Source: Candidatus Woesearchaeota archaeon (GTDB lineage: Archaea; Nanobdellota; Nanobdellia; Woesearchaeales; JAWBMQ01). Taken from it: a stretch of 64,000 nucleotides of DNA. A model generated the notes under the pieces. That model made no database searches. It saw only the letters and a list, made by a program, of their open reading frames with translations, and was not told the DNA's origin. This document shows, in pieces, positions 1-64,000 of this stretch (position 1 is the first letter of the stretch; every line of letters begins with the position of its first letter). The stretch is taken from assembly GCA_038825875.1 (NCBI GenBank), contig JAWBOS010000002.1:12607-76606 (forward strand), in the 5' to 3' direction. The position numbers were made by a program, and so were the translations under genes.

Positions 1-210
1 TTTCTTTTGAATATGCAATTTCTTTGCTCTGCTTCTTGAAACTCCCTTCTTTTGAACCTTAATAATGGCACCTTCATTAATCAATTTCCTTATATCTTCC
101 TTAGTAATCGCTGCTGAAATATCCTGAAGTCTCTCAGGATTAAAAAGTATCCTCTTGTATGAGCATTTTAACAATTTTGCAGACAATTTTTTTTGTAATG
201 ATAGATCCAT
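1..210 (-). CDS. rpl19e: 50S ribosomal protein L19e, N-terminal part; the C-terminus runs off the window edge.
   Basis: Reverse translation from the ATG at 210-208 gives MDLSLQKKLSAKLLKCSYKRILFNPERLQDISAAITKEDIRKLINEGAIIKVQKKGVSRSR. This matches the L19e N-terminus. It lies downstream of L32e in the canonical archaeal order. It is absent from the ORF track because it is truncated. Confidence 0.7.
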   Translation of the reverse strand, partial: MDLSLQKKLSAKLLKCSYKRILFNPERLQDISAAITKEDIRKLINEGAIIKVQKKGVSRSRAKKLHIQKK

Positions 211-219
211 GGTTTCACC

Positions 220-813
220 TTACTCATCCTTTGACTTTCTTTTTACACTCTTCTTTGAAGATTGCTCTTTCTGTTCAGTACCAGATAACTCTTTTGAATC
301 TTCCTTTTGATCTTTTCTTTCTGTCGATTGTTCTGCTTGTGAACTAACTTTTTCCTTATCTTGATCATTCTCCTTCTTTTCAGATTTCTTTTCTTTATCT
401 TCCTTAAACTTTAAGTACCTTTCAAGATGTGTTGAATCATGATTTAAAACATCAAACTTATTTTCAAAACAATACTGGAGGATTTTGATCTTATTCTTTT
501 TTCCCACTCTTGCAACAATAATTGCATCCTTCTTTGGATCCAAGCCCTTTAAATCTTCTAACCTACAAACCCTAACAATATTTTTACCATCTTCTGTTTT
601 ATTTCTCAACAACTTAGGAGTCCTATAACCTATTTTTACAAGTAAGGGCTTTCCCTTTATCTGTACTCTCATAAGAGATGACTTTCTTCTAGGACGTCTC
701 CAGGAATCTGATAATCTTTCTTGTTTATGAGCGCAATGTCTTATAAACTTAAATCTCTTTAAACGCTTCTTTATTGCTAACAGGGAACTTATTTTTTCTT
801 TTGAGATCCTCAT
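220..813 (-). CDS. rpl32e: 50S ribosomal protein L32e with a long K/E/S-rich C-terminal tail.
   Basis: The motif FKFIRHCAHKQERLSDSWRRPRRKSSLMRVQIKGKPLLVKIGYRTPK matches the L32e core. It sits between L6 and L19e as in archaeal spc-like clusters. Confidence 0.8.
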   Translation of the reverse strand: MRISKEKISSLLAIKKRLKRFKFIRHCAHKQERLSDSWRRPRRKSSLMRVQIKGKPLLVKIGYRTPKLLRNKTEDGKNIVRVCRLEDLKGLDPKKDAIIVARVGKKNKIKILQYCFENKFDVLNHDSTHLERYLKFKEDKEKKSEKKENDQDKEKVSSQAEQSTERKDQKEDSKELSGTEQKEQSSKKSVKRKSKDE

Positions 814-828
814 GAATTCACCTCGTGA

Positions 829-1371
829 TTAAACAGACTTACCAGATTTTTCAACAATATAGATACCATCAAAAAAGATTCTTCTGTCACGGGTTGTAAT
901 CCTACAAAGTTGCTCAATGTTTGCCGCTTGTTGACCAACTCTTTCTTTATTTATCCCTTCCAACACAACATACTCTCCCTCAACCTTAACCTTAACATCA
1001 GGATACAATTTTAATTTTCGTGGTTTCTTTTCACCAAACAGATTTTTTACAATAAACTCATCTCCGGAAATTGAAACTGATATAGGAAAATGCCCAGAAA
1101 TTATTTTCATTTTGTACGTAAAACCTTCAGTTACACCCTTAATCATATTTTTAATATGTGCAAGATAAGTATAGAACATACATTTATCTCTTTTGTTTCC
1201 ATTCTCAACTTTTAAAGTCAATTTATTATCTTCAAGAGTCAACTTCACATTTTTGTAATCAAAAACTCTGCTATTCCTTCCTTTTGGTCCCTCAATTATT
1301 AATTCACTACCATTTAAAGTAGCTTTCACTTTTTCTGGTAGCTTTATTTCTTCAACAAAATCCCTTTTCAT
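829..1371 (-). CDS. rpl6: 50S ribosomal protein L6.
   Basis: The protein has the two-domain L6 signature, with motifs VKATLNGSELIIEGPKG and ISVSISGDEFIVKN. Its position between S8 and L32e fits the canonical order. Confidence 0.9.
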   Translation of the reverse strand: MKRDFVEEIKLPEKVKATLNGSELIIEGPKGRNSRVFDYKNVKLTLEDNKLTLKVENGNKRDKCMFYTYLAHIKNMIKGVTEGFTYKMKIISGHFPISVSISGDEFIVKNLFGEKKPRKLKLYPDVKVKVEGEYVVLEGINKERVGQQAANIEQLCRITTRDRRIFFDGIYIVEKSGKSV

Positions 1372-1383
1372 AGTATCACATCC

Positions 1384-1773
1384 TTAATAACAATATGCAA
1401 TTAATTTACCACCCAATCTTTTCTGTTTTGCTTCAACATGAGTCATAAGACCCTGATTGGTTGAAACGATGATAATTCCAAAATCATTAGCAGGCAAGAA
1501 TCTTTTTTCGTACTTTTCATAATCCTCTAATTTTACAGGAAATCTTGGCTTAATTGCCTGAATATGATTAATAGCATGAACAAGATTTAAAATAATATAT
1601 CTCCCTTTAGAATCTTCAATTACCTGATAGGATCCAACATATCTATTTGTTTGTAAAAGATCCAAGATTTTCATAAGTAATTTTGAAACCGGCTTAATAA
1701 TTACCTGGCCCTTACCGCTTTTCTCTGCATTTAATATTTTTGACAGTGCATCAGAGATTGGATCATTTTGCAT
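1384..1773 (-). CDS. rps8: 30S ribosomal protein S8.
   Basis: The S8-like sequence DPISDALSKILNAEKSGKGQVIIKPVSKL is conserved, and the gene order S14-S8-L6 is canonical. Confidence 0.9.
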   Translation of the reverse strand: MQNDPISDALSKILNAEKSGKGQVIIKPVSKLLMKILDLLQTNRYVGSYQVIEDSKGRYIILNLVHAINHIQAIKPRFPVKLEDYEKYEKRFLPANDFGIIIVSTNQGLMTHVEAKQKRLGGKLIAYCY

Positions 1774-1782
1774 TTGATCACC

Positions 1783-2013
1783 TCAAGAGTAATTAATAAA
1801 TCCTAATTCTTCAGCAACTTCTCTAAAACATTTTCTACAAATATGTAAATCATATTGTCTTATTAGACCATGACTGTTACCACAGATTATACACTTTGAA
1901 GTTGTTTTTCCACATTTTCTTTGCTTTTTTGCATTATGCTTTAACACCTTCTTAAGTTTTCCTGACTTATTTCCTACCTGCTTCAAAAGATTTTCCCAAG
2001 TACTTATTGGCAT
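1783..2013 (-). CDS. rps14: 30S ribosomal protein S14 type Z (zinc-binding).
   Basis: The protein carries four cysteines as CGKTTSKCIICGNSHGLIRQYDLHICRKCFRE, a zinc-ribbon S14 signature. It lies between L5 and S8. Confidence 0.8.
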   Translation of the reverse strand: MPISTWENLLKQVGNKSGKLKKVLKHNAKKQRKCGKTTSKCIICGNSHGLIRQYDLHICRKCFREVAEELGFINYS

Positions 2014-2021
2014 CTTCTCAC

Positions 2022-2549
2022 CTAAGATTCATCAACAATCTCAATTCCAAAGTTATTTTTAACAAATTCCATAGCTTCTTCGACCGTTATTCTATGTCTC
2101 AAGGGAATCCTTCGCTTCTTTTCAATTTTTCTTCTTTTAATTCTATATCCCGGTCTTTCCAAAGTAACAAATACCTCAAAACCCAAAAGACCTAACTCAG
2201 GTCTATACTTTGAACCAGGAACATCAATATATTCTTTTATTCCAAACCCAAAATTTCCTTCTCTGTCAAAAGAACTCCTAGATAGTCTATTATTAATTGC
2301 CAAAAACAATCTCTTCAACACCTCTTGTGCCTCTTTTCCTCTAAAAGTTAATTTTAATCCAATAGGCAAACCCGGTCGAATCCCCCATCCTTGAATTCTT
2401 CTTTTTGCATGGGTTTTAACAGGATTTTTATTAAAAAGCATTTTAAAGATTTCAATTCCCTTCTCTAGTTTAGATTGATCACTACCTGCTCCAAAATGAA
2501 CTGTCACTTTCTCAATGCGAATTCTTCTCATAGGATTTGATTTATTCAT
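2022..2549 (-). CDS. rpl5: 50S ribosomal protein L5.
   Basis: L5 family motifs are present (IRIEKVTVHFGAGSDQSKLEKGIEI and GIKEYIDVPG), and the position in the cluster is canonical. Confidence 0.9.
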   Translation of the reverse strand: MNKSNPMRRIRIEKVTVHFGAGSDQSKLEKGIEIFKMLFNKNPVKTHAKRRIQGWGIRPGLPIGLKLTFRGKEAQEVLKRLFLAINNRLSRSSFDREGNFGFGIKEYIDVPGSKYRPELGLLGFEVFVTLERPGYRIKRRKIEKKRRIPLRHRITVEEAMEFVKNNFGIEIVDES

Positions 2550-2562
2550 CTGCTACACCTCT

Positions 2563-3273
2563 TTACTTTGTTAAAGTAATCAATGATTTTTCCTTTCCAA
2601 CGGGCAATAAATATGATTTCTTTAATCTTCTTCTCTTTCCTTGAATTTCCACAATACATTCATCTTCATCCATTTCTACAACAGTACCAATTTCGCCCTC
2701 GTGTGAACCCTTTTCAATATACACCAAGCTCTTAATTTCTAATGGAATAACAGAGACTATCTTATTATCAAAAAAGTTAAATATCACACCACAACCTGTT
2801 TTTATAGAGTTATCATTAGTAAGAAAATTTTTTCCATTACTCAAATTTATTTGAATATAATTTGCATTTTCCTTCTTAGCATGCCTTTTGGGAAGGACTG
2901 TTTTTTTAACAACTTTTGCAATACTTATCTTACTTTCTGATTCTTTTATCTCTAATAAATCTAGTTTTTTCTTGTGCATTATTATTCTGTAATGCCTATT
3001 GTATGGTTGGACGTAAATTACATCAAATAATGAACATCCTTGTTTATCATCTTTTATTACCTTACCATTTAGATAAATTTGCTTTGAATTAATCATATAC
3101 CTAACTTCTTTACGTGTTTTTGCAAGTTTTAATATGTCTCTTATGATATAAACTATCGGAAGAGTATACCTTAACGAACATCCTGTGGGTTTAGGCCTAA
3201 CTATCCAAACCTTTTCTCTAACCTTTATCTTCCAGGTTTTCGGTGCAGCAAACCTCTTTAAATGTAATTTCAT
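2563..3273 (-). CDS. rps4e: 30S ribosomal protein S4e.
   Basis: The N-terminus MKLHLKRFAAPKTWKIKVREKVWIVRPKPTGCSL and a KOW-like region are typical of S4e. Confidence 0.9.
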   Translation of the reverse strand: MKLHLKRFAAPKTWKIKVREKVWIVRPKPTGCSLRYTLPIVYIIRDILKLAKTRKEVRYMINSKQIYLNGKVIKDDKQGCSLFDVIYVQPYNRHYRIIMHKKKLDLLEIKESESKISIAKVVKKTVLPKRHAKKENANYIQINLSNGKNFLTNDNSIKTGCGVIFNFFDNKIVSVIPLEIKSLVYIEKGSHEGEIGTVVEMDEDECIVEIQGKRRRLKKSYLLPVGKEKSLITLTK

Positions 3274-3284
3274 TTATCTCACCT

Positions 3285-3728
3285 TTATTCTTTTTCCTGC
3301 TCTTCCTGATTTTTTTCTGAACCTTTCAATTCTTTGAATCTGTCCTTATGCTCAGTATTTATTTCTGTGATCATTAATTTTGAAGGTTCAAAAGGAATAG
3401 GAATTTCAGTACCATCCTTTTTCTTCATCTTAAAATTCTTAAGATAAATCTTCACATCCTTTATACTAATCCTTTCTATTTCTCCCACCTTACCCTTGTG
3501 CTCTCCTCTTAGAATTTTTACCTTATCACCTTTTCTAGGAGTTATTGCTCTTTTATTATACTTTTTTCTTAATTCCTTTGAAAGATGAACATGCAAAAAA
3601 TTTTTCTTGATATGTAAAGGAGCATTAAATCTATATTTCCTTTGTTTTGATGGATCTTTTGAACTTTTCCACTTGTTTGACCACTTTTTCCTTTTGATGA
3701 TCTTAAACCGTAAAGGCATGAAGTTCAC
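3285..3728 (-). CDS. rpl24: 50S ribosomal protein L24 (KOW) with a basic N-terminal extension and an acidic tail.
   Basis: The KOW motif RKGDKVKILRGEHKGKVGEIERI is present. The gene lies between L14 and S4e. Confidence 0.8.
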   Translation of the reverse strand: MNFMPLRFKIIKRKKWSNKWKSSKDPSKQRKYRFNAPLHIKKNFLHVHLSKELRKKYNKRAITPRKGDKVKILRGEHKGKVGEIERISIKDVKIYLKNFKMKKKDGTEIPIPFEPSKLMITEINTEHKDRFKELKGSEKNQEEQEKE

Positions 3729-3749
3729 CTCATCTTTATTTCATAGCTA

Positions 3750-4151
3750 TCATACGATAATGTTACTAAGCTTTGCTACAAATGGCCATCTCTCTGCTGC
3801 TTCCTTTGCAATTGGCCCCTTAATTCTTGTTCCTTTAGGATTTCCATCTTCATCTTTTAATACAACTGCTGCATTATCCTCAAAACTAATTCTGACACCA
3901 TTCCTTCTTCTATATTCCTTCTTTTGACGAACTATAACAGCATAAACAACTTGTTTCCTCATTTCTGCGGAACCTTCAATAACTGATGCCATAACCAAAT
4001 CTCCAACTCCTCCTGCAGGATATCTACCCTTTCTTGTCTTTGCACCCACTATGGTAAAAACCTTGATCTTTTTAGCACCTGAATTGTCGCAAACATTAAG
4101 TACTGTATGATGCTGGATACCTTTTGTTATTCTTGCAGGAACTCCTTTCAT
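3750..4151 (-). CDS. rpl14: 50S ribosomal protein L14.
   Basis: The sequence VLNVCDNSGAKKIKVFTIVG ... AAVVLKDEDGNPKGTRIKGPIAKE is highly conserved L14. Confidence 0.9.
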   Translation of the reverse strand: MKGVPARITKGIQHHTVLNVCDNSGAKKIKVFTIVGAKTRKGRYPAGGVGDLVMASVIEGSAEMRKQVVYAVIVRQKKEYRRRNGVRISFEDNAAVVLKDEDGNPKGTRIKGPIAKEAAERWPFVAKLSNIIV

Positions 4152-4159
4152 AATTTCAC

Positions 4160-4510
4160 CTATTCATTTCTCTTGATGACATCAAATATAACAAATGTCT
4201 TTAACTTGCTTATGGGTCTTGTTTCTCCTACCCTCACAACATCTCCAATGGAAACATCAATGCAATCAGGTTTGTGAACCAACATATTTCTTTTAATCTT
4301 ATATGCTCTTTCATATTTCCTTACTCTAATTACCTCCTCCCATTCAATCCTGGCAGTTCTTCTGCTTTTCATAGACACAACAATACCTTCCATTATTCTA
4401 CCATGAATTTTTATTCTACCATGAAAAGGACAATTCACATCTTGACAAACCTTTTTAGGAGGATTTAACACTGAAATACCTATATTGTTTAATGATTTCT
4501 CTTTATTCAT
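4160..4510 (-). CDS. rps17: 30S ribosomal protein S17. The start was moved to the internal ATG (M43 of the track ORF).
   Basis: S17 motifs are present (CPFHGRIKIHGRIMEGIVVSMKSRRTARIE ... LVHKPDCIDVSIGDVVRVGETRPISK). The 42-residue N-terminal extension in the track ORF has no homology and starts in an AT-rich intergenic stretch. Confidence 0.75.
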   Translation of the reverse strand: MNKEKSLNNIGISVLNPPKKVCQDVNCPFHGRIKIHGRIMEGIVVSMKSRRTARIEWEEVIRVRKYERAYKIKRNMLVHKPDCIDVSIGDVVRVGETRPISKLKTFVIFDVIKRNE

Positions 4511-4618
4511 ATTCCACACCACTAGATATTTAAAAGCAAAATTCTGTCTTTTAATATTTATAAGATCAAATGATGTGAAATTAGCAGTATTTTTAAAGTT
4601 TTTTATTTTCCTATATAA

Positions 4619-5473
4619 TTGATTATGTTTTATCATAACCTCAGTCCTGTTGCCTTTAGAATTGGAGATCTTGAAATAAGATATTATGGCTTAGCTTGGG
4701 TTTTAACCTTTTTTTTAACTCTCTTCTTATTCAAAAAGTATAAAAAAGTAACAAAAATCCAAGACGAGGATGAATTCATTATTGTTCTTCTTCTCTTTAT
4801 TGTTTTATTCTCAAAACTATTGTTTTTCTTAAATGATATTCTTTTTGGTTGGAGAGTAATAGATTTGAATTACATATTATCACATATATTTTCGGGCTTT
4901 AGTGCAATTGGCGGATTTATTGGAACATTTTTCGCATTTTTGTTCTATAAATATGTAAAAAAAGAAAAATTCTCATTACCTTATACCTTTAGTATATTCT
5001 TCATGATTCTAATGTTTGGAGTTGCGGTTGGAAGAATAGCAAATTTTCTAAACAAGGAATTTTATGGAACTCCTAGCAATTTGCCATTTTGCGTGGTCTT
5101 TTTTGAAGGCGATTATTGTAGACATCCCGTGCAACTTTACGAAAGTGCATATTATTTTGTAATATTCATAATTCTGTTAGTCCTTTTCAAAACAAAAGTC
5201 CTAAAGCACTATGAAGAAGGAAAATATCAATATTTACTTATAGATGTTGGATGCGGAATGTATGCAATAGGAAGATTTTTCCTAGAATATTTTAAATCTT
5301 TGCCAAGACTCTATTTTTCACTAACTATAAACCAAATAGAATTAATAATAATGCTAGCAATATATGTAATAGTTAGAAATTATAATAATCTCAAAAAACT
5401 TATCAAAAAGAAAACTAAAACTGAAATCACTTCAGGAGGAGAAAAAAGTGAAAAGAAAAGAAGAAAAAAGTAA
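4619..5473 (+). CDS. lgt: Prolipoprotein diacylglyceryl transferase (Lgt) homologue, a polytopic membrane protein.
   Basis: There is a near match to the Lgt signature (GRIANFLNKEFYG versus G-R-x-x-N-F-x-N-x-E-x-x-G). The HPVQLYE motif corresponds to the Lgt HPTQLYE motif. The N-terminus PVAFRIGDLEIRYYGLAWVL resembles Lgt TM1. Confidence 0.65.
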   Translation: MIMFYHNLSPVAFRIGDLEIRYYGLAWVLTFFLTLFLFKKYKKVTKIQDEDEFIIVLLLFIVLFSKLLFFLNDILFGWRVIDLNYILSHIFSGFSAIGGFIGTFFAFLFYKYVKKEKFSLPYTFSIFFMILMFGVAVGRIANFLNKEFYGTPSNLPFCVVFFEGDYCRHPVQLYESAYYFVIFIILLVLFKTKVLKHYEEGKYQYLLIDVGCGMYAIGRFFLEYFKSLPRLYFSLTINQIELIIMLAIYVIVRNYNNLKKLIKKKTKTEITSGGEKSEKKRRKK

Positions 5474-5687
5474 GCGAAAAAGAATCGCAAGAATTTTAAT
5501 TGAATTAACAATAATGATAGCATTATGGATCATTTTGATATACTACATCATAAAGCTTGATCTTCAAAAGATAACTAAATACGCTTTAATTATTGGCTTA
5601 GTAATTTTAATGGTTAGATATGTAAAAGGTTTTGTTTTTTCACTTGTAAAAAAGATAAGAGGTGATGTGTATGGTAAATCTTCTTGA
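5448..5687 (+). CDS. Small hypothetical membrane protein.
   Basis: The ORF has one or two predicted TM helices and no recognisable motif. It overlaps the lgt 3' end. Confidence 0.2.
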   Translation: MKRKEEKSKRKRIARILIELTIMIALWIILIYYIIKLDLQKITKYALIIGLVILMVRYVKGFVFSLVKKIRGDVYGKSS

Positions 5688-5871
5688 AAAAGAGGCGTGG
5701 GACAGCCCCTTAGGAGTAAGTGTATTCTTCATTGCTTTGGGAATATTTATTTTATTACTTAGTCAAAGTAAAGAATTTAACAAATTTGAAACAACATTGC
5801 TAAGTGTGGGTTTGTTCTTGTTTTTATTAAGTTTATCCGAAAAGCTAAAAGAATCTCGTCCAAGAATTTGA
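5662..5871 (+). CDS. Small hypothetical membrane protein.
   Basis: The ORF has hydrophobic segments and no motif. Confidence 0.2.
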   Translation: MMCMVNLLEKEAWDSPLGVSVFFIALGIFILLLSQSKEFNKFETTLLSVGLFLFLLSLSEKLKESRPRI

Positions 5872-5893
5872 AAAATTTATGCTTTTATCAGAA

Positions 5894-6316
5894 TTATAAA
5901 ATTTTAGCAGTACCCTGGCATAAATCATAAAATTCTAGAACTGAGTTCTTTCTAAGATAAATTAATCCTAGAATCCCTATTTCTTGCAATTTTTTTCTGA
6001 GTTCCTTATCACCTGTAGCAACAATATATGCTTTTGGATCTCTTGAGACTATTTCAATTATTGCTCTATCAACATATTTCTCTTGCGTTTCTATGACTTC
6101 AATATTCTTCCTTTTAATTATTTCTAACAATATTTTTGCATTTACCCTTGTTTTAAGTTTTTGAGTTCTATCATTTTTAATTGCTTCTATTTCCTGAATC
6201 GTAGAGCTTAGAATCGCAATTTTATAATGAAAGGATCTTTCAAGAATCGAGAAGATATCTAACTTTTTTTCAAATGGAAGAAATAAAAAATTTGTGTCTA
6301 TAATTATTTTTACCAT
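5894..6316 (-). CDS. PIN-domain nuclease, Fcf1/Utp24-like.
   Basis: The N-terminal IIIDTNFLF and the YIVATGDKELRKKL motif match Fcf1-type PIN domains. It lies immediately downstream of aRF1. Confidence 0.55.
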   Translation of the reverse strand: MVKIIIDTNFLFLPFEKKLDIFSILERSFHYKIAILSSTIQEIEAIKNDRTQKLKTRVNAKILLEIIKRKNIEVIETQEKYVDRAIIEIVSRDPKAYIVATGDKELRKKLQEIGILGLIYLRKNSVLEFYDLCQGTAKIL

Positions 6317-6334
6317 TTTTGGAATTGTTTATTT

Positions 6335-7432
6335 TTAGTATCTTAATAAAGCAACAACACCGCCAAATTTTCTCAAAATATGACTTTCTCTTAACTCTGG
6401 CGAAATTGGAATAATTTCAGGATTACTATACTTTGAAGTTTCTAATAAGGAATCTAATCTTTCTTTCTCCATATCCTCTAATAATAGAAGTTTTTCAACT
6501 CTTCCTTCTGTTAATCTTTGCAAAACATTTTCAAAAGAGTACTCAACCTTTTCTGGAGTTTTTGCAACAAAAGTCAAAAATTCGTTTATTGCCTGTTTTT
6601 CTCTAATCAACTCTTCTCCCTTCAGCACATCTTCACTAACACTAACCAATTCCTCTAGTCCTGATTCATCAGTGTAAGTAATATCTTTAATTGCAATTAT
6701 TTTTTGTTTTATTTGATCATTTATTCCTGCAGTATTGTAGAAATCATACTTTGTTGGTCCTGGACCTCCTAAAATAATTCCCTTAATTTCTGATAACTGT
6801 GGAAGAAATACATTCTTCATTGCTTCTGCTCCCTCCTTGAAAAACTGTAGCAGTGCCCCTTCTCTAAGCCTAGCAAATCTTTGTGCTGATTGTCCACCTG
6901 CTCTTGCTTTTCCTGGAATATCTGATGTAAGTTGTCTCAAAACTTGAATTGACTTTCCAATCAACATTCCGATCGTTATCTCTCTTCTATCCAAAACCAC
7001 AAGACCATATTTTGTAGTGTCTTTGCACATCTCTTCAAGTGGTTCTGTTAGAAAATTTTTATCACATCTGTAAATTCTAAAATTAATTGGCAATGGAGGT
7101 TCTATAGCCCACACACGCACATCACTTTTTCCCTCTTGAGAAGCAATGTTTCCAGAAAAGATAGCTAATCCATTCTTTGGAGTTTCGTTGTAATTTTTTA
7201 AGAATTGAAGCATTTTTTCTAAAGCATCAATAACATTCTTTCTTGTAACTGCTGACTTTATATTACTTGCTGTATTTCTTTCCTGAAACAAATGTTCCTT
7301 AATCTTATTAATTGAATAATCTGCTGGAACGTAAACTGAAACAAATTCTGTATGCTGTGCTGAATACTTTTTTAACTCTTCAACAATACTCTTTAATTTC
7401 ATTCGTTCTAATTCGTTCATAGAATTCACCAA
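6335..7432 (-). CDS. prf1: Peptide chain release factor aRF1.
   Basis: The NIKS motif (TASNIKSAV) and the GGQ motif (RAGGQSAQRFARL) are both present. Confidence 0.85.
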   Translation of the reverse strand: MVNSMNELERMKLKSIVEELKKYSAQHTEFVSVYVPADYSINKIKEHLFQERNTASNIKSAVTRKNVIDALEKMLQFLKNYNETPKNGLAIFSGNIASQEGKSDVRVWAIEPPLPINFRIYRCDKNFLTEPLEEMCKDTTKYGLVVLDRREITIGMLIGKSIQVLRQLTSDIPGKARAGGQSAQRFARLREGALLQFFKEGAEAMKNVFLPQLSEIKGIILGGPGPTKYDFYNTAGINDQIKQKIIAIKDITYTDESGLEELVSVSEDVLKGEELIREKQAINEFLTFVAKTPEKVEYSFENVLQRLTEGRVEKLLLLEDMEKERLDSLLETSKYSNPEIIPISPELRESHILRKFGGVVALLRY

Positions 7433-7435
7433 AAC

Positions 7436-9835
7436 CTATCCATAATATATTGGAGATTCTATTTGCACAGATCTCTCTCTGAGCGTTTCTCTGAGTTTTT
7501 CAAAGTAATTTATTATTTCTTTGGTAAGAGATGGCTTTACTATCTCTAATGCCTTTTCAAAATGCTTTGAAGTAATGACTGATGCATTTATGTCCTCTCT
7601 TAATGCACACACAACAGCCTCCTTAACCAATGTTGCCAAATCAGCACCACTATAGTTCTCTGTCTTTTTTGCAATCTCTTCCAAATCAACGTCTTTTAAC
7701 GGCACATTCTTTGTATGCACTTTTAAAATAGAAAGTCTTGTCTTAAAATCAGGTGGAGGAACATAAATCAATCTATCAAATCTGCCTGGCCTTAAAAGAG
7801 CAGGATCCACAATATCTGGCCTGTTTGTAGCTGCCATAACTATAACTCCTCTCAAATCCTGAATCCCATCTATTTCTGTCAACAATTGATTAACAACAGA
7901 TTCAATAGCTGAGTGAATCCCAGATCCTCTTCTTGGAGCAATTGAATCAATCTCATCTATAAAAACTATTGAAGGACAGGTCTGTCTTGCTTTGGAAAAG
8001 ATCTTTCTTATTGCTCTTTCACTTTCTCCAACCCATTTACTCAACAACTCTGGCCCTTTTATAGATATGAAATTAGCCTTTGCTTCATTTGCAATTGCCT
8101 TAGCAAGAAGAGTTTTACCTGTTCCAGGAGGACCATAAAGCAACACTCCTCTAGGAGCATCAACACCTAATCTTGAAAATATCTCTGGATGCTTCAATGG
8201 CCATTCCACAACTTCTATTAGTTTCTGTTTCACTTCTTCTAGACCTCCAACATCTTCCCAAGTGATTTTGGGAATCTCTATCAAAACCTCTCGCATTGCA
8301 CTCGGCTTAACAACTTTCAAAGCTTCAAAGAAATCATCTAAGCCTACTTGAAGTTTTTCTAATATATGCTCGGGCACGTTCTCGTCTTTCACTTCTTCTA
8401 AATCAGGTAATAACTTTCTTAATCTTATCATAGCTGCTTCCTTACATAAAGCTGCAAGATCAGCACCCACATAACCATAAGTTACATCTGCCAATTTTTC
8501 AAGTAACAACTCTCTTCCTTTATCGTTCATCTTTTCAAATGCTTTAGGATATGTCTTTTTAATGTATTCTAACTTGTTCTCAAATGTCATCTTAGATATC
8601 TTCTGAATCTCTTCCTGAGATATGTTTTCCTCCTTAAGAACATTTAAAATAAGCATTTCATTTAGCTCTGCTTGCAATGGCATACTTCTTGTATGTATCT
8701 TCAAAATTTCTTTTCTTCCCTCAAAATTAGGAACTGGTATCTCGATTTCTCTATCAAATCTTCCTGGACGCCTTAGTGCTGGATCTACTTCATTTATTAA
8801 GTTAGTTGCTGCAATAACAACCACTTTTCCTCTGCTCTTTAATCCGTCCATTAATGTTAGTAATTGTGCAACAACCCTTCTCTCAACTTCCCCCTTAATC
8901 TCTTCTCTCTTTGGTGCAATTGCATCGATTTCATCTATAAAAATTATACTTGGAGCGTTTTTCTCTGCTTCCTCAAAAATTTTACGAAGATTTGCCTCTG
9001 ATTGTCCATAATACTTGGACATAATTTCAGGACCATTTATAACAAAAAATGATGCATTTGTTTCATTTGCAACTGCTTTAGCAAGCAAGGTTTTTCCAGT
9101 ACCAGGAGGACCGTAGAGAAGTATTCCTTTAGGTGGCTCTACTCCCAATCTCTTAAATATTTCTGGATGCTTTAATGGCAATTCTATCATTTCTCTAACC
9201 TTTTGAACCTCTTCTCTCAAACCACCTATGTCTTCATAAGTTATACCTACCTTCTCCTCTTCTGGCATCTCTTCAGGATTATAGATTATATGAGTCTGTT
9301 CTGTAATTACTACCGGCCCATTTGGAACTGTTTTTAAAACTTTAAATCTAATACCCGATAAACCAAAAGATAAGTCTTGAGTGACTATAGCAAAAAATTC
9401 CTCTGTGGGAGAATCAGAAAAAAATCTTCTCCTTATGCCTCCAAGTCCTACAAGATCTCCTTTGATAACTGCTTTCCCAACTAAACCATTTTTTAACAAA
9501 CTCATAGGATACTGTACAGAAGATTCATTATTAACAGGACCTATTACTACTGTTTCTGCTTCCTTTACTTCTGCAATCTTCACTGTAACAAAATCCCCAA
9601 TAGTTGTTTTTGCATTCTTTCTAATCAAACCATCCATTCGAATTATGTTCAAACCAATATCTCCAGGATACGCTCTCTCAGCAATTGCTACTGTTGATCT
9701 GTTTCCTGTGATTTCCAAAAAGTCTCCAGGCTTTGCTCCTAAATCGTGTAATAATGCAGAATCTATTCTAACTATGCCTTTATTAACATCATCTTGCAAT
9801 GCCTCTGCAACCTTTAGTTTTAATTCCTGAACCAT
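7436..9835 (-). CDS. cdc48: CDC48/VCP-like AAA+ ATPase with tandem AAA domains.
   Basis: The protein has an N-terminal CDC48 N-domain and two Walker A motifs ([22 protein letters not shown] and [22 protein letters not shown]). Each is followed by a DEID Walker B motif and an SRH region. Confidence 0.9.
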
Positions 9836-9873
9836 AGTAGATAAAGAATATAGGTTATCTTTATAAAATTTTT

Positions 9874-10143
9874 TTAGTAAATCTTGAAGTCATAAAAATC
9901 CTGTTCTTGTATTTCTTCATACTTTACATCTCTTACTTTTGAAAAAGGCGAACCTTCATATAACTTTAGTATAAATTGGGTAAGCATAGATTCATCAAGA
10001 TTCACAACTACCTCTACTCGGCCGTCTGGTAAATTTTTTACGTATCCTGTTAAGTTATATTTTTCTGCTATCTTCTTAACGAAACTCCTATAGTTCACTC
10101 CCTGAACGTGCCCTGAAACATAAAACCGATAAGTTTTTTTCAT
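9874..10143 (-). CDS. acyP: Acylphosphatase.
   Basis: The protein is 89 aa. Its [38 protein letters not shown] sequence matches the acylphosphatase signatures. Confidence 0.7.
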
Positions 10144-10155
10144 ATTAGCAATGTT

Positions 10156-10488
10156 TTATCTCCAATATTCAGGAATCTCCTTAAAGGAAATCAAATAAAA
10201 ATCATTTTCTTTTTTTATTTGGACTCCTCTGGACTCAAGAAATTTAAATTCAAATTCAGATAAATTCTTACAGAGATAGTATCTAAATTCCTCTTCATCA
10301 TAAAAAGGATAGCACTTGTAATTTATAGTATAAATGGCTCTTTGCTTTACTATGTTACCTGTTAAGAGATGCAAAGAAGTTCCCAAAATTACTGTAGAGG
10401 ATTGAAAAAATAAAGAAAAAAACAAGCCAAATATGAAGCCAAGAATCACATACTGCCCCAAAAAAATGTTTAGTTTTTTTCTCATCAA
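10156..10488 (-). CDS. Hypothetical small membrane protein.
   Basis: The ORF has one N-terminal TM segment and no motif. The overlapping 10355-10618 ORF was rejected. Confidence 0.25.
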   Translation of the reverse strand: MMRKKLNIFLGQYVILGFIFGLFFSLFFQSSTVILGTSLHLLTGNIVKQRAIYTINYKCYPFYDEEEFRYYLCKNLSEFEFKFLESRGVQIKKENDFYLISFKEIPEYWR

Positions 10489-10609
10489 AATAATAAAAAA
10501 GATATTTCTTATATAAAAGTTTTCTTAAAAAAATCAAGAAGAAACAGTCAAAGAGCACAAAGCTTTGAAAAATTTTATAAATAGCTAGTATATCAAAGAT
10601 TTGGAATAC

Positions 10610-10630
10610 TAAAAACATAAATTAAAAGTT
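10610..10630 (+). promoter_or_regulatory. Putative TATA-like box upstream of tRNA-Leu.
   Basis: The AT-rich sequence cataaattaaaag lies about 15-25 nt upstream of the tRNA 5' end. Confidence 0.25.
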
Positions 10631-10637
10631 TAACATT

Positions 10638-10722
10638 GCGGGGGTCGCCAAGGCTGGTCAAAGGCGCAGGACTTAAGATCCTGTCCCTTAGTGGGTTCGA
10701 GGGTTCAAATCCCTTCCCCCGC
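10638..10722 (+). tRNA. tRNA-Leu (anticodon UAA), class II with a long variable arm.
   Basis: The acceptor stem GCGGGGG/CCCCCGC and the anticodon stem-loop cagga-cuUAAga-uccug are both present. The variable arm is long, and the T-arm is GAGGG-TTCAAAT-CCCTT. Confidence 0.85.
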
Positions 10723-10734
10723 ATCATATTAATT

Positions 10735-11586
10735 ATGAAAATAGACATACTATCTTCAGATTCATTTTCTGTAAGAAGCATGGCTACTTTAGTTAAAACT
10801 AAAGAATTCTCTATACTAATAGATCCAGGAATTGCTTTGGGAATTGGAAGATATGGACTTGATCCTACTCCTTTAGAAATAAAGGCTTTTGAAAATGGAA
10901 GATTAAAAATTATAAAAGCTGCAAAAGAAGTTGAAAATTTTGCTATAACTCATTTTCATTTTGATCATATGCCTTTTTTTAACGATGCTGAATTCTACAA
11001 GATATTCCAAAACAAAAGAGTTTTTATCAAAAATTTTGAGAAGAATATAAATTTCTCTCAAAAGAAAAGAGGTTATGTGTGCAATAAGATACTTTCAAAC
11101 CTTACAAAGGAAATTATCATGGCTGATTCAAAAAGATTTGATAATTTGGAATTTTCAAAACCTGTGTGGCATGGAAATAAGAATTCTAAATTAGGCTATG
11201 TATTGATGACTGCAATTTATGATCAAAAAACCTTTGTGCATGGATCTGACATACAAATGCTAAATGAAGATGCTTTACAAGAACTAGTAAGATTTGATCC
11301 TGACATCGTTTTTATGTCTGGTCCTCCTACTTATCTTAAAAAAATAGATTTTTCCTTCTGTGAGAAATTTATGAACGAATTAGTTAACAAAACAAGAGTA
11401 AAAACTGCTATTATTGACCACCATTTACTAAGAGATATGAATTATCAAGAATTCTTTGAGAAGTTTAAAAATATTGGAGTTAAAATTCTCACTGCTGCAG
11501 AATTTATGGGAAAAGAGAATCTACTTCTAGAAGCAAGGAGAAAGGATTTTTTTCAGAAAAATCAATCTAAAGATTTTAAAAATTAG
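10735..11586 (+). CDS. Metallo-beta-lactamase-fold hydrolase. The start was trimmed to the ATG downstream of the tRNA.
   Basis: The H-x-H-x-D-H motif is present as THFHFDHM. The track ORF start at 10636 overlaps tRNA-Leu and so is unlikely. Confidence 0.5.
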   Translation: MKIDILSSDSFSVRSMATLVKTKEFSILIDPGIALGIGRYGLDPTPLEIKAFENGRLKIIKAAKEVENFAITHFHFDHMPFFNDAEFYKIFQNKRVFIKNFEKNINFSQKKRGYVCNKILSNLTKEIIMADSKRFDNLEFSKPVWHGNKNSKLGYVLMTAIYDQKTFVHGSDIQMLNEDALQELVRFDPDIVFMSGPPTYLKKIDFSFCEKFMNELVNKTRVKTAIIDHHLLRDMNYQEFFEKFKNIGVKILTAAEFMGKENLLLEARRKDFFQKNQSKDFKN

Positions 11587-11619
11587 GAATAAAATTTAAC
11601 TAGGAATAAGAAATGCATT

Positions 11620-12021
11620 TTATTTTGTCTCAATGAATGAAATTAAAATCTTTCTCTTTCTTGGACCATCAAATTCGCATAGAAAAATATTTTGCCAAGT
11701 TCCTAGTTTTAGAGCAAAATCTTCATAAGGGATCAATAGATACTTTTCTAATAAAGTTGATTTTATATGTGCTGCCCCATTATTATCAATAACATCATGC
11801 CTCCAAACTCCTTCTTTGACTAAAGAATTGAAAAAATTTACTATATCTTTTGTTATGTTTGGATCTGTGCCTTCATTTATAGTCAAGCTACAAGTAGTGT
11901 GAGGAACAAACAAAAATACAATACCTTTAGAAAAGGGTGCTGTTTTGATAGCTTTCTCAACTTCCTTTGTAATGTTTAAAAGTTGATTCCTTTCAGTTGT
12001 CTCAAAAATAATCTCTTTCAT
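11620..12021 (-). CDS. YjbQ/UPF0047 family protein (secondary thiamine-phosphate synthase-like).
   Basis: The sequences GIVFLFVPHTTCSLTINEGTDPNITKD and NNGAAHIKSTLL are typical of UPF0047. Confidence 0.7.
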   Translation of the reverse strand: MKEIIFETTERNQLLNITKEVEKAIKTAPFSKGIVFLFVPHTTCSLTINEGTDPNITKDIVNFFNSLVKEGVWRHDVIDNNGAAHIKSTLLEKYLLIPYEDFALKLGTWQNIFLCEFDGPRKRKILISFIETK

Positions 12022-12233
12022 ATTTTCCTCCTTAACACTAACTCAGCAAATTTTTCAAAAGATCTATCATATGTTTTTTCTACATCTTCTGGAAAACAAC
12101 AAGCTGGTAATTGACGATGTTTTAAATGATATGCAAGACATTCACAACAAATACCTTTTCTAGAACAAGGAGAGTATGTACATTTACATCTTTGTAAATT
12201 GATCTGATTTTTGCATTCCATAGGGATTGGCAA
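12018..12233 (-). CDS. Small cysteine-rich protein with about 11 Cys in 71 aa.
   Basis: The sequence CKNQINLQRCKCTYSPCSRKGICCECLAYHLKHRQLPACCF is cysteine-dense. The ORF overlaps the yjbQ-like start by 4 nt, which suggests translational coupling. Confidence 0.4.
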   Translation of the reverse strand: MPIPMECKNQINLQRCKCTYSPCSRKGICCECLAYHLKHRQLPACCFPEDVEKTYDRSFEKFAELVLRRKI

Positions 12234-12346
12234 TTACAAATAAATTTAAATTTTTTGGTTTGTCAAACCTTAAAGTTAAAAATATCAAAAAAATTTATTA
12301 ATTCTAAAAAAGTAATTAACATAACAAATCTTTATTAAACCCAAAA

Positions 12347-13615
12347 ATGAAGAAGAATGCAATTTCCGTTGTTGTTGCAGTGGTTTGCTTTTTATTTATC
12401 TTACTTATGGTTGGTCTAATCTTTGTAAATGTGATTCTAAGAAACAAATTCCTGAAAACGCAAATAACAATAAAAGAACTAGAAAAAAATTATACCTCTA
12501 TAAAGGAAGATCTTTTAAGAATAACAAATGAACTAACTCAATGCAGTATTGAAAAAAGACACTTTGAAAACCTATACAAAGAATATCAAAGAAATCTAAG
12601 CAGTCTAAAACAAACATACGATGATCTTTATCAAGAGTACACATTTTTAAAGAATAAAAGCACATATCTTGAAACTGAAATCTCCAGTTTGAAAAAATCC
12701 CTTTATGAAATTAAAAAAGATGTCCAAGAGGGAGTAACTCTCATAGACGAATATTTTGAAGAAATCAAAAAAAGTATTGAATGGTACAATCAAAATGCAG
12801 ATCTCTCTTCTGCAAATATTCAAAATAAAAAAGCAAAAGAAAAAGTTGAAGAAATAAAACAAAAGATAAATCAAAGATGCGTAAGAGTAAGTAATGAATG
12901 CAGAATTAAATTAGGTTGTTTTTGGTTAATAAACACAGAATACTTCAATTTAAAATATCTCTCTGAAAATGAAACAGACAAACTATTATCACTAGAAGAA
13001 TTCATTCTAAATGGTGGAGGCGATTGTGAAGATTTTGCTCTGATTTTTAAAGCTCAGTATAACTATGCTAAAACACTTTGTCAAGGAAAGAAAATCATTT
13101 CTGAAACTTATGAAATAGATCCTGAAAAATATTCTAAAAATGAGATTTATTGGCTAGATTTTCCTAAGAAATGGTACATGGAAAGATCTGTGCAAAAAGA
13201 TCTAACTGAGGATAAGATGATCATTGTATGTGGTAGAATGTATGATTTAAATAGTGAAGAATTTGTAGGACACTGTGTGGTTGCTTTAACAGAAAAAGAA
13301 ATTCAAGAAATCAGTGACATAGAATACCTATTTCAAAAACCAATGGTAGAGCCTCAGACTGGTTCTTTTTATGGAATTTTGGGAAAGGATGTGAAAATTC
13401 CATCATATCAACTTATCTCCCCTATTGATAGTTATATTACTACTGTGATTACTGATTCAGATTTCTTTGTTTACAGTGAGTTGCTTAATAGATGGCTTTC
13501 TCTAAAATACTTTCAAGATTTTTTAAATAATAAGAGAAAAAAAATGATTGATCTTTGGTTAGAAGGAGACAAGATTGAGACATTCTTAGGTAGTTTACAG
13601 AAAACAGGCAATTAA
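12347..13615 (+). CDS. Membrane-anchored coiled-coil protein with a transglutaminase-like cysteine protease core.
   Basis: It has an N-terminal TM and about 150 aa of heptad-rich sequence. GGGDCEDFALIF (Cys) and EFVGHCVVAL (His) suggest a transglutaminase-like fold. Confidence 0.45.
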   Translation: MKKNAISVVVAVVCFLFILLMVGLIFVNVILRNKFLKTQITIKELEKNYTSIKEDLLRITNELTQCSIEKRHFENLYKEYQRNLSSLKQTYDDLYQEYTFLKNKSTYLETEISSLKKSLYEIKKDVQEGVTLIDEYFEEIKKSIEWYNQNADLSSANIQNKKAKEKVEEIKQKINQRCVRVSNECRIKLGCFWLINTEYFNLKYLSENETDKLLSLEEFILNGGGDCEDFALIFKAQYNYAKTLCQGKKIISETYEIDPEKYSKNEIYWLDFPKKWYMERSVQKDLTEDKMIIVCGRMYDLNSEEFVGHCVVALTEKEIQEISDIEYLFQKPMVEPQTGSFYGILGKDVKIPSYQLISPIDSYITTVITDSDFFVYSELLNRWLSLKYFQDFLNNKRKKMIDLWLEGDKIETFLGSLQKTGN

Positions 13616-13751
13616 TTACAGAAATAAAGTAAACAATCTTGGAGAAAAACTGAAAAAACAATATATTTAAAAATAGATCAATTTTCCTTGTTGTAGGTTT
13701 AATTTAAAACTTAACCCGCGAGCCATTAGGCGCTAATAGTGGGTGATCTTT

Positions 13752-14123
13752 ATGAACCAAAGAAAATATACAAAAGTAAAATCCAATCCTGTAAAACAGG
13801 AATTAATAAACAAATTAAAAGATCTATATCTTAAAACTCAGAAAGGTTTTTGGAAAAGAATTATGGAAGAACTGCAAAAGCCTACAAGAAATGAGAGAAT
13901 AGTAAATGTATCTAAGTTAGATAAAATCTGTAAAGAAGATGAAAAAGTAATTGTACCTGGAAAAGTTTTGGGAGGAGGACTGTTAAATAAGAATTTAACT
14001 GTGGTTGCTTTTTCATTCTCAAAGTCTGCAAAATTAAAAATTGAAGAAAAGAAGGGAAAAGCAATAACTCTGAAGGAATTTTTAAATAAAAACCCAACTA
14101 CGGATTACAGAATTATCGGATGA
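13752..14123 (+). CDS. rpl18e: 50S ribosomal protein L18e.
   Basis: The sequences VNVSKLDKICKEDEKVIVPGKVLGGGLLNKNLTVVAFSFSKSA match L18e. The gene order L18e-L13-S9-RpoN is canonical. Confidence 0.8.
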   Translation: MNQRKYTKVKSNPVKQELINKLKDLYLKTQKGFWKRIMEELQKPTRNERIVNVSKLDKICKEDEKVIVPGKVLGGGLLNKNLTVVAFSFSKSAKLKIEEKKGKAITLKEFLNKNPTTDYRIIG

Positions 14124-14124
14124 G

Positions 14125-14550
14125 GTGAGATATATGATCATTATTAATGGTGAAAACAAAATCCTTGGAAGACTGTGTAGCTTTGTTGCTAAACAACTTC
14201 TTCTTGGAGAAAATGTAGTTATTGTAAACTGCGAAAAAATCCTAGTTAAGAAAAAACCAAAAATTGCATTTGAGAAATACCTAAATATGATCCATAGAGG
14301 TGATCCATATAAAGGACCCTTTGTCTCAAGAAGACCTGATTTTTTGGTTAAAAGAACAATAAGAGGAATGTTACCTTGGAAAACAAATAGAGGTCGAGAG
14401 GCATTTAAGAGATTAAAGTGCTATATATCAGTTCCTGAAGAATTTAAGAATACTCATTTTACTGAAATAAATAATGCTAAATATGATAGAAATTACACTG
14501 CAATCTCATTAAAGGAAATCTGCAAAAGAATAGGCTATAGAGGTGAATAG
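14125..14550 (+). CDS. rpl13: 50S ribosomal protein L13.
   Basis: The N-terminus IIINGENKILGRLCSFVAKQLLLGENVVIVNCEKI is typical of L13. Confidence 0.85.
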   Translation: MRYMIIINGENKILGRLCSFVAKQLLLGENVVIVNCEKILVKKKPKIAFEKYLNMIHRGDPYKGPFVSRRPDFLVKRTIRGMLPWKTNRGREAFKRLKCYISVPEEFKNTHFTEINNAKYDRNYTAISLKEICKRIGYRGE

Positions 14551-14551
14551 A

Positions 14552-14956
14552 ATGATTTATGTTGGTAAAAGAAAGACTTCAATAGCAAGAGCTGTTATAA
14601 AAGAAGGTTCTGGAAAAGTTTACATAAATAATGTTCCTCTAGAACAATTTGGAAATCCTTATGTGGTAGAATTGCTCAAAGAGCCATTGTTGCTATCTGG
14701 AGATTTAGCAAAAAAGGTAGATATATACGTAAATGTACATGGCGGCGGGATCTCTTCAAAAGCACAGGCTGCAAGAACTGCAATTGGCAAAGCATTGATA
14801 GGATATTTCAAAGACAATCAACTAAAAAAGAAATTTAGTGAATATGATAAGCATTTACTTGTATCTGATGTAAGATTCAGAGAACCAAGAAAGCCATGGG
14901 GAGCAAGTAAGGCAAGAGCAAAGAGACAGAAAAGCTATGGAAAGGGTTCAGGATAA
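14552..14956 (+). CDS. rps9: 30S ribosomal protein S9.
   Basis: The sequences GKRKTSIARAVIKEGSGKVYINN and a C-terminal basic tail identify S9. The ATG at 14552 is preferred over the GTG at 14543. Confidence 0.85.
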   Translation: MIYVGKRKTSIARAVIKEGSGKVYINNVPLEQFGNPYVVELLKEPLLLSGDLAKKVDIYVNVHGGGISSKAQAARTAIGKALIGYFKDNQLKKKFSEYDKHLLVSDVRFREPRKPWGASKARAKRQKSYGKGSG

Positions 14957-14992
14957 GATAACTTTATTTTTGTTATCTTAGGAGGGAAAAAC

Positions 14993-15190
14993 ATGATGTT
15001 TCCAATTCGATGTTACAGTTGTGGAAAACCAATCAATCACTTGTGGAGAATTTATCAAGAAGAAACAGCAAAGGGAAGAAGCCCAAAAAATGTTTTAGAT
15101 GAATTGGGCATAGATAGATATTGTTGTAGAAAGATCTTTTTAACTCATGTTGATCTAATTGACATAATTAACAAGTATAGAAGATTTTAA
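14993..15190 (+). CDS. rpoN: DNA-directed RNA polymerase subunit N (Rpb10).
   Basis: The motifs PIRCYSCGKPI and RYCCRKIFLTHVDLID identify RpoN. A GGAGGG Shine-Dalgarno-like sequence lies upstream. Confidence 0.85.
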   Translation: MMFPIRCYSCGKPINHLWRIYQEETAKGRSPKNVLDELGIDRYCCRKIFLTHVDLIDIINKYRRF

Positions 15191-15200
15191 ATAACATTAA

Positions 15201-15791
15201 GTGTGTATCTTAGAAATGAAAATTATTAGAAAAATAATTCACATATTGTTTGGATGCTTTTTTTCTATTCTTTTTTACTTAAATCTTATCTCATCAATTC
15301 ATGTATTTTACCTTCTGATTCTCTCATCAATCATAAGTTTTATTCATAAGTACAAGCCATTGCCTATTCTTCGAGAACTACTTAATGTTCTTCAAAAACC
15401 CAATGAGAATAAATTTCCTGGTAAGGGTTTTATCATGTTTTTAATAGGAATCTTACTTGCTACTCGACTATTCCCAAAAGATATTGCATTGGCAAGTATT
15501 ATGATCCTAACCTTTGGAGATTCTCTCTCAGAAATTTTTTCAGCGATTTGTCCTTATCCTAAATTCTCACTAAAAAAAGGAAAATCCTTGTTCGGTTTTT
15601 TAATATCATTTCTTGCTTCTTTACTAACAGCATCATTTTTTGTTAGTCCTTTTCTTGCATTCTTTGGAGTAATTTCAGCTATAATCCTAGAACTTTTTGA
15701 GATTAAGATTGAAGATCAAATCCTAGATGATAACATCATGATTCCCTTGGTTTCTGGAACAATAATGTTTTTTATCAGATACAACCTATAA
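15201..15791 (+). CDS. Polytopic membrane protein, possibly in the CTP-dependent polyprenol/dolichol kinase or CarS-like family.
   Basis: It has 5-6 predicted TM helices and an FGDSLSE motif. The assignment is weak. Confidence 0.25.
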   Translation: MCILEMKIIRKIIHILFGCFFSILFYLNLISSIHVFYLLILSSIISFIHKYKPLPILRELLNVLQKPNENKFPGKGFIMFLIGILLATRLFPKDIALASIMILTFGDSLSEIFSAICPYPKFSLKKGKSLFGFLISFLASLLTASFFVSPFLAFFGVISAIILELFEIKIEDQILDDNIMIPLVSGTIMFFIRYNL

Positions 15792-15952
15792 TCTATTCTA
15801 TTTAAATTCAAATCTATTTATACATCTCTAAGTTAAGTGCATTCTAAGAATCTCTTCACATAATTCAAAAAATCTTAATAATTACAACAATAGCAATTAT
15901 TCAAAATCGTTTAAGATTAAATTTATTAATAATTAACTCTTTCACAAAAAAA

Positions 15953-16984
15953 ATGCTAACAATCATTGAGAATGCTAAATATTCAAAAAAACCCGCAATT
16001 GTTTACTTATGCAAATCAAAATATACAAAAAGTGAAGATCTTATTTCTGAACTCTCTAAGGAACTTAAAATAGATGAGAAAAAAGTGCATTTACTGACAA
16101 GATTTCAAGGAAAATTTGAAAAAGTTCAACATTTGATAATAAAAGATTCTCAACAATTCCCAAAAAAAATCAGAATTCCTTATGCATATTTGAATTTACT
16201 TAATCATCAATATCCTGAAGAAATCATAAGCTTCAAGGGAATTATAAATTTACCAATGTCTTTAACTGAAACAGAGAAAAATGCACTAAATTATGCGATA
16301 AATTATTTTGTTGATGAATATAAAGATAGATATGTTTCATCAGCAGTATTATTTAAATTCGATTCCTCAATAGAAAAATTTGTTGAAGGAATTTTTAGAT
16401 GTGTAGTAAGGGATTTTTACAAAAAAGGTAAATCAAAAGATTTACTAATAAAGAGTATTGTACAAAAAGATACATCCAAATTAGATGTGATAAAAAAGGA
16501 TTTTTTTAGAAAAGCTGCTACTGCCTTAATTGAAAATGATCCTATAAAAGCAATACATCATCTCCCAAAAGATCTTGTAAGAAAATATGTAAGTTTTTAT
16601 TTCAAAAAAATATGGAATCGAGAAGTAAGTAATGTTTTAAAAAAAGTAGTTCCACAAGAATTCTTATTGGAAAATGTTCTAGTATTGTTCTTAAAGACGT
16701 ATGTGCCTTTCATACATTCAGAAGACTATGTAACCATAGATCTTAGAAGCAACAACAATCTCTTTGATTCCGAATTAGAAAAAAGCCGAGAAAAGTATAA
16801 GGATTTCTTAAATCTATTTTCACAATACTTTGATAATTTTCAGAGAAAAATATTACTTAGATATATCTCTCTCAAGGTTGAAGAAAACAAAATCTTCTAT
16901 GAAACAAAAACAGAAGATAACTTTATGGTTGCAAAATCACTGCTTTTGATAAAAGAAAAAGAAGAAAAAGATGAACAGTTATAG
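15953..16984 (+). CDS. Hypothetical protein of 343 aa.
   Basis: It is a long ORF with K/E/D-rich soluble sequence and no recognisable motif. Confidence 0.3.
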   Translation: MLTIIENAKYSKKPAIVYLCKSKYTKSEDLISELSKELKIDEKKVHLLTRFQGKFEKVQHLIIKDSQQFPKKIRIPYAYLNLLNHQYPEEIISFKGIINLPMSLTETEKNALNYAINYFVDEYKDRYVSSAVLFKFDSSIEKFVEGIFRCVVRDFYKKGKSKDLLIKSIVQKDTSKLDVIKKDFFRKAATALIENDPIKAIHHLPKDLVRKYVSFYFKKIWNREVSNVLKKVVPQEFLLENVLVLFLKTYVPFIHSEDYVTIDLRSNNNLFDSELEKSREKYKDFLNLFSQYFDNFQRKILLRYISLKVEENKIFYETKTEDNFMVAKSLLLIKEKEEKDEQL

Positions 16985-17000
16985 TAAAATACAACAATAT

Positions 17001-17040
17001 TTATAAATAAAAGAAACCTCCATTTATAAATAAATCTGGA
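17001..17040 (+). promoter_or_regulatory. Tandem TATA/BRE-like elements.
   Basis: The motif atttataaataaa is directly repeated twice (17001-17013 and 17023-17035), separated by agaaacctcc. Confidence 0.3.
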
Positions 17041-17044
17041 ATTT

Positions 17045-17242
17045 TTGAGGGGGATTAAAACGGTTGAGGGTTGGATAAAAATAAAGAAACACAAGATTGT
17101 TAAGAGATGCATTATCTGCAACCAGAAAATAGAAAACGCTCATCAAAACAAACTCTACTGTGATAGTTGCCTAGCAAAATTGAAGGGAACCACTAAAGTT
17201 GTTGAAAAGAAAATCGTTAAAAAAGCTAAAGTAATTGCATAA
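17045..17242 (+). CDS. Small zinc-ribbon protein with an uncertain start.
   Basis: It has the cysteine pairs CIICN and CDSC. The ORF has no internal ATG, and the track start is a TTG. Confidence 0.2.
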   Translation: MRGIKTVEGWIKIKKHKIVKRCIICNQKIENAHQNKLYCDSCLAKLKGTTKVVEKKIVKKAKVIA

Positions 17243-17418
17243 CTTTTCTTTTTGTTTTTTGGGCATTTTACAATTTCTCTAATTAGAGTAAGAATTACTG
17301 CAAAATTTTGATAGATCTGTGGGTAGAATAAAACAATTTATAAATGAAATACTACTCCCATGAATTAGATGTGGAGATGCTCCCTACAAAAGGGGCTTCC
17401 GAATAAAATGGTGAAACC

Positions 17419-17991
17419 ATGGGCGTTTACAAGTATATTGCACAACTCTGGAAAAGACCAAAAAAGAACCTAAAAGAATTGTATATGAAAAGATTAACTG
17501 AATGGTCAAAAGAAAATTCTATTGTGAGAATAGAAAGACCTACAAGACTAGATAGAGCAAGAGCACTTGGTTGGAAACCAAAACCAGGAGTAATTCTCGT
17601 AAGAGTAAGAGTAGAAAAAAAGAGAAGAATGCGTGAACACAGAAGCGGTGGAAGAAGACCAAAAGCATACAGATGGTATGAAGTAATCGAGTTAAACCAT
17701 CAGGTAATCGCTGAACAAAGAGCAGCTAGAAAATACAAAAATTGTGAGGTTGTAAATAGCTATTGGGTTGGTGAAAATGGTATGTACAAATGGTATGAAG
17801 TAATTTTAGTAGATAGAACAAACCCTGCGGTTTTAGCTGATAAACAGCTATCACAAATAGCAAAACAAAGAGGACGAGTCTTTAGAGGATTAACAAGTGC
17901 AGGAAGAAAAGCAAGGGGTCTTAGAAGAAAGGGAAAAGGAGCAGAAAAGATAAGACCTAGTGCGAATGCCAATAAAGGATTAAATCATTAA
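17419..17991 (+). CDS. rpl15e: 50S ribosomal protein L15e.
   Basis: The N-terminus MGVYKYIAQLWKRPKK, the LNSYWVGENGMYKWYEVILVD segment and GLTSAGRKARGL are highly conserved L15e. Confidence 0.9.
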   Translation: MGVYKYIAQLWKRPKKNLKELYMKRLTEWSKENSIVRIERPTRLDRARALGWKPKPGVILVRVRVEKKRRMREHRSGGRRPKAYRWYEVIELNHQVIAEQRAARKYKNCEVVNSYWVGENGMYKWYEVILVDRTNPAVLADKQLSQIAKQRGRVFRGLTSAGRKARGLRRKGKGAEKIRPSANANKGLNH

Positions 17992-18035
17992 ACCTTAGAA
18001 AGATTTTTAAAGAAAACAAAAATCCATAATCTACC

Positions 18036-18293
18036 ATGCAACCTCATCATTTTAAATCAAGATCTTTAAGAAAAGTAAGTAAACGAACCCCTGGCGGAAG
18101 GACAACAACACACTTTGAAAAGAAAAAACCAAAAGTAGCAAGATGTGCTATTTGTAAGAAACCTTTATCAGGCATTCCTAGAAACGTAAAAAAATTATCT
18201 AAATCAGAAAAAACTGTAGAAAGAAAATATGGTGGAAATCTCTGTTCGAAATGCAGTAGAAGAAAAATAATAACTGAAGCTAGAGGTGAATGA
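18036..18293 (+). CDS. rpl34e: 50S ribosomal protein L34e.
   Basis: The sequences KRTPGGRTTTHFEKKKPKVARCAICKKPLSGIPR and NLCSKCSRR form the L34e zinc-ribbon signature. Confidence 0.8.
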   Translation: MQPHHFKSRSLRKVSKRTPGGRTTTHFEKKKPKVARCAICKKPLSGIPRNVKKLSKSEKTVERKYGGNLCSKCSRRKIITEARGE

Positions 18294-18540
18294 AATGATG
18301 GACATTGGAAGGGTGTGCGTTAAAATAGCAGGAAGAGATTCAGGAAAAATTTGTGTAATAACTCAGAAAATAGATGACAATTTCGTAATTGTAGATGGCT
18401 TTACAAGAAATAAAAAAGTGAACATTGAACATCTTGAACCATTACCTCAAGTAATAAAAAATGTTGAAAAATTGTCAAAAGAGCAGATTCTAAAAGAACT
18501 CGAAAAGATAATGAAATCAAAAACAAGTTCTGAAAAATAA
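18286..18540 (+). CDS. rpl14e: 50S ribosomal protein L14e (KOW).
   Basis: The motif IGRVCVKIAGRDSGKICVITQKIDDNFVIVDG identifies L14e. Confidence 0.75.
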   Translation: MNEMMDIGRVCVKIAGRDSGKICVITQKIDDNFVIVDGFTRNKKVNIEHLEPLPQVIKNVEKLSKEQILKELEKIMKSKTSSEK

Positions 18541-18601
18541 ACCAAAATTTTTACTCTTCTTGTATTGGGAAAAAATTTAAAAAAGAAAAAGTTTAATAGA
18601 G

Positions 18602-19984
18602 ATGAATCTAAAAAATATGAGAATTGCTTTTGTCGATTTAAATGAAAGCATTAAATTTGGAGAAATAAGCAGCAATTTGTATTTGGCTTCTTATCTGCTA
18701 GAAAAAATCAATAAGAAAGTAGAAATAAAATTATATTCCTCTTTTGAAAAATTCAGAAAATATGGTGGGCATTATGATTTGATTTGCTTCTCTGTCAATG
18801 GACTAAACTTACAAAAATTGCCAAAGAAAATAAAAGAAGAAATAAAACAAATTAAGTCTATAAAAATAATCGGTGGGCCTGGACCAACAATAATTCCTCA
18901 ACCATGCTTGGAATTCTGCGATATAGTAGTAATCGGCGAAGGAGAGATTCCATTGAAAAAGATAGTGAAGTTAATGATAAAAAAAGAAATTGTTAAAACA
19001 GAGGAACTTTTAAATTGCCCTGAGTTGAAAAAAATAGAGAATATTCTATATCAAGTTGATGGAAAAATAATCTTAACCCCTAAAAAGAATTATGATAAAA
19101 TTGACTTTGTCTCAAGAAAATTTGATCTGATCACTGATCTTGAAGAACATATAAAAAATTGGCCATATATGGATTACTTCCCTAAAAGAAGAGGAATAAG
19201 CATCATAACCTCAAGATCCTGCGGTTTTAACTGTTCTTTTTGTCAACCTACTTTAAAGAAAATTTTTGGAGAAAAGATTAAGTACATACCTATAGAAATA
19301 ATAAAAAAAGAACTTATTGAATTAAATCAAAAATACAAAATAGATGCATTCATGGCTCATGACGATAATCTAACAGCAAATTATTCTCATCTAAGAAATT
19401 TTTGTAATATGCTAAACGAATTGAAAAGAGAAGGTATTGAATTTAAATGGATTTGCAATAGTAGATGTGACACAATTGATGAGGAAAAAATAAAACTTTT
19501 AGCAAAAGCTAATTGTGTTGAAATAAGATATGGAATTGAAACTTGGAACGAAAACATAAGATCTAATTTCCTAAACAAGAAAATTTCAAATAAAAAAGTA
19601 TATGATACTATTAAACTCACAAAAAATCACAATATTCTCTGCTTTGGATTCTTTATGTTGGGATATCCAAACCTAAAGATAAAGGATGTATTAAATGAAA
19701 TAATTACTACTGCCAACAGCGACTTAGATTTGGCAACGTTTAGTGTGTTAACTCCATTACCTGGAACTGAATTAGGAATAAGATATAATGTTGATTCTTT
19801 TGAAAACTATTATCTCGGTAATAGCAAAGTAATCTCAAACATAAATCCGTTTGTGATTGAATTATTAAAAAAATTTGCATTTTTAGCTTTTTATTTTCAT
19901 CCCACAAGGCTCAAAAGAAGTCTATTAGAATTGATATCTGGAAAAAATTTAAAATATAAGATAAGAAGATTTTTCTTTTATTGA
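18602..19984 (+). CDS. Radical SAM protein with an N-terminal B12-binding-like (Rossmann) domain.
   Basis: The C-x3-C-x2-C motif CGFNCSFC is present. The upstream CFSVNG...IIGGPGPT region resembles class B radical SAM enzymes. Confidence 0.55.
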   Translation: MNLKNMRIAFVDLNESIKFGEISSNLYLASYLLEKINKKVEIKLYSSFEKFRKYGGHYDLICFSVNGLNLQKLPKKIKEEIKQIKSIKIIGGPGPTIIPQPCLEFCDIVVIGEGEIPLKKIVKLMIKKEIVKTEELLNCPELKKIENILYQVDGKIILTPKKNYDKIDFVSRKFDLITDLEEHIKNWPYMDYFPKRRGISIITSRSCGFNCSFCQPTLKKIFGEKIKYIPIEIIKKELIELNQKYKIDAFMAHDDNLTANYSHLRNFCNMLNELKREGIEFKWICNSRCDTIDEEKIKLLAKANCVEIRYGIETWNENIRSNFLNKKISNKKVYDTIKLTKNHNILCFGFFMLGYPNLKIKDVLNEIITTANSDLDLATFSVLTPLPGTELGIRYNVDSFENYYLGNSKVISNINPFVIELLKKFAFLAFYFHPTRLKRSLLELISGKNLKYKIRRFFFY

Positions 19985-20118
19985 CCAAACAAGCATTTAA
20001 ATAAAACAAAAGAATAAAAGTAAATTTTTTGAAAATCCATAAACCCTTTTGAAAAAATTCCAAAAAAATAATCAAAACAAATTTTAAACAAGCTAATTTT
20101 ACTTCTACAGGTGATCAA

Positions 20119-20283
20119 ATGGAAATCGAAGATCTACCTGAAACAAAAATAAAGCAACTCTTAAATATGCCCATAATTGAAACAAAAATAACAAAAAGTA
20201 AAGATGGAAAATATGTGATTCACAAAACAGTAATAACAGATATTAGAGCAAAGGAGTACTATGAAAAGATAGTAGAAAACTAA
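20119..20283 (+). CDS. Possible small ORF of 54 aa.
   Basis: It starts with an ATG and ends at a TAA in an otherwise AT-rich gap. It has no motif and is below the track threshold. Confidence 0.12.
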   Translation: MEIEDLPETKIKQLLNMPIIETKITKSKDGKYVIHKTVITDIRAKEYYEKIVEN

Positions 20284-20318
20284 AGAAATCCCAAAAAAAT
20301 CAAAAATTTTTTTGTTTT

Positions 20319-22208
20319 TTATTCTCTATTTCTTTGTTTTTTAAAAATCTCTTTTATTTCTTCAAGCGTTGAAATTTCCTCGACTGGTTTTTCCCTCAAA
20401 CTTAATATTCTTGGAAAACGCAATGCATAACCCGAAGAATATGAATCTGATTCCTGAATTTCTTCATAGATAACAGAAACAACTATCTTGGGAGCAACTT
20501 CTACTATCTTGCCCGATTCCGAAACTATTAGGGGCTTTAAAAGGTTTGTCATCTCTTCATAAGTGATCCCTTCTTCTGTTCTTTCTTTTAAACCTGAAGA
20601 AACTTTTCCAACTTCTAGTAACCTTTCTCCATCTCTACATGCAACATAGTAACTACTTAACCATCTACTTCTCTTACCTTCTCCATATTCTGCTCTTACT
20701 ATGACTAGATCCAAAGCATCTAAGACACCTTTCAATTTTACTCCATATCCAACTCTTTTGCCGGGTTTGTACGGTGTAGATAATGCTTTTATCATTACAC
20801 CTTCATGACCATTTCGAATTGCTTTATCAAACATTTCAATAACATCTTCTTCATTATTTGCAATAATCTGATCTGCTAATAAGCAAATATCACTTTTAAA
20901 AGATGAGAAAATAAGTAATAAAATGTTTCTTCTTTCTCCAAAAGATTTTTTTACTAGGGATTGACCATGTAAAAACAATATATCAAAAACATGATACTTC
21001 ACTGGAACCTTAAAAACATGCTCCTGAATCTTATACTTTCTCATAATTCTCTGACTAATATTCTGAAATGGAACCGGTTTATCATCTATATATCCTACTA
21101 CTTCGCCATCTAAGATACAGTTAATCCTCAATTTTCTCAATTCATTTACGACCTCAGGAAACTTGTCTGTTACCTCTTCCAAATTCCTTGTAAATAACTT
21201 AATTTTTCCTTCAGAATTCAAATTTTCAACATGTGCCTGAACTCTAAAACCATCATACTTAAATTCTACTGCTGCAGGCACTCCAACTACTTCTAACCCT
21301 TCCTTTGCTGAATTCACTTTAACAAATAACATGGATCTAACTGGAATAAACAAAGATATGTTTATTGAATTAAATATTTGTGGGTTTTCTTTTGCTAAAA
21401 AAAGCGCTTGAGCCACTTTTCCAAGATCATTACAGTAATTATATTTCTCCTCAACAAGTTCAGATAAAACCTTTTTATCATCATCGATAAATTCTAAATT
21501 AAAGAACTCCCTCGGTAAATTTTCTAAATCAAATTCAGATATCTTTGAAACTGGAACTGTTATGGGCAAAAGATCTGAATTTTTACATTCAAAACAATAA
21601 TCATAATCCAGAGTTATTGCGTTACATTTTGAGCATTTTTTTACTTTATTTATATCCTTTGGAAGAAATGCAAATGTCAATGCATCAATAAGTAAACCTT
21701 CTGCAAATCCTAAACGAAGTTGACCTAATATTAGTCTTGTTAAATATTTACTCTCTAATGGATCACATAAGAAATAAAGTTCCTTTAGATAGGATAGTTT
21801 TCTTTCAATACTACCTTCTCCCTCTTCTTGTGAAATTTTCTCAAAAAGGGAGTACATTTTCTTAAGTGTAAGCGATTTCTGAATTGGGAATAGGGTTTTT
21901 TGCTTTACCTTTGAAAGTATATTATATGCTACATTTCCAACATCCCCTTCCCTTTTCCAAATTTCCACAATTTTTTCTTCTTTCAAGCCAGATAAGATTG
22001 AAATTAACCTAAGAATAAGATTTACTGAAATTCCCAAATCCCTTTGCTCTGTCTCCTTAAATACTAAACCTTGTAGAAACAACATCAAGTAAGGTAAGTC
22101 ATCAAAATCGCAGGATTTTATTAACTTTGCAATAAAATAAATCTTTTCAAGATTCTTCGAAGTAGCATTAATCTTTTCAAGGTATTTAACTACATCACTA
22201 TAATTCAT
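20319..22208 (-). CDS. lig: ATP-dependent DNA ligase. The start was trimmed to M80 of the track ORF to avoid the tRNA.
   Basis: The adenylation motif I is present as VEFKYDGFRVQAHV (KxDG), with an OB domain downstream. The track N-terminal extension is an antisense translation of the tRNA-Met gene. Confidence 0.85.
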   Translation of the reverse strand: MNYSDVVKYLEKINATSKNLEKIYFIAKLIKSCDFDDLPYLMLFLQGLVFKETEQRDLGISVNLILRLISILSGLKEEKIVEIWKREGDVGNVAYNILSKVKQKTLFPIQKSLTLKKMYSLFEKISQEEGEGSIERKLSYLKELYFLCDPLESKYLTRLILGQLRLGFAEGLLIDALTFAFLPKDINKVKKCSKCNAITLDYDYCFECKNSDLLPITVPVSKISEFDLENLPREFFNLEFIDDDKKVLSELVEEKYNYCNDLGKVAQALFLAKENPQIFNSINISLFIPVRSMLFVKVNSAKEGLEVVGVPAAVEFKYDGFRVQAHVENLNSEGKIKLFTRNLEEVTDKFPEVVNELRKLRINCILDGEVVGYIDDKPVPFQNISQRIMRKYKIQEHVFKVPVKYHVFDILFLHGQSLVKKSFGERRNILLLIFSSFKSDICLLADQIIANNEEDVIEMFDKAIRNGHEGVMIKALSTPYKPGKRVGYGVKLKGVLDALDLVIVRAEYGEGKRSRWLSSYYVACRDGERLLEVGKVSSGLKERTEEGITYEEMTNLLKPLIVSESGKIVEVAPKIVVSVIYEEIQESDSYSSGYALRFPRILSLREKPVEEISTLEEIKEIFKKQRNRE

Positions 22209-22307
22209 ATGATAAAGATAAGAAATAAAAGTATTAAAATGTTTTGTAAAGTAGCAAAATGAAGACAAAATATTTATATAATTTTGAAAAAACCAAGATT
22301 TAGAAGT

Positions 22308-22423
22308 GCCGGAGTAGCTCAGCGGTAGAGCGCCACGCTCATAGGAAATGAGCTCTGAACAGTGATGAAGCTCTGTGGCGCTGAGAAACGTGGAGGTCGA
22401 GGGTTCAAATCCCCCCTCCGGCA
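22308..22423 (+). tRNA. tRNA with anticodon CAU (elongator Met or Ile2) containing a 44-nt intron at the canonical 37/38 position.
   Basis: The acceptor stem is GCCGGAG/CTCCGGC, and the D-arm is GCTC-AGCGGTA-GAGC. The anticodon stem CCACG pairs with CGTGG only when 22344-22387 is removed, leaving the loop CTCATA+A. The T-arm is GAGGG-TTCAAAT-CCCCC. The G1:C72 pair argues against an initiator tRNA. Confidence 0.75.
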
Positions 22424-22581
22424 ATTTAACCCTTCTTCTACCCATAGTTCAAAGATGTATATTTAAAAAGTTAAAAAAATTTAAAAATTGGAACCTAAAG
22501 ATTACGTATGTGGTATGTATTGAAATTAGATTAAGAAAAAATTAAGAAATTAAATCAAAATATTTGAACCAAAATTACACC

Positions 22582-24291
22582 ATGATAGAACAAACTTTTT
22601 TTGAGTTGGCAAAACTACTTATTTTAACCAGTTTAGTAACCATTATAATCAAATTTCTAAAACAACCTCCAATCATTGGTTATTTGTTAAGCGGAATCAT
22701 TTGTGGACCAATGTTGTTAAATTTGATAAAACATCCTGAAACAATTTCTATTTTATCACAATTAGGAGTAGTTATGCTACTTTTTCTTGTAGGAATCACT
22801 CTTAATCCAAAAGAGACAAAAAATTATGGTAAGGTAGCAATTTTTACAGGAATTGGACAAGTACTTTTTACTACACTAATCGGAACTCTAATAATTCTTA
22901 TATTCAGAAGATTTACTTTGTTAGAAGCAATATATCTTAGTGTTGCATATTCCTTTAGTAGTACTATCATCATTATGAAACTTTTAAGCGAAAAAAACGA
23001 AATTGATACATTACATGGAAGAATTTCTATTGGTTTCTTAATTGTTCAAGATTTAATAGCTATTATTTTGTTAATCTTTCTATCGAGTATTAAAACTGGA
23101 GAAAATTTTTGGAATAATCTTATAAACTTTCTATTTAATGGTCTGTGGATCTTTGGAGGAATTTTTTTATTTACCAGATATTTCCTTTCACGTCTTCTGG
23201 ATGTTTTTGCCAAATCAAGCGAAACATTGTTATTGTTTTCAATCACATGGTGTATTAGTGTAGCTTCTCTTTTCAGTCTTTTTAATTTTTCAATAGAAGC
23301 TGGTGCATTAATTGCAGGAATTGCCTTATCTTCTGTCCCCTATAGCCGAGAAATAATCTCAAAGGTAAAAACATTAAGAGACTTTTTCTTAATTCTATTT
23401 TTTATTTTATTAGGAACACAAATAAACTTTAATAATGTTGCTAAAAACCTAGACTTTGTAACGGTAATGTCCTTGTTTATCCTTTTAGGAAATCCATTAA
23501 TCGTGATTCTAATTATGCGTTTAATGAGATATACTTTGAGAACGGGATTATACGCTGGTTTAACGGTTGCTCAAATAAGTGAATTCTCACTAATCCTAAT
23601 AGCAATGGGAATTTCTTTAGGACATATTCGTGCTGATTTGTTACCTCTATCCACAACAATAGGAATAATTACCTTTATTGGTTCAACATATCTGATACTA
23701 TATTCTCAAAAGATTTATTTTTTGCTTGAGAAAACGATTAAAAAATTTTCAAAGAAATCATATATTGCAAAAATAGATGAAAAATCTATAAAATCACAAG
23801 AATATTATGATGTACTTATCATAGGATGCAACAGAACCGCTGTAGATTTATTGCCTGTATTGAGAAATAAAAACATACAATTTCTGATAATTGATCATAA
23901 TCCTGAAGTTATCAAAAAACTGAAAAAAATGGGATATAATTGTATTTACGGAGACATAAATGATTTTACAATACTTGAAAATATAGATCTAAAAAAGGTA
24001 AAACTTGTATTTTCTAGTGTTTCTGATATTGAGACAAATTTACGAATAGTAAATAATTTTAAGAATTATAATCCCGATTGTACCATAGTTACGGTTGCAA
24101 ATGATTTAGATGAAAGTTTAAGATTATACAAAGAAGGATCTACATATGTAATTGTACCTAAATTCCTTGGTGGTTTGCATTTCTCAACGATGTTAAATGA
24201 ATACGAGTTAGATCATGACAAATACCTCTTATCAAAGAAAAAACATTTAGATTATCTAATAAATAGAATAATAAACTGGTATAAGGAATAA
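22582..24291 (+). CDS. Monovalent cation:proton antiporter-2 (Kef-type) with a C-terminal TrkA-N/RCK domain.
   Basis: The N-terminal ELAKLLILTSLVTII...GYLLSGIICGP is typical of CPA2 transporters. About 12 TM helices are followed by a Rossmann-like IIGCNRTAVDL region. The ATG at 22582 is preferred over the track TTG. Confidence 0.7.
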   Translation: MIEQTFFELAKLLILTSLVTIIIKFLKQPPIIGYLLSGIICGPMLLNLIKHPETISILSQLGVVMLLFLVGITLNPKETKNYGKVAIFTGIGQVLFTTLIGTLIILIFRRFTLLEAIYLSVAYSFSSTIIIMKLLSEKNEIDTLHGRISIGFLIVQDLIAIILLIFLSSIKTGENFWNNLINFLFNGLWIFGGIFLFTRYFLSRLLDVFAKSSETLLLFSITWCISVASLFSLFNFSIEAGALIAGIALSSVPYSREIISKVKTLRDFFLILFFILLGTQINFNNVAKNLDFVTVMSLFILLGNPLIVILIMRLMRYTLRTGLYAGLTVAQISEFSLILIAMGISLGHIRADLLPLSTTIGIITFIGSTYLILYSQKIYFLLEKTIKKFSKKSYIAKIDEKSIKSQEYYDVLIIGCNRTAVDLLPVLRNKNIQFLIIDHNPEVIKKLKKMGYNCIYGDINDFTILENIDLKKVKLVFSSVSDIETNLRIVNNFKNYNPDCTIVTVANDLDESLRLYKEGSTYVIVPKFLGGLHFSTMLNEYELDHDKYLLSKKKHLDYLINRIINWYKE

Positions 24292-24294
24292 AAA

Positions 24295-25566
24295 ATGAAA
24301 AGAATTGCAATCCTAACGTTTGGATGTAGTTTAAATCAAGCGGATTCTGAAATTATGAAACATCTAATAAAAGAAAGAATCAAACAAAAAAAAGATCTGA
24401 GACTTGTAAAAAATCCAAAAAACGCAGAAATTGTAATTGTAAATACCTGTGCTGTAAAAAAACCTACTGAAATCCATATGTTAAGAATAATAAAGGAATT
24501 AGAAAATTTAAGTAAAAAAGTTATTGTATGTGGATGCTTAGCACAAACTATGCCTGAGTACTTCAAAAATCTTTCTTTATTAGGAACTGAAGATTTAGAA
24601 AGAATAAATGAAGCGATTGACGCAACAAATGAAAATAGAATTGTAAAATTTCTAAATAATAAATATGAAAAGTTGAGCAGTATTGAAAAATGTTTTCATA
24701 ATAAAGTAATTGAAATAATACCCATCAGCAGAGGATGCTTAGGAAATTGCACTTACTGCATTACTAAAATAGCAAGAGGAAACCTAAGAAGTTATCCACC
24801 TGAAAAAATAATTGAAAGAATTAAGCTTGCTGTTAAAAAAGGAATAAAAGAAATCTGGTTATCTAGTCAAGACTCTTTTTGCTATGGTTTTGATATTGGG
24901 ACTAATATCGTAGAACTAATGAAGGAAATAAACAAAATCAATTCAGACTTTAAAGTAAGAATTGGAATGGGCAATCCCAATCATCTAAAACTATTTCTTG
25001 ATGACATGTTACTTCAATTTTCAGATAAGTTTTTCAAGTTTTTACACATTCCTGTCCAAACTGGAAGCAATAAAATTCTAAGAGAAATGAATAGATATTA
25101 TTCTGTTGAAGAATTTGTTGAATTAGTTCAAAAAATAAGAGAATATGATCCTCTTTTTTCAATAGCTACTGACATAATGGTTGGTTTTCCCAGTGAAACA
25201 CAAGAAAACTTTGAAGAAACTCTGAAACTTATTGAAATAATCAAACCTGATGTTGTAAATATCTCCAGATTTGGAAAAAGACCAAAAACCATTCTATGGA
25301 ACGTAAAGGAATTGATGGGCAAAGAAGTAAAGAAAAGATCTAGAATACTTACCATGAAATGCAATGAAGTGGAATTTGAAAGAAATAAAATTTGGATCGG
25401 AAAATATTGCAAAGTGCTTATTGATGAAAAAAACAAGCAAAATCTTGTTGGAAGAAATGATTACTATAAGCCTATTGTAATTAAATCAACTAAAATATCT
25501 CTTGGAGAGTGGGTTATTACTAAAGTGATAGATGCAAAACCTCACTTTCTAATTAGTGAATTATAA
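24295..25566 (+). CDS. MiaB-like radical SAM tRNA methylthiotransferase, archaeal MtaB/CDKAL1-type.
   Basis: It has an N-terminal MTTase domain (ILTFGCSLNQADSE) and the radical SAM motif CLGNCTYC. A C-terminal TRAM-like domain follows. Confidence 0.8.
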   Translation: MKRIAILTFGCSLNQADSEIMKHLIKERIKQKKDLRLVKNPKNAEIVIVNTCAVKKPTEIHMLRIIKELENLSKKVIVCGCLAQTMPEYFKNLSLLGTEDLERINEAIDATNENRIVKFLNNKYEKLSSIEKCFHNKVIEIIPISRGCLGNCTYCITKIARGNLRSYPPEKIIERIKLAVKKGIKEIWLSSQDSFCYGFDIGTNIVELMKEINKINSDFKVRIGMGNPNHLKLFLDDMLLQFSDKFFKFLHIPVQTGSNKILREMNRYYSVEEFVELVQKIREYDPLFSIATDIMVGFPSETQENFEETLKLIEIIKPDVVNISRFGKRPKTILWNVKELMGKEVKKRSRILTMKCNEVEFERNKIWIGKYCKVLIDEKNKQNLVGRNDYYKPIVIKSTKISLGEWVITKVIDAKPHFLISEL

Positions 25567-25618
25567 ACAAAAAATTTTTATATTTAAAAAAACAAAGGCA
25601 ATGAATTAAAAAAATCAG

Positions 25619-26098
25619 GTGATTTTTATGCCAGAAGAACAAATAAAACCAATGAAAAAAAGACCTTGGGATGTAACGTTAGTAGCAGTTTTATACATTA
25701 TTTTTGGTGTTTTTTCAATACTAGTATTTTTATTAACTTTGCTATTAGGTGGATTGGTAAGTAGTATTTTTTTAGGAGGAGAAATGGGGGGATTAGGTGG
25801 ATTATTAGGAGGTGTTATAGCAATAACAGGTATACTTATAGTAATAGTTGGAATCCTAAATATTGCGGTAGGTATTGCATTATTAAAAGGAAAGTCTTGG
25901 GCAAGAATTCTTGTAATAATATTTTCCTGCCTAGGACTCGTTTTCTCAGTATTGCCGTTAATATTCATGATAGTATCTGGTGCAACGGAAATAATGAGCC
26001 TTGTAAATCTATTAGTTACCATAATAATTAATGGTCTAATATTCTGGGATTTTACTTTTAGAAAAGAAGTCAAAGAATTTTTTACAAGCAAACAATAG
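25619..26098 (+). CDS. Small membrane protein, paralogue A of a tandem pair.
   Basis: It has 4 TM helices. It shares KKRPW/VxxTL, LLKGK(S/N)(W/Y)ARI and a C-terminal RKEVKEFF motif with 26279-26764. Confidence 0.4.
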   Translation: MIFMPEEQIKPMKKRPWDVTLVAVLYIIFGVFSILVFLLTLLLGGLVSSIFLGGEMGGLGGLLGGVIAITGILIVIVGILNIAVGIALLKGKSWARILVIIFSCLGLVFSVLPLIFMIVSGATEIMSLVNLLVTIIINGLIFWDFTFRKEVKEFFTSKQ

Positions 26099-26278
26099 AA
26101 AGAACAGAATAATCGTTATGAAATTAATATGCAAGCTAAAAAAAGTTGATTTTTCCCTTTTGTTTCTTCTTTTGTTTCTTTTTTCCTAGAAAAATATTCT
26201 AAAAAATTAAGTTATAAAGACTCACTCATAGAAACTACAAAAAATTTATAAACAAAAAATATCATAGGATAAGATAAC

Positions 26279-26764
26279 ATGAACAAACCTCAATACTCTA
26301 GTAGTACTGGTTTATTTACTGATACTCCTAAACCAAAGATGAAAAAAAGACCTGTAGAGATAACTTTACTAGGAGTATTGAATATAATAGTTAGCATAAT
26401 TTATTTGGGATTAGCATTATTATTTTTAATAACAGGAAAACTAATTGCACCAACTCTCTCTACCGAAGAGGGTGGCCCTATATTGACAGCATTAGGCAAC
26501 TATGGAGCGATAATTCTTTTGGTTCTTGGTGTTTTAAGCATTATTATAGGAATAGGCTTACTAAAGGGTAAAAATTATGCTAGAATTATAACAATGATCC
26601 TTGTGGTATTGGGACTAATATCAGGAGTGCCTGGCTTGATAATTACATTAATTCTTAAAAACACAACAGCCATTTTAAGTGTAACTGCATTAATTGTCAT
26701 AAATATACTTATTTTATTGGATTTGGCTCTTAGAAAAGAAGTCAAAGAATTTTTTAAGAGGTAG
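26279..26764 (+). CDS. Small membrane protein, paralogue B of a tandem pair.
   Basis: It shares the same motifs as 25619-26098. Confidence 0.4.
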   Translation: MNKPQYSSSTGLFTDTPKPKMKKRPVEITLLGVLNIIVSIIYLGLALLFLITGKLIAPTLSTEEGGPILTALGNYGAIILLVLGVLSIIIGIGLLKGKNYARIITMILVVLGLISGVPGLIITLILKNTTAILSVTALIVINILILLDLALRKEVKEFFKR

Positions 26765-26910
26765 AGAAAACTATTATGATTAAAGTGTATTTTTATATTT
26801 TTGTATGCTGAGTTTTATATTTGAGGAATTTTTATTATTTTTCTTGAACTTAAGATTATATGCATTTCAATCAAAAAATTAATAAAACACCATAAGTATA
26901 AAATCAAACC

Positions 26911-29742
26911 ATGAATGACAAGGAAATAAAGGAAATAATGAGATTAGAGGCAAGCAAAAATCCTGAAAAATTTTACCCTCTAAATTTTCTAAAAAATGAA
27001 TTAAAATTCACAAGAAAACAGTGCAAAAAGTGTGGAAGATTCTTCTGGACTAGCGATCCTGACAAAGAAATCTGTGGAGATAGTAAGTGCATTGATGGCT
27101 TTTTATTTATTGGAAATACTCCTGCAAAAAAGGAGATGGAATATACAGAATTATGGGAAGAATTTGCTAAATTCTTTGAAAAAAGAGGCTATAAATCCAT
27201 CAAGAGATATCCCGTTGTCGCAAGATGGAATCCTACTTTAGAATTTACTATTGCTAGTATTGCTGCTTTTCAACCATATGTGGTATCTGGTGAAATAGAT
27301 CCGCCAGCTAATCCCTTAGTTATTCCACAGCCTTGCCTAAGATTTAATGACATTGATAATGTAGGCTTAACAGGGTCTCATTTCACGGGATTTGTAATGA
27401 TCGGGCAACATGCATTTTTTCCTCCTGAAAAATATAATCAAGAGCAATACTTTAGAGATATTCATGAATGGTTAACACATGGAATGAAAATCCCCGAACA
27501 TGAGATAACGTACCATGAAGATGCTTGGGCTGGTGGAGGAAATGGAGGTGCTAGCTTAGAATTCTTTAGCAGAGGATTAGAATTAGGAAATCAAGTTTAT
27601 ACTATGTATGAAATAAAAAATAACACTCTTAAACCTTTAAAATTAAGGGTACTAGATATGGGTGCTGGCCAGGAAAGAATGGCTTGGTTTAGTAAGGGCA
27701 CTCCAACTGCATATGATACAACTTTTCAAAAAACAATAAGATATATTTTAAAAAACATTGGAAATGATTTAGATTTTAAATTAAAAGCATCTTTCTTGAA
27801 GTATGCTCCCCTTCTAAATGCAGATGAATCTGAAAATCTTAACGAAGTTTGGCAGTATGTTGCAAAAAAATTAGATTCTAATGTTGACGAATTGAAAGAA
27901 AAAGTTCTTCATAGTCAAAAAGTATACAGTATTGCAGAACACACAAGAAGTTTATTATTTGCAATAGTAGATGGAAAATTACCAAGCAATATTGGAGGGG
28001 GATATAACTTAAGATTAATTTTTAGAAGAGCATATTCCTTTTACGAAACACTTCCTAATTTTGATTTTCTAAAATTATTTGAGATCCATGCAGAGGAACT
28101 AAAACCCCAATATCCCGAATTAGGAGAAAATTTGGAGGAAGTAAAAGAAATAATAGATGAAGAAATAAAAAAATACCAAGAATTAAAGAAAAAACACTCT
28201 GAAATTTTTGCCAAGTTAGAAAAAATAGATGTTGACACAATGATAACTCTTTATCAAAGTTATGGCATTACTCCTCAACATCTAAAAGAACATGGATTTA
28301 GTGTTCCTGATGATTTTTACAAAAAACTTCAACAACTAAATCAGCAATCCAGTGAATTTTCTACAAAAAAAGAATTACCGTTTGAAATCCCTGATCTAGA
28401 AACAAAGCCAATATATTTTGAAAATTATAAGCTTTGCAAATTCAAAAGTAAGTTCATTTGGAGTACAATTTATGATAAAAAAACATATGCAATTCCTGAA
28501 GAAAGTGCTTTTTATCCAACCTCTGGAGGACAACTCAATGACAATGGATCAATTATTTTAAATGGCAAAGAATATACTATAGTTGACGTAATAAAGAATA
28601 ATCGAGCAATCGTTTTAGTAATCAACGAAGAAATTGATTTGGAAGGAAAAGAGTTCATAGGAATAATCGATTTTGAAAAGAGATTACAATTATCCCAACA
28701 TCACACAGCAACACATCTTCTTAATGGTGTTGTAACAGAAATCTATGGAACACATATTTGGCAACATTCTGCTGCGAAATCGCTCGATAAGGCAAAATTA
28801 GACTTAACACATCATAAGATGTTAACAAAGGATGAAATAAAAGTTATTGAAGAAAGGGTAAGGGAGTATATTAAAAGAAATCTGAAAGTTGAAAAAACCA
28901 TTGAAAAAAGAAATCTTGCTGAAGAAAAATATGGTTTCAGAATATATCAAGGAGGCGCCGTTCCTGGCAAAGAATTAAGAATTGTAAAAATCATTAAAGA
29001 AGATGGAAATATTTTAGATGTTGAAGCCTGTGGCGGGACTCATCTAGATTATACAGGAGAAATAGGAGAGTTCAAAATTTTGGATGTTAAAAAACCACAA
29101 GATGGGATTATAAGATTTGAATTCGTTGCTGGAAAAGCATGCCAAAAAATTGCGCAAGAATCCGAGAAAATAGCTAATAATATTTTAGAAATCACTAAAG
29201 ATTTTTTGAAAGATAGAATTCCTATTAAAAAGGGCCTAGAAATTTATGATGAATTAAAAAATGCCTCAGAATTACTAAGTTGTGGAATTGAGGATTTGGA
29301 AAATACAATAAAAAGATTTTGTAAGGAAATGTTAGAAATTCAAGAAAAATATAAAATAAGCAAGAAAGTAAATGCTAATAATCTTTTTGAATTAATTGAA
29401 AATATTTTTTCTCTGTGGAAAGAGTACAAAAAAGAAAAGGAAAAAATAGAAAAGGAATTAATTGAAAAATTGAAGATAACACTAAAACCTGGTGTTCTGA
29501 GAATAGATGAAGATATCGAATTACTAAGAAAATTATGTGAAAAGAGTGATCAAAAAAATGTGCTAATAATAAATGATAAAAATCAATTTGTATTTGTGGG
29601 TGATGAAAATCTATATAATGAGTTAGCTAGTAAAAAATTGGTAAAAGGCGGAGGAAAAGAAATTAAACAAGGAATAATAGATTCAAATAAGTTAAATGAA
29701 ATTGAAGACATCTTTAAAAAATTCCTTAAGAAAAACATATAA
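26911..29742 (+). CDS. alaS: Alanyl-tRNA synthetase.
   Basis: The protein is 943 aa. It has class II AlaRS core motifs and an editing domain with HTATHLL and CGGTHL. Confidence 0.9.
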   Translation: MNDKEIKEIMRLEASKNPEKFYPLNFLKNELKFTRKQCKKCGRFFWTSDPDKEICGDSKCIDGFLFIGNTPAKKEMEYTELWEEFAKFFEKRGYKSIKRYPVVARWNPTLEFTIASIAAFQPYVVSGEIDPPANPLVIPQPCLRFNDIDNVGLTGSHFTGFVMIGQHAFFPPEKYNQEQYFRDIHEWLTHGMKIPEHEITYHEDAWAGGGNGGASLEFFSRGLELGNQVYTMYEIKNNTLKPLKLRVLDMGAGQERMAWFSKGTPTAYDTTFQKTIRYILKNIGNDLDFKLKASFLKYAPLLNADESENLNEVWQYVAKKLDSNVDELKEKVLHSQKVYSIAEHTRSLLFAIVDGKLPSNIGGGYNLRLIFRRAYSFYETLPNFDFLKLFEIHAEELKPQYPELGENLEEVKEIIDEEIKKYQELKKKHSEIFAKLEKIDVDTMITLYQSYGITPQHLKEHGFSVPDDFYKKLQQLNQQSSEFSTKKELPFEIPDLETKPIYFENYKLCKFKSKFIWSTIYDKKTYAIPEESAFYPTSGGQLNDNGSIILNGKEYTIVDVIKNNRAIVLVINEEIDLEGKEFIGIIDFEKRLQLSQHHTATHLLNGVVTEIYGTHIWQHSAAKSLDKAKLDLTHHKMLTKDEIKVIEERVREYIKRNLKVEKTIEKRNLAEEKYGFRIYQGGAVPGKELRIVKIIKEDGNILDVEACGGTHLDYTGEIGEFKILDVKKPQDGIIRFEFVAGKACQKIAQESEKIANNILEITKDFLKDRIPIKKGLEIYDELKNASELLSCGIEDLENTIKRFCKEMLEIQEKYKISKKVNANNLFELIENIFSLWKEYKKEKEKIEKELIEKLKITLKPGVLRIDEDIELLRKLCEKSDQKNVLIINDKNQFVFVGDENLYNELASKKLVKGGGKEIKQGIIDSNKLNEIEDIFKKFLKKNI

Positions 29743-29823
29743 ATAGTATTTATTATTCCGAAATATTGGAATAGTAAGAAAGAAAAATTAAAGAATGAAC
29801 AATAGATTGTGAAATGACTGGTT

Positions 29824-29907
29824 GCTGGGGTCGCATAACCTGGTAGTGCGCCTGCCTGCTAAGCAGGTGCCCTTTCGGGCTTGTGGGTTCAAATCCCACC
29901 CCCAGCG
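29824..29907 (+). tRNA. tRNA-Ser (anticodon GCU), class II.
   Basis: The acceptor stem is GCTGGGG/CCCCAGC. The anticodon stem-loop is CCTGC-CTGCTAA-GCAGG. A long variable arm and the T-arm GTGGG-TTCAAAT-CCCAC are present. Confidence 0.85.
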
Positions 29908-30008
29908 CTCTCAAAATTTCAACAATAGATATCAAAAAATAAAAAATCAGAAAGTTGAGATGCCTAAAGATAAATTTTATAAATTAGTTACAACTTTCTA
30001 ATAGTAAC

Positions 30009-30515
30009 ATGATTCCATATAACTTGGAACTGGGAAATTTAAAAAAGACATATATTGATGATGTCTTAAGAAGCTATTCTAATATCTCTCAAGAAGAAAT
30101 ACTTAGCGAAGAAAAGAAAAAAAATATAGAGACATTGATATATGATTGCCTTAAAAAAATAGATGCTACAGAAAAGATTAATGAAAGCAAAGAGAGGAAA
30201 ATATTAGGATTAAGCGGGGGTTTGGGAGTTGCAGCAGGAATAGCTTGGAGTTATTATATCTTTGATCCGTTTGCCTTAACAAATTATTTGAATTTTATAA
30301 TGTTTCCTTGTCTTTACGGAGTCCTAGGAATGTTTATTGGACATACAATTGTAGATCACATAAACACAAAGGAAAAAGATAAAAGAATGAGCAAATTTAT
30401 TCAAGATCTAGAAAAAATAAAAAGAACATATTCAGATCCAAAAGAATATTTTCAAGAAATAGAAAAATTCCTTATAAATTTAAAAGAAGAAAACAAAAAA
30501 TATTTAACTAAATAG
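30009..30515 (+). CDS. Hypothetical protein with a central hydrophobic segment.
   Basis: The ORF has no recognisable motif. Confidence 0.3.
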   Translation: MIPYNLELGNLKKTYIDDVLRSYSNISQEEILSEEKKKNIETLIYDCLKKIDATEKINESKERKILGLSGGLGVAAGIAWSYYIFDPFALTNYLNFIMFPCLYGVLGMFIGHTIVDHINTKEKDKRMSKFIQDLEKIKRTYSDPKEYFQEIEKFLINLKEENKKYLTK

Positions 30516-30530
30516 AATCGTTCGAATGAT

Positions 30531-31241
30531 ATGATTCAACAACATCTTGAAATTCTAAAAATTAGGGAAATACTTGAAGCTCCTTTTGTTTCTTCTGAGA
30601 ATGAGCCAAATTGCATAGTAATAAATGGAAAAAACATCGTAAGAGTTCTGGTTTATGGAGTAATAATAAATAAGTTTGAAACAACATATACCTCTATTTT
30701 GATTGATGATGGCACATCAAACATTGAAGTAAGAGTATTTGAAAATTTTCCAATTCTCGAAGAAATTGATGTTGGGGATATGATATTAGTAATAGGAAAA
30801 GTTAGAGAATTTGGAAAAAAATACATTAGTGGAGAAATAATCAAAAAAATTGAAAGTGATGAATGGCTTGAAGTATTAGAGAGAATGAAGGTTAAAAATA
30901 AGGAAATAATTGAAAAACCAGAATCAGTTCAGCCAGATCAATTGAAAATAGAGAATAATTTGATAAAAAGCAAAATAGAAGCAGTAGAGGAAATAAAAGT
31001 TGAGGATCCTGAAAAAGGATTTGATTTTATAAAAGAAAAAACAAAGAGATTTGAAGAAGAAATTGAGAAAAAAAATAAATTGCTTAGCATAATAAAAGAA
31101 AACGACGATGGATCCGGAGCAGATTACAATGCACTCTTAGAAAAGTATCCTTTTGATGATCTAGATGAAATTTTGTTCAAACTTCTAGAAAGTGGAGACA
31201 TATATGAATTTAGACCTAAGAGATATAAAATTCTGGATTGA
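30531..31241 (+). CDS. OB-fold plus C-terminal winged-helix protein, RPA32/Stn1-like.
   Basis: The N-terminal region VRVLVYGVIINKF...ILIDDGTSNIEVRVFEN...GDMILVIGKVREFG has an OB-fold pattern. An acidic linker and a C-terminal wH-like LLEKYPFDDLDEILFKLLESGDIYEF follow. Confidence 0.4.
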   Translation: MIQQHLEILKIREILEAPFVSSENEPNCIVINGKNIVRVLVYGVIINKFETTYTSILIDDGTSNIEVRVFENFPILEEIDVGDMILVIGKVREFGKKYISGEIIKKIESDEWLEVLERMKVKNKEIIEKPESVQPDQLKIENNLIKSKIEAVEEIKVEDPEKGFDFIKEKTKRFEEEIEKKNKLLSIIKENDDGSGADYNALLEKYPFDDLDEILFKLLESGDIYEFRPKRYKILD

Positions 31242-31254
31242 TGCTAAAAATACC

Positions 31255-32397
31255 TTAAAATCGTCTAATCCTTTCCATCACTACAGCCATATCCTGAAAT
31301 TTGGTTATATATGCAATTCTGTCTCCTTTTAAATCTGATTCCAATCTTTTCCTAAGAGACCAATAATTTTCAGAGGGTATTGAAAATTTTATTATAGCTT
31401 TACCATAATTATTCTCCTTAAGATATCTATTTATCAGATCTATTGAAAAAGAAAAAACAGCTTTCACTTCATAGGTTTCTCTAAAATAATCTGAAGAAAT
31501 CAAATAATCACTTGTTGAAAATGTTCTTTTTTGATCAATCTTAAGCAAATACAATTTTTTATCAAACAAATGAAAAAACTCATTTATTAAATCTGCATAA
31601 ACAACCGATATTGGAATTTCATATAAGAACTTTTTAATTTTATCTGTTTCTTCCACAATATTCCTCAATTTTGGATTGTCACGAATAACTATATTTTTTG
31701 GAAGAATTACTGCAGTCCTTTCAGATAATGAAAGAGCCTGAGAATAGAAGGTTAATCTATTAATTTCATTATTAAGCTCTATGTACTCAAACTCCCCTTT
31801 CCAGGGAATTTTTTTCCTTTCTATTTGTGGAGGTAAATCAAAAACAAATTTCTCTGTTTTATAATGATATTTTTCATATACCATTAGAGGGTTTGGCTTG
31901 AGATCTTCTAATTTCCTTTCTCTTGCAAATGCATCCCTGGCAGGATCTGAAAAAATAACTTCTACATTGATTTTTGATATAATTTCTTCAGAAAGAGAAT
32001 CACCAACTATAAACCTGATATGATTCAAACCATAATTCTGTGCATTTCTCTTTGCATATTCTATTTTTTTAGGATCTATATCAACTCCTATGGCAATGCT
32101 AGCATATCGAGCAAAATGAATTAATTGTATTCCTATTCCACAAGAGATATCTGCTACAGAGCTTGGCTTCAACCTTTCTGCTCTGTACTTCGCTACTATC
32201 TCATTAGTAGAATACCTCATTCCTTCAACATCGCTCCATATTGGAACTGAATAGTTTTTACTCTTCGCTAAAATTCGTGCCTTTGCAACCTCAATCAAAT
32301 CGTTACTTACATAGCTTATCTTTTTTCTTATTTGATCATCAGAATACCCATTTCTTAATAAGTCTTCTATTTCATTAAGTACTTTTTCTTCATCCAT
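31255..32397 (-). CDS. Tgs1-like (PF09445-type) SAM-dependent RNA guanine-N2 methyltransferase family protein with a large C-terminal extension.
   Basis: The segments ADISCGIGIQLIHFA, AIGVDIDPKKIEYAKRNAQNYGLNHIRFIVGD and VIFSDPARD parallel Tgs1 motifs I, post-I and IV. Confidence 0.5.
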   Translation of the reverse strand: MDEEKVLNEIEDLLRNGYSDDQIRKKISYVSNDLIEVAKARILAKSKNYSVPIWSDVEGMRYSTNEIVAKYRAERLKPSSVADISCGIGIQLIHFARYASIAIGVDIDPKKIEYAKRNAQNYGLNHIRFIVGDSLSEEIISKINVEVIFSDPARDAFARERKLEDLKPNPLMVYEKYHYKTEKFVFDLPPQIERKKIPWKGEFEYIELNNEINRLTFYSQALSLSERTAVILPKNIVIRDNPKLRNIVEETDKIKKFLYEIPISVVYADLINEFFHLFDKKLYLLKIDQKRTFSTSDYLISSDYFRETYEVKAVFSFSIDLINRYLKENNYGKAIIKFSIPSENYWSLRKRLESDLKGDRIAYITKFQDMAVVMERIRRF

Positions 32398-32503
32398 GAA
32401 ATTTTAATGTTCAATTAGATTTTTAAAGTTTTAGATAAAAGAGCAAATAAAATAGCAAGAAAAACACAAAAAATATATAAATAAAAATGTGCTAAATTGC
32501 TAA

Positions 32504-33067
32504 ATGAAGAAAAAACAAAAAAATGAATTCATATCGAAATACATAAGATATCTCAAAGAAACATATCTTGAAGATAATGATTTTAAGATTGTGTCTATAG
32601 TATTCATGATATCTTATTTAGTAGGATATACAATTGTGTTATTTGATCTCACCAATACTCAAGCATTTTCCTCACAACTAACAATTCCATATTCCTTAGA
32701 GAAGGATTTATTTGGATATGAAGTTTTTAGAGGATATCTTGTCAATTATCTACTTGTATTACTACTTGGCACTCTTTTTGTACTGCCTTTGTTCTCCTTT
32801 GTTCCGTTTGTTGGAATCGCAAATGGATCTGCTCTACCGCTTATGTTAGCAAATGAAAATGTCTCAATTGCCATTGCATATCTTGTTCTTAACTTGATAT
32901 TCATTAAGTACTTCATGCTTTTATCGCACTTCTCGGCAAAAATTGGAAAATGGTTAATTTATCTGTTCCTAAAAAAACCATATAAGATAGAATTTAAATT
33001 AATTATCTTACCTTCTATCTTATTAGTCGTTCTGATCATCCTTAACTTTATCTTTAAAACATTGTGA
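32504..33067 (+). CDS. Hypothetical polytopic membrane protein.
   Basis: It has 5 predicted TM helices and no motif. Confidence 0.3.
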   Translation: MKKKQKNEFISKYIRYLKETYLEDNDFKIVSIVFMISYLVGYTIVLFDLTNTQAFSSQLTIPYSLEKDLFGYEVFRGYLVNYLLVLLLGTLFVLPLFSFVPFVGIANGSALPLMLANENVSIAIAYLVLNLIFIKYFMLLSHFSAKIGKWLIYLFLKKPYKIEFKLIILPSILLVVLIILNFIFKTL

Positions 33068-33071
33068 AAAC

Positions 33072-33584
33072 ATGAAAAATACAAAAATTTATTGGCTTTT
33101 AATGGCTATATTATTTGCATTGAATTGTTTTGCTCAATCAATTCCTGTTGAAGAAAAATCAAATTATGATAACACTGTAAATGTGGAACTTATAGTAAAA
33201 GAAAAGTTGATTTATAAATTTGATACTGCAATAGATCAAATATATGGATTAGAAAACAAAAATTGCAAGATTCTGGAAAAAGAGATAATTTGTGACATAG
33301 TGTGGATAAAGAGAGTATGGTATGATGAAGTAGAAATCCCTATGATATGGTTTTACAATAAAACAATAAATAAGATCTGTGTTGATAGTGATTATAAAAT
33401 GAGAAAAAGTGTAGAATATAACTCTTATGCTAGAGATCAATTGCCAAAAAATTGTTTCTATAACCTATATGAGATAAAGATTATTAGAGAAAAATTTCCT
33501 ATAATCCAAATTATACTCTACCTTGTCTTAATAGCTTTAACTTTTGGATTATTATTCTATTACTCTAAAAATGCAAAAAGTTAG
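33072..33584 (+). CDS. Hypothetical secreted protein with a C-terminal TM anchor.
   Basis: It has an N-terminal signal-like sequence (MKNTKIYWLLMAILFALNCFA). A C-terminal TM is also present. Confidence 0.3.
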   Translation: MKNTKIYWLLMAILFALNCFAQSIPVEEKSNYDNTVNVELIVKEKLIYKFDTAIDQIYGLENKNCKILEKEIICDIVWIKRVWYDEVEIPMIWFYNKTINKICVDSDYKMRKSVEYNSYARDQLPKNCFYNLYEIKIIREKFPIIQIILYLVLIALTFGLLFYYSKNAKS

Positions 33585-33891
33585 AAAAGTTAGAATTTTA
33601 TCCTATGAAATTGCAGATAATTTATGGAAATGGATTAAAGGATTAATGTTTTCTAAACCGAAAACTTTGATATTTGATTTTAAAAAAACCCGTGAAGTTA
33701 AAATTCACATGTGGTTTGTATTTTTTCCGATTTATGCAATCGTTCTTGACGAAAACAAGAAAGTTATTAAGATAAAGAAATTATACCCTTTTATATCTTT
33801 TTTTAAATTTAAAGGGAGATACCTCATAGAAATGCCACAAAAAGAATTCAAAAAATATAAAATCACATTAAATGATTTGATATCATTTTAA
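33571..33891 (+). CDS. DUF192-family protein.
   Basis: The GLMF and IHMWFVFFPIYAIVLDENKKVIKI pattern corresponds to the DUF192 GLM...WM.n...PLD signature. Confidence 0.45.
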   Translation: MQKVRKVRILSYEIADNLWKWIKGLMFSKPKTLIFDFKKTREVKIHMWFVFFPIYAIVLDENKKVIKIKKLYPFISFFKFKGRYLIEMPQKEFKKYKITLNDLISF

Positions 33892-35316
33892 AACCCACTT
33901 ACTTTCATCCTTATTGTCCAATATCTCAATACCATAATTCTTCAAACAATCCCTTATCATATCACTATATCTATATTGCTTCTCTTTTCGGATCTCATTT
34001 CTTATCTGGACAATATCATCAATTAATTTAAAGATAAAATCTGTCTTTTGAGAAAAATCAAAAATATCCAATATAGAATTTATCTCCAAAAGAATTTCTT
34101 TCGATAAGTTAACTTCTATTTCTTCTGGAATTACTTTTGAGTTAACTATACTGAAAAATCGACTTATAGCAGAATTTGATTTTGAAATATTAAAATCATC
34201 AGCCAAACCCATTAAAAAATCCTCATAAACCTGTAAAAGCTGTTTCTCAAGATCTGGATCTTTTTTCTTTTCTACTGCATTAAGCAACAATTTTGCACTT
34301 CTTTGCAGATCTTCTAGTCGATTTTTTGCAGAATCCAAAAGATCAAAAGAAAACTCTAATGGAGCACGATAATGGGTCTGAAGATAAAAATACCTCACTA
34401 CAAGAGGATCATATTTCTTGAATACATCTCTTAAAGTAAAAAAGTTTCCGAGCGATTTTGACATCTTTTCATTGTTTATAGTTAAAAAACCATTGTGAAT
34501 CCAATGTTTTACAAATGGTTTTATACCTGATATTGCTTCCATCTGAGCAATTTCGCTTTCATGATGAGGAAAAATCAGATCTATTCCTCCGCCATGAATG
34601 TCATATTGAAACCCATGATATCTCTGGGCAATAGCTGTATCCTCTATATGCCAACCTGGTCTACCTTGCCCTATCTCTGAATCCCAAAAAGGTTCATTGG
34701 GTTTTCTGAATTTCCACAGCACAAAGTCATACGGAGTCCTTTTTTCATCCTTTAACTCCAACCGTGCACCTGGCTTCAAATCCTTTAATTCTTGACCTGA
34801 AAGTTTGCCATACTCTGGAAATTTTGAAACATCAAAATAGATTCCATCTGAAATCTCATATGCATATCCCTTCTCCATCAATGTTTTTACTTGCCAGATA
34901 ATTTCAGGAATATGCTCTGTAGCTCTAGCATAAAGATTTACAGAATTAACATGCATTTTTGCCATATCCTCTTTATAGTATTGTTCATATGTTATCGAAA
35001 GTTCTTTCCAAGAAATTCCCATTTCTCTTGCTCTATTTATTATTTTATCATCTATATCTGTAATGTTCTGTAAATAAAATACTGAAATACCTAAAGCTCT
35101 TAGAAATTTAACAAAGGTATCATAGAACGTATAGGAGCGCCCATGACCAACATGAGAAAAATCATAAACTGTAGGACCACAAACAAACATGTCCAATCTA
35201 TTATCATGAGGTCTAATTGGATCTATAGCTTTTGTCAAAGTATTGTACATCCTTAAAGAATCTCTAACTCTATCCTTTATAAGTTTAATTTGGGGATTTT
35301 GTGAAGTCATTTTCAT
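33883..35316 (-). CDS. cysS: Cysteinyl-tRNA synthetase.
   Basis: The HIGH motif (CGPTVYDFSHVGHGRSY), the KMSKSLGN motif and an anticodon-binding C-terminal domain are all present. Confidence 0.9.
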   Translation of the reverse strand: MKMTSQNPQIKLIKDRVRDSLRMYNTLTKAIDPIRPHDNRLDMFVCGPTVYDFSHVGHGRSYTFYDTFVKFLRALGISVFYLQNITDIDDKIINRAREMGISWKELSITYEQYYKEDMAKMHVNSVNLYARATEHIPEIIWQVKTLMEKGYAYEISDGIYFDVSKFPEYGKLSGQELKDLKPGARLELKDEKRTPYDFVLWKFRKPNEPFWDSEIGQGRPGWHIEDTAIAQRYHGFQYDIHGGGIDLIFPHHESEIAQMEAISGIKPFVKHWIHNGFLTINNEKMSKSLGNFFTLRDVFKKYDPLVVRYFYLQTHYRAPLEFSFDLLDSAKNRLEDLQRSAKLLLNAVEKKKDPDLEKQLLQVYEDFLMGLADDFNISKSNSAISRFFSIVNSKVIPEEIEVNLSKEILLEINSILDIFDFSQKTDFIFKLIDDIVQIRNEIRKEKQYRYSDMIRDCLKNYGIEILDNKDESKWVLK

Positions 35317-35397
35317 AAGAAAGTTAGAAATCTTTTATAAAATTGTTGATAAGTTGTGAAAAAATTTTTATATTACAAATTCAAAATAATATAAAAA

Positions 35398-35904
35398 ATG
35401 CTCGAAATTGACCCAAAACTTTTGAATTATATCAAGAATTGCATATCTTTAGGGTACTCAAAAGAACAAATTAAAGCCTCACTCATTTCTGTAGGATGGG
35501 ATGAAAAAACAATTGAGAATGCGTTTTCTTTTTTGGAAAATAAGGAAACCGTTTCAAAGGAAATAGATCCAACAATATTTGAAACTCAGAACAGCAAAAT
35601 TAAGCTTCACTTTTTGATCCTTATCTTTGGAATTTTTGTGATTAGCACATTATTCGGAATTATTTATTTTACAGTAAATCGAGGAAGAGACATAGGTCTT
35701 TCTACAAAGAGTGTTTCCGATGAACTAAACATAAAATTAGAGTTTGGAACAAGGATTCAGAAAAATAATGGGATTAATTCAAATAGTGAAGGAATAACAT
35801 TAACAAAAGAAAGAGAAGAATTAATACTTAAAGAATTAGAAAGAAATACTCGTGCTGGAAAAAGTTTTAATGAGCTAGAATACTACACAAGCAAATTAAA
35901 ATGA
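35398..35904 (+). CDS. Hypothetical single-pass membrane protein.
   Basis: It has one central TM helix and no motif. Confidence 0.3.
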   Translation: MLEIDPKLLNYIKNCISLGYSKEQIKASLISVGWDEKTIENAFSFLENKETVSKEIDPTIFETQNSKIKLHFLILIFGIFVISTLFGIIYFTVNRGRDIGLSTKSVSDELNIKLEFGTRIQKNNGINSNSEGITLTKEREELILKELERNTRAGKSFNELEYYTSKLK

Positions 35905-36878
35905 AAAATCATCGAAAAAATCATCTTGAAAAGTATATTATAAAAAGTATTCCTGTTGTTGATGAATCTTGTTCTATAAATGATGTTATATCTTTATTAG
36001 AACAAAGTAGTCCAATCTTTGATGCTGTTGATTACATTTATGTGATAAACAACGAAGAAAAATTAATAGGATATATCAGCATTAAGGATCTTTTCAATCT
36101 TGCGAAAGAAACAAAGGTAAAAGACGTTATGGAAACAAAAATAGTGCATGGAACATTATCGGACTCCTTAGAAAAAATTGCAGAACTTTCAATAAAGAAT
36201 GGACTTACACAGATACCAATTCTTGAAAATAACAAGTTACTTGGTGTTGTAGCATCTAAAACAATTCTTTCAGTAATAAACAAAAATCTTAAAGAAGATC
36301 TACTTCATCTTGCTGGAGTAAATAAATCTCACTTAGAGTATAAATCAAATTTGGATATTCCTTTAAATTCTGCAATAAAAGTAAGAATTCCATGGTTACT
36401 GATAGGATTGATAGGCTGCTTTTTTATGGCCTCTCTCATAATAAATTTTGAAAACCTCCTATCAAAATACTTTATTATTACAACATTTATTCCCGTAATT
36501 GTTTATCTTAGTGATTCAATTGGAACTCAAACCCAAACAATATTCATAAGGGATATCGCTCTTTGGGGAAAAAAATTAAGAATTAAAGATTACTTTAAGA
36601 AAGAAATCCTTGTGATCTTTTTGACAGCAACAATAATAAATATCCTCCTTCTCATTGTAATTTTGCTATTTTTTAGAGAACCGTACTTGGGTTTAATAAT
36701 TGCAATATCTTCTATAATAACAGATCTTTGCAGTGGAATCATTCAGTTAATAATTGCAATAAGCATCAGGTACTTTAATCTTGATCCTGCCTTCGGAAGT
36801 GGACCTATTGCAACAGTTATTACAGATTTCATTTCTGTGCTTATATATGTGGTTATTTGCATTATCTTTTTGCAATAA
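35901..36878 (+). CDS. mgtE: Magnesium transporter MgtE, a short form with a CBS pair plus the TM domain.
   Basis: An N-terminal CBS pair is followed by a five-TM C-terminal domain with the MgtE-like acidic pattern IPVIVYLSDSIGTQ. Confidence 0.7.
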   Translation: MKNHRKNHLEKYIIKSIPVVDESCSINDVISLLEQSSPIFDAVDYIYVINNEEKLIGYISIKDLFNLAKETKVKDVMETKIVHGTLSDSLEKIAELSIKNGLTQIPILENNKLLGVVASKTILSVINKNLKEDLLHLAGVNKSHLEYKSNLDIPLNSAIKVRIPWLLIGLIGCFFMASLIINFENLLSKYFIITTFIPVIVYLSDSIGTQTQTIFIRDIALWGKKLRIKDYFKKEILVIFLTATIINILLLIVILLFFREPYLGLIIAISSIITDLCSGIIQLIIAISIRYFNLDPAFGSGPIATVITDFISVLIYVVICIIFLQ

Positions 36879-37028
36879 TAGAAAAAAGCATAGAAAAGAC
36901 AAAAAATTTAAAAAATCAAAATAAATATAAACCAAAAAGAACTTTATAATGACAGGTTTTAGTTTGTTATATAATTTGACAAAAAAATTTATAAATAACT
37001 TAAATAATGTATATTGAGGGGTGTTAGA

Positions 37029-37430
37029 ATGGGATTCAAAAACGCATTATTTAGAAACATAGGAGTAAAGGCAAAAGAAGAAAGTGAGGAAGATTACCTT
37101 GAAATTTCTACAGATGAAATTGAAGATAAGGAAAAAAAAGTACTAGTAAGAGCATATTCACTTAATTCTTTTGAGGATATAAAACCAATTCTAACAGATC
37201 TTAGAGAGGGATATATTATTTGTTTTGTAAATATAAAAAATCTAAAAGAAAAAGATCCTGTAGAATTAAAAAGAGCAATCCAAAAGTTTAAAATTGCAAT
37301 AGAAAATTTTGGAGGAGATATCGCAGGGGTAGGAGAAGAGTGGATAATCATTACTCCATCATTTGCTGAAATAGACAAAAGCAAGAGAATGTATAGTGAG
37401 AAACCTCAAAGAGATGAGGAAGAGTTCTAG
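37029..37430 (+). CDS. sepF: Cell division protein SepF-like (DUF552).
   Basis: The pattern VLVRAYSLNSFEDIKPILTDLREGYIICFVNIKNL...AIQKFKIAIENFGGDIAGVGEEWIIITP matches the SepF core. The ATG at 37029 is preferred over the TTG at 37014. Confidence 0.6.
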   Translation: MGFKNALFRNIGVKAKEESEEDYLEISTDEIEDKEKKVLVRAYSLNSFEDIKPILTDLREGYIICFVNIKNLKEKDPVELKRAIQKFKIAIENFGGDIAGVGEEWIIITPSFAEIDKSKRMYSEKPQRDEEEF

Positions 37431-37471
37431 AAACAAAATAAAAAAAATTTATTAATCTATTTCTTTTTTAA

Positions 37472-38035
37472 TTGTTTATGATAGATCCTAAAACAAATCT
37501 CAAATATTCTGAACCTGTAGTTCTCGAAAATCAGAGATGTCCTCTGTGCTTAAAAGATACGCTGAGATTAACAGAAATTAGTACTGACGTTCCTTTCTTT
37601 GGAAAAACATACATCTTTAGTGCTGAATGTCAAAATCCTGACTGCAATTTTAAGATCTCTGACACAGAATTTGATGAACAGAAAGATCCAGTAAAGATAA
37701 CCTTCAAGATTGAAGATGAAAAGGATCTAAATGCATTAGTTGTAAAAAGTTCAAATGCTACTGTAATGATTGATAATATTATTAAAATTGAATCTGGAGG
37801 TGATGGATATATTACTACTATTGAAGGCCTCTTGATGCGTGCAAAAGAAATGTTAGAGAACCTAAAAGAATCTTCAGAAGATGATGTCGAAAAGAATGAG
37901 TTGTGGGAAAATATAAAAAAGATAAACAGGATTTTATGGAATGAAAACAAGGGAAGAATTATAATTGAAGATCCCTCTGGAAATTCAGCAATAATTAGCG
38001 AAAAAGCAAAAATAGAAAAATTAAAGATGAAATAG
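37472..38035 (+). CDS. ZPR1-type zinc finger protein.
   Basis: The zinc knuckle CPLC...C...C and GGDGYITTIEGLL match the ZPR1 zf-ZPR1 domain. Confidence 0.6.
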   Translation: MFMIDPKTNLKYSEPVVLENQRCPLCLKDTLRLTEISTDVPFFGKTYIFSAECQNPDCNFKISDTEFDEQKDPVKITFKIEDEKDLNALVVKSSNATVMIDNIIKIESGGDGYITTIEGLLMRAKEMLENLKESSEDDVEKNELWENIKKINRILWNENKGRIIIEDPSGNSAIISEKAKIEKLKMK

Positions 38036-38046
38036 AGTGTGAAAGC

Positions 38047-39762
38047 ATGAACATTCTGCAAATCGATTTCTTTAGGGGAAAGATTATAGAAAAAATCGCA
38101 GATTGTCTGAATATTGCTCAAACTGAGGAAAATCTTAGAAAACTTGAAAAAATTGTTATGTATGGAAATGAAAATTACTGTGATTATGCCATATTTTTAT
38201 TGTCCTTGGCTAATTTTACTGATAATCTTGAAGAAAGTGCAAAAAAGATTATTGAAAGCTTTGAAAATAGTGATTTTGAAGTAAAAAGGATAGGAAAATA
38301 CATAAATTTCACTATAAAAAATGATGCACTCTTTAAACATGCTCTAAACACAATTTTCTTAGAAAAAGAGAATTATGGAAAAGTGAATATTGGAAAAGGT
38401 AGAACAGTGATAGTAGAATATTCCTCGCCAAACATTGCCAAGCCTTTTAGCATTGGACATCTAAGAAGCACAGTAATTGGAGATTCCTTAAAAAGAATTT
38501 ATAATTATCTAGGTTACAAAACAATTGGAATAAATTATCTTGGGGATTATGGAACACAATTTGGAAAACTAATATATGCTTACAAGTACCTGGCTGAGAA
38601 AAATAAGGAAGAACTACTAAGAAAAAATGGAATAAACTATCTAGTAAGATTATATGTAAAATATCACAAAATCGAAAAAGAAAATCCTCAGATTGAGGAA
38701 AAAGCAAGGGAAGAATTTAAAAAATTAGAAAATAATGATCCTGAAAACACAAAACTTTGGAAACTTTTTAGAGAAATAAGTTTCCAAGAATTCAAGAGGA
38801 TTTATTCCTTACTAGAGGTTGATTTTGACGCTTATGAAAGCGAAAGTGAAAACTCAAAAGAGTTAAAAAAAGTTATAAAACTTCTACAGGAAAAAAATAT
38901 TCTAATAGAATCAAAAGGTGCTCAGGTAGTTGATTTAGAAAAATATCATCTTGGAAAGGCAATAATACTAAAAAGTGATCAAACAACAATATACCTCTCT
39001 CGCGATTTATGCACTCTCGTAAAGAGAAAAGATATGTATAATTTTGATAAAATGATTTATGTTGTAGGAAGCGAACAAAAATTACATTTTAAGCAACTTT
39101 TCAAAATAGCAGAACTATTAAATATTAATGCTGAACTTTATCATGTAGACTTTGGATTGTATCGCTTAAAAGAAGGTAAAATGAGTACACGTGAAGGAAG
39201 AGTTGTATACATGGAGGATGTGATAAAAAAGGTTATTGAAAAAGTCAAAAAAATAATAAATGAAAAAAATGTTGTAAAAGAAGATATTGATGAAACAGCA
39301 AGAAAACTAGCAATATCTGCTATCAAGTTTAATGATCTTTCTCAAGACAGAAACAAAGATATAGTATTTGATGAAGAAGTAATGTTAAAAATAAATGGAG
39401 ACACTGGAATATACCTTAACTACACTCTTGTAAGAGCAAACGGCATAATTGAAAAGATAAAATCTAAAGAGATTAGAATAAAAAAAGAATACAAAAGTTT
39501 CGAAGAAGCTTGTGAAAGAAAACTTATGAAACACCTTTATTTATATCCAAAAATATTAATAGATACCATAGAAGCTCATAAACCACACATCCTTGCTCAA
39601 TACCTCCTAAAGTGTGCAAAATTATTTAATGATTTTTATGAAAAGGTTAATGTTTTGAAATCAAAGGATATTGAAGAAAAAATGCTTTTAGTACTTGCAT
39701 TTATGTATGTAATGCGATCTGGGATGCAACTGCTTGGATTGCCATGTGTATATAAGATGTGA
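38047..39762 (+). CDS. argS: Arginyl-tRNA synthetase.
   Basis: The class I HIGH-like motif PFSIGHLRSTVIGD is present. The catalytic core and the C-terminal DALR anticodon-binding region are conserved. Confidence 0.9.
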   Translation: MNILQIDFFRGKIIEKIADCLNIAQTEENLRKLEKIVMYGNENYCDYAIFLLSLANFTDNLEESAKKIIESFENSDFEVKRIGKYINFTIKNDALFKHALNTIFLEKENYGKVNIGKGRTVIVEYSSPNIAKPFSIGHLRSTVIGDSLKRIYNYLGYKTIGINYLGDYGTQFGKLIYAYKYLAEKNKEELLRKNGINYLVRLYVKYHKIEKENPQIEEKAREEFKKLENNDPENTKLWKLFREISFQEFKRIYSLLEVDFDAYESESENSKELKKVIKLLQEKNILIESKGAQVVDLEKYHLGKAIILKSDQTTIYLSRDLCTLVKRKDMYNFDKMIYVVGSEQKLHFKQLFKIAELLNINAELYHVDFGLYRLKEGKMSTREGRVVYMEDVIKKVIEKVKKIINEKNVVKEDIDETARKLAISAIKFNDLSQDRNKDIVFDEEVMLKINGDTGIYLNYTLVRANGIIEKIKSKEIRIKKEYKSFEEACERKLMKHLYLYPKILIDTIEAHKPHILAQYLLKCAKLFNDFYEKVNVLKSKDIEEKMLLVLAFMYVMRSGMQLLGLPCVYKM

Positions 39763-39771
39763 GGTGAAATT

Positions 39772-40188
39772 ATGACAAATGACTGTATATTTTGTAAAAT
39801 AGTAAAGGGTGAATTACCAAGTTATAAAGTCTATGAAGATGAAAAAGTTTTGGCATTTTTAGACATAAAACCTGCCAATTATGGCCATATCTTAGTAATT
39901 CCAAAAGAGCATTACAACAATATTCTAGATATTGATGAAGAAGATCTAATTGCATTAATTAGCGCTTGCAAAAAGATTAGCTCTGTTATTGCATCAGTAC
40001 TTGAACCTGATGGAATTAATATCCTTCAATCAAACAATCCTGCTGCTGGCCAAGTAATTAATCACTTCCATATTCACATAATCCCAAGAAATCAACAAGA
40101 CAATGTACATTTTGAATGGACACCACATACTCTAGAAAAAAGTCAATTTGAAGAACTTGCAAAAAAATTAAGAGAGGAAATTGAATAA
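39772..40188 (+). CDS. HIT-family (histidine triad) nucleotide hydrolase.
   Basis: The N-terminal CIFCKIV and the HFHIHIIPR histidine triad identify the family. Confidence 0.8.
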   Translation: MTNDCIFCKIVKGELPSYKVYEDEKVLAFLDIKPANYGHILVIPKEHYNNILDIDEEDLIALISACKKISSVIASVLEPDGINILQSNNPAAGQVINHFHIHIIPRNQQDNVHFEWTPHTLEKSQFEELAKKLREEIE

Positions 40189-40193
40189 TTAAT

Positions 40194-41738
40194 TTATAAC
40201 ATGTCAAAAATTTCTTCTTTTTTCTTAAAATTTGTTTGCTTATGGTAATTTCTAACAAGTTCTTCAAAAAGAGGTATGTAAATAGGAACTGCAAATCTAA
40301 GGAATGCACTTGTAACTATTGCCTCTCCTTTATCTAAACTTGCTATGCTCTTACTTAACTCTTGAATATCTTGTGAAGATGATTGAATAACCACTTCACG
40401 TTCCTTTGCCATTTCAATTCCAAGAATGACCTTTGTGTTCATATTTGCTAAAATCTCTCTAGGAATCATAGAAGGAAGTTGTGTAACTGCAATCAAACCC
40501 AACTTAAATTTTCTTCCCTCTCGAGCAATTGATGAGAAAACGTTACTTTTAGAATCTTCTCCCAATACTCTCCGTGCTTCCTCTAATACAAATGTAACAA
40601 GTGGTTTTTCATCTAACATACCCTGATTCTTATAATATCTAAATCTCTTAAAAATCTCGAAGGCAATTATTGTAGAAATTAGTAATTCCTGTTCCACTCT
40701 AAGATTTGATGTGTCTAAAATTACGGATTTTCCACTTTCAATTGCTGTGAGAATCATATCTATACTATCTTTTTCCTCTTTTTCTTTCTTTTTGAAAACA
40801 CTTTTAAAAGTAAAGTCAACATCAATATCAAACAGAAATGCTAATTTTCTTCTTAGTGCATTAACTGTAACATCTTGTGCTCCTAACTCTTCAATTTCTT
40901 TCTCATTTAGTTTAAAAACTTGTAAAATCCAATCACTCTTATACTTAGAATAAACTCTAAACGCAAACTGTTCTTGAGCTTCACTAAGATTTAATATATC
41001 TATCAAATGATTGGGTTTGATATTATCTAAGTATACCTTTAACATATAAACATTAGAAGTTCTAAATTTTATTGAATCTTGAGATGATGCAAAAAACAAA
41101 ATATTTTGACTATTTTCGTGATCCTTTAAGCCGTATTTCTCATTCAAGGAACCAAAGTAATATTCATTATGTGGATCTAATATGAAAAATGAGATCTTAG
41201 GAAACTTTAAAGCATTCCATATTAGAACCTTAACTAAATTTGACTTTCCTTTTCCTGTTTGAGCAGGTATCAAAACATGATGAGATAAAATTTCATAGGG
41301 ATCCATTCTCAAGGTTTCATGCAGAATCTTACTACCTGAGCGAATATAGCCAATCTCTAATTGTTTGTCAAACAATCCCTTCAGATCTTGTTCATTTATT
41401 GACCTTACTGATTGAAAAAGAGAAGGTATCGTCTTAGCAGAATATGGCCTACCATCTTTTATCATTAGAATTGGTTTACATACCGCTAATTTATATAATC
41501 TCAACTCTCTCTGAAAAACATCAGACTTTTCATCAGTTTCTAGATTAAACCCTGAGAACAATTCCATCTTCTGTTGTGAGATCTGACTTCCGTAAACAAT
41601 ATCACAAACCTCTAATAGGTATTTTTTTGAACCTTCTTCACAAATCAATAATTCTCCTAATTCGATATCATATGAAGACTTTTGTCTAACTAAGATTTCA
41701 TTATAATTTCCACCAACTATAATCCCTACTGTTTGCAT
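40194..41738 (-). CDS. HerA-like ATPase of the FtsK/HerA superfamily (DUF87).
   Basis: The N-terminal HAS-barrel-like segment is GIIVGGNYNEILV. The Walker A motif is PAQTGKGKSNLVK, followed by FILDPHNEYYFG (HerA DPHGEY-like). The Walker B motif is FVLEEARRV, and AVTQLPSMIPREI is QRPS-like. Confidence 0.7.
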   Translation of the reverse strand: MQTVGIIVGGNYNEILVRQKSSYDIELGELLICEEGSKKYLLEVCDIVYGSQISQQKMELFSGFNLETDEKSDVFQRELRLYKLAVCKPILMIKDGRPYSAKTIPSLFQSVRSINEQDLKGLFDKQLEIGYIRSGSKILHETLRMDPYEILSHHVLIPAQTGKGKSNLVKVLIWNALKFPKISFFILDPHNEYYFGSLNEKYGLKDHENSQNILFFASSQDSIKFRTSNVYMLKVYLDNIKPNHLIDILNLSEAQEQFAFRVYSKYKSDWILQVFKLNEKEIEELGAQDVTVNALRRKLAFLFDIDVDFTFKSVFKKKEKEEKDSIDMILTAIESGKSVILDTSNLRVEQELLISTIIAFEIFKRFRYYKNQGMLDEKPLVTFVLEEARRVLGEDSKSNVFSSIAREGRKFKLGLIAVTQLPSMIPREILANMNTKVILGIEMAKEREVVIQSSSQDIQELSKSIASLDKGEAIVTSAFLRFAVPIYIPLFEELVRNYHKQTNFKKKEEIFDML

Positions 41739-42481
41739 CTTATTTCACCCTGTTGTTTTCTCTCTGACAACTCATAATTAATCAAATTATAAATTTCCTC
41801 CTCAGTTATTGCACATCCACTCTTTTTTAATTTCCATAGCAAACTTTCCAAAATAATTGAATCAATATTATTCATTTGATAAAGAGTAGTATCAATCTTC
41901 CTAAAATCATCATAGAACCCATTTTCAAAGGCTATTAAAACTAATTCAGCAGATCTACATACTTTCAAATTCCTAAACTTTTCAATCAAAATCTTTTTGT
42001 TTTCTTCATTGAGAGCAACCTTAGTATGCAATTTTTCTTCAAATCTTTTTCTCAATTTTTCAATATCCTCTATTAATAATCTTGCACTAATTTCATCTAT
42101 AACTGCTAATTCAACATTTCTAGTTAAGATGAGCCCAAAAACCTCTGCTTCCCCCAAATCAAGAACTTTAATAGGATTATCATTAACAAAAAAGAGATTA
42201 TTACTAAGATTTATAATAAGTTCTCTTAACACTTCTGTTCTTTCATCTTCTACTAAGGTAATAATTTTTTTTGTCATATAATTCAAAACCTCTAATGCCT
42301 CACACATATAACTTTTTGTTTGAAATGCTTTATCAACTACTTCATATTTTACATATTTAGGGATTATCCAATCCACATCAAAATATTTTTTAAATCTTTC
42401 AAGAATAAACAAATTACCCGAAAGAAGCAAAGAAATTATTGGACCTGCATCTAAAACGATCTCAACCACGATTTTCACCAA
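41726..42481 (-). CDS. PIN-domain nuclease-like protein with a C-terminal extension.
   Basis: The N-terminal IVLDAGPIISLL places a PIN-like aspartate at D11. The acidic residues lie at about E47, D108/E110/E112 (DLGEAEV) and D129 (AVIDE), which mirrors the PIN four-acid arrangement. The ORF overlaps both neighbours (13 nt and 20 nt). Confidence 0.45.
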   Translation of the reverse strand: MVKIVVEIVLDAGPIISLLLSGNLFILERFKKYFDVDWIIPKYVKYEVVDKAFQTKSYMCEALEVLNYMTKKIITLVEDERTEVLRELIINLSNNLFFVNDNPIKVLDLGEAEVFGLILTRNVELAVIDEISARLLIEDIEKLRKRFEEKLHTKVALNEENKKILIEKFRNLKVCRSAELVLIAFENGFYDDFRKIDTTLYQMNNIDSIILESLLWKLKKSGCAITEEEIYNLINYELSERKQQGEIRCKQ

Positions 42482-43061
42482 TTAAAAAATCATATATCAA
42501 TTTACTCCAGGTCTCAAATTTTTCATACAACTCTTTTATTTCTTCCAATGATGAAAATTTAAATTCCTGAATCTCATCTTGACAAACTTCAATATCTGTC
42601 CTAAAAAGGGAAACTAAATAAACAATTCCAAAATGTACTTTTCCAACTTCATTAGAATCATCATTGATGTATCCCAATAGATCTAAAGAAAAATCAGATG
42701 ATATACCTATTTCTTCTCTTATCTCTCTTAAAACACTTTCAGTAATTATATTTCTTGAATGATCTGTGGGAATATCAATTCTCTCAATGTGACCACCTAC
42801 ACCAAGACTCCACTTATCACTTAATCTCTTCTCATTATAGTTCTTATTTCCTCTCTTATATACAAAAAAATCATTATTAGAATTCCTAATTATTGCATAA
42901 GGAATAATCTGCTTGTAGGTTTTGTCATTTTCTGCAACCTCTCGATTAATAAACTCATACTCTTTTAAAATTATTGAGATATAATCAAAAAACTCCTTTT
43001 TCACAAAACCCTGAAACCTTGATTTCAATAATGACTCCCTTTTAACCACTAATACCTCCAT
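42462..43061 (-). CDS. Nudix hydrolase, with a divergent Nudix box.
   Basis: The segment GVGGHIERIDIPTDHSRNIITESVLREIREEIGI has a Nudix-box-like REx2EExG pattern with an insertion. It is the first gene of the overlapping three-gene operon. Confidence 0.5.
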   Translation of the reverse strand: MEVLVVKRESLLKSRFQGFVKKEFFDYISIILKEYEFINREVAENDKTYKQIIPYAIIRNSNNDFFVYKRGNKNYNEKRLSDKWSLGVGGHIERIDIPTDHSRNIITESVLREIREEIGISSDFSLDLLGYINDDSNEVGKVHFGIVYLVSLFRTDIEVCQDEIQEFKFSSLEEIKELYEKFETWSKLIYDFLIGENRG

Positions 43062-43197
43062 AAAACTTACAAGTGAACGTTTTTTTATATTTTTTTCTTT
43101 TTGTTATTGCATATCTAACAAATACAACATGCAAATGAAAAATCATAAAAATCTAACACACAAAATATAAATATATCATTTTCTTCAATTATATTTA

Positions 43198-43875
43198 ATG
43201 ATGTGGGATTTTGATTATGAAAACCTAATCAATCTACTAGTAGAGAACTTGGATGAATGTAGAATTTATGAAATTCCCATTGGAATTAGAGATGTGTGGT
43301 TTGGAACAAAGAAATTTTTAAAAATCTCACTAAAAGTTCCTTGTCCTATTTGCGAAGGAAAAAGATATTTTCTTAGCGTATTTGAATGTGAAACCTGCAA
43401 TGGAACTGGAAAGGTAAAAAAAGTAATAGAAACAGAAGACTTGAAAATTTTCAAAATTGAAACATGTCCATCTTGCAAAGGGAATGGAAGAAAGTTGATT
43501 AAGTGTAGATGTAACCAAGGTTTTGAAGAAACTGAAAAAAACTTTGTTATAAATTTACCTCCTGGATGTGAACAGAATGAACATGTATTAATTAGAGAAC
43601 GTGACTTTTTAAATGAAGCAATCTATGGAAAAATAAAAATTGTAGATCCTATTTTTGAAATAAACGACTTAGATCTTATTCTCAAAATAACCCTTGAAAA
43701 AACTACAATTCTTGAAAAAAAGAAGATAGAAATAAAACATCCTATAAGATCTATTTTCTTAAGCACAGAAGAGCTATTAAGACAAAATATCATAGAAATA
43801 CCTGAAATGGGACTAATTAATAGAAAAAAAGAGAAAGGAAAATTGAAAATATATGTCCAAAGAATTGAAGAATGA
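43198..43875 (+). CDS. DnaJ-type zinc-finger / C-terminal domain protein lacking a J domain.
   Basis: It has repeated CxxCxGxG units (CPICEGKR, CETCNGTGK and CPSCKGNGR). A DnaJ-CTD-like beta region follows. Confidence 0.4.
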   Translation: MMWDFDYENLINLLVENLDECRIYEIPIGIRDVWFGTKKFLKISLKVPCPICEGKRYFLSVFECETCNGTGKVKKVIETEDLKIFKIETCPSCKGNGRKLIKCRCNQGFEETEKNFVINLPPGCEQNEHVLIRERDFLNEAIYGKIKIVDPIFEINDLDLILKITLEKTTILEKKKIEIKHPIRSIFLSTEELLRQNIIEIPEMGLINRKKEKGKLKIYVQRIEE

Positions 43876-43958
43876 ATAAAAAAGCATTAAAAATATGGAA
43901 AAATTCAAAAAATCTATAAAAAGTAATTAACTGAAATTAGATAATCGAAACTCAGAAA

Positions 43959-44138
43959 CTAATCATTTGAACTATCTGAAAGAAAAACGTCAACTTCTAA
44001 AGAAGAATCTTCAGAAATTGGAACAAGATATGAAATATCTTCAAAGAATTCCTTAGCACAATCCTCACAATAATAAATTGCAGTTCCTTTTATCATATAC
44101 TTAGCTGGATTTTGACAAATGATACACAATTTTTGCAT
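43959..44138 (-). CDS. Small zinc-ribbon protein of 59 aa, with an acidic tail.
   Basis: Its sequence is MQKLCIICQNPAKYMIKGTAIYYCEDCAKEFFEDIS..., with two CxxC pairs. It lies downstream of L31e and is below the track threshold. Confidence 0.3.
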   Translation of the reverse strand: MQKLCIICQNPAKYMIKGTAIYYCEDCAKEFFEDISYLVPISEDSSLEVDVFLSDSSND

Positions 44139-44201
44139 GAATATAATTCATCAAAAAATGAAATGGGTATCTTAATATCTTTTTCTTTATAAAATTTTTG
44201 T

Positions 44202-44723
44202 TTATTCATCGCCTTTTTGCACTGAAGTCCTAGATCTTGTTTTCTTTCTCTCTTTTTTTGAAGTCTCCTGAATCTGCTCTTTATTTTGATCTTGAGATGA
44301 TGTCTTTAAATCTGAAACATCCTCTTTAAGTTCTGATTGTGTTTCTAGTTCACTTTTCTCTTTTTTCTCCTCTTTAGATTCTTCTTTCTTAGATTCTTTT
44401 TCCTTTGCAGCTTCTTCTTTTTCTTTCTTTAATAACTTGTAAAAATCATCAAAAAAATCAGGATGTTCTGCATATACCACATTGTCTTCTTTAAGAATCT
44501 TGACTTGAACATGATGAGGCGGTTTTTGAATGCCTCTCTCCCAAATAAGCTCGTTTATATATAACCCTATCTTTACATTACTAACATCTACTCTTGTTTT
44601 CTTAGCAATATATTCTCTTAATGCTTTTACTGCCTTTTTGGTTCTCTTTGTTCTTGCTACCTTTTGAAACTCTTTTCGTAAAGGAATATTTAAAATGATC
44701 TCTTTTATTTGAGTCATTGTCAT
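44202..44723 (-). CDS. rpl31e: 50S ribosomal protein L31e with a long K/E-rich C-terminal tail.
   Basis: The segment REFQKVARTKRTKKAVKALREYIAKKTRVDVSNVKIGLYINELIWERGIQKPPHHVQVKI matches L31e. Confidence 0.8.
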   Translation of the reverse strand: MTMTQIKEIILNIPLRKEFQKVARTKRTKKAVKALREYIAKKTRVDVSNVKIGLYINELIWERGIQKPPHHVQVKILKEDNVVYAEHPDFFDDFYKLLKKEKEEAAKEKESKKEESKEEKKEKSELETQSELKEDVSDLKTSSQDQNKEQIQETSKKERKKTRSRTSVQKGDE

Positions 44724-44726
44724 CAC

Positions 44727-44894
44727 CTAAAAAATCCTACTCATTCTCCAATTTCTCTTTATCCTTGTGATTCTATATGGATGTAACCTTCTTTTTCCAA
44801 ACACTCTTAATACAGCAAATAATGGAGCCCAACGCGTGTGTCGGTTTTCTTTTGCAAGTTTTTTCTTGAGCGATAATGTTTTGTGACGTGCCAT
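44727..44894 (-). CDS. rpl39e: 50S ribosomal protein L39e.
   Basis: Reverse translation gives MARHKTLSLKKKLAKENRHTRWAPLFAVLRVFGKRRLHPYRITRIKRNWRMSRIF, a classic L39e. It is absent from the ORF track because it is under 60 aa. The order L39e-L31e is canonical. Confidence 0.75.
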   Translation of the reverse strand: MARHKTLSLKKKLAKENRHTRWAPLFAVLRVFGKRRLHPYRITRIKRNWRMSRIF

Positions 44895-44903
44895 AAATTC
44901 ACC

Positions 44904-45323
44904 TCACTTAACTTGTTCAGCAACCTTGATTAATAACTCCTTGCCTTTTTTAGTTACAATCTTACCCCTTTTCAAGCCATTAACCTGTTCTATAAGACCA
45001 GCCTTTGACAATTGTTGTAGTATCTTCCTGATGATGTTCCCTGAAGCTGGATAATGATGCTCTGTTTTCATCCCTCTATTCTTTTTACCTCCATAAATCC
45101 GTCTTAACCTTGCAACCCCTATAGGACCTAATTTATAGATTTTTCTTAATATTGCTGCAGCTCTTACATACCACCAATCATCCCTAACTGGAGGTCTTTC
45201 CTTAAAATGCCCTGTTTTAACAAATTTTGCCCATTCAGGAGGTTTAATATCGTCAATCTTTTTGAGTTCCTCTACTAATTTTTCTATGAGTTCTGTTGCA
45301 TCAACATCCAAAATAACCATCAT
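44904..45323 (-). CDS. rps19e: 30S ribosomal protein S19e.
   Basis: The segment PEWAKFVKTGHFKERPPVRDDWWYVRAAAILRKIYKLGPIGVARLRRIYGG matches S19e. Confidence 0.85.
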   Translation of the reverse strand: MMVILDVDATELIEKLVEELKKIDDIKPPEWAKFVKTGHFKERPPVRDDWWYVRAAAILRKIYKLGPIGVARLRRIYGGKKNRGMKTEHHYPASGNIIRKILQQLSKAGLIEQVNGLKRGKIVTKKGKELLIKVAEQVK

Positions 45324-45419
45324 TCCACCTCGAACAAATAGAGGAATCTAGGTTTTTTTATAAATATTTCTTAAGGTAAAACAAAAAGCAAAATAAAAAG
45401 CAAAATAAATGGATAAATC

Positions 45420-64000: not shown

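Follow-up and report, generated by a model that had tools for sequence, protein, structure and literature searches.

Inspection of the window (the whole 64-kb stretch of DNA that was analysed) revealed an open reading frame at 4619-5473 on the forward strand, which encodes 284 amino acids when read from a TTG codon. Since the N-termini of homologues (MFxHNI...) and NCBI's own gene call point to the ATG at 4625, this codon is supported as the real start, the TTG at 4619 merely extending the frame, and the gene lgt (4625-5473, +) thus encodes a 282-amino-acid member of the prolipoprotein diacylglyceryl transferase (Lgt) family with seven transmembrane (TM) helices. The first-pass annotation had called an Lgt homologue at this place, and the profile search bore it out, the protein (window Lgt in the following) matching the Pfam profile PF01790 (LGT) near full length (E = 3.8e-33; 115.3 bits, the gathering cutoff being 24.9; positions 1-236 of the 240 in the profile); against the NCBIfam equivalog TIGR00544 it reached E = 5e-25 and 88.5 bits, which is below the cutoff of 118.9.

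Both motifs quoted in the earlier annotation are present in the protein (...AVGRIANFLNKEFYG...CRHPVQLYES...). The Lgt signature motif (as defined in PMC4728403) reads GRIANFLNKEFYG and is encoded at 5030-5068 (+); tested with the pattern G142-R-x-G/A-N-F-x-N-x-E-x-x-G154, it corresponds to E. coli G142-G154, aligns column for column with E. coli G142RLGNFINGELWG154 and holds R137, N140, N143, E145 and G148 (numbering from the ATG at 4625), while R143, N146, N149, E151 and G154 (E. coli numbering) are invariant in the window clade. Regarding structure, the AlphaFold model (pLDDT 87.9, pTM 0.82) has seven TM helices and an N-terminal beta-hairpin, in agreement with the polytopic topology claimed earlier, and shows the seven-helix fold with arm-1 hairpin, arm-2 and periplasmic head known from PDB entries 5AZB and 5AZC; the E. 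coli Lgt of those entries, at about 22-24% identity, is the only solved structure matched to window Lgt by sequence.

The surroundings of the gene are those of an archaeon, as the first-pass annotation had it. GC content is uniform at about 30% throughout the window, which encodes the archaeal/eukaryal-type ribosomal proteins S4e, L32e, L19e and L5e together with aRF1, CDC48, a PIN protein, an ATP-dependent DNA ligase, HerA and an AglB-like protein, and a 116-nt tRNA that was found by Rfam and missed by ARAGORN is consistent with the presence of an intron. The gene lies divergent from, and about 115 bp apart from, uS17 (4160-4510, -), the first gene of a divergent archaeal ribosomal-protein operon (uS17-uL14-uL24-S4e-uL5-uS14-uS8-uL6-L32e-L19e...) that serves as a synteny anchor. 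An identical protein is listed in GenBank as 'MAG: prolipoprotein diacylglyceryl transferase [Candidatus Woesearchaeota archaeon]' (JAWAIO010000001.1, GCA_038888395.1). The same uS17/lgt arrangement was detected in GCA_038889815.1, where Lgt is 47% identical and the genes for PIN, aRF1 and CDC48 follow as in the window, and it recurs in GCA_053997335.1 and in an independent raw-read Logan assembly (38% identical). That this synteny might be a trait of the lineage as a whole was considered and rejected, as only the window clade has it and it is absent from loci L004-L083.

A conserved element of 30 nt, GTGAAATTAGCAGTATTTTTAAAGTTTTTT, is located upstream of the gene at 4575-4604 (+) and includes a TATA-like box (4590-4598) that precedes the ATG by about 31 nt. 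The core of this element is unchanged in loci L001 and L002/L003, whose Lgt proteins are only 35-47% identical, and the element is unique within the window, with 0/100 shuffles matching; it is a putative archaeal promoter of what would be a leaderless lgt transcript. Downstream, an NCBI-called gene at 5671-5871 (+) encodes a small membrane protein (66 amino acids, two TM helices) that is 55% identical (E = 5e-23) to the equivalently placed ORF of L001 and that may be co-transcribed with lgt, and an ORF for 79 amino acids with two TM helices (5448-5687, +) overlaps the 3' end of lgt, its position being conserved and its sequence not. Taken with the family assignment, there is very little doubt that the Lgt-family gene of the window is real and belongs to an archaeal genome.

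Regarding the active site, window Lgt was compared with E. coli Lgt at the residues for which mutants have been studied (Mao et al., 2016; mBio 2026). Kept are Y26, G27, G99, G104, G142, R143, N146, N149, E151 and G154 as well as H196, P197, E202, Y235, R239 and E243 (all in E. coli numbering), and the window residues Y21, R137, N140, G148, R217, Y213 and E221 (E. coli Y26, R143, N146, G154, R239, Y235 and E243, respectively) are conserved in 5/5 clade members; of these, Y26, R143, N146, G154 and R239 are essential in E. coli. Judged by these aligned positions, the whole phosphatidylglycerol (PG)-binding and catalytic hydrogen-bond network is retained in window Lgt. The expectation that the conserved His and Tyr positions would align thus held for Tyr26, Tyr235 and His196, but not for His103, which is essential in E. 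coli and is an isoleucine here.

The changes that mark the window clade are R73 to K, deletion of G98, M100 to F, F102 to A (A94 in window Lgt), H103 to I, D129 to S, R246 to K (K224) and Y30 to W. Most of them (R73, G98, M100, F102 and H103) lie close together, in arm-2, at the N-terminus of TM3 and at the top of TM2 next to it. At this remodelled arm-2/TM3 N-terminus, encoded at 4895-4918 (+), GFSAIGGF replaces the E. coli GGMSFHGGL (H103 becoming I95, M100 becoming F92), and the residue at position 103 is Ile95 in window Lgt, I/I/I/L in the clade (L in P0037). In E. coli Lgt the substitutions H103A/N/Q/R/Y, F102A/W and R246K do not complement, and the lipobox peptide has been proposed to bind at the arm-2/H103 region (Mao et al., 2016); arm-2, H103 and the head have also been linked to protein-substrate specificity, and natural variants in functional Lgts have Y, W or F at H103 and, in several cases, K at R246 (mBio 2026). 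Among 71 other archaeal loci, H103 is kept in 63, F102 in 66 and R246 in 63, and R73, D129 and G98 are each kept in 71/71. On this sequence comparison the Woesearchaeota lineage carries an orthodox Lgt, of which the window copy is a fast-evolving derivative with its predicted lipid side intact and its predicted acceptor side rebuilt. Loss of H103 together with the remodelling of arm-2 would reflect altered recognition of the acceptor peptide rather than loss of function.

Compared with E. coli Lgt, window Lgt also has a shorter head domain (18 instead of 41 residues), an archaeal host with probably a different membrane lipid and an archaeal-type putative promoter. A small periplasmic head and a natural non-His residue at position 103 are likewise found in the Lgts of monoderm bacteria and Helicobacter pylori, among which R246K variants also occur; position 103 is, however, aliphatic (Ile/Leu) in the window clade and aromatic (Y/W/F) in these small-head enzymes, from which window Lgt and many archaeal sequences are further set apart by a pair of cysteines (WCVVF...CRHP) flanking the mini-head, FRHP variants without the second Cys being common among archaeal sequences too. 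The mainstream Lgts of Woesearchaeota and Nanoarchaeota (e.g., L015, L054, L081) are the nearest relatives of window Lgt by phmmer and share its family, short head and host lineage, but unlike the window clade they keep the canonical HGG motif (63/71), F102, R73, D129 and R246, and their genes are found beside DsbA, thioredoxin, TIM, a Lit-family gene or a 6-TM protein rather than in synteny with uS17.

An exhaustive phmmer search of 1.84 billion representatives returned 3,739 relatives at E<=1e-3 and only three at E<=1e-30, which shows that the window clade is small and divergent. A scan of GTDB, with one genome per species, gave 535 relatives; 55 of the best 80 are labelled archaeal (42 Woesearchaeota, 9 Nanoarchaeota/Nanoarchaeia/Nanobdellati and 4 'archaeon'), the remainder of these 80 being 5 bacterial and 20 'uncultured Methanosarcinales' entries. 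The latter are binchicken MAGs, most of them with the low GC of Woesearchaeota loci, and the one such locus inspected (L054) has a class-III signal-peptide gene; the label is regarded as a placeholder. Among the 'Methanosarcinales' loci, L053 is an outlier with 66% GC. As the scan pattern ([CF]RHPxQ[LI]Y...) favours the window clade, this census is biased, and it was cross-checked with the unbiased phmmer list. There, 70 of 140 sequences have their closer match clearly among archaeon-labelled sequences and 23 among bacterial ones, the other 47 being ambiguous, and several of the best matches are identical to Woesearchaeota loci. All proteins with an organism name among the 120 best of a profile search were from Woesearchaeota, Nanoarchaeota or the 'DPANN group', and several Lgt loci lie on contigs of 0.3-0.76 Mb (up to 762 kb) in independent Woesearchaeota MAGs and SAGs. 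As to the earlier suggestion of a DPANN-specific pathway, the distribution of archaeal Lgt appears to be that of Woesearchaeota and Nanoarchaeota rather than of DPANN as a whole.

Regarding potential substrates, a gene at 45420-47387 (-) encodes a 655-amino-acid surface protein with PKD/Ig/cadherin-like repeats that starts with MKKKQILFGWLVFIFIMFIGC... and has a lipobox-type signal peptide (MKKKQILFGWLVFIFIMFIG|C). The lipobox-like signal ending in IGC that had been noted for this protein is real and satisfies the PROSITE PS51257-type lipobox rule, with F rather than L/V/I at position -3, and no other ORF of the window does so. The earlier proposal to predict lipobox proteins more widely was followed up in the window and the archaeal Lgt loci (1,102 crude ORFs), where 21 lipobox N-termini were observed; judging by how other residues behave at +1, 3.3-5.3 would be expected (Poisson P = 7e-11 to 2e-7). 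The observed ones are spread over 19/79 loci, include cupredoxins and have the look of textbook lipoproteins (...LSGCGDG, ...ITSCGKK, ...LMTGCAKS); abundant lipoproteins in DPANN have also been predicted independently (Hong et al.).

The search for Lsp and Lnt homologues suggested by the first-pass annotation came back empty: scans of the window membrane proteins with Pfam and NCBIfam detected no Lsp (PF01252), Lnt or Lit, and the Lsp motif pair GNxxDR...FNxAD was absent from the 64-kb window and from 82 archaeal loci (about 820 kb, a fraction of each genome), being found only in the truly bacterial locus L066. In contrast to E. coli Lgt, no Lsp or Lnt partner of window Lgt was found in this DNA. 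Recurrent neighbours of lgt in the lineage are a DsbA-like protein (12 loci), thioredoxin (6 loci) and an archaeal TIM (12 loci); a CcdA/DsbD-like protein is encoded beside lgt in L081, and the gene for a 6-TM protein of about 260 amino acids and of no assigned family abuts lgt in 7 loci. A Lit-family gene (PF07314) lies near lgt in 5 loci, overlapping or abutting it in L069 and L081 and close to it in L051, L080 and L035; a neighbour of this kind reaches 85 bits with the Pfam profile but no more than 38.7 with the Lit equivalog, the cutoff of which is 400. The window also encodes a CDP-alcohol phosphatidyltransferase (47781-48380, -; PF01066, E = 3e-12), PgsA-like or AIP-synthase-like, whose best NCBIfam matches are pgsA with 41 bits (cutoff 109) and AIP synthase with 36 bits. 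An assignment as PgsA was rejected as the scores are far below the cutoffs; a role as polar-head-group synthase for the lipid donor of Lgt is possible, a link that we infer.

Taken together, and with its function included, we consider it probable that window Lgt is a genuine, vertically inherited archaeal Lgt that works as its bacterial counterparts do. The enzyme would sit in the cytoplasmic membrane with its seven TM helices and bind a PG-type lipid in a central cavity whose walls are formed by Y21, R137, N140, E145, Y213, R217 and E221; the glyceryl-dialkyl or -diacyl moiety of this lipid would be transferred as a thioether to Cys+1 of exported lipobox proteins, the PKD-repeat protein at 45420-47387 being an example of a candidate substrate; lipidation would anchor such proteins to the outer face of the membrane. 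We infer catalytic activity, and the donor lipid would be either archaetidylglycerol, giving an archaeol thioether, if the membrane is archaeal, or an ester lipid acquired from a host. Several observations count against this explanation, namely the Ile at H103 together with F102 to A and R246 to K, changes that also inactivate the E. coli enzyme; the TIGR00544 score of 88.5, below 118.9; the lack of an Lsp motif in the window and about 820 kb of related archaeal loci, where no Lnt was recognised either; the single lipobox ORF of the 64-kb window with its non-canonical F at -3; and the fact that an ether-lipid donor would differ from bacterial PG in both linkage and stereochemistry. To our knowledge, no Lgt accepts an ether-lipid donor of archaeal linkage and stereochemistry.

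Alternative explanations concern the nature of the gene, its function and its origin. Since Lgt is otherwise universal in bacteria and called absent from archaea in the literature, and since MAGs can be chimeric, lgt might stem from bacterial contamination, from a wrongly binned contig or from a foreign island of very recent arrival, but this is improbable to the point of being negligible. The gene lies inside a 72-kb contig and has archaeal-only genes to either side, namely uS17...S4e/L32e/L19e in one direction and those for PIN, aRF1 and CDC48 in the other direction; the same arrangement in independent assemblies (47% and 38% protein identity), the raw-read Logan assembly among them, and archaeal genes on both flanks exclude contamination or a chimera, and relatives are encoded in dozens of independent Woesearchaeota MAGs and SAGs, in contigs that reach 762 kb. 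A recent foreign island is excluded by uniform GC, by the occurrence of the same locus with orthologues that are 35-47% identical and by the conserved archaeal TATA-like element upstream. On the grounds of shared synteny, archaeal context and this element, contamination, mis-binning and recent acquisition are rejected, and lgt is an archaeal gene inherited within an archaeal clade. A weightier alternative, which we nevertheless think unlikely, is that the window encodes an Lgt paralogue of new function or weakened catalysis, which has kept the lipid cavity and lost lipobox lipidation; such a protein might use another acceptor, hydrolyse or remodel host-scavenged PG-type lipids, or only bind lipid. 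H103 to I, F102 to A, the deletion of G98, R73 to K, D129 to S and R246 to K are specific to the window clade, with H103 kept in 63/71 and R73 and D129 in 71/71 of the other archaeal loci; substitutions at H103, F102 and R246 inactivate E. coli Lgt, the clade forms a long branch (1.87 substitutions per site from E. coli) with a score below the TIGR00544 cutoff, and degenerate Lgt paralogues are known that, like window Lgt, are divergent and substituted at positions essential in E. coli (the Mycobacterium smegmatis MSMEG_5408 type and the bacterial P0028 group). These recognised degenerates, however, lose Y26 (to H), N146 (to C) or E151 (to L) in the lipid cavity, whereas the window clade keeps all three and changes only the arm-2/HGGL side. 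Moreover, position 103 is naturally Y, W or F and position 246 naturally K in functional Lgts, both the position of the gene and its promoter element are conserved in at least 3 genomes, the DNA examined showed no further copy of lgt, and the window itself encodes a lipobox protein.

The preferred reading, a genuine and inherited archaeal Lgt, is compatible with either of two origins, on which a neighbour-joining (NJ) tree of 375 sequences (60 bootstraps, rooted on E. coli Lgt; a crude method) was consulted. The window clade is monophyletic in 60/60 replicates. The first relatives with a label are exclusively archaeal in 32/60 of them, exclusively bacterial in 18/60 and of both kinds in 10/60, so that the NJ trees do not fix the deep placement of the clade; horizontal acquisition as suggested by the first-pass annotation is plausible. 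A clade of about 280 sequences takes in all archaeon-labelled ones and leaves out the Nitrospirota-like and SAR11-like bacterial groups, which fall outside the archaeal most recent common ancestor in 52/60 and 49/60 bootstraps, respectively. This would fit an ancient archaeal or pre-LUCA inheritance, with Lgt kept in Nanoarchaeota and elsewhere lost or turned into AliA, as would the diversity of archaeal lgt genes and their many genomic contexts. Against such inheritance, which concerns origin rather than function and which we regard as distinctly improbable, stand the seemingly single DPANN lineage in which archaeal Lgt occurs, its near-universality in bacteria, the very short internal branches of a tree made by so simple a method, and two divergent bacterial groups that nest among the archaeal sequences in most replicates, L066/P0020 (with an adjacent lsp and a bacterial TyrRS) and P0028 (with BipA and FolD). 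Since Lgt is near-universal in bacteria and apparently limited to one DPANN lineage in archaea, an old transfer from bacteria to archaea followed by vertical descent is favoured by parsimony.

The premise of the first-pass annotation that canonical Lgt is bacterial and that archaea use other enzymes agrees with the literature, in which papers of 2025-2026 give Lgt as absent from archaea, with AliA/AliB acting in other archaea. AliA and AliB of Haloferax volcanii (arCOG02177/arCOG02178) are the only experimentally supported archaeal lipoprotein lipidation factors; the archaeol thioether attributed to them places a thioether-linked lipid on the lipobox Cys+1 of an archaeon, the same job that is proposed for window Lgt, and two arginines are common to AliA and Lgt. 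Hong et al. point to archaea that have many predicted lipoproteins yet lack AliA/AliB, and they call for additional lipidation pathways. Full-text searches for literature joining Woesearchaeota or DPANN with Lgt found nothing beyond Hong et al., the preprint of that paper and an older review. Such proteins already bear the automatic annotation Lgt in GenBank, and what is new is their recognition and biological context. RefSeq largely excludes MAGs.

Thus, the Lgt of Woesearchaeota, a major archaeal lineage without cultured members, corrects a stated phyletic boundary, that of Lgt as a bacteria-only enzyme, at a time when archaeal lipoprotein lipidation has been framed as needing the unrelated enzymes AliA and AliB, and together with the excess of lipobox proteins it is a concrete candidate for the 'additional lipidation pathways' of Hong et al. 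It is a serious possibility, which we put forward tentatively, that Woesearchaeota and Nanoarchaeota run an Lgt-dependent lipoprotein pathway with archaeol or a partner-derived ester lipid as donor, the choice between these two following from a host that is an archaeon and likely a lipid scavenger. If true, this lineage would explain some of the archaea that are rich in predicted lipoproteins yet lack AliA/AliB, and transfer of ether-linked archaeol, with its opposite glycerol stereochemistry, would give the Lgt fold a new class of substrate; alternatively, ester lipids from a partner would be the donor, which the adjacent Lit-family genes would fit. More speculatively, if these Lit-family genes encode working transacylases, ester-linked acyl chains would have to occur in part of the lineage, and the genes would be a pointer to host-derived bacterial-type lipids. 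Such a pathway would be directly relevant to the lipid divide and to a possible descent of AliA from Lgt. The window sub-clade, in which H103 is Ile and arm-2 is rebuilt, would then amount to an experiment of nature on how the acceptor is recognised. Whether the Lgt fold works on archaeal ether lipids, which lipids make up DPANN membranes and whether AliA is a rearranged descendant of Lgt are questions that the archaeal Lgt makes testable.

Regarding the immediate surroundings of the window's lgt gene, which encodes the Lgt-family protein, an intergenic element of 30 nt (GTGAAATTAGCAGTATTTTTAAAGTTTTTT; window 4575-4604, + strand) lies upstream of the gene and has counterparts in three lgt loci of the window's own clade (L001 7959-7977, L002 7569-7587 and L003 3082-3100). 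It is more strongly conserved than the proteins encoded beside it, whose identity is 35-47%, and it occurs only once in the window; with a TATA-like box inside it, approximately 31 nt before the ATG, the element may represent a promoter/BRE or the binding site of a regulator. Just downstream of lgt, an ORF of 66 aa with two TM segments (window 5671-5871, + strand) shares 55% identity (E=5e-23) with the equivalently placed ORF of L001; by this sequence comparison it is a conserved, predicted small membrane protein, possibly co-transcribed with lgt.

Elsewhere in the window, genes encoding a CDP-alcohol phosphatidyltransferase (PF01066) and an adjoining 82-aa PQ-loop/LAB_N-like membrane protein (window 47528-48380, - strand) are located immediately upstream of the gene for the lipobox surface protein, the candidate Lgt substrate. 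The phosphatidyltransferase is nearest to PgsA and archaetidylinositol-phosphate synthase while scoring far under both cutoffs, and its presence shows a predicted capacity for head-group synthesis in an organism presumed to be a lipid scavenger. An ABC ATPase is encoded near two MacB_PCD+FtsX permeases and a secreted CARDB/PLDc_N protein (window 50866-51618 and 52704-56398, + strand); the permeases share their architecture class with bacterial LolCDE/MacB. Two tRNA genes bear on ORF starts in the window. The tRNA of 116 nt at 22308-22423 (+ strand) was called by Rfam (58 bits) and was absent from the ARAGORN calls, which makes it probable that this is an archaeal tRNA with an intron; the DNA ligase ORF (20319-22445, - strand) overlaps it through an N-terminal extension that is spurious. 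Similarly, a tRNA-Leu (10637-10725, + strand) overlaps the 5' extension of ORF 10636-11586, in which the real protein, PRK04286 metallo-hydrolase-like, begins about 33 codons later.

Woesearchaeota-like Lgt proteins were also detected in 20 GTDB representative MAGs titled 'uncultured Methanosarcinales archaeon' (L008, L011, L027, L031, L039, L040, L044, L049, L050, L053, L054, L057-L059, L061, L062, L064, L071, L079 and L083). This label looks like a placeholder, since most of these loci have a low GC content equal to that of Woesearchaeota loci and L054, the one locus inspected, has a class-III signal-peptide gene; L053 is an outlier, with 66% GC on a 2.5-kb contig. In the divergent bacterial group P0028, the Lgt-family proteins carry the substitutions Y26H, N146C and E151L (E. 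coli Lgt numbering), of the same kind as those described for MSMEG_5408, a presumed low-activity paralogue. Downstream of one bacterial gene of this group (L086 101-826) lie a radical-SAM gene and five small ORFs, in an order that looks RiPP-like, and the P0028 protein may be a repurposed Lgt fold.

Thiol-disulfide oxidoreductase genes surround lgt in many Woesearchaeota loci, which suggests a neighbourhood of extracytoplasmic protein-maturation genes. These encode DsbA-like proteins (e.g., L026 5208-5960), found in 12 loci at a median distance of 37 bp from lgt, thioredoxin (e.g., L021 5620-5934), a CcdA/DsbD-like protein (L081 4398-5360) and, as judged from its sequence, a glutaredoxin-like protein (L081 6842-7078). 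Several archaeal loci (L079 4561-4953 and five others; L032 3126-3929) have genes near lgt for small cupredoxins (MKKILLLIAVLLLMTGC...) and for Cys-rich secreted proteins, with lipoboxes of textbook form. In one Woesearchaeota subgroup, the 5' end of lgt is always abutted or overlapped by a gene for a protein of about 260 aa and six TM segments (L019 5160-6011, L027 5208-5996, L031 1496-2278, L044 5196-6011, L050 5181-6011, L059 5285-5998 and L062 5214-5996); the protein has no Pfam match, and its invariant residues are D33, Y73, Y81, S82, K85, N113, K185, N251 and R252. It is a candidate for a partner in archaeal Lgt function.

Five archaeal loci (L069 5349-6020, L081 5347-6000, L051 6712-7335, L080 7526-8146 and L035 3891-4517) have, beside lgt, a gene for a membrane protein of the PF07314 family ('lipoprotein intramolecular transacylase Lit'; 85 bits); this gene overlaps lgt in L069 and abuts it in L081, on the same strand in both. 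Compared with characterised Lit, this protein is only a distant relative, scoring 38.7 bits against an equivalog cutoff of 400 bits. Should it act as a transacylase, archaeal lipoproteins would be implied to carry ester-linked acyl chains.

Follow-up and report, generated by a model that had tools for sequence, protein, structure and literature searches.

Within the 64-kb stretch of DNA analysed here, which we call the window, three genes on the minus strand overlap one another: a Nudix hydrolase gene (42462-43061, 199 aa, an open reading frame read from the sequence), a PIN-like gene (41726-42481, 251 aa from a TTG start) and a gene for a HerA-like ATPase (40194-41738, 514 aa). An alternative GTG start of the Nudix gene at 43049, on the same strand, gives the 195-aa protein of the public gene call. 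An earlier note on this DNA had reported three overlapping minus-strand reading frames, and this is confirmed, with overlaps of 20 nt (Nudix/PIN) and 13 nt (PIN/HerA) when the starts above are used. The start of the PIN-like gene is ambiguous, the candidates being the TTG at 42481, the GTG one codon further on, which is implied by the public gene call (250 aa), and a GTG at 42469. The last of these has an SD-like GGTGA 5 nt before it and yields a 247-aa protein with the homolog-like N-terminus M-x-x-I-V-L-D-A-G-P; judged from these features it is likely to be the true start, with which the Nudix/PIN overlap becomes 8 nt (GTGGTTGA). The ATG of the ATPase gene also follows a GGTGA, placed 6 nt upstream.

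An AT-rich intergenic region (43062-43197, minus strand) separates the Nudix gene from a divergent DnaJ-like gene, and a TATA-like element read there, AAATATAAAA, begins approximately 30 nt upstream of the Nudix ATG. This region is the probable promoter for the three-gene string, and the three genes probably share one transcript. Of the 13 gene pairs that share a strand on this organism's public contig, 4 overlap and a further 4 lie no more than 11 nt apart, pairs of unrelated genes such as HIT/ArgRS/ZPR1 among them, and close spacing of genes is thus usual for this genome. The overlaps within the three-gene string are real, but as evidence for functional coupling they are weak. The flanking genes are of a housekeeping character, encoding ribosomal proteins, tRNA synthetases, SepF and MgtE.

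The first gene, by profile and sequence comparison, is a divergent TM1382-like Nudix of the kind annotated as 'predicted NUDIX family phosphoesterase', in agreement with the earlier description of it as a divergent Nudix hydrolase. The protein scores 33.5 bits with Pfam PF00293, whose cut-off is 21.1, and is similar over its full length to TM1382 (PDB 3E57, E = 2.8e-25). Like TM1382-like proteins it has an intact and family-invariant catalytic stretch (REUXEEXGU) in its Nudix box, here REIREEIGI at residue 112, in which E113, E116 and E117 are invariant among 26 family members. Unlike them it has, as read from the sequence, an atypical N-terminal half of the box (GX5EX7REUXEEXGU) that carries an insertion, and its position upstream of a PIN-like gene is lineage-specific.

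Fold comparison identifies the 251-aa product of the second gene as a PIN-fold protein, an alpha/beta/alpha sandwich with a parallel beta-sheet, and bears out the earlier assignment to PIN and not NurA; neither the NurA domain (PF09376) nor the NurA fold is present. This identification comes from fold comparison only, since PDB sequence searches with the single sequence and with a family profile returned nothing useful. Among solved structures the protein most resembles VapC toxins, and the VapC proteins matched are RNases. Among 28 aligned members of the family D11 is nearly invariant and E47, E111 and D129/E130 are invariant, such that three of the acidic residues singled out in the earlier note (D11, E47 and D129) stand, while the fourth, D108, is not conserved and E111 is conserved instead. 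The protein is a predicted metal-dependent nuclease of VapC/COG2405-like type. It has no match to Pfam PF11848 (DUF3368) at E <= 1, none of the 28 family members matches this profile at E <= 0.01, and an hhalign comparison with a classical DUF3368 protein yields E = 1e-3 with 21% probability; on these comparisons it is a distant relative of DUF3368 that by Pfam's criterion is not a member. A C-terminal helical extension (approximately residues 190-245) has a weak match to SAM_DprA only (E = 0.056).

HerA is a hexameric DNA translocase that takes part in DNA-end resection together with Mre11-Rad50 and the nuclease NurA. The product of the third gene matches Pfam DUF87 (PF01935) over residues 128-358 (82.4 bits, the cut-off being 23.2), and the motifs noticed earlier are all present, GKGKS at residue 162, DPHNEY at 188, EEA at 386 (VLEEA) and QLPS at 420. 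The Walker residues G162, G164, K165, S166, E386 and E387 do not vary among 17 orthologs. Its best PDB matches are 9X1L, the Thermococcus kodakarensis HerA-NurA complex (PMC12977600), and 4D2I, the Sulfolobus solfataricus HerA, with which residues 23-493 align, and together with the DUF87 score these place the ATPase in the HerA clade, as had been proposed. The alignments to 4D2I and to NF040937 begin at residue 23 (target position 21) and so include the N-terminal domain, a putative HAS-barrel. The best NCBIfam matches are the repair HerA equivalogs NF040819 and NF040937, although the scores lie far under the cut-offs (95 bits vs 970 and 81.8 vs 800); DPANN orthologs encoded beside Mre11 score equally low, and the shortfall therefore reflects divergence and not membership of another family. 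HerA profiles from PADLOC also match (E = 6e-26), yet defence HerAs match less well than repair HerAs do, and mainly over the C-terminal ATPase portion.

Orthologs of this HerA with 41-46% identity have NurA, Mre11 and Rad50 as neighbours: Mre11 follows downstream within 5 kb in 21 of the 43 loci that are informative, NurA (PF09376, up to 107 bits) immediately precedes herA in at least 8, and the complete nurA-herA-mre11-rad50 order occurs in two (L133 and L142). Since orthologs of the window ATPase sit in such clusters, or in herA-mre11 clusters, it is an ordinary repair HerA, the ortholog of the canonical archaeal HerA of double-strand-break repair. We also considered whether NurA-linked and PIN-linked HerAs might be separate paralogs and rejected this, because a neighbour-joining tree of 100 HerAs, rough and without support values, forms a single family with clade-specific gene order. 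The earlier remark that the canonical partners are absent holds for the window, in whose 64 kb NurA, Mre11 and Rad50 were not found, but not for the orthologous loci, where they do occur beside HerA; in the window organism they are presumably encoded beyond the 64 kb. In comparison with the archaeal HerA-NurA(-Mre11-Rad50) machinery, then, the window ATPase shares the DUF87/HerA core, both Walker motifs and the full-length alignment to 4D2I, and its orthologs lie in the clusters named above; it differs in its low equivalog score and in being preceded by PIN-fold and Nudix genes in a window that lacks the usual partners.

The earlier note had proposed that the Nudix, PIN and HerA genes form a functional module, and had named a neighbourhood not conserved in related genomes as the outcome that would count against it. 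The triad proved to be confined to the narrow clade of the window (the window/L093, L001/L002 and L090), which is syntenic over about 10-13 kb, and outside this clade a Nudix gene occurs in none of 80 PIN-centred and none of 80 HerA-centred loci, gene calls in the fetched loci being those of a crude ORF caller. Nudix homologs in other Woesearchaeota sit among unrelated genes. With Nudix adjacency limited to one narrow syntenic clade, the triad as a functional module is unsupported, even though the domain annotation of the three genes was right. Our literature search returned nothing relevant on HerA with PIN/DUF3368, on NurA in Woesearchaeota or on TM1382/COG4112.

The association of the PIN-like gene with herA is wider than the triad, and looser than its association with the divergent oapABC operon. 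OapA lies upstream of the PIN gene in 32 of 59 loci, and HerA lies downstream of it in 17 of 56 PIN-centred loci (~30%), 6-1763 nt away (median 745), leaving approximately 70% of PIN loci with no HerA within the flank; the related-locus search for the PIN-like family used a 12-sequence alignment subset. The order UPF-like gene, PIN gene, small gene, herA, mre11 on one strand recurs in 17/56 PIN-centred and 10/44 HerA-centred loci, and spacing between PIN and HerA genes in linked relatives is usually 0.4-1.8 kb, with variable genes in between. Direct adjacency or overlap of the two is seen in L040, L045, L047, L057 and the window clade, where the 13-nt overlap of the window corresponds to a 9-nt gap in L001. 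NurA and the PIN pair are found together in L042, L115 and L135; replacement of NurA by the PIN-like protein was accordingly considered and rejected, as the clade retains NurA and, in L042, encodes it no more than 4 kb from the PIN pair.

The conserved partner of the PIN-like protein is neither HerA nor Nudix but a UPF0175-like HTH protein. This is an unannotated protein of ~184 aa, comprising a helical bundle and a UPF0175-like HTH domain, which matches Pfam UPF0175 only below the threshold (E = 0.002-0.02). Among 75 loci of species-representative genomes, 67 have its gene next to the PIN-like gene, normally with a 4-nt overlap, and UPF-PIN fusion proteins of 400-430 aa account for 23 of the top 150 cluster representatives (~15%). 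The suggestion that the upstream partner of distant PIN homologs is a diverged Nudix was rejected, no similarity being found. The partner gene was not found in the 64-kb window, and several lineages, the window included, have an intact PIN catalytic set without an adjacent UPF0175-like gene; in the window, therefore, the PIN protein, which keeps its catalytic residues, must be tolerated or else be regulated by other means.

Drawing on the folds, family memberships and neighbourhood statistics observed here for the three genes, the explanation that we favour, with moderate confidence, is that three genes with separate jobs, probably transcribed as one string, have been packed together in one narrow lineage of a streamlined, Woesearchaeota-type DPANN archaeon. 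The ATPase would act as the organism's ordinary repair HerA, with NurA and Mre11-Rad50 in end resection; the PIN-like protein would represent a vertically inherited family of metal-dependent nucleases whose usual UPF0175-like partner is missing in the window; and the Nudix would be a TM1382-family hydrolase filling the slot upstream of the PIN gene in the window lineage. The ancestral order in a large Woesearchaeota clade would have been oapCBA, UPF-like gene, PIN gene, small gene, herA, mre11, and the PIN gene would lie near herA because of this ancestral synteny, while the overlaps in the window are proposed to have arisen by deletion of the DNA in between. Several observations count against this explanation. 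Protein identities of 33-45% are deep for synteny to persist without a functional reason; the PIN and herA genes abut or overlap throughout the window clade; the catalytic residues of the window PIN are all kept despite the missing partner gene; and the lineage may truly have lost NurA, Mre11, Rad50 and the UPF-like partner gene, which the search of the 64 kb did not find.

A functional tie between the PIN nuclease and HerA is the first thing to weigh against simple packing. The nuclease, normally with its HTH partner, might be an accessory or alternative nuclease of HerA-Mre11, docking on HerA or acting on translocated DNA in the manner of NurA, and the pairing might have been tightened into an overlapping operon in the window lineage. 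The five-gene order described above, recurring at 33-45% identity, argues for such a role, as do the loci in which PIN and HerA genes are adjacent or overlapping; in the large clade, moreover, the PIN pair holds the slot directly upstream of herA that belongs to NurA in basal clades, and NurA itself is placed in the PIN-like superfamily. We nevertheless consider it unlikely, because most linked PIN and HerA genes are 0.4-1.8 kb apart with variable intervening genes, linkage to herA is weaker than that to oapABC, and most PIN loci have no HerA in the flank. NurA persists in the clade together with the PIN pair, all fusions join PIN to the UPF-like protein, with 0 of the 150 listed representatives long enough for a PIN-HerA fusion, and the fold is VapC-like, the solved VapC matches being RNases. 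A related and improbable version would make the PIN/HTH pair a domesticated accessory of HerA-Mre11 end-processing and not a toxin-antitoxin, which would account for its position upstream of herA-mre11 across the Woesearchaeota clade; the window lineage would then have been rewired through loss of the HTH partner, recruitment of the Nudix and translational coupling of PIN to herA.

Simple packing must also be set against two further readings. The PIN-like gene could be the orphan toxin of a UPF0175/COG2405-type toxin-antitoxin module, its antitoxin lost or moved and its proximity to herA incidental; the VapC fold and structural matches, the weak UPF0175 HTH match and typical 4-nt overlap of the usual upstream partner, and weak PADLOC PDC-S70 matches of the PIN-like protein are all consistent with this. 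It is quite improbable in view of the deep conservation of the neighbourhood, which suggests vertical inheritance, and of the single copy per fetched locus, unlike mobile and patchy toxin-antitoxin loci. The proteins are also large (184 + 230 aa, against ~99 + 163 aa for a classical pair in L003), relatives are absent from the phage and plasmid collections searched, and a true toxin should not tolerate the intact catalytic set that several lineages keep without an adjacent partner. The remaining reading is the one raised in the earlier note, a dedicated system of three components for defence or against mobile elements, in which the Nudix would process a nucleotide signal or 5' ends. HerA-family ATPases do have a range of effector partners in defence systems already described, the three genes overlap tightly and the PADLOC HerA profiles match at the level given above; as in Sir2-HerA, DUF4297-HerA and TdpAB, the window HerA-family ATPase adjoins a gene for a predicted nuclease or effector. 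Even so, we regard this role as very improbable. The triad is limited to one narrow clade that is syntenic over >12 kb, with Nudix in 0/160 PIN- or HerA-centred loci, and its HerA is an ortholog of the canonical repair HerA, which in relatives has NurA, Mre11 and Rad50 as neighbours. Housekeeping genes, not a defence island, surround the triad, the Nudix protein has no PADLOC match, the PIN-like protein has no phage or plasmid relatives in the collections searched, and no Sir2, DUF4297 or TdpB-type effector is annotated near the window HerA.

A new three-part machine would have been notable, and the evidence points to ordinary genes packed in a streamlined genome. The interest that remains is modest and lies with the uncharacterised DPANN PIN/HTH pair, which carries no Pfam or other annotation, appears to be vertically inherited and is found beside herA-mre11 in many Woesearchaeota; to our knowledge, DNA repair in these organisms is essentially unstudied. 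If it is true that the pair acts with HerA, it would provide a second nuclease for archaeal end resection, and if it does not, it would represent a toxin-antitoxin-like module turned stable chromosomal fixture. A point of comparison is the UPF0175/COG2405 (DUF3368) PIN toxin-antitoxin-like modules (Matelska et al. 2017, PMC5499597; structure SSO1118, 2MDT). Unlike these, the DPANN pair is larger (~230 + ~184 aa) and falls below Pfam thresholds, keeps its place next to oapABC and herA-mre11 over deep divergence, and is frequently fused, while its HTH member is absent from the window. Both families are extensive, the partner comprising at least 630 clusters at 90% identity and the unannotated PIN-like family, seen here only in DPANN archaea, 633 clusters at 50% identity.

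In the Nudix, PIN-like and HerA-like genes, one lineage with a streamlined genome has probably squeezed together, to the point of overlap, a housekeeping-type Nudix, a PIN nuclease that lacks its customary neighbour and a canonical repair HerA. All three lie on the minus strand, the Nudix gene at 42462-43061 (199 aa), the PIN-like gene at 41726-42481 (TTG start, 251 aa) and the HerA-like gene at 40194-41738 (514 aa), exactly where the earlier note had placed them, and its overlaps of 20 nt and 13 nt are reproduced with these starts. The junction sequences contain an SD-like GGTGA 6 nt ahead of the herA ATG and a second GGTGA 5 nt ahead of a GTG at 42469 within the PIN-like gene; since this GTG yields an N-terminus matching all homologs, the Nudix/PIN overlap is probably 8 nt rather than 20 nt. 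Given these signals, and the AT-rich stretch of 136 bp upstream of the Nudix gene, which contains a TATA-like element, the three genes are plausibly carried on a single transcript. Gene overlap is nothing special in this genome: of 13 same-strand gene pairs on a public contig of this organism, 4 overlap and another 4 are separated by at most 11 nt, and these pairs include the unrelated HIT, ArgRS and ZPR1.

The Nudix protein matches PF00293 (33.5 bits) and, over its full length, the uncharacterised Thermotoga protein TM1382 (3E57, E = 2.8e-25), and carries REIREEIGI at residue 112, which upholds its original assignment. Across the family E113, E116 and E117 never vary and R112 hardly does, and the protein is probably an active hydrolase. 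The family is spread broadly across DPANN archaea, CPR bacteria, Firmicutes and Planctomycetota; a literature search on TM1382-like Nudix proteins found nothing. Two homologs from other Woesearchaeota, with 46% and 41% identity, have neighbours unrelated to those in the window: one lies beside SpoU methylase and PGK, the other beside QueH and a phosphoesterase.

The 251-aa protein has no significant match in Pfam, NCBIfam or PDB sequences, and PADLOC PDC-S70 matches it weakly. Homolog searches place its relatives solely in DPANN archaea (Woesearchaeota, Pacearchaeota, Nanoarchaeota and Aenigmatarchaeota), and an exhaustive profile search delimits the family sharply, at 633 clusters (50% identity). 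Its AlphaFold2 model (pLDDT 95.4, from a 28-sequence alignment) is matched by Foldseek to VapC structures with probability 1.0, and within the family E47, E111, D129 and E130 are fully conserved and D11 almost so. The protein therefore has a PIN fold and an intact acidic set, as had been guessed; of the acidic residues then proposed, D11, E47 and D129 stand, but D108 is not conserved. By the Pfam criterion, no family member belongs to DUF3368 at E <= 0.01, and hhalign against a classical DUF3368 protein reaches just E = 1e-3. One locus, L003, holds a classical pair of small UPF0175 (99 aa) and DUF3368 PIN (163 aa) genes at 6726-7523 (-), immediately adjoining a long DPANN-type PIN gene at 6001-6690, so that the two types coexist in one genome and are distinct.

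The real partner of the PIN protein is a ~184-aa protein encoded upstream, typically with a 4-nt overlap. Relatives of the PIN protein occur in 285 genomes, and among 80 loci fetched from species-representative genomes the partner gene lies directly upstream in 67 of 75 informative cases; genes were called by a crude longest-ORF method, and this and the other neighbour frequencies hinge on tblastn thresholds and available flank length. Natural fusions of partner and PIN, of 400-430 aa, make up 23 of the 150 top cluster representatives and occur also in the homologous protein P0004 and in locus L021, and none of the 150 listed PIN cluster representatives is long enough for a HerA fusion. At its C-terminus the partner resembles UPF0175/HTH weakly (E = 0.002-0.02); its family comprises at least 630 clusters, all labelled hypothetical and none with a Pfam match, and every taxon-bearing source name is Woesearchaeota or Nanoarchaeota. 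On the favoured reading, the window PIN would be a nuclease of this DPANN family whose customary neighbouring partner is gone.

The HerA-clade call for the ATPase is likewise confirmed (Pfam DUF87/HerA, 82.4 bits), and its sequence contains the motifs reported for it, namely GKGKS (residue 162), DPHNEY (188), EEA (386) and QLPS (420). In NCBIfam, where every match falls far under its cut-off, it scores best against the two equivalogs for HerA of double-strand-break repair, with CedD and anti-phage HerAs ranking lower. The two best solved relatives are canonical repair HerAs: the closest is 9X1L (E = 1.2e-21), the Thermococcus kodakarensis HerA-NurA complex (PMC12977600), and S. solfataricus HerA 4D2I aligns over residues 23-493 (E = 1.7e-20), whereas defence-system HerAs match more weakly and only in the C-terminal ATPase region. 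The canonical partners had been described as missing, and indeed neither NurA, Mre11 nor a UPF-like gene is found within the window's 64 kb, but NurA, Mre11 and Rad50-like genes adjoin HerA in orthologous loci. Among 80 metagenome loci centred on HerA, an Mre11-like gene lies within 5 kb downstream in 21 of 43 and a PIN gene within 3 kb upstream in 10 of 44. De novo neighbour clustering brought out a genuine NurA, scoring up to 107.5 bits against PF09376, whose gene immediately precedes that of HerA in L097, L132, L133, L140, L142, L143, L158 and L168; L133 and L142 have the order nurA-herA-mre11, and next comes a Rad50-like gene of 837 aa with AAA_23 and SbcC Walker B domains. In a rough neighbour-joining tree, 100 HerAs form a single family, with NurA-adjacent forms and the long-branched window clade near its base and one large clade having the UPF-PIN pair upstream. 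The window protein is a canonical repair HerA.

The suggestion that the three genes form a dedicated defence triad is highly improbable: the domain assignments were right, but the leap to a three-component module was wrong. A Nudix gene is adjacent in 0 of 80 PIN-centred and 0 of 80 HerA-centred loci, and the triad recurs solely among the window's nearest relatives (window/L093, L001/L002 and L090), whose PIN proteins are 52-54% identical to that of the window. Because these relatives are collinear from ribosomal protein S19e to at least ZPR1 and, given enough flank, as far as SepF/MgtE, their triads are not independent observations. The main rival, that the PIN nuclease cooperates with HerA-Mre11, we regard as unlikely. 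Order and strand are consistent at deep divergence, but linkage is incomplete, with an orthologous HerA (41-45% identity) downstream on the same strand in 17 of 56 informative PIN-centred loci, and spacing is loose, at 6-1763 nt (median 745), the space between usually being taken by a gene for a small basic repeat protein or by other genes that vary. A divergent oapC-oapB-oapA operon is linked to the pair more tightly (OapA within 3 kb upstream in 32 of 59 loci), the pattern expected from regional synteny. Furthermore, fusions are exclusively to the HTH partner, and NurA co-occurs: it persists inside the large UPF-PIN clade (L115, L135) and lies ~3.8 kb from the pair in L042 (E = 5e-49 against an HMM of NurA proteins from HerA-centred loci; 22.1 bits against a Pfam cut-off of 21), which rules out the PIN protein as a NurA replacement.

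That the PIN protein is the orphan toxin of a toxin-antitoxin module is more doubtful still. According to Matelska et al. (2017, PMC5499597), UPF0175 is found only beside COG2405 PIN proteins, and the pair is treated as a putative toxin-antitoxin. The DPANN pair departs from that classical case: both proteins are larger, conservation of their neighbourhood over deep divergence points to vertical inheritance, no relatives were found on phages or plasmids, and several lineages, including the window clade and those with CofD or cluster c18 upstream, retain an intact PIN without an adjacent partner; together these argue against a classical addiction module.

Several features of the surrounding loci deserve mention. 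The oap operon is kept upstream of the UPF-PIN pair, for example at L008:3740-5190 and L019:3200-4378; OapA is a small GTPase of a family tied to vesicle formation in haloarchaea (PMC10927574). Many Woesearchaeota also have upstream a short 392-aa MCM-like protein, in which the P-loop and lid domains are the sole MCM parts detected; neither this gene nor oapC, oapB or oapA occurs in the window. Assemblies named 'uncultured Methanosarcinales' (L012, L016, L018, L022 and others) have the same neighbourhood as Woesearchaeota/Nanoarchaeota loci, and since it is otherwise seen solely in DPANN-labelled assemblies these labels look mistaken. A minority of lineages have another gene in place of the UPF-like partner: in L003 (whose contig is also L055) and L031 it encodes a CofD-family protein and, in L003, shares 4 nt with the PIN gene. 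Before it comes a gene for an unannotated protein of ~310 aa (cluster c18), which in L012 and L052 itself lies directly upstream of the PIN gene. Between the PIN gene and herA, at least 12 loci encode a very basic protein of ~80-150 aa (e.g. L041:5821-6132, +) with the internal tandem repeat KVAKVGVKKKSGYLYF[VI]DKQGDVSCAKM and no Pfam match. The 1026-aa HerA ortholog at L008:6903-9983 (+) has its ATPase domain interrupted by an intein that contains LAGLIDADG homing-endonuclease and HTH domains; the insertion separates the two stretches alignable with the window HerA, at about residues 166 and 643 of the 1026-aa protein. GGDEF signalling proteins are uncommon among archaea; two DPANN loci encode proteins of 512 aa (L022:7710-9248, +, directly downstream of herA) and 527 aa (L014:6481-8064, +) that contain such a diguanylate-cyclase domain, GGDEF (E about 1e-37). 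In the window, the divergent neighbour of the Nudix gene (43198-43875, +; 225 aa) has DnaJ CXXCXGXG zinc-finger and C-terminal domains, with no J domain detected, and a 116-nt tRNA at 22308-22423 (+), found by Rfam (58 bits) and missed by ARAGORN, is probably an intron-containing archaeal tRNA.
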